Of a stretch of DNA of 9,611 nucleotides, positions 1 to 9,611 are shown in pieces. The notes beneath the pieces are model-generated. The model saw nothing but the letters and a program-made list of their open reading frames with translations, was not told the origin of the DNA and did no database searches. The DNA lies in the IMG/VR virus record IMGVR_UViG_2693429529_000026; one strand, written 5' to 3'. The number at the start of each line of letters is the position of its first letter. The first letter of the stretch is position 1. Origin of the DNA: a virus (Duplodnaviria; Heunggongvirae; Uroviricota; Caudoviricetes). The position numbers and the translations under genes are program-made.

Positions 1-483
1 ATGACGAAGAAAAAAGCACATAAACCTGGTTCAGCGACCATCGCGCTTAACAAGCGCGCCCGTCACGAATACTTTATCGAAGAAGAGTTCGAAGCGGGAC
101 TTGCCCTGCAAGGCTGGGAGGTTAAATCCCTGCGCGCAGGAAAAGCCAATATCAGCGACAGCTACGTCCTTCTGCGTGACGGAGAGGCATTTCTGTTTGG
201 CGCTAACATCACGCCAATGGCCGTGGCCTCCACGCATGTGGTGTGCGATCCTACCCGTACCCGCAAGTTACTTCTCAACCAGCGCGAACTGGACTCATTG
301 TACGGTCGCGTCAATCGAGAAGGCTATACCGTAGTGGCGCTCTCCCTGTACTGGAAAAATGCCTGGTGCAAAGTGAAAATCGGCGTCGCCAAAGGTAAAA
401 AACAGCACGATAAACGTTCAGATATCAAAGAACGCGAATGGCAGGTGGATAAAGCACGTATCATGAAAAACGCCCACCGTTAA
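1..483 (+). CDS. smpB: SsrA-binding protein SmpB (160 aa)
   Basis: Full-length ORF whose translation I recognise as enterobacterial SmpB; the tmRNA gene follows immediately, which is the conserved smpB-ssrA arrangement. Confidence 0.95.
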
Positions 484-653
484 ACCTGCACTCCAATTAT
501 TGACCAGTTCCTCACCGCGCCTCCCTCTCCGGCGGCGCGAATCAACATCTTATTGGCTATCACATCCGACACAAATGTTGCCATCCCATTGCTTAATCGA
601 ATAAAAATCAGGCTACATGGGTGCTAAATCTTTAACGATAACGCCATTGAGGC

Positions 654-683
654 TGGTCATGGCGCTCATAAATCTGGTATACT
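654..683 (+). promoter_or_regulatory. Candidate ssrA promoter (-35 TGGTCA approx 654-659, -10 TATACT 678-683)
   Basis: Hexamers with 18 bp spacing about 15 nt upstream of the mature tmRNA 5' end; consistent with a short RNase P-processed leader. Read by eye only. Confidence 0.3.
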
Positions 684-697
684 TACCTTTACACATT

Positions 698-1060
698 GGG
701 GCTGATTCTGGATTCGACGGGATTTGCGAAACCCAAGGTGCATGCCGAGGGGCGGTTGGCCTCGTAAAAAGCCGCAAAAAATAGTCGCAAACGACGAAAA
801 CTACGCTTTAGCAGCTTAATAACCTGCTTAGAGCCCTCTCTCCCTAGCCTCCGCTCTTAGGACGGGGATCAAGAGAGGTCAAACCCAAAAGAGATCGCGT
901 GGAAGCCCTGCCTGGGGTTGAAGCGTTAAAACTTAATCAGGCTAGTTTGTTAGTGGCGTGTCCGTCCGCAGCTGGCAAGCGAATGTAAAGACTGACTAAG
1001 CATGTAGTACCGAGGATGTAGGAATTTCGGACGCGGGTTCAACTCCCGCCAGCTCCACCA
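698..1060 (+). ncRNA. ssrA: tmRNA (transfer-messenger RNA, 363 nt)
   Basis: Begins GGGGCTGATTCTGGATTCGACGGG and ends GGTTCAACTCCCGCCAGCTCCACCA (tRNA-like acceptor/T-arm with CCA); internal tag frame encodes ANDENYALAA. Confidence 0.95.
787..819 (+). other. tmRNA tag-peptide reading frame (resume codon GCA; ANDENYALAA; TAA followed by a second TAA at 820-822)
   Basis: GCA AAC GAC GAA AAC TAC GCT TTA GCA GCT TAA read directly inside ssrA. Confidence 0.85.
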
Positions 1061-1190
1061 ATCATGATTGGACGGTGTAAGGACAACACCAACAAAAACA
1101 GGAAGTTAGCAGTCTCAGCAGGACACCGACCAGACGGTGAGGAGACAAAAAAGGATACGCAAAGGAGCCGCGGCTCTCAAGTGTGAAAGA

Positions 1191-1216
1191 AGCCCGCAAA
1201 TTGCGGGCTTTTTTAT
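1191..1216 (+). terminator. Intrinsic terminator downstream of ssrA
   Basis: Perfect 7 bp GC-rich stem AGCCCGC / GCGGGCT with 5 nt loop, followed by TTTTTT. Confidence 0.6.
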
Positions 1217-1269
1217 TGATCAGTCAACAATAAACAGTAACCGAATGAGAATTTAATAAGGATATTCAT

Positions 1270-2301
1270 ATGGAAGCTACTGTGGATTCGATTGATTTTC
1301 TGATCCGTAGTGAAGATGATTTTCTAAACTTTCTGGAAGAAATGAAAGCCCGAGAGGGGCTTGATTCTAAAGAGTTTATTTTCCCTAACGTAAAGTTTGC
1401 AGGCTGGCCATCCTTAGACATAAATGTAAAAGGAGAGCGGTATCATTCATCAATTACATCAGCAATGTTGTTTGGTATGTCAATGCTCAACGAGGAGATA
1501 CAGCGGGCGTTTGCAACCATACGATACGGATCGCAGAATCTTCAACGCTTGACTAATGAAGACAAGCAACGACTTGATATAAATTTTAAAATTAGCGAAG
1601 GTTCTAGTGATGCGGAAGGCACCACTGACAAGATCATCAACGCAGTAACTGATTTTTTGCGAGATACTATGTCTGGACTGAACGGCTGGCAGAAAATGCT
1701 TGTTATAATCACAATGGTTGGCGCGGCCAGCACATGTGGTTATCACTACATTTCAGAAAATGCCGTAACAGAAAGACATGCAACTGATCGGCAGGTTGAA
1801 ATTGCAAAAACCACATCCGATGGCATAAACAAAGCCATAGAAGCAACATTAGATTATAAAATCTATGGGAAATCAGCGATTAGCGATAAAGTTACTAGTC
1901 ACGGACAAGCAGGTAAAAGTGCTTTAGTGAAGCAATTAGCTGCTGATCCTACTGTCGAAACCGTGACTTTAGGAAATGAGAAACTAACACGACAAGACCT
2001 AAATACCTACAACAGCCGACAATCTGTAGATAGAGAACGTAAAGAACGAACTGATATATTTTCCATCAAAGGTGTAACCAGAACAGGGCCAACAAATCAG
2101 GATATTAATATTAACGTTGTTAGGGTCTCTAATGACGAATGCTTCACAATCAAAGCTTCAGCTGATGTTATCACCCAAGATGAGTTGACAGCTATTGTTG
2201 ACGCTTTGTCAAACAACTCTCATATTAAAATCAGTTACTTAGAGGTAATTGAAAAGGGTGCTGTTTCTATAGGTCAGTTCAACACTATTGTTTCAGAATA
2301 A
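1270..2301 (+). CDS. Hypothetical protein, 343 aa, one central hydrophobic segment; no family recognised
   Basis: Long ORF with AAGGA Shine-Dalgarno 7 nt upstream of ATG; AT-rich codon usage unlike smpB; hydrophobic stretch WQKMLVIITMVGAASTCGYHYI. Confidence 0.75.
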   Translation: MEATVDSIDFLIRSEDDFLNFLEEMKAREGLDSKEFIFPNVKFAGWPSLDINVKGERYHSSITSAMLFGMSMLNEEIQRAFATIRYGSQNLQRLTNEDKQRLDINFKISEGSSDAEGTTDKIINAVTDFLRDTMSGLNGWQKMLVIITMVGAASTCGYHYISENAVTERHATDRQVEIAKTTSDGINKAIEATLDYKIYGKSAISDKVTSHGQAGKSALVKQLAADPTVETVTLGNEKLTRQDLNTYNSRQSVDRERKERTDIFSIKGVTRTGPTNQDININVVRVSNDECFTIKASADVITQDELTAIVDALSNNSHIKISYLEVIEKGAVSIGQFNTIVSE

Positions 2302-2352
2302 TCACTTAACCCCATTTATGTCGGTTGAGGTTATAAGTCACGGAGACCAGAT

Positions 2353-2697
2353 ATGTCCTTAAAGTATGCACATGAAAAATTTCATACTGCAGTACTTACT
2401 CTTGCGGGCCATGGAAGTATTCAAGAACGCTTGATTAATTCGTATGTTTTTAGCCTTGGGCATCTTAAAACAGCCGATGATATTCCAAATGCCTTACAAA
2501 GCAGGTTCGATGAATTATGTAAGGAACTGACTAAGTTTGATGCCACTGGCGATGAGGGGCGAGTTCAAGCAACAGTATCAAAACTTAACGATTTCGAGAT
2601 CAATAAACTGATCGAAGATATTGTCAGTCTTAACGATGATATTTGCATGAAATTGGCTCTGACGGATGAGACTTACCAAGACATACACCAAAGTTAA
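2353..2697 (+). CDS. Hypothetical small acidic protein, 114 aa; no family recognised
   Basis: ORF 51 bp downstream of the previous gene, GGAGA Shine-Dalgarno; same AT-rich composition; followed by a hairpin. Confidence 0.7.
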   Translation: MSLKYAHEKFHTAVLTLAGHGSIQERLINSYVFSLGHLKTADDIPNALQSRFDELCKELTKFDATGDEGRVQATVSKLNDFEINKLIEDIVSLNDDICMKLALTDETYQDIHQS

Positions 2698-2724
2698 TTG
2701 ATTAAATTCAAAAAGTTAACGTTC

Positions 2725-2752
2725 AACCAGCCAGTTTTTGGCTGGTTTATTG
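2725..2752 (+). terminator. Hairpin between convergent genes, likely terminator of the two-gene cassette
   Basis: AACCAGCC(A) / (T)GGCTGGTT stem with T-rich loop, followed by a T-rich but interrupted tail. Confidence 0.4.
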
Positions 2753-2781
2753 TCTTATAATATTCTTGCTCGAATGATGCA

Positions 2782-2994
2782 CTATTTATGATGTAATCCG
2801 GACATCAGTTCATGGACAAGATTATCTCTTTCATTGTGTTGCAACCGTAAATGCATAGCAAAAAGGTGAGCACTATCCTCATTCCTCTTCAAGCCATGCT
2901 GTTCAAGATACCCGAAAAAACGGCTTCTCTTATCCGCTATTTCCTGAGTCTGACGTGCAACATTTACCAAATTTTCTAGCGTTTTTCTTGGCAT
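2782..2994 (-). CDS. Hypothetical protein, 70 aa
   Basis: ORF with strong AGGAGG Shine-Dalgarno about 8 nt upstream of ATG; lies immediately downstream of pin on the same strand. Confidence 0.55.
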   Translation of the reverse strand: MPRKTLENLVNVARQTQEIADKRSRFFGYLEQHGLKRNEDSAHLFAMHLRLQHNERDNLVHELMSGLHHK

Positions 2995-3192
2995 ACTATT
3001 TCCTCCTGAAATTGTTGTAATTCACTAGGATATTCATTTTAATTTGTATCATTTAGTACCAAAACCGCTATCAATTAACAAAGCCATCGTTGTGGTTTAC
3101 CTTGCAGCCGTTTTTTGTCATTGACTCTATGTGAAAATAATGAATCATCATGAGATTGGCTCACACGTTCTTGAATTCGACGAGCTGTGTCT

Positions 3193-3747
3193 TTATTTAT
3201 CTCCTGCCGGAAACCTCTGATACAAAGTCGATACGCCAACATCATAGATAATCGCAACTTTCTGGCGCGGAACTCCTGATGCAATTAATCGTCCGGCTTG
3301 TGCCCATTGTTCTGGTGTAAGTTTGGGACGACGTCCACCAATTCGTCCCTGTGCGCGAGCAGCTTCCAGTCCAGCTTTTGTTCGTTCAACAATCAGTTCT
3401 CGTTCCATTTCAGCCAGGGCCCCCATCACATGAAAGAAAAAGCGCCCCATTGGGGTACTGGTATCAATTGAATCCGTCAGACTACGAAAGTTGATGCCTC
3501 GTTCGCGCAACTCCTCCACCAGCACGACAAGATGCCGCATACTGCGCCCCAGTCGGTCCAGTTTCCAGACCACCAGCGTATCGCCTGCCGATAATGTCCT
3601 GAGCAGTTTTTTCAGTCCCGGCCTTTCGGACTTTGTACCGCTTATCTTGTCTTCAAAAATCAGCTCGCATCCTGCACAGTTCAGCGCATTACGTTGTAGA
3701 TCTGTGTTCTGGTCATTTGTTGACACACGTACATAGCCAATAAGCNN
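3193..3747 (-). CDS. pin: Serine recombinase, DNA invertase Pin/Gin/Hin family (about 184 aa); start codon partly masked by the N-run
   Basis: N-terminus (M)LIGYVRVSTNDQNTDLQRNAL carries the catalytic serine motif of resolvase/invertases; C-terminal helix-turn-helix region; length and sequence resemble e14 PinE. The ORF track starts at the internal GTG at 3726; the ATG inferred from the other two copies falls at 3745-3747. Confidence 0.9.
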   Translation of the reverse strand, partial: XLIGYVRVSTNDQNTDLQRNALNCAGCELIFEDKISGTKSERPGLKKLLRTLSAGDTLVVWKLDRLGRSMRHLVVLVEELRERGINFRSLTDSIDTSTPMGRFFFHVMGALAEMERELIVERTKAGLEAARAQGRIGGRRPKLTPEQWAQAGRLIASGVPRQKVAIIYDVGVSTLYQRFPAGDK

Positions 3748-3756
3748 NNNNNNNNN
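3746..3756. other. Run of 11 N (assembly gap or masked junction) between pin start and the IS end
   Basis: Literal n characters in the sequence. Confidence 1.
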
Positions 3757-3765
3757 TTGTAGTGG

Positions 3766-5575
<1,810 letters not shown>

Positions 5576-5578
5576 TCC

Positions 5579-6340
5579 ATGCATCGTATAGACACGAAAA
5601 CCGCGCAGAAGGATAAGTTCGGCGCGGGTAAGAACGGTTTTACCCGTGGTAACCCCCAGACCGGCACACCTGCCACCGATCTGGATGATGACTACTTTGA
5701 CATGTTGCAGGAAGAACTCTGCAGCGTGGTGGAGGCATCCGGTGCCAGCCTGGAGAAGGGGCGGCATGACCAGCTGCTTACCGCGCTTCGTGCGCTGCTG
5801 TTAAGCCGCAAGAATCCGTTTGGCGATATCAAATCTGATGGCACGGTGAAAACGGCTCTCGAAAACCTTGGTTTGGGAGAAGGTTCGGCATTACCCGTTG
5901 GTGTGCCTGTTCCGTGGCCTTCCGCCACTCCGCCAACGGGGTGGCTAAAATGTAACGGAGCAGTATTTTCTTCTGAAAAGTACCCAAATCTGGCAAAGGC
6001 TTACCCAACATTAAAATTACCAGATTTACGCGGTGAATTTATTCGTGGCTGGGATGATGGGCGCGGGATTGACTCTGGTCGTAACTTATTATCTGCACAG
6101 AATGATGCAATTCAGAATATTGTTGGTTCTTTTGGGCGTACCCAGCTTTTTAGAGACGTACTTAGTTCAGGGCCATTTAGTCAACATGGGCAAGTATTAT
6201 CTACAGGTCTAAAGGAAGCCGCAATTATTGAGGGTTATGGCGCTTATAACTGGACATTCGACGCATCTCGCTCAGTTCGCACAGCATCTGAAACCCGCTC
6301 CCGTAACATCGCCTTTAATTATATTGTGAGGGCTGCATGA
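5579..6340 (+). CDS. stf: Side tail fibre protein (constant N-terminal region fused to variable C-terminal cassette 1), 253 aa
   Basis: N-terminus [29 protein letters not shown]...[11 protein letters not shown] is the conserved phage Stf head; GGAG Shine-Dalgarno; the crossover site lies inside the gene at the constant/variable boundary. Confidence 0.8.
5856..5881. other. Invertase crossover site (hix/gix-like), left junction: CTCTCGAAAACC-TT-GGTTTGGGAGAA
   Basis: Resembles hix/gix as I recall them (TTCTTGAAAACC-AA-GGTTTTTGATAA); sits exactly where the duplicated cassette sequence begins (5868). Confidence 0.6.
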
Positions 6341-6891
6341 TAAGTAAAGCTGTATTAAATAATGAACTCATCGCCACAAAGGCCGGAGACATTACCGTTT
6401 ATAATTATGATGGTGAAACACGGGAATATATTTCCACATCAACTGAATATCTTGCTGTGGGTGTTGGTATCCCGGCATGTTCCTGTTTAGATGCTCCTGG
6501 CTCATATAAAGCTGGTTATGCAATTTGCCGTTCTGCAGATTTTAACTCATGGGAATATGTGCCAGACCATCGCGGTGAAATCGTCTATAGCACCGAAACA
6601 GGAGAATCAAAAGAAATCACACTTCCGGGTGATTACCCTGAAAATACAACCACTATCGCCCCGTTAACGTCATACGATAAATGGGATGGTGAGAAATGGG
6701 TGACCGATACTGAGGCACAGCATAACGCCGCAGTAGACGCGGCAGAAGTACGGCGCCAGTCACTGATTGATGCTGCTATGGCTTCCATTAGTCTGATTCA
6801 GCTGAAATTGCAGGCCGGGCGGAAGCTGACGCAGGCAGAAACAACCCGGCTTAACGCTGTGCTGGATTACATTGACGCGGTGACTGCAACA
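5868..6891 (+). repeat. Direct repeat, copy A of about 1024 bp (cassette 1 plus tfa); partner at 7275-8298
   Basis: ORF translations identical between copies; constant offset of 1407 bp from ORF coordinates. Confidence 0.85.
6337..6891 (+). CDS. tfa: Tail fibre assembly protein Tfa, copy A, 3' end replaced at the N junction (chimeric ORF continues to 7197)
   Basis: Identical to the full-length copy 7744-8349 for the first 185 codons, then a single N and antisense pin sequence. Confidence 0.6.
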
Positions 6892-6892
6892 N
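6892..6892. other. Single N at a chimeric junction (tfa codon 185 joined to the interior of pin, antisense)
   Basis: Position deduced from ORF-track coordinates; sequence on either side matches different genes. Confidence 0.8.
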
Positions 6893-6893
6893 G

Positions 6894-7208
6894 AAAGAAA
6901 AAGCGCCCCATTGGGGTACTGGTATCAATTGAATCCGTCAGACTACGAAAGTTGATGCCTCGTTCGCGCAACTCCTCCACCAGCACGACAAGATGCCGCA
7001 TACTGCGCCCCAGTCGGTCCAGTTTCCAGACCACCAGCGTATCGCCTGCCGATAATGTCCTGAGCAGTTTTTTCAGTCCCGGCCTTTCGGACTTTGTACC
7101 GCTTATCTTGTCTTCAAAAATCAGCTCGCATCCTGCACAGTTCAGCGCATTACGTTGTAGATCTGTGTTCTGGTCATTTGTTGACACACGTACATAGCCA
7201 ATAAGCAT
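6894..7208 (-). pseudogene. pin: Partial pin invertase (codons 1-105 only), identical to the 5' part of pin at 3193-3747
   Basis: MLIGYVRVSTNDQ...MGRFFF then the junction; same nucleotide sequence as copy 1 at offset 3461. Confidence 0.8.
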
Positions 7209-7262
7209 GGTAGATCTCCCTGACAAAAGCAGGAATGATGCCATTTGCTCGTTATTTCTGCA

Positions 7263-7288
7263 TTTTCATAAACGTTGGTTTGGGAGAA
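7263..7288. other. Invertase crossover site, pin-proximal type: TTTTCATAAACG-TT-GGTTTGGGAGAA
   Basis: Same inner half-site as 5856-5881, different outer half-site. Confidence 0.55.
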
Positions 7289-7747
7289 GGTTCGGCATTA
7301 CCCGTTGGTGTGCCTGTTCCGTGGCCTTCCGCCACTCCGCCAACGGGGTGGCTAAAATGTAACGGAGCAGTATTTTCTTCTGAAAAGTACCCAAATCTGG
7401 CAAAGGCTTACCCAACATTAAAATTACCAGATTTACGCGGTGAATTTATTCGTGGCTGGGATGATGGGCGCGGGATTGACTCTGGTCGTAACTTATTATC
7501 TGCACAGAATGATGCAATTCAGAATATTGTTGGTTCTTTTGGGCGTACCCAGCTTTTTAGAGACGTACTTAGTTCAGGGCCATTTAGTCAACATGGGCAA
7601 GTATTATCTACAGGTCTAAAGGAAGCCGCAATTATTGAGGGTTATGGCGCTTATAACTGGACATTCGACGCATCTCGCTCAGTTCGCACAGCATCTGAAA
7701 CCCGCTCCCGTAACATCGCCTTTAATTATATTGTGAGGGCTGCATGA
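7277..7747 (+). CDS. Tail fibre variable C-terminal cassette 1, second copy (not fused to the constant region here)
   Basis: Identical to 5870-6340; the upstream in-frame ATG at 7235 lies in the pin-proximal spacer. Confidence 0.55.
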   Translation, partial: GLGEGSALPVGVPVPWPSATPPTGWLKCNGAVFSSEKYPNLAKAYPTLKLPDLRGEFIRGWDDGRGIDSGRNLLSAQNDAIQNIVGSFGRTQLFRDVLSSGPFSQHGQVLSTGLKEAAIIEGYGAYNWTFDASRSVRTASETRSRNIAFNYIVRAA

Positions 7748-8349
7748 TAAGTAAAGCTGTATTAAATAATGAACTCATCGCCACAAAGGCCGGAGACATT
7801 ACCGTTTATAATTATGATGGTGAAACACGGGAATATATTTCCACATCAACTGAATATCTTGCTGTGGGTGTTGGTATCCCGGCATGTTCCTGTTTAGATG
7901 CTCCTGGCTCATATAAAGCTGGTTATGCAATTTGCCGTTCTGCAGATTTTAACTCATGGGAATATGTGCCAGACCATCGCGGTGAAATCGTCTATAGCAC
8001 CGAAACAGGAGAATCAAAAGAAATCACACTTCCGGGTGATTACCCTGAAAATACAACCACTATCGCCCCGTTAACGTCATACGATAAATGGGATGGTGAG
8101 AAATGGGTGACCGATACTGAGGCACAGCATAACGCCGCAGTAGACGCGGCAGAAGTACGGCGCCAGTCACTGATTGATGCTGCTATGGCTTCCATTAGTC
8201 TGATTCAGCTGAAATTGCAGGCCGGGCGGAAGCTGACGCAGGCAGAAACAACCCGGCTTAACGCTGTGCTGGATTACATTGACGCGGTGACTGCAACAGA
8301 TACCAGCACCGCGCCGGATGTCATCTGGCCTGAACTACCGGAGGCGTAG
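7744..8349 (+). CDS. tfa: Tail fibre assembly protein Tfa, full length (201 aa)
   Basis: C-terminus ...[26 protein letters not shown] is the conserved Tfa tail; ATG overlaps the stf stop (ATGA). Confidence 0.85.
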   Translation: MISKAVLNNELIATKAGDITVYNYDGETREYISTSTEYLAVGVGIPACSCLDAPGSYKAGYAICRSADFNSWEYVPDHRGEIVYSTETGESKEITLPGDYPENTTTIAPLTSYDKWDGEKWVTDTEAQHNAAVDAAEVRRQSLIDAAMASISLIQLKLQAGRKLTQAETTRLNAVLDYIDAVTATDTSTAPDVIWPELPEA

Positions 8350-8764
8350 GCCATTCAATATCTGGAGCACTGGAGGTATCAACCAGTTCCAGTGCGTCCA
8401 GATAATCCAGCCATAAATTATATTGTTCCAGCTCGTAACCTTTCAGACGACCAATAGCAGCTTTGCCAGGCCACTGATGGGTATTGATGTAGGTATTGAC
8501 TTCTGAAACCAAAGATATCTTTTTCATTTCAGCCGCCAGCATCTCATCCTCTTTTGAAGGCGGCGGGGAATTAATCCATATTGGCCGTCCTGAACTGTCA
8601 GCGCCAATTTCTTTCCCTTCTGGATGCAGCCCAAGAAATTGCTCATATGTTTCTCTGGTAATTTCAATAACATCATCAGGAAGCGTTCCCGCATCCTCAT
8701 ATTCTGGAAACAATTCTTGCAGATAAAAACTTTTACTTGCGGGTGAAAAGAATACTGAGTTCAT
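8321..8764 (-). CDS. tfa: Alternative tail fibre assembly protein Tfa' (147 aa), convergent and overlapping tfa
   Basis: C-terminus ...LWLDYLDALELVDTSSAPDIEWPTPP matches the Tfa family tail; arrangement as in Mu U/U' and e14 tfaP/tfaE. Confidence 0.85.
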   Translation of the reverse strand: MNSVFFSPASKSFYLQELFPEYEDAGTLPDDVIEITRETYEQFLGLHPEGKEIGADSSGRPIWINSPPPSKEDEMLAAEMKKISLVSEVNTYINTHQWPGKAAIGRLKGYELEQYNLWLDYLDALELVDTSSAPDIEWPTPPVVQAR

Positions 8765-8766
8765 TC

Positions 8767-9219
8767 TTACCGTCCAATGATTAACGCTGAGACGCTGGTA
8801 TCTGAAGGAAAGGCTGCATTCAGTGGTTTGTCGACTTTGAACACAATCGTATTATTCCCCCTGACAGCGGCAAAAGAACAAACCGCCGTCGCGTATGAAC
8901 CTGTAATATTACTGGATACACCACCATAAGCTGTTGTTGATACCAGAGGGATAACGCCCAGCACCTTATTAGGAAATACAAAGGGCAATGTGGCTGTGGC
9001 AATATAAGACTTATTAGAACCTGTAATGGCATAAGCATTATCAGTCATTCCATTCATCGCCACTGGACCGCTTATACTTACAGTAACCATCTGAATGATT
9101 AGCCCGTCAGGTTGACGAATCACAAAATTTCCATTGCCACCAGTAACCGTCCAGAAAGACATATCAGGGATTTGGTTTTCCCCGTTGCCCACATTTCGTT
9201 TTGCCGCTTCTCCCAAACC
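8767..9219 (-). CDS. Alternative tail fibre variable C-terminal cassette 2, expressed only after inversion fuses it to the constant region
   Basis: In frame across the crossover site (...GLGE|AAKRNVGNGENQIP...); different sequence from cassette 1; sits upstream of tfa' on the same strand. Confidence 0.7.
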   Translation of the reverse strand, partial: GLGEAAKRNVGNGENQIPDMSFWTVTGGNGNFVIRQPDGLIIQMVTVSISGPVAMNGMTDNAYAITGSNKSYIATATLPFVFPNKVLGVIPLVSTTAYGGVSSNITGSYATAVCSFAAVRGNNTIVFKVDKPLNAAFPSDTSVSALIIGR

Positions 9220-9233
9220 AACGTTTATGAAAA
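9208..9233. other. Invertase crossover site, right junction (reverse complement of the 7263-7288 site)
   Basis: Mirror image of the site at 7263-7288. Confidence 0.55.
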
Positions 9234-9287
9234 TGCAGAAATAACGAGCAAATGGCATCATTCCTGCTTTTGTCAGGGAGATCTACC

Positions 9288-9611
9288 ATGCTTATTGGCT
9301 ATGTACGTGTGTCAACAAATGACCAGAACACAGATCTACAACGTAATGCGCTGAACTGTGCAGGATGCGAGCTGATTTTTGAAGACAAGATAAGCGGTAC
9401 AAAGTCCGAAAGGCCGGGACTGAAAAAACTGCTCAGGACATTATCGGCAGGCGATACGCTGGTGGTCTGGAAACTGGACCGACTGGGGCGCAGTATGCGG
9501 CATCTTGTCGTGCTGGTGGAGGAGTTGCGCGAACGAGGCATCAACTTTCGTAGTCTGACGGATTCAATTGATACCAGTACCCCAATGGGGCGCTTTTTCT
9601 TTCATGTGATG
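9288..9611 (+). CDS. pin: Pin-family DNA invertase, 5' portion (108 codons), runs off the window end
   Basis: ATG CTT ATT GGC TAT GTA CGT GTG TCA... = MLIGYVRVSTNDQ...; identical to the other pin copies. Confidence 0.9.
   Translation, partial: MLIGYVRVSTNDQNTDLQRNALNCAGCELIFEDKISGTKSERPGLKKLLRTLSAGDTLVVWKLDRLGRSMRHLVVLVEELRERGINFRSLTDSIDTSTPMGRFFFHVM

Follow-up and report, generated by a model that had tools for sequence, protein, structure and literature searches.

A stand-alone, predicted membrane protein of a prophage as a candidate superinfection-exclusion or defence factor in an accessory slot beside ssrA

HK97 gp15 is a single-gene superinfection-exclusion protein of the inner membrane that interferes with the tape measure, and its gene (gene 15) lies in the tail module beside the tape-measure gene. 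BstA is encoded beside the repressor. Accessory slots also hold non-defence genes; lambda bor and lom are examples of envelope or host-interaction genes found in such phage slots. The sieA gene of P22 is a single prophage gene sufficient for its phenotype; its product, 162 to 164 amino acids (aa) long with three predicted membrane helices, resides in the inner membrane and blocks DNA delivery via the ejection proteins (PMC10883804). BstA is a prophage-encoded single-protein abortive-infection system that acts in the cytoplasm at sites of phage DNA replication (PMC8585504).

Here we consider two adjacent genes, ORF1 and ORF2, in a 9,611-nucleotide stretch of phage DNA, the whole of which is called the window below. 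From the sequence alone, the two had been put forward as a defence or exclusion module. The part of that proposal that concerns ORF1 has gained circumstantial support, both from the slots that its relatives occupy and from a published machine-learning prediction; the two-gene module is not supported. In our judgment the most likely reading, in which we place slightly better than even confidence, is that ORF1 is a stand-alone membrane protein, expressed in the lysogen, for superinfection exclusion or defence, and that it sits in a moron slot of three units.

The block and its place in the prophage

The two genes lie between ssrA and a serine invertase gene (Table 1), and on reading the sequence their coordinates, spacing and Shine-Dalgarno sites are exactly those first given. 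When E. coli 042 is compared, the block is seen to be enclosed in a prophage of about 27.7 kb, at its int-distal end. The att core at the end of ssrA has a second copy in this strain (L020:14516-14549), identical at 33 of 34 positions and about 27.7 kb downstream, which lies beyond the prophage integrase gene and two more genes. Among 5426 complete E. coli genomes, 45 carry the block, and these come from human, animal and food isolates. The ssrA trailer (1061-1220) is found at about 89 to 91% identity in 4169 of the 5426, and the sequence to its right is not common to them. This distribution, together with the position inside a prophage with a repeated att core, bears out the suggestion that the block is horizontally acquired prophage cargo.

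Table 1. Positions of the genes, signals and protein regions discussed (window coordinates)
Feature	Position	Strand	Basis or remark
tmRNA gene (ssrA)	698-1060		
att core (attL copy), last 34 nt of ssrA	1028..1061	+	repeated at far prophage end, E. coli 042
ssrA intrinsic terminator, hairpin then T run	~1186-1214	+	-19.3 kcal/mol, z = -5.75
ORF1 Shine-Dalgarno AAGGA	1258-1262	+	sequence reading; 7 nt 5′ of ATG at 1270
ORF1, 343 aa, PHROG 6191 member, predicted single-pass membrane protein	1270-2301	+	full-length phrog_6191 match
ORF1 residues 40-135, conserved N-terminal domain, predicted cytoplasmic	1387..1674	+	motifs GWPxLxINVKG, NLQRLT, ISEGSS
ORF1 residues 143-161, single hydrophobic helix, predicted membrane anchor	1696..1752	+	Kyte-Doolittle
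ORF1 residues 229-343, variable C-terminal domain, predicted OB-fold beta-barrel	1954..2298	+	
ORF1-ORF2 spacer, 51 nt, without terminator, includes ORF2 Shine-Dalgarno	2302..2352	+	fold z = -0.07
ORF2 Shine-Dalgarno GGAGA	2342-2346	+	sequence reading; 6 nt 5′ of ATG
ORF2, 114 aa, acidic, predicted all-helical, small uncharacterised family	2353-2697	+	51 nt downstream of ORF1
Bidirectional terminator hairpin between convergent ORF2 and ORF3	2725-2747	both	folding, z ~ -5
ORF3, 70 aa, basic ORFan, predicted third cargo gene	2782-2994	-	Shine-Dalgarno AGGAGGA at 3001-3007 (- strand); convergent to ORF2
pinE-type serine invertase, last conserved gene of tail-fibre module	3193..3745	-	RefSeq calls identical DNA pinE

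The higher AT content of the block, previously judged by eye, has now been computed: GC is 0.395 in ORF1 and 0.386 in ORF2, compared to 0.516 in smpB and 0.529 in ssrA, and GC3 is 0.34 in both ORFs, compared to 0.57 in smpB. Folding likewise agrees with the terminators proposed on both sides of the pair, where the hairpins reach -19.3 and -15.2 kcal/mol (z at or below -5.0); the second of these has its -15.2 kcal/mol on the + strand (z = -5.0) and -16.2 kcal/mol on the - strand. A promoter scan upstream of ORF1, within the window, returned nothing convincing.

Beyond ORF3 lies the invertase gene, its 5′ end interrupted by a run of N (3746-3756); the pin genes of related loci carry the Pfam domains Resolvase and HTH_7. 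In related prophages, the slot beyond pin holds a gene for a GIY-YIG protein, a gene for another hypothetical protein or, in e14, mcrA, found at the same position as the ORF1 block, as the original prediction had stated. ORF1 itself is present in some and absent from other close prophages in which pin is 91 to 94% identical. Deviant composition, terminators of its own, presence/absence polymorphism and a variable slot are all features by which morons are recognised, and the block has each of them. The region is best explained as the tail-fibre/invertase end of an ssrA prophage serving as an accessory ("moron") slot, which holds three independent small transcription units and not one module.

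The ORF1 family and its predicted architecture

ORF1 matches phrog_6191 with an E value of 6.8e-38, residues 7-340 aligning with profile positions 5-331 of 338. A word-index search returned 76 homologues and an exhaustive HMMER search 832 clusters at 50% identity; a scan of the genome collection with a closer ORF1 alignment gave only 10 loci. Nearly all members are 310 to 360 aa long, and the family is nearly restricted to prophages. The statement that neither protein fits a named family stands: scans with Pfam, NCBIfam and PADLOC (PADLOC-DB v2.0.0, whose models cover known systems up to 2023) gave no match for ORF1 or ORF2, nor for ORF3. When 106 ORF1 relatives were scanned with Pfam and PADLOC, nothing consistent emerged, PADLOC giving only scattered single weak matches. 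Searches of PDB sequences with ORF1 profiles yielded sub-threshold matches only, those over the hydrophobic helix being single-pass membrane anchors, and no functional study of the family came up in the literature under accessions, PHROG number or phage names. Judged by sequence, this appears to be a large, uncharacterised family for which no similarity to any known system was found.

Two leads were set aside. The depositor of the homologue from phage PhiR12 had labelled it as T2SS GspM, and with E values of 1 or less neither the PhiR12 protein nor the window protein nor any of the 106 relatives matched a Pfam GspM/T2SSM profile. A second 343-aa protein near the Cronobacter homologue proved unrelated to ORF1.

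The protein has an N-terminal domain of about 135 aa without a signal peptide, followed by a single hydrophobic helix and a helical stalk; the OB-fold at its C terminus diverges fast. The hydrophobic stretch that had been described as strong is real, and its position is conserved in the family; its strength is marginal in the window copy, in which the best Kyte-Doolittle window of 19 residues (143-161) scores 1.41, below the usual threshold. Across 106 diverse members the median score is 1.73, with 71% at 1.6 or above; the stretch lies near residue 132 (IQR 129-136), and no second one occurs in any of the 106. The K+R content flanking the helix (2.26 on the N side versus 2.69 on the C side) is ambiguous for topology. 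We infer that ORF1 would lie in the inner membrane, with its N terminus in the cytoplasm and its C terminus in the periplasm.

Conservation is greatest in the N-terminal domain: members have a median of 31% identity with the window protein there and of 14% in the C-terminal domain, and for 103 of the 105 the N-terminal value is the higher one. The AF2 model of ORF1 has a mean pLDDT of 59.8, with values below 50 over much of the N-terminal domain, and is usable for the C-terminal domain only. There, it shows a five-stranded closed beta-barrel that can be superposed on known OB-folds, a likeness at the level of the fold only. A fold search of BFVD matched only generic OB-fold or uncharacterised proteins. 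The same fold is also found in periplasmic metal chaperones and the B subunits of toxins.

Might the ORFs be nonfunctional leftovers of AT-rich foreign DNA? They have no family annotation, and no promoter was detected. We find this very hard to believe, given a dN/dS of 0.066 in the C-terminal part of ORF1, which indicates purifying selection, and of 0.15 in ORF2 (compared with the variant in locus L004), whereas the off-frame controls exceed 1 (1.26 and 1.89 for the other two frames of ORF2). Full-length conservation over hundreds of clusters and the good ribosome-binding sites of both ORFs argue in the same direction. Both are genuine genes, ORF1 by its hundreds of full-length homologues and ORF2 by its in-frame dN/dS.

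ORF2, ORF3 and the question of a pair

ORF2 is as acidic as described, with 19 D/E versus 11 K/R and a pI of 4.9. Its AF2 model has a pLDDT of only 49.5, which precludes a fold search, and sequence searches of PDB with ORF2 and ORF3 gave nothing. By word-index search, its only relatives are at least 73% identical over the aligned part; distant full-length homologues, 33 to 40% identical, are found on plasmids of Deinococcus and Methylobacterium.

The original prediction treated ORF1 and ORF2 as a functional pair, either an effector with a partner or something like a toxin and its antitoxin. In such a module ORF1 would be the membrane effector, and ORF2 a sensor, an inhibitor or a self-immunity partner. 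The genes are codirectional and 51 nt apart, with terminators on both sides and none between them, and since the spacer has no significant structure they are probably cotranscribed. Throughout the prophage lineage of the window they are always inherited together, and some prophage defence genes do have a self-immunity partner, as in Tab/anti-Tab (PMC10884400).

Other lineages tell against this arrangement. An ORF2 profile found no adjacent match at 33 loci, in about 17 distinct contexts, where other lineages carry ORF1 homologues, and an ORF1 profile found no relative within 5 kb of the plasmid homologues of ORF2. Even the copies in Mangrovibacter and Cronobacter, 81 to 82% identical to ORF1, are without ORF2. 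Between the window and L004, dS is 0.49 in ORF2 and 0.25 in the C terminus of ORF1, and this inequality suggests that the two genes have separate histories. Because ORF2 does not covary with ORF1, Tab/anti-Tab was dropped as a model for it. Co-occurrence elsewhere had been proposed as a check on the pair; the homologues occur apart, which counts against the pair and leaves the candidacy of ORF1 alone unaffected. We therefore regard a two-gene defence or toxin/antitoxin-like module as improbable.

On comparative sequence grounds, ORF2 is an unrelated passenger and not a conserved partner of ORF1, which seems not to need it. Its product is a distinct protein, small, acidic and predicted to be helical, and the gene is probably cotranscribed with ORF1 in this lineage only.

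ORF3 was absent from the cargo as first described. Its only copies are near-identical ones, always in the block pin-ORF3-ORF2-ORF1, and a PHROG search gave no match for it. A 76-aa convergent ORF beside the Methylobacterium homologue of ORF2 was considered as a counterpart and is unrelated.

Slots of the relatives, proposed role and known systems

In about 17 prophage or island contexts the ORF1 relatives stand as single genes, and ORF2 accompanies none of them; the slots that the relatives occupy recur. One is directly 3′ of cI and 5′ of N, on the cI strand and with short gaps, which is the position of rexAB in lambda; the relatives there are 26 to 65% identical to ORF1, and the carriers are phi458 (with a 25-nt gap after cI), PhiR12, E. 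coli MLI023K1, three metagenomic contigs and Yersinia. A second slot is between icd/att and int (Klebsiella, Serratia and Scandinavium), and a third lies between a host gene and the tail-fibre end (Enterobacter and Serratia). Relatives in Mangrovibacter and Citrobacter adjoin an invertase gene, without ORF2 or ORF3, and one in Klebsiella lies in the tail module, 5′ of the tape-measure gene. In one genome ORF1 is kept in a prophage remnant otherwise without phage (L037), and in another it is pseudogenised (L033).

It could be argued that ORF1 serves the phage's own cycle, for instance by regulating induction, the timing of lysis, replication or the entry of DNA from an anchorage in the membrane. 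A place beside cI could also fit the maintenance of lysogeny, and the family occurs almost only in prophages. Nonetheless, ORF1 comes and goes among the prophages with closely similar pin genes, the family occupies at least four nonhomologous positions across phage types, unlike a core function, and the gene persists in the remnant and has decayed elsewhere. An own-cycle role appears doubtful to us.

Another view is that ORF1 is a lysogenic-conversion gene outside defence, acting on the host envelope, stress tolerance or interaction with the host animal in the manner of lambda Bor or Lom, with ORF2 and ORF3 as similar passengers. The same slots in other phages carry genes like bor and lom. A predicted membrane protein with its C-terminal domain exposed, in a fold shared with periplasmic metal chaperones and toxin B subunits, would suit such a role, as would the range of human, animal and food isolates. 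We consider it unlikely, while giving it serious attention.

Temperate phages keep the ORF1 family in accessory slots that are expressed in lysogeny, and this makes it a good anti-phage candidate. The published machine-learning prediction comes from DefensePredictor, Table S10 of which lists cluster_id WP_021530618.1 as 'Predicted novel defense gene', with predicted_defensive TRUE (PMC13092281). That accession denotes ORF1 as encoded in E. coli 042. The cluster, one of 1,041 predicted novel E. coli defence clusters, reaches a mean log-odds of 6.86, where the cut-off is 4, a prediction and not a validated function, and has no HHblits or Foldseek match to known defence proteins (PMC13092281). 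In that study 45% of the transcription units assayed were validated; the ORF1 cluster is outside the assayed set and not among the 42 validated systems, the supplementary-table text (four tables in part) contains no ORF1 motif, and the architecture, context and mechanism of the cluster are not described (PMC13092281).

Both the function and the mechanism of ORF1 are ones that we infer. As no promoter was found upstream of the gene, expression in the lysogen is deduced solely from the slots of the relatives. We suggest that ORF1, the stand-alone membrane protein favoured here, would be made in the lysogen and would shield it from other phages. In the mechanism that we prefer, the variable periplasmic stalk and OB-fold would engage the genome-delivery component of an incoming phage; candidate targets are its tape-measure protein, its ejection proteins and the receptor in the inner membrane that these use. 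DNA entry might then be blocked, as in superinfection exclusion, or a signal might pass via the conserved cytoplasmic domain and lead to aborted infection.

One can go further and propose that ORF1 would represent a new class of anti-phage sensor-effectors, each a single protein that spans the membrane. In these, the fast-evolving periplasmic stalk and OB-fold would sense the genome-delivery component as the phage enters, before phage gene expression, and the conserved cytoplasmic domain would carry out the exclusion or abortive response. With more than 800 clusters at 50% identity, such a class would be common among the temperate phages of Gammaproteobacteria and would form a positional alternative to rexAB. 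This is a speculative extension that we think rather unlikely.

If ORF1 does act in defence or exclusion, the prophage-encoded immunity genes would gain a large family without sequence relationship to known systems, and ORF1 would be among the few immunity proteins to work at the inner membrane or across it during genome entry. The family is easily tested: the gene is single and about 1 kb, natural variants exist in E. coli, and the variable C-terminal domain supplies a hypothesis for specificity. The gene is also a useful marker of accessory slots in temperate phages, as it moves between the rexAB slot, the att-int slot, the tail-fibre end and the tail module. That ORF2 is not a partner spares effort on a toxin/antitoxin model contradicted by the comparative data.

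Among known systems, lambda RexA/RexB invites comparison, given that ORF1 relatives occupy the exact rexAB position and that both are dispensable prophage genes with a membrane component. Rex, however, consists of two proteins, cytoplasmic RexA and polytopic RexB, whereas members of the ORF1 family are lone genes without a conserved neighbour, their product having one hydrophobic helix, and the window copy is at the invertase end of its prophage, not in the cI slot. In hhalign comparisons of the 106-sequence family profile with lambda RexA and RexB, the probabilities were 0.4% and 0.2%. BstA differs in that ORF1 is predicted to be membrane anchored, and the PADLOC models do not match ORF1. McrA of e14 and the GIY-YIG protein share with ORF1 the position beyond pinE at the prophage end, convergent with pin; both are soluble and of nuclease type, are related to neither ORF1 nor ORF2, and resemble them in position only. 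By description, ORF1 is set apart from SieA of P22 by its 343 aa, its one predicted helix, its conserved 135-aa N-terminal domain and its OB-fold. With HK97 gene 15 one relative shares a location: that of Klebsiella, in the tail module, adjoins the tape-measure gene.

Prophage cargo between ssrA and the invertase

The region between ssrA and the pinE-type invertase gene (pin) is prophage cargo in a variable slot. The original prediction of horizontally acquired cargo is thus borne out, with the slot lying inside a prophage and its contents differing among carriers. In a set of 5426 complete E. coli genomes, the stretch of 160 nt immediately 3′ of ssrA (1061-1220) is common to 4169, at ~89-91% identity, and the identical cargo block is found in 45. 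In the E. coli 042 genome, the genes after the block are the invertase, tail-fiber genes, lysis genes, Q, replication genes, cro/cI-type regulators, and an integrase, and the terminal 34 nt of ssrA are repeated 27.7 kb downstream; this gene order and the repeat place ORF1 to ORF3 inside the prophage. They sit at its int-distal end, just past the invertase. The prophage of other block carriers has a Mu-type baseplate module. The cargo slot beyond the invertase is variable: it holds mcrA in e14 of K-12, a different hypothetical protein in Ecol_542, and an ORF1 homologue alone in Mangrovibacter, and invertase genes at least 99% identical to the window copy occur in 171 records, compared to just 45 genomes for the ORF1-3 block.

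The 042 prophage has a second cargo slot at its opposite end (L020:10506-14549), where an AAA-family ATPase (577 aa) and a DNA adenine methylase lie between the integrase and the second att copy. Beyond it, tandem islands at ssrA carry a second integrase, a large serine recombinase, two ParB-like genes, and a type I restriction-modification system.

Features of the cargo region and distant ORF2 homologues
Feature	Position	Strand	Remarks
smpB	1-483		opens the window
ssrA (tmRNA gene)	698-1060
ssrA terminator hairpin	~1186-1214		-19.3 kcal/mol, z = -5.75
ORF1	1270-2301	+	343 aa
ORF2	2353-2697	+	114 aa
Hairpin between ORF2 and ORF3	2725-2747		both strands fold well
ORF3	2782-2994	-	70 aa, basic; convergent to ORF2, between ORF2 and pin
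pinE-type invertase gene	3193-3745	-	next after ORF3
Distant ORF2 homologue	L050:5001-5324		Deinococcus plasmid
Distant ORF2 homologue	L051:5001-5315		Methylobacterium plasmid

Of the genes in the slot, ORF1 and ORF2 had been listed before, both with the Shine-Dalgarno sequences described for them, and ORF3, whose Shine-Dalgarno reads as a very strong AGGAGGA, had been missed. The impression that the block is AT-richer than its neighbors is upheld by computed GC (0.395, 0.386, and 0.399 for ORF1 to ORF3 versus 0.516 for smpB and 0.529 for ssrA) and by GC3 (0.34 in ORF1 and ORF2 versus 0.57 in smpB). Folding found no structure in the ORF1-ORF2 spacer (z = -0.07). The hairpin downstream of ORF2 is stable on both strands and so can serve as a terminator for each of the two convergent units.

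In its right half, the window has the look of an assembly scaffold rather than of natural contiguous DNA, apparently made by joining alternative orientations of the Pin-invertible segment end to end. This half contains a run of 11 N at 3746-3756 and a single N at 6892, three copies of the 5′ part of pin at 100% identity, two direct and one inverted (3424-3745, 6889-7289, and 9207-9611), and duplicated tail-fiber segments (5863-6162 = 7270-7569). An Rfam match to isrC, an Hfq-binding sRNA (150 bits, 4825-4947, minus strand), falls at the 5′ end of an IS3-family element with transposase ORFs at 3766-4979, and probably reflects IS sequence used to build the Rfam family.

ORF2 and ORF3 as neighbors of ORF1

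The original prediction treated ORF1 and ORF2 as a two-gene defense or toxin/antitoxin-like module, and the comparative data speak against this. ORF2 is a real gene, as seen from its substitutions relative to an 84%-identical variant at another locus (L004), with dN/dS of 0.15 in the ORF2 frame and of 1.26 and 1.89 in the other two. An ORF2 profile found it beside ORF1 solely in the window-type block, with no match in 33 loci (~17 contexts) carrying other ORF1 lineages, including ORF1 copies 81-82% identical. With tblastn, full-length ORF2 relatives (33-40% identity) turned up on Deinococcus sp. and Methylobacterium aquaticum plasmids. Common to them are a conserved N-terminal motif, YAxEK...A...Q.RL, and a G(D/Q)EG motif, and ORF1 relatives are absent within 5 kb. 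The expected co-occurrence of the pair elsewhere is thus absent from the 33 loci and the plasmids alike. Judged by these comparisons, ORF2 is an independent small gene and not the partner of ORF1. The distant homologues on plasmids of two other phyla imply an old, thinly spread family of small proteins. ORF2 has no family or PDB match, and its AF2 model is a helical bundle of low confidence.

On the plasmids, the ORF2 homologue has ParA, an XRE/HTH_37 regulator, and a serine recombinase as neighbors in Methylobacterium, and DUF4917 and ParA in Deinococcus. Near alaE in Cronobacter, a protein of 102-114 aa (L005-L008:15932-16282, minus strand) matches the ORF2 profile marginally (E ~7e-4, small search space) and may be a remote chromosomal relative or noise. 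In E. coli GCA_000352685.1 (L033:5694-6724), ORF1 is broken up into pieces of 124 and 165 aa, with ORF2, ORF3, and pin left intact, a case of ORF1 lost and ORF2 kept. Finally, a protein of one NCBI E. coli genome (P0081) joins ORF2 residues 1-79 to a frame across the invertase crossover-like site ttctcccaaaccaacgtttatgaaaa (9209-9234); the ORF2 DNA gtatcaaaacttaacgatttcgagat (2572-2597) agrees with 14 of the 26 bases there, the central AACG among them, which suggests that Pin recombined at a putative pseudo-site within ORF2 in this isolate.

ORF3 is a putative ORFan gene, with near-identical copies only, always in the block pin-ORF3-ORF2-ORF1. The collection index holds this block in 4933 index blocks, representing thousands of public assemblies, and one prophage remnant retains just these four genes.

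ORF1 as a stand-alone accessory gene

ORF1 is a full-length match to phrog_6191 (E = 6.8e-38; function annotated "unknown" in PHROGs), with no match in Pfam, NCBIfam, or PADLOC. A word-index search found 76 relatives, all in Enterobacterales and all labeled "hypothetical," and exhaustive HMMER searching from a 33-sequence profile enlarged the family to 832 clusters (50% identity) at E ≤1e-3, or 478 at E ≤1e-10, nearly all of 310-360 aa. Members further afield are from Pseudoalteromonas, Pseudomonas putida, and one Moraxella phage. Sequence searches with 106 diverse members gave no match in Pfam, PADLOC, or PDB that was consistent across them. Each of the 106 has a single strongly hydrophobic stretch, whose position is conserved (median start, residue 132), with a median Kyte-Doolittle score of 1.73 versus 1.41 in the window protein. 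Conservation is concentrated in the N-terminal domain (residues 40-135; motifs GWPxLxINVKG, NLQRLT, and ISEGSS), for which median identity to the window protein is 31%, compared to 14% for the much faster-diverging C-terminal 115 residues; 103 of 105 members are better conserved in the N-terminal domain. Strong purifying selection acts on the C-terminal part (dN/dS, 0.066). ORF1 is a stand-alone member of a large family of prophage accessory genes with a conserved tripartite architecture.

The most informative result on ORF1 is where its relatives lie, as single genes at every position. Several are on the repressor strand between N and a cI-type repressor, the position of rexAB in lambda: in phi458 (25 nt past cI), PhiR12, three metagenomic contigs, Yersinia, E. 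coli MLI023K1, and a contig with a phage-21-type N. Others lie between icd and integrase (Klebsiella, Serratia, and Scandinavium), between a host gene and the tail-fiber end (Enterobacter and Serratia), next to an invertase (Mangrovibacter and Citrobacter), between a tail-chaperone-like gene and the tape-measure gene (Klebsiella), and at a junction used by different inserting mobile elements (Cronobacter). In lambda, transcription runs PRM-cI-rexAB, and a slot behind the repressor is co-transcribed with it. A unit that moves among accessory slots of unrelated temperate phages, including this one, argues for ORF1 being a moron expressed in lysogens. Rather than in defense, such a gene might have a role in lysogenic conversion or in the phage's own cycle.

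ORF1 as a candidate exclusion gene

ORF1 is predicted to be an inner-membrane protein with a cytoplasmic N terminus and a periplasmic C terminus, given the lack of a signal peptide and the 135-aa N-terminal domain ahead of the single helix. We infer expression in lysogens and activity against superinfecting phages. In this picture, specificity would lie in the variable stalk and predicted OB-fold, and the conserved N-terminal domain would be an effector or signaling element. We favor a mechanism in which ORF1 would interfere with genome entry at the inner membrane, for which the P22 superinfection-exclusion protein SieA would be an analogue (PMC10883804); the main alternative within the same explanation is abortive infection triggered from the periplasm.

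A literature text search found no mention of the three RefSeq accessions or the PHROG number. In the machine-learning screen DefensePredictor (DeWeirdt, Mahoney and Laub, Science 2026; PMC13092281), Table S10 lists cluster WP_021530618.1, the accession of the E. coli 042 ORF1 protein, as one of 1,041 clusters of class "Predicted novel defense gene." Its mean log-odds is 6.86, against a strict cut-off of 4, with no HHblits or Foldseek match to known defense proteins; its top-scoring member, WP_001272876.1, is the cI-adjacent homologue. The cluster was not found among the transcription units tested in that study, of which 45% were validated (PMC13092281). The defense idea had thus already been raised by a classifier; the architecture and contexts are described here, with a proposed mechanism.

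What stands of the original prediction is the cargo and ORF1 as a credible defense or exclusion candidate, without the two-gene or toxin/antitoxin cassette. Sequence and profile searches found no homology of ORF1 to known systems. One of many predicted defense genes, it is a well-defined, easily testable candidate of unusual architecture, and its family is new in sequence and yet of a known kind, the single-gene exclusion or defense accessory genes encoded by prophages.

Follow-up and report, generated by a model that had tools for sequence, protein, structure and literature searches.

DNA-flipping switches in which an invertase swaps tail-fibre parts are known from the G segment of Mu, the C segment of P1 and the P region of e14, and p15B Min provides an example of a multi-site tail-fibre shufflon. 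In Mu, a functional phage, the segment of 3 kb shows a constant S part followed by Sv-U and U'-S'v, with the invertase gene downstream, and the tail fibre has about 500 aa. The C segment of P1, located downstream of cin, has 4.2 kb. The e14 element sits in icd, and its P region shows the gene order ymfQ-stf-tfa-tfa'-stf'-pin, with mcrA and icdC after pinE in MG1655. The e14 segment flips in clonal K-12 cultures (PMC4272514; PMC12529663), and an anti-phage effect of this inversion, involving PinQ/PinE and StfE2, has been described (Kirigo et al. 2025, PMC12529663).

Here we analysed a window of 9,611 nucleotides (IMG/VR record IMGVR_UViG_2693429529_000026), which corresponds to the terminal 9.6 kb of the draft scaffold CYEK01000044.1; the scaffold runs 2 nt past the window end. 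We attribute it, with a probability of about 0.9, to an e14-type P segment, that is, to a serine-invertase switch of the Hin/Gin/Cin/Pin family in a prophage remnant beside ssrA. The switch is of an ordinary and already well-known kind, in which the Pin invertase swaps two tail-fibre tips.

Comparison with described systems

The locus has the gene order of e14, and the Mu G / P1 C / e14 P type of architecture recognized in the first-pass annotation held in our analysis. Also shared with e14 are both 26-bp pix sites, a pin-proximal leader ORF, a region comprising ymfQ and the stf constant part (97% DNA identity), and a first cassette and tfa related to stfE and tfaE, with 57% amino acid identity to the StfE variable part and 89% DNA identity to tfaE. 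On the other hand, our locus lies at ssrA, in a remnant that an IS3-family element has cut. Three unannotated ORFs, followed by ssrA and smpB, take the place that mcrA and icdC have after pinE. In cassette 2, the encoded tip did not detectably resemble that of e14 StfP (E 0.31), and the product of tfa' and TfaP share only 54% identity. The position at ssrA and the different cassette pair led us to reject the identity of this locus with e14 itself.

The likeness to Mu includes the succession of a constant part, two variable parts with their partner genes and a downstream invertase gene, a YmfQ homologous to Mu gp48, and crossover sites with the architecture AAACC NN GGTTT. However, the core is TC/GA in Mu and TT/AA here, Stf has only about 250 aa, and our locus is a remnant. 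The P1 Cin serine invertase is 83% identical to Pin at the protein level, and cixL presents the same half-site pattern and the TT core, although the segment of P1 differs in its position relative to the invertase gene, its size and its tail-fibre genes.

The window and the true locus

The first-pass annotation had read the window as a real arrangement, which did not stand: the window is a chimera of three overlapping contigs and not one real molecule. Its Ns (Table 1) fall exactly at both aberrant joins. A set of 5,426 complete E. coli genomes contained neither the join of pin to IS3 nor that of tfa to the reversed pin, and no complete genome had 80% or more of the window in one place. Contig 2 begins 1 nt outside the IS terminal repeat, and the contact between pin and IS3 is no real adjacency. 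A stretch of 1029 bp with cassette 1 and tfa is duplicated (5863-6891 and 7270-8298), the sole mismatch lying within the crossover site. The window thus has two copies of cassette 1 and tfa and three of the 5' part of pin, because it consists of overlapping contigs joined at Ns. The Ns, the duplicate and the reversed pin fragment at 6893-7208 had been missed in the earlier reading, as had the full pin, located outside the coordinates that it covered.

The pieces of the window tile without gaps onto one 7.87-kb locus of complete genomes. The tiling 3757-6891 + 8299-9611 + reverse complement of 1-3423 matched strain 602687 over 7870 bp (99.975%, gapless), and an alternative tiling matched PS1Thumoskin9 over 6844 bp at 99.9%. 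Moreover, CYDA01000039.1, an assembly of the same batch, is 100% identical to the first tiling, contains no N and shows a simple two-site locus. In all likelihood, the real molecule reads smpB, ssrA, three small ORFs, pin, pix, a 1.95-kb segment, pix, the stf constant part, ymfQ' and IS3, and the segment in the true locus holds cassette 2, tfa', tfa and cassette 1. The DNA given to the assembler would have contained both orientations together, which would give overlapping contigs with a "third site", a pin fragment in reverse and a second copy of cassette 1 and tfa. The extra copies are therefore very probably an assembly artefact of coexisting orientations, a reading in which the orientation ratio in the culture and the assembler behaviour are inferred.

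Three pix-type sites do occur in the window, as the first-pass annotation stated, and multi-site tail-fibre shufflons exist in P2-like prophages of EPEC (PMC4272514). Both facts would suit a true molecule with three sites, in which cassette 1 and tfa are duplicated with a truncated second pin between the copies. We consider such a molecule extremely improbable. At the border of the extra copy, a single N connects tfa with the middle of a reversed pin, the two aberrant joins are absent from the complete genomes, and the duplicated 1029 bp are identical save for the site base. In addition, the identical same-batch assembly has only two sites, and a contig with pin at both ends could be built only by mixing two orientations. 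A shufflon with more than two sites per molecule was likewise rejected, the site at 7263-7288 being found as an additional site only in the chimeric scaffold.

Table 1. Features of the window, with positions counted from its first nucleotide.
Feature	Position	Strand	Remarks
ssrA (tmRNA)	698-1060		then smpB; same neighbours in complete genomes
pin, complete copy, linked to the ssrA side (contig 1)	3193-3745	-	nt 3-555 of the 555-nt gene; A and T of ATG lost in the N gap
Scaffold gap, 11 N	3746-3756		contig 1 (smpB to pin) to contig 2 (IS3 to tfa)
IS3-family insertion sequence	3758-5015	-	26-nt terminal inverted repeats 3758-3783 / 4990-5015; orfA/orfB on minus strand
ymfQ' (baseplate wedge gene of the Mu gp48 type), 5' end cut off by the IS	5016-5575	+	Pfam Phage_Mu_Gp48, E 1e-26
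stf constant N-terminal part	5579-5869	+	97 codons (...KTALENLG) by reading frame; ends at crossover core
pix, constant side, joined to cassette 1 (orientation A junction)	5856-5881	+	core TT at 5868-5869; CTCTCGAAAACC TT GGTTTGGGAGAA
Cassette 1 (variable Stf C-terminus, tail-collar domain), contig 2 copy	5870-6340	+	Pfam Collar, E 3e-15
tfa (putative chaperone for cassette 1), copy cut by scaffold join	6337-6891	+	duplicate of 7744-8298
Scaffold join, single N	6892		contig 2 to contig 3
pin 5' fragment, nt 1-316	6893-7208	-	left end of chimeric contig 3
ORF of pin-proximal leader (MMPFARYFCIFINVGLGE) and cassette 1	7235-7747	+	annotated 510-bp "phage tail protein" in PS1Thumoskin9 (L003)
pix, pin side, joined to cassette 1 (orientation B junction)	7263-7288	+	core 7275-7276; TTTTCATAAACG TT GGTTTGGGAGAA
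tfa, full length, 201 aa	7744-8349	+	Pfam Caudo_TAP, E 1e-31
tfa', 147 aa, putative chaperone for cassette 2	8321-8764	-	Pfam Caudo_TAP, E 6e-27
Cassette 2 (variable Stf C-terminus, weakly gp53-like)	8767-9219	-	Pfam Gp53-like_C, 22.9 bits, below the 24.9 cut-off
ORF of leader and cassette 2	8767-9261	-	reading frame
pix, pin side, joined to cassette 2 (orientation A junction)	9208-9233	+	core AA at 9220-9221; TTCTCCCAAACC AA CGTTTATGAAAA
pin 5' part, nt 1-324	9288-9611	+	close to the end of the scaffold
Candidate recombinational (Fis) enhancer homologue, pin nt 19-90	9306-9377	+	alignment of pin, cin and gin

The prophage remnant

The flanking phage had been described as degraded, and this was borne out: the IS3-family element, whose transposase is annotated in RefSeq with a programmed frameshift, cuts ymfQ and everything upstream, replaces the N-terminus that YmfQ has in e14 and takes the place of the rest of the tail module. 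The prophage has decayed in E. coli, its virion genes are lost, and no phage is left for the switch to serve. "Host-range switch", the term used in the earlier reading, describes the ancestral role only, since no tail or head genes remain. A promoter scan upstream of stf and of the leader ORFs gave nothing convincing.

Crossover sites

The 26-bp sites listed in Table 1 are real, as previously claimed: the 14-mer common to them occurs three times, against 0.10 occurrences expected by chance. The constant-side site and the site between cassette 2 and pin are identical to the e14 sites (L004, 3779-3804 and 5606-5631, respectively), and the proposed comparison with other phages revealed the pattern of Mu gix and P1 cixL, as given in the phage records. 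These two sites are inverted relative to each other; in each, a 2-bp core, the same in both, is flanked by imperfect inverted half-sites of 12 bp. The remaining one (7263-7288) is not a third site of one molecule: here the pin-side site is joined to cassette 1, forming the alternative junction of the opposite orientation. The same junction was found in the complete genome of PS1Thumoskin9 (L003, 7776-7801) and in 760 genomes family-wide, and the true locus has two sites in the complete genomes and in CYDA01000039.1. The distance of about 1.95 kb previously given between cores is correct from 7275/6 to 9220/1 (1945 bp, compared with about 1.8 kb in e14), but not from the constant-side site to the site beside the terminal pin, which are 3.35 kb apart in the window as written.

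Invertase and enhancer

The 184-aa product of pin matches WP_000904997 of strain 602687 at every residue and differs from K-12 PinE at four residues (180/184 identical, 97.8%). It contains the Pfam domains Resolvase (E 1.5e-51) and HTH_7 (E 3.6e-13) and aligns with Mu Gin (PDB 3uj3/4m6f) over 181 residues (E 1e-93), Ser9 being aligned to Ser/Ala9 of the Gin chains, as in a small serine recombinase. By its sequence, pin is intact.

A search for an enhancer in the 5' part of pin, suggested in the first-pass annotation, produced a candidate homologue. The P1 record places the Cin enhancer at nt 19-90 of cin, a stretch that aligns with the same nucleotides of pin, and the enhancer position is conserved in Mu; the pin stretch is 76% identical to cin and 75% to gin. 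Two matches to a degenerate Fis consensus were found by motif scan at 9310-9324 and 9358-9372, 48 bp apart, and pinE, cin and gin share both of them with pin.

Cassettes and chaperones

The constant part of Stf has one difference from the e14 StfP N-terminus in 97 residues (K vs Q, residue 91). Both cassettes continue it in frame across the crossover, as had been proposed: the product has 253 aa with cassette 1 and, after inversion, 247 aa with cassette 2, where no stop or frameshift was found. The latter protein equals that of an annotated 744-bp ORF of PS1Thumoskin9 and is present on 91 contigs. In each case, a predicted receptor-binding C-terminal domain is followed by a Caudo_TAP gene, the Gp53-like_C match of cassette 2 being sub-threshold, and tail-fibre and assembly families were matched in PHROG. 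The genes tfa and tfa' are convergent, with a 29-nt overlap. Together with a preceding leader of 18 codons, the cassette that lies beside pin gives another open frame.

Inversion and its activity

By what is known of the family, Pin dimers would bind the two inverted pix sites, and Fis would assemble an invertasome on the enhancer within the first 90 nt of pin. Cleavage at the 2-bp AA/TT core of both sites would follow, and then a 180-degree turn of one half before religation. Judging from the fusions seen in the sequence, inversion would change the Stf product from the constant part with cassette 1, followed by tfa, to the constant part with cassette 2, followed by tfa'.

The IS3 truncation is the same in the complete genomes of 602687 and PS1Thumoskin9, but their orientations are opposite, with the cassette flanks exchanged precisely at the sites and the loci otherwise 99.9% identical. 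The window itself contains N-free junctions of the constant part with cassette 1 and of pin with each cassette, and another scaffold of the same batch, CXZN01000041.1, contains all four junctions, including an uninterrupted piece in orientation B. The window is evidence of flipping because the DNA behind its assembly contained both orientations. Taken with the intact pin, pix sites and cassette frames, these data agree with the earlier view of an intact and probably active switch, and we consider it very likely that it was flipping in the sequenced DNA.

One alternative junction could in principle stem from a second copy, near-identical and located elsewhere in the genome. E. coli genomes often have several Pin-type loci, and our junction queries found up to 6-8 places per genome. 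This would suit a switch that is a frozen fossil, with the alternative junctions of the scaffold coming from a second near-identical P region in the same genome or from cross-sample contamination and the opposite orientations of complete genomes representing old events. This scenario is very unlikely. Over more than 1 kb, cassette 1 and tfa have the same sequence in both copies, as against 11-17% difference in e14, and strain 602687 has only one place for the junction of the constant part with cassette 1. Mixed junctions occur in three of four same-batch assemblies, with all four junctions in one; pin is intact, as are both sites and the enhancer homologue; and the two genomes that differ in orientation have the derived IS3 truncation in common.

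Invertases of the Hin/Gin/Cin/Pin family complement each other, and inversion in trans by another invertase could occur. That such an enzyme (PinQ/PinR-type, or a P2/Mu-type Din enzyme), and not the adjacent pin, is mainly responsible here is unlikely. Over-produced PinQ does invert the e14 P segment more strongly than PinE, but in K-12 pinE and pinE pinQ mutants the segment is locked in one orientation (PMC12529663). The adjacent pin, moreover, is intact and close to PinE.

Possible role of the remnant

An active switch in a remnant might have been kept by the host for its usefulness, one of the four possible products serving as a phase-variable factor and masking a phage receptor or hindering phage in some other way. 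This proposal, made by analogy with the e14 StfE2 system (PMC12529663), has in our view a small chance of being right. If true, it would account for the state of e14 at icd and of our locus at ssrA, two independent remnants that both lost their virion genes and yet keep ymfQ'-stf-tfa-tfa'-stf'-pin intact and flipping. In both cases the cryptic remnant retains only the switch, although the cassette corresponding to the StfP tip is unrelated in sequence here. The anti-phage candidates could include the short leader and cassette proteins (7235-7747 and, on the minus strand, 8767-9261). As in the StfE2 system, a chimeric ORF of leader and cassette exists here for both cassettes, and the exact 169-aa protein of leader and cassette 1 was found on five contigs.

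Chimeric assembly of the window

The window is a chimeric scaffold. It is identical over positions 1-9611 to the terminal 9.6 kb of the draft scaffold CYEK01000044.1 (GCA_001286265.2; 4423-14033), traced by matching exact proteins and then contigs, which ends 2 nt past the window, and the Ns located by self-comparison at 3746-3756 (11 N) and 6892 (a single N) mark contig joins. The self-comparison also revealed a direct repeat of 1029 bp (5863-6891 = 7270-8298), whose sole mismatch lies inside a crossover site, and three copies of the 5' third of the invertase gene pin (3424-3745 and 6889-7206, minus strand; 9290-9611, plus strand). In 6893-9611 the invertible segment is flanked by the pin 5' end on both sides, an arrangement that a two-site switch cannot give in either orientation alone.

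None of 5,426 complete E. coli genomes contains 80% or more of the window in one place, and neither N-marked join (pin start to IS3 end; tfa to reversed mid-pin) occurs in any of them, each half being common. An exact search of genome_contigs, which holds one genome per species and in which N may not match N, gave 0 matches to the N-containing join. After the 11-N gap the sequence resumes 1 nt ahead of the terminal inverted repeat that bounds an IS3-family element; a break at an IS terminus is a typical contig break. The idea that the Ns mask real sequence was rejected, because the stretches bordering them do not adjoin each other in any complete genome, and one of these borders is the end of an IS. 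Runs of 1 and 11 N are presumably leftovers typical of gap-estimating scaffolders or gap fillers.

Two further drafts of the same batch are of note. CXZN01000041.1, 100% identical in sequence, is even more chimeric, with single-N joins at 8269, 10909 and 13095 and three copies of pin. In CYDJ01000039.1 (3544-4520), a third cassette adjoins pin, composed of the leader and a 136-aa Gp53-like_C tip and accompanied by a 142-aa Caudo_TAP gene of its own, which the IS3 terminus truncates at the 3' end; either the locus is configured differently in this isolate, or a second locus has been mis-scaffolded.

Structure of the true locus

Tiling of 3757-6891, 8299-9611 and the reverse complement of 1-3423 gave a 7.87-kb sequence that matches the complete 602687 genome along 7870 bp, gap-free and at 99.975%, and is 100% identical to a same-batch draft free of Ns (CYDA01000039.1). 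An alternative tiling matches PS1Thumoskin9 over 6844 bp at 99.9%. The order is smpB, ssrA, three unannotated ORFs, pin, the crossover site pix, a 1945-bp segment (cassette 2, tfa', tfa, cassette 1), pix, the constant region of stf, a 5'-truncated ymfQ (encoding a Mu gp48 homologue), IS3 and then a ypjA/EhaD fragment. In the related strain PEC122 this position is occupied by a more complete Mu-like baseplate module, which, together with the layout of the locus, identifies the element as a decayed prophage with a tail of Mu type, inserted next to ssrA.

The flanking phage is indeed degraded, as had been proposed: IS3 takes the place of the first ~8 ymfQ codons and of the entire upstream tail module. 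An Rfam match to isrC (RF01387) lies inside the IS3 element (4825-4947, minus strand).

The three ORFs between ssrA and pin occupy the prophage-end position held by mcrA in e14 and therefore could be cargo or defence genes. They had no match in PADLOC or Pfam, and PHROGs returned only phrog_6191 (function unknown), for the 343-aa ORF. In PS1Thumoskin9, where the match begins at window position 1027, an extra element carrying DUF4760 and integrase-like genes (2332-4898 of our extracted PS1Thumoskin9 record) lies between ssrA and the remnant, suggesting tandem occupation of the ssrA attachment site.

Features of the locus in window coordinates
Feature	Position	Strand	Remark
ssrA (tmRNA)	698-1060		
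ORF, 343 aa	1270-2301	plus	between ssrA and pin
ORF, 114 aa	2353-2697	plus	between ssrA and pin
ORF, 70 aa	2782-2994	minus	between ssrA and pin
pin, complete	3193-3745	minus	beyond the part covered by the first-pass annotation
IS3-family element	3758-5015		26-nt terminal inverted repeats
stf ORF	5579-6340		ORF list and sequence
pix-type 26-bp sites	5856-5881, 7263-7288, 9208-9233		three in the window
Leader + cassette 1 ORF	7235-7747		
tfa'	8321-8764	minus	convergent with tfa
Cassette 2	8767-9219	minus	
Leader + cassette 2 ORF	8767-9261	minus	
pin start	9288	plus	ORF list

Components of the switch

The first-pass annotation described a tail-fibre switch with stf, tfa, a convergent tfa', a minus-strand cassette, the start of pin and three 26-bp sites. 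All of these are present in the ORF list and the sequence; the 14-mer common to the sites, TTCTCCCAAACCAA, is present in three copies where chance predicts 0.10, and the frame stays open for 247 aa when the constant region (5579-5869) is fused with 8767-9219 in reverse complement, in agreement with the claim that cassette 2 is in frame. The observation is thus real in its sequence features, while the arrangement as written (duplicate cassette 1 and tfa, three pin 5' copies, N joins) belongs to the scaffold. The site at 7263-7288 is an artefact of the chimera, so the locus is not a multi-site shufflon. With this correction, the observation is partly confirmed and its interpretation supported.

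Read on the plus strand, one pix core is TT and the other AA; the two sites are therefore in inverted orientation and their cores match. A direct comparison with the MG1655 record shows no difference between either site and its e14 counterpart, and the architecture AAACC-NN-GGTTT is common to them and to Mu gix and P1 cixL as taken from the phage records. In Pin (184 aa), Pfam recognises a Resolvase and an HTH_7 domain. Its alignment with Gin structures covers 181 residues (E 1e-93) and retains the catalytic serine, and it is identical to K-12 PinE at 180 of 184 positions.

The Cin enhancer is annotated at nt 19-90 of cin in the P1 record. The same stretch of pin (window 9306-9377), a putative enhancer, is 76% identical to that of cin and 75% to that of gin. 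A degenerate Fis consensus has candidate matches at nt 23-37 and 71-85, exactly 48 bp apart, in pin, pinE, cin and gin; only this looser consensus matches all four genes. The strict motif GNNYA-5-TRNNC matches at the distal site in cin and gin alone, not in pin.

Cassette 1 encodes a tail-collar domain (Pfam), cassette 2 matches Gp53-like_C just under the Pfam cut-off, and tfa and tfa' are both Caudo_TAP. All four fusions, of the constant region or the pin-side leader with either cassette, are open. The convergent tfa and tfa' overlap by 29 nt (8321-8349), and their products share the C-terminal motif DTS(T/S)APD(V/I)(I/E)WP, also found in e14 TfaE and TfaP.

Evidence for inversion

One indication of flipping comes from 602687 and PS1Thumoskin9. 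The IS3 truncation, a derived trait, is found in both, and the two have identical protein accessions for pinE, tfaE, tfa' and ymfQ. The segments of these strains nevertheless lie in opposite orientations, with the cassette flanks swapped precisely at the sites, so at least one inversion took place after the prophage decayed. In the window, the junctions of the constant region with cassette 1 and of pin with both cassettes are each in a stretch without Ns. All four junctions are present in CXZN01000041.1, among them those of an unbroken piece (13096-15497) in which pin adjoins cassette 1 and cassette 2 the constant region, both flanks being reverse-complemented, and CYDJ01000039.1 has the constant region on both flanks of the segment. 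Because the two sites are identical to each other over only about 14-16 bp, such junction sequences presumably required real reads. With opposite orientations in two genomes and the junctions of both orientations in drafts, the proposal that the switch is intact and probably active is upheld.

Across the family, a given junction is present in 525-834 of the 5,426 complete genomes, depending on which of the four types is counted; when the ssrA-side flank is required, pin joined to cassette 2 is found in one genome and pin joined to cassette 1 in eight. The exact protein of the constant region with cassette 2 is encoded in 91 contigs, that with cassette 1 in 7. According to published work, inversion of the e14 segment takes place in clonal cultures of K-12 (PMC4272514), and both PinE and PinQ carry it out (PMC12529663). 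In APEC O78 (NC_020163.1, 1001970-1004278), cassette 1-like sequence is joined to both the constant and the pin side, ~2.1 kb apart; thus some loci of the family have two cassette 1-type tips instead of two different ones.

Relation to known systems

The locus operates in the same way as the e14 P region, the Mu G segment and the P1 C segment, an architecture anticipated by the first-pass annotation and borne out by sites, Pin and cassettes; the invertase, the paired inverted sites and the two orientations of Din-type invertase systems were found here, along with the putative enhancer. It is not e14 itself, because it lies at ssrA rather than icd, lacks mcrA and has a cassette 2 tip unrelated to that of StfP (E 0.31). 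TfaP and tfa' are 54% identical; StfE and cassette 1 are 57% identical and diverge in the middle.

The best phage-database match to Pin (96.7%) is in ON470584.1 (vB_EcoM-689R6). We rejected this partial, prophage-derived record as an independent intact phage; its host genes icd, mnmA, hflD and nudJ, plus mcrA, identify it as an e14-like prophage region with chromosomal flanks.

The system is already well known in kind and adds another textbook invertase switch; the biological addition is small, namely a different chromosomal site and one different tail-fibre tip. It is mainly of value in illustrating the distortion that an active invertible segment causes in draft assemblies. Short-read scaffolds made chimeric in this way show duplicated cassettes, invertase genes at both ends and single-N joins, and may be mistaken for extra sites or cassettes when the raw sequence is read. 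The same artefact doubles as a free read-out of an active switch in the sequenced culture.

Leader ORFs and present function

Head and tail genes are absent from the remnant, and the term "host-range switch" therefore applies to its ancestry and not to the element today. e14 StfE2 has the same construction as both leader + cassette ORFs, and was reported to block T2 adsorption (PMC12529663). By analogy, the retained switch might benefit the host, a reading to which we assign a low probability; if true, the recombinase-activated anti-phage effect reported recently for e14 would extend to a second, independently decayed prophage. A promoter and terminator scan of 4900-9611, uninformative about expression, gave fewer promoter-like sites than shuffled sequences, with none preceding stf, pin or the leader ORFs.

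The 54 nt from the pin-side site toward pin (7235-7288, 9208-9261) encode a hydrophobic 18-codon leader, MMPFARYFCIFINVGLGE, conserved with its e14 counterpart MPFACYFFIFINVGLGE, which supplies a start codon to whichever cassette adjoins pin. AGGA immediately precedes the pin-proximal leader, and the divergent ATGs of leader and pin are only 29 nt apart.

Follow-up and report, generated by a model that had tools for sequence, protein, structure and literature searches.

Gin of phage Mu, Cin of phage P1 and Hin of Salmonella belong to the Din family of serine invertases, and from what is established for them a Fis-dependent recombinational enhancer would be expected within the 5' part of pin as well. 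The Mu Gin/G, P1 Cin/C and Salmonella Hin/H systems resemble the locus described here in having a recombinase with Resolvase and HTH_7 domains, inverted 26-bp sites and a 2-bp exchange core. Mu and P1 also switch tail-fibre C-terminal cassettes together with assembly genes, as at the present locus. The element studied here is a chromosomal prophage remnant rather than an active phage. It shares its gene order with the invertible P segment of the cryptic prophage e14 of E. coli K-12, with its invertase PinE (Plasterk and van de Putte 1985; Mehta et al. 2004, both as cited in PMC4272514): ymfQ, the constant part of the tail-fibre gene, two cassettes in opposite orientations that both include a tfa gene, and pin. 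Both orientations of the e14 segment occur together in clonal cultures (PMC4272514).

The window, that is the whole stretch of 9,611 nt analysed here, was byte-identical to part of the draft E. coli scaffold CYEK01000044.1 (GCA_001286265.2). It corresponds to 423–10033 of the source locus, and the scaffold ends at 10035, 2 nt beyond the window and inside pin. Compared with K-12 e14, the Pin protein was identical at 180 of 184 residues, the ymfQ–Sc region (ymfQ–stfP 5' part) showed 97% nucleotide identity, and the 26-mers at 5856–5881 and 9208–9233 were both identical to the e14 crossover sites. Cassette 1 was 84–89% identical to stfE–tfaE of K-12, and cassette 2 (Sv'–tfa') had no nucleotide similarity to stfP–tfaP outside the crossover region. 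The locus lies beside ssrA, whereas e14 lies at icd, and it is a smaller remnant, with only an IS3-family element upstream of ymfQ. None of these differences bears on the duplication discussed below.

The chromosomal flank of the window carries smpB (1–483, plus strand), identified by its ORF translation and annotated in the collinear complete genome 602687; PF01668 was found on the same gene in the source scaffold and in the sibling draft CXZN01000041.1. The tmRNA gene ssrA follows at 698–1060 on the plus strand (Rfam RF00023, 295.8 bits, full length), and the island bearing the switch adjoins it. None of the three genes lying between pin and ssrA matched a known family in Pfam, NCBIfam or PADLOC. 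A near-complete pin gene (copy A, 3193–3745, minus strand) with Resolvase and HTH_7 domains ends the first block of the window, block A, and is cut by a run of N two bases before its ATG. The IS3-family insertion sequence (3758–5014, minus strand; Pfam HTH_Tnp_1, rve and rve_3) is recorded as an IS3 family transposase in the annotations of the complete genomes PS1Thumoskin9 and 602687; its ends read TGTAGTGG... and ...CCACTACA, and block B begins one base ahead of its terminal inverted repeat. A possible second, plus-strand recombinase at 4584–4752, indicated by short pin-like matches, was dropped because the region falls within this IS3-family element and the matches are only 19–22 nt long.

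The gene ymfQ, encoding a Mu Gp48-like baseplate/tail protein (5003–5575, plus strand; PF10076, E 8e-27; annotated in 602687), is the last constant gene ahead of the tail fibre. The state-1 tail-fibre gene (5579–6340, plus strand) is a 253-aa ORF with a Phage Tail Collar domain, and an identical protein is annotated in 602687. It consists of a constant part, Sc (5579–5867), fused to the cassette part Sv (5868–6340). Next comes a redundant first copy of tfa (6337–6891, plus strand), which holds codons 1–185, is identical to 7744–8298 and ends block B; the Caudo_TAP domain was found on the full copy. Block C begins with codons 1–105 of pin (copy B, 6893–7208, minus strand), the reverse complement of 9288–9603 with 0 mismatches. 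Cassette 1 follows at 7275–8349 on the plus strand, with Sv at 7275–7747 and the full tfa at 7744–8349 (Collar and Caudo_TAP domains), and this is the genuine single copy within the invertible segment. Cassette 2 (8321–9261, minus strand), identified by ORFs and domain searches, comprises tfa' (8321–8764; Caudo_TAP, E 6e-27) and the Sv' ORF (8767–9261; Gp53-like_C, E 5e-5, slightly under the Pfam cut-off), which extends over the crossover site into the spacer. The window closes with codons 1–108 of pin (copy C, 9288–9611, plus strand). The invertible segment holds alternative C-terminal cassettes of the tail fibre, both with their own tfa assembly gene, which are fused by turns to a constant N-terminal part outside the segment.

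Pin is a small serine recombinase, with the resolvase catalytic domain at its N-terminus (PF00239, E 1.5e-51) and an HTH at its C-terminus (PF02796, E 3.6e-13). Pin aligned with Mu Gin (3UJ3) over its full length with an E value of 1.3e-93, and sequence reading found the conserved YVRVSTNDQ motif with its serine at position 9.

Comparison of four junctions located the crossover sites. The left site, junction J1 of state 1, lies at 5856–5881 (plus strand) and reads CTCTCGAAAACC TT GGTTTGGGAGAA. The right site, junction J3 of state 1, lies at 9208–9233 (plus strand) and reads TTCTCCCAAACC AA CGTTTATGAAAA. These two 26-bp sites are in inverted orientation; their half-sites are related, and both have the same central dinucleotide. 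Between them lies a hybrid site, junction J2 of state 2 (7263–7288, plus strand; TTTTCATAAACG TT GGTTTGGGAGAA), in which cassette Sv is attached to the outer half-site from the pin side; J2 matched PS1Thumoskin9 at 100%. The outer half-sites CTCTCGAAAACC on the Sc side and TTTTCATAAACG on the pin side each join through TT to GGTTTGGGAGAA followed by Sv or Sv'. All of the junctions J1–J4 were recovered, three of the four within the window. The one absent from the window is J4, the second state-2 junction, which joins Sc to Sv'; the annotation of PS1Thumoskin9, which is in state 2, includes the Sc–Sv' fusion. Together the junctions make up the reciprocal set that site-specific inversion should produce.

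Direct comparison showed that 5868–6891 is repeated at 7275–8298 over 1024 nt with 0 mismatches and an offset of 1407. The left limit of this repeat is 5867/7274 (C versus G), with its start exactly at the central TT of the crossover site, and its right limit is the N at 6892. The mirror repeat, 6893–7289 against the reverse complement of 9207–9603, was also perfect (397 nt, to 401, with 0 mismatches). Repeats of 1 kb and 0.4 kb without a mismatch are far beyond chance. Because the edges fall on the central TT of the Pin sites, the window contains both junctions of one orientation and one of the other. A direct reading of the N positions found the lone N at 6892, as the original prediction had described. 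With tfa starting at 6337, position 6891 is the final base of codon 185, and on the other side 6893–7208 holds pin codons 1–105 plus one base, with the start codon in reverse complement at 7206–7208. At this join the tfa edge (GCAACA, then G) and the antisense pin edge (ATCACA, then T) have ACA in common, with the N standing at the differing base. As evidence this match is weak, its chance probability being 1/64. The tfa sequence joined to antisense pin at 6892 reads as a 286-aa ORF.

The single N at 6892 is the second scaffold gap and separates block B from block C. The first gap, an additional run of 11 N at 3746–3756, separates block A from block B. Abutting it is a third pin 5' end that had been missed in the first reading: 3424–3745 is the reverse complement of 9290–9611 at 100% identity over 322 nt. 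The duplication of pin 5' ends was therefore rightly noted, but there are three of them rather than two, and the scaffold has three blocks. Collinearity with complete genomes fails at the two N gaps (3746–3756 and 6892), and a third inconsistency lies within block C, at a crossover site. As a separate observation, contigs recurrently end at pin codon 105–109 (window positions 6893 and 9613, and 9096 in the locus of the sibling draft CXZN01000041.1). A pin paralogue was considered as the cause of this recurrent end and rejected, since the mismatches in the sibling draft CYDJ01000039.1 cluster in a different Sv cassette and not in pin.

In the complete E. coli genome 602687 the locus is intact, in state 1, with every gene present once. 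Window positions 3758–6891 mapped to 4501–7634 of its locus and 7270–9611 to 6606–8947, and window 1–3745 was the reverse complement of 8626–12370 with 100% identity. The three blocks (1–3745, 3757–6891 and 6893–9611) tile 4501–12370 of that locus, 7,870 bp, without remainder, overlapping by 1029 nt and 322 nt at 99.9–100% identity. This collapsed locus corresponds to NZ_CP189657.1 3604370–3611685. The flanks of the gap at 3746–3756 are not neighbours in complete genomes: in 602687, the crossover site and Sv' come after pin, and a fragment of ypjA borders the IS at its outer end. A query made of the state-1 Sc–Sv junction, including the first 156 nt of cassette 1, found one place in 602687, so that the finished genome nearest to the window has just one copy of cassette 1. 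Window positions 6889–9226 were collinear at 99.8% with PS1Thumoskin9, a complete genome in the inverted state, which bears out the proposal that the sequence starting at 6893 represents, in reverse complement, the inverted state's right junction. As PS1Thumoskin9 and 602687 are in opposite states, both orientations are real and each is single-copy.

For the 6892 join itself, a 501-nt query spanning it matched over 80% or more of its length in 0 of 5,426 complete E. coli genomes. With any base allowed for the N, the join had 0 matches in genome_contigs (one genome per species) and 0 matches in metagenome_contigs; both pattern searches are weak negatives, as a literal N in the records may escape the pattern. 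Sibling drafts of the same lineage all carry the IS3 insertion, at 99.9% identity or more. CYDA01000039.1 has a clean single copy with no N, CXZN01000041.1 has three single-N joins elsewhere and all four junction types, and CYDJ01000039.1 has a mirror tangle on the Sc side with a different single N. In all, four siblings were clean and two were tangled otherwise, and the N joins never coincided in position.

Almost certainly, the mirror duplication does not exist as real DNA. With a probability of about 0.88, we consider it an artefact of scaffolding or gap filling that arose from inversion heterogeneity at a known Pin switch. The chromosome most likely has one 7,870-bp e14-type module beside ssrA, in the order IS3, ymfQ, Sc, left site, the segment Sv–tfa/tfa'–Sv', right site, spacer, pin, the three genes without a known family, ssrA and smpB. 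Pin, a Gin-like serine invertase, would flip the 2.1-kb segment between the inverted 26-bp sites, with strand exchange predicted at their central TT/AA, and the sequenced DNA would for this reason have held both orientations. Contigs for junctions of either state would have come out of the assembler and then been chained by a gap filler or a paired-end scaffolder. Block A would then be the flank and pin in reverse complement, with 11 N after it; block B would be the IS3 element through Sc–Sv–tfa with the state-1 junction J1, with one N after it; and block C would be antisense pin, the state-2 junction J2, the whole segment, the state-1 junction J3 and pin again. Block C (6893–9611) is itself a chimera of the two states: its left-hand junction belongs to state 2 and its right-hand one to state 1. 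Through such chaining, the duplicated pin ends and cassette 1 would be one DNA written two or three times. The original suggestion that the assembler joined both states agrees with the fit of 3758–6891 and 7270–9611 to 602687, with the coincidence of the joins and the N gaps, and with the differing outcomes in the siblings. N gaps at novel joins, redundant flanks and differing sibling outcomes are likewise features of short-read misassembly at invertible DNA. SSPACE and GapFiller leave N gaps at read-pair joins, and users have called them greedy, with false joins possible (PMC5320598); that Velvet, SSPACE and GapFiller produced the joins seen here is our conjecture. The block overlaps of about 320 and 1029 nt speak against an artefact in so far as they exceed what a simple de Bruijn unitig would predict, and the absence of J4 from the window is a further point against it.

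If the rearrangement were real, the chromosome would have a partial inverted duplication in which there are three crossover sites, cassette 1 occurs twice and pin has two or three 5' ends; the N would then stand for low-quality bases where new junctions truly exist. The perfect repeats, the order standing in the public record and the three-base ACA microhomology at 6892 are what could be said for it, together with the finished genome of APEC O78 (NC_020163.1, 1002064–1004184), in which the homologous segment carries a 962-nt inverted Sv–tfa duplication without N. The APEC O78 case means that mirror duplications at such loci are either real or persist into finished records. Nevertheless, each novel adjacency in the window is an N gap, the 6892 join was absent from the complete genomes and from both contig collections, and the nearest complete genomes have one copy, whichever state they are in. 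The sibling drafts are clean single-copy or tangled otherwise with N elsewhere, the scaffold stops within the third pin copy, and no recombination site explains a join of a pin 5' fragment to the middle of tfa. A real rearrangement is thus highly improbable.

The scaffold could also be wrong for other reasons. Its junctions may come from two paralogues, the ssrA remnant in state 1 and a second e14-like prophage in state 2 whose pin and cassette 1 would be identical to those of the remnant. Several pin and tail-fibre copies are common in E. coli, where the whole window found a median of 4 places per genome and junction queries reached 15, and CYDJ01000039.1 has another cassette pair beside pin (3655–4385 of its locus). 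However, the copies in the window are identical over 1024 and 397 nt, compared with 3–16% difference among e14-like paralogues elsewhere, the Sc–Sv junction query has a single place in 602687, and the pin-to-crossover spacer is identical in J2 and J3. We regard this origin, including the identical second prophage that it supposes, as very unlikely, if slightly less so than a real rearrangement. A library of two related clones or strains, each fixed in one orientation and without switching within the clone, is as improbable as a real rearrangement. Both orientations are fixed in different finished genomes, and contigs alone cannot separate a mixture from switching; yet the repeat copies show no sequence difference, several sibling assemblies of the same batch independently hold both junction types, which would need repeated contamination, and switching within a clone is documented for the homologous e14 segment (PMC4272514). 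Under the artefact reading, we infer from the contigs that both states were probably present together in this one culture.

Biologically the finding adds little, because the e14 P segment with PinE, the switch beneath it, has been known for a long time. Its practical value is as a caution on data quality: the record is public, and the false joins of the scaffold have already been called as proteins and are reaching protein databases, among them the 286-aa tfa/antisense-pin ORF and, in a sibling record, a 210-aa product with Resolvase and Caudo_TAP domains. In the very improbable case that the duplication is real, the locus would be a switch of the e14 type in which there are three crossover sites, cassette 1 occurs twice and truncated pin genes stand in opposition. 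It would then be an intermediate from a two-cassette segment toward multi-cassette inversion systems of the Min or shufflon-like kind, and the N-free 962-nt mirror duplication of APEC O78 would be a second example. The scaffold also provides indirect evidence for continued flipping of the Pin switch in this strongly reduced ssrA-side prophage remnant, which is of some interest since e14 segment inversion has been linked to phage defence (PMC12529663).

The original prediction described a mirror duplication around a single N at 6892, and its measurements held. By base-by-base comparison, the direct repeat of 5868-6891 at 7275-8298 (1024 nt, offset 1407) and the inverted repeat, which pairs 6893-7289 with 9207-9603 in reverse complement (397 nt), each contained 0 mismatches. 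The N was present at 6892; the predicted end of tfa at codon 185 agrees with its start at 6337, with that codon closed by 6891, and the predicted antisense pin codons 1-105 agree with a start codon at 7206-7208, 6893-7208 comprising these codons plus one base. The direct repeat is limited on the left by C at 5867 versus G at 7274 and on the right by the N. An unbiased repeat search also found a run of 11 N at 3746-3756, absent from the prediction. Likewise absent was a third pin 5' end: 3424-3745 matches 9290-9611 in reverse complement over 322 nt (100%), with the window end as the sole limit on the length of the match. The third copy is part of a near-complete minus-strand pin (3193-3745) that stops two bases before its ATG at the 11-N run. 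Across that gap lies an IS3-family element, with its outer end facing the N run. The pin/IS3 neighbourhood across 3746-3756 is a second false adjacency of the same scaffold.

The window was mapped with ORFs, Pfam and Rfam. smpB (1-483) and the ssrA tmRNA (698-1060) are followed by three ORFs without any family (1270-2301, 2353-2697 and 2782-2994). These ORFs between ssrA and pin, of 343, 114 and 70 aa, gave 0 matches in Pfam, NCBIfam and PADLOC, and are conserved as hypothetical proteins in complete genomes; they form an unknown small island at the ssrA integration hotspot, adjoining a recombinase. The near-complete pin encodes Resolvase and HTH_7 domains, and the IS3-family element occupies 3758-5014. 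Inside the element, the Rfam isrC sRNA had a full-length match (150 bits, 4825-4947 minus) overlapping the 5' part of orfA. ymfQ (Mu Gp48 family) lies between the element and the tail-fibre gene, and its annotated start (5003) falls in the terminal inverted repeat of the element. The 253-aa tail-fibre protein (5579-6340, Collar domain) and the cut tfa (6337-6891, Caudo_TAP) precede the N. From 6893 follow the antisense pin codons, a spacer and a crossover site, then the Sv cassette with a full tfa (7275-8349) and, on the minus strand, tfa' and Sv' (8321-9261). The rest of the window comprises a crossover site, a spacer and plus-strand pin codons 1-108.

The four possible junctions of the constant tail-fibre part (Sc) or the pin side with Sv (cassette 1) or Sv' (cassette 2) were aligned. 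CTCTCGAAAACC was the outer half-site next to Sc and TTTTCATAAACG the one next to pin; the crossover core was TT, and the inner half-site GGTTTGGGAGAA was common to both cassettes. Sc joined to Sv (5856-5881), the pin side joined to Sv (7263-7288) and the pin side joined to Sv' (9208-9233, reverse complement) were in the window, while Sc joined to Sv' was present in strain PS1Thumoskin9 and at the end of a sibling scaffold (L004). The 1024-nt repeat starts exactly at the central TT. At Din-family sites (Gin, Hin, Cin and Pin), exchange occurs at a 2-bp core, and this start is therefore the product expected of such an exchange. Judged from their sequences, the window junctions are those of site-specific inversion. 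Both 26-mers of K-12 e14 were identical to the window's crossover sites; the window Pin was identical to K-12 PinE at 180/184 positions and gave a full-length alignment with Mu Gin (3UJ3, E 1.3e-93). A short leader, MMPFARYFCIFINVGLGE, begins in the pin-crossover spacer (7235-7289 and 9207-9261 minus) in frame with whichever cassette adjoins pin, so that the 'silent' cassette is an intact ORF (169/170 and 163/164 aa). The leader-fused cassette is annotated as a separate protein in RefSeq, and the intact ORF may bear on the StfE2-type products that have been reported for e14 inversion (PMC12529663).

By megablast, no place in 5,426 complete E. coli genomes reached 80% coverage of the whole window. 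Two loci, both near-identical, were informative. Strain 602687 (L002, NZ_CP189657.1) has every gene in single copy, in the order IS3, ymfQ, tail fibre (253 aa), tfaE, tfa' (minus), Sv' (minus), pinE, three small genes, ssrA and smpB; in PS1Thumoskin9 (L001, NZ_CP180607.1), the segment bounded by the crossover sites has the opposite orientation. By pairwise BLAST, window 3758-6891, 7270-9611 and 1-3745 corresponded to 4501-7634, 6606-8947 and the reverse complement of 8626-12370 of the 602687 locus, respectively, and 6889-9226 was collinear with 5402-7739 of the PS1Thumoskin9 locus, the inverted state. The window therefore consists of three blocks, parted by N gaps, which jointly tile a single-copy locus of 7,870 bp; cassette 1 accounts for an overlap of 1029 nt, and the pin 5' end, of which there are three copies, for about 320 nt. 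The last block (6893-9611) is itself chimeric: its left junction is exclusive to state 2 of the invertible segment, and its right junction to state 1. Both kinds of junction are common among finished genomes: the state-2 and state-1 types were found at a query coverage of at least 80% in 726 and 509 of them, respectively, counts that take in related e14-like loci.

A 501-nt query centred on 6892 found no place with 80% coverage in any complete genome; the best joined places (72-76% coverage, 88-94% identity) were ordinary loci with tfa and pin about 1 kb apart. The join, with any base at the N, gave 0 matches in one-genome-per-species contigs and in metagenome contigs.

The source record was recovered through the 253-aa tail-fibre protein. 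The window is byte-identical to 423-10033 of L005, the last 10 kb of CYEK01000044.1 (GCA_001286265.2), which ends two bases past the window, inside pin. Other drafts with the same IS3 insertion were at least 99.9% identical, with the locus assembled differently. CYDA01000039.1 (L006) carries state 1 as a clean, N-free single copy, and L008-L010 are clean too. In CXZN01000041.1 (L004), three joins through a single N lie at positions quite unlike those in the window, and there are full copies of both states plus a further partial copy; the assembly of a single isolate thus contains all four junction types. CYDJ01000039.1 (L007) mirrors the window problem, with Sc, the segment, reverse-complement Sc and then a single N. 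A genuine genomic junction would be expected in relatives too; the N joins of these drafts were never shared. In L007, a different cassette pair (3655-4385; 142-aa Caudo_TAP and 136-aa Gp53-like_C proteins) lies beside pin and departs from Sv' just inside the crossover site, suggesting that this isolate has an additional cassette pair or that the draft was cross-linked to another e14-like prophage. Two independent sibling assemblies both have contigs that end at pin codon 105-109 (window 6893 and scaffold end 9613 in one, L004 9096 in the other), and this recurrence suggests an assembly-graph boundary, e.g., a repeat shared with another pin paralogue.

Clonal cultures are known to carry the homologous e14 segment in both orientations, at levels that routine whole-genome sequencing can reveal (PMC4272514). 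We infer that, with both states in the library, each segment end would have two valid neighbours, and read pairs would connect the segment, in either orientation, with both pin and Sc. Contigs of alternative states could then be chained by a greedy scaffolder, and a gap filler could lengthen contig ends into the supposed gap and never close it, leaving redundant sequence flanking a residual N. In one widely used pipeline (Velvet, SSPACE and GapFiller), read-pair joins create N gaps and these greedy tools may join falsely (PMC5320598); a pipeline of this type may have made the window scaffold.

A real chromosomal rearrangement is very unlikely, as the blocks tile a single-copy locus of finished genomes, the sibling drafts are clean or tangled otherwise, and the join is absent from all the collections searched. 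The finished APEC O78 genome (L003, NC_020163.1) speaks for it, with an inverted Sv-tfa duplication in its homologous invertible segment and no N (2565-3526 / 3724-4685, 962 nt, 1 mismatch, 197 nt apart). That repeat stands in place of most of the second cassette, and tfa persists there as two pseudogene fragments; the arrangement either arose by a real event resembling gene conversion, and so is a precedent, or is an uncorrected misassembly. The copies are perfectly identical, which disfavours derivation of the pin-Sv junction from a second, paralogous locus; moreover, the state-1 junction query found one place only in 602687, which argues against a second cassette 1 copy in the lineage. A mixture of two clones is indistinguishable from switching on the present evidence, but would need to recur in several sibling assemblies.

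Chimeric ORFs made by false joins were accepted by gene callers: a 286-aa tfa::antisense-pin ORF (6337-7197 plus) was called in the source record, and a 210-aa ORF of L004 (8789-9421) matched both Resolvase and Caudo_TAP. Artefactual chimeric proteins of this kind sit in public protein collections. The tiling, the siblings and the join tests support the prediction that both inversion states were assembled together. The mirror duplication is almost certainly not a genome feature; the biology beneath it is that of a Pin-type invertible tail-fibre segment of an ordinary and already known kind, residing in a reduced e14-like remnant beside ssrA.
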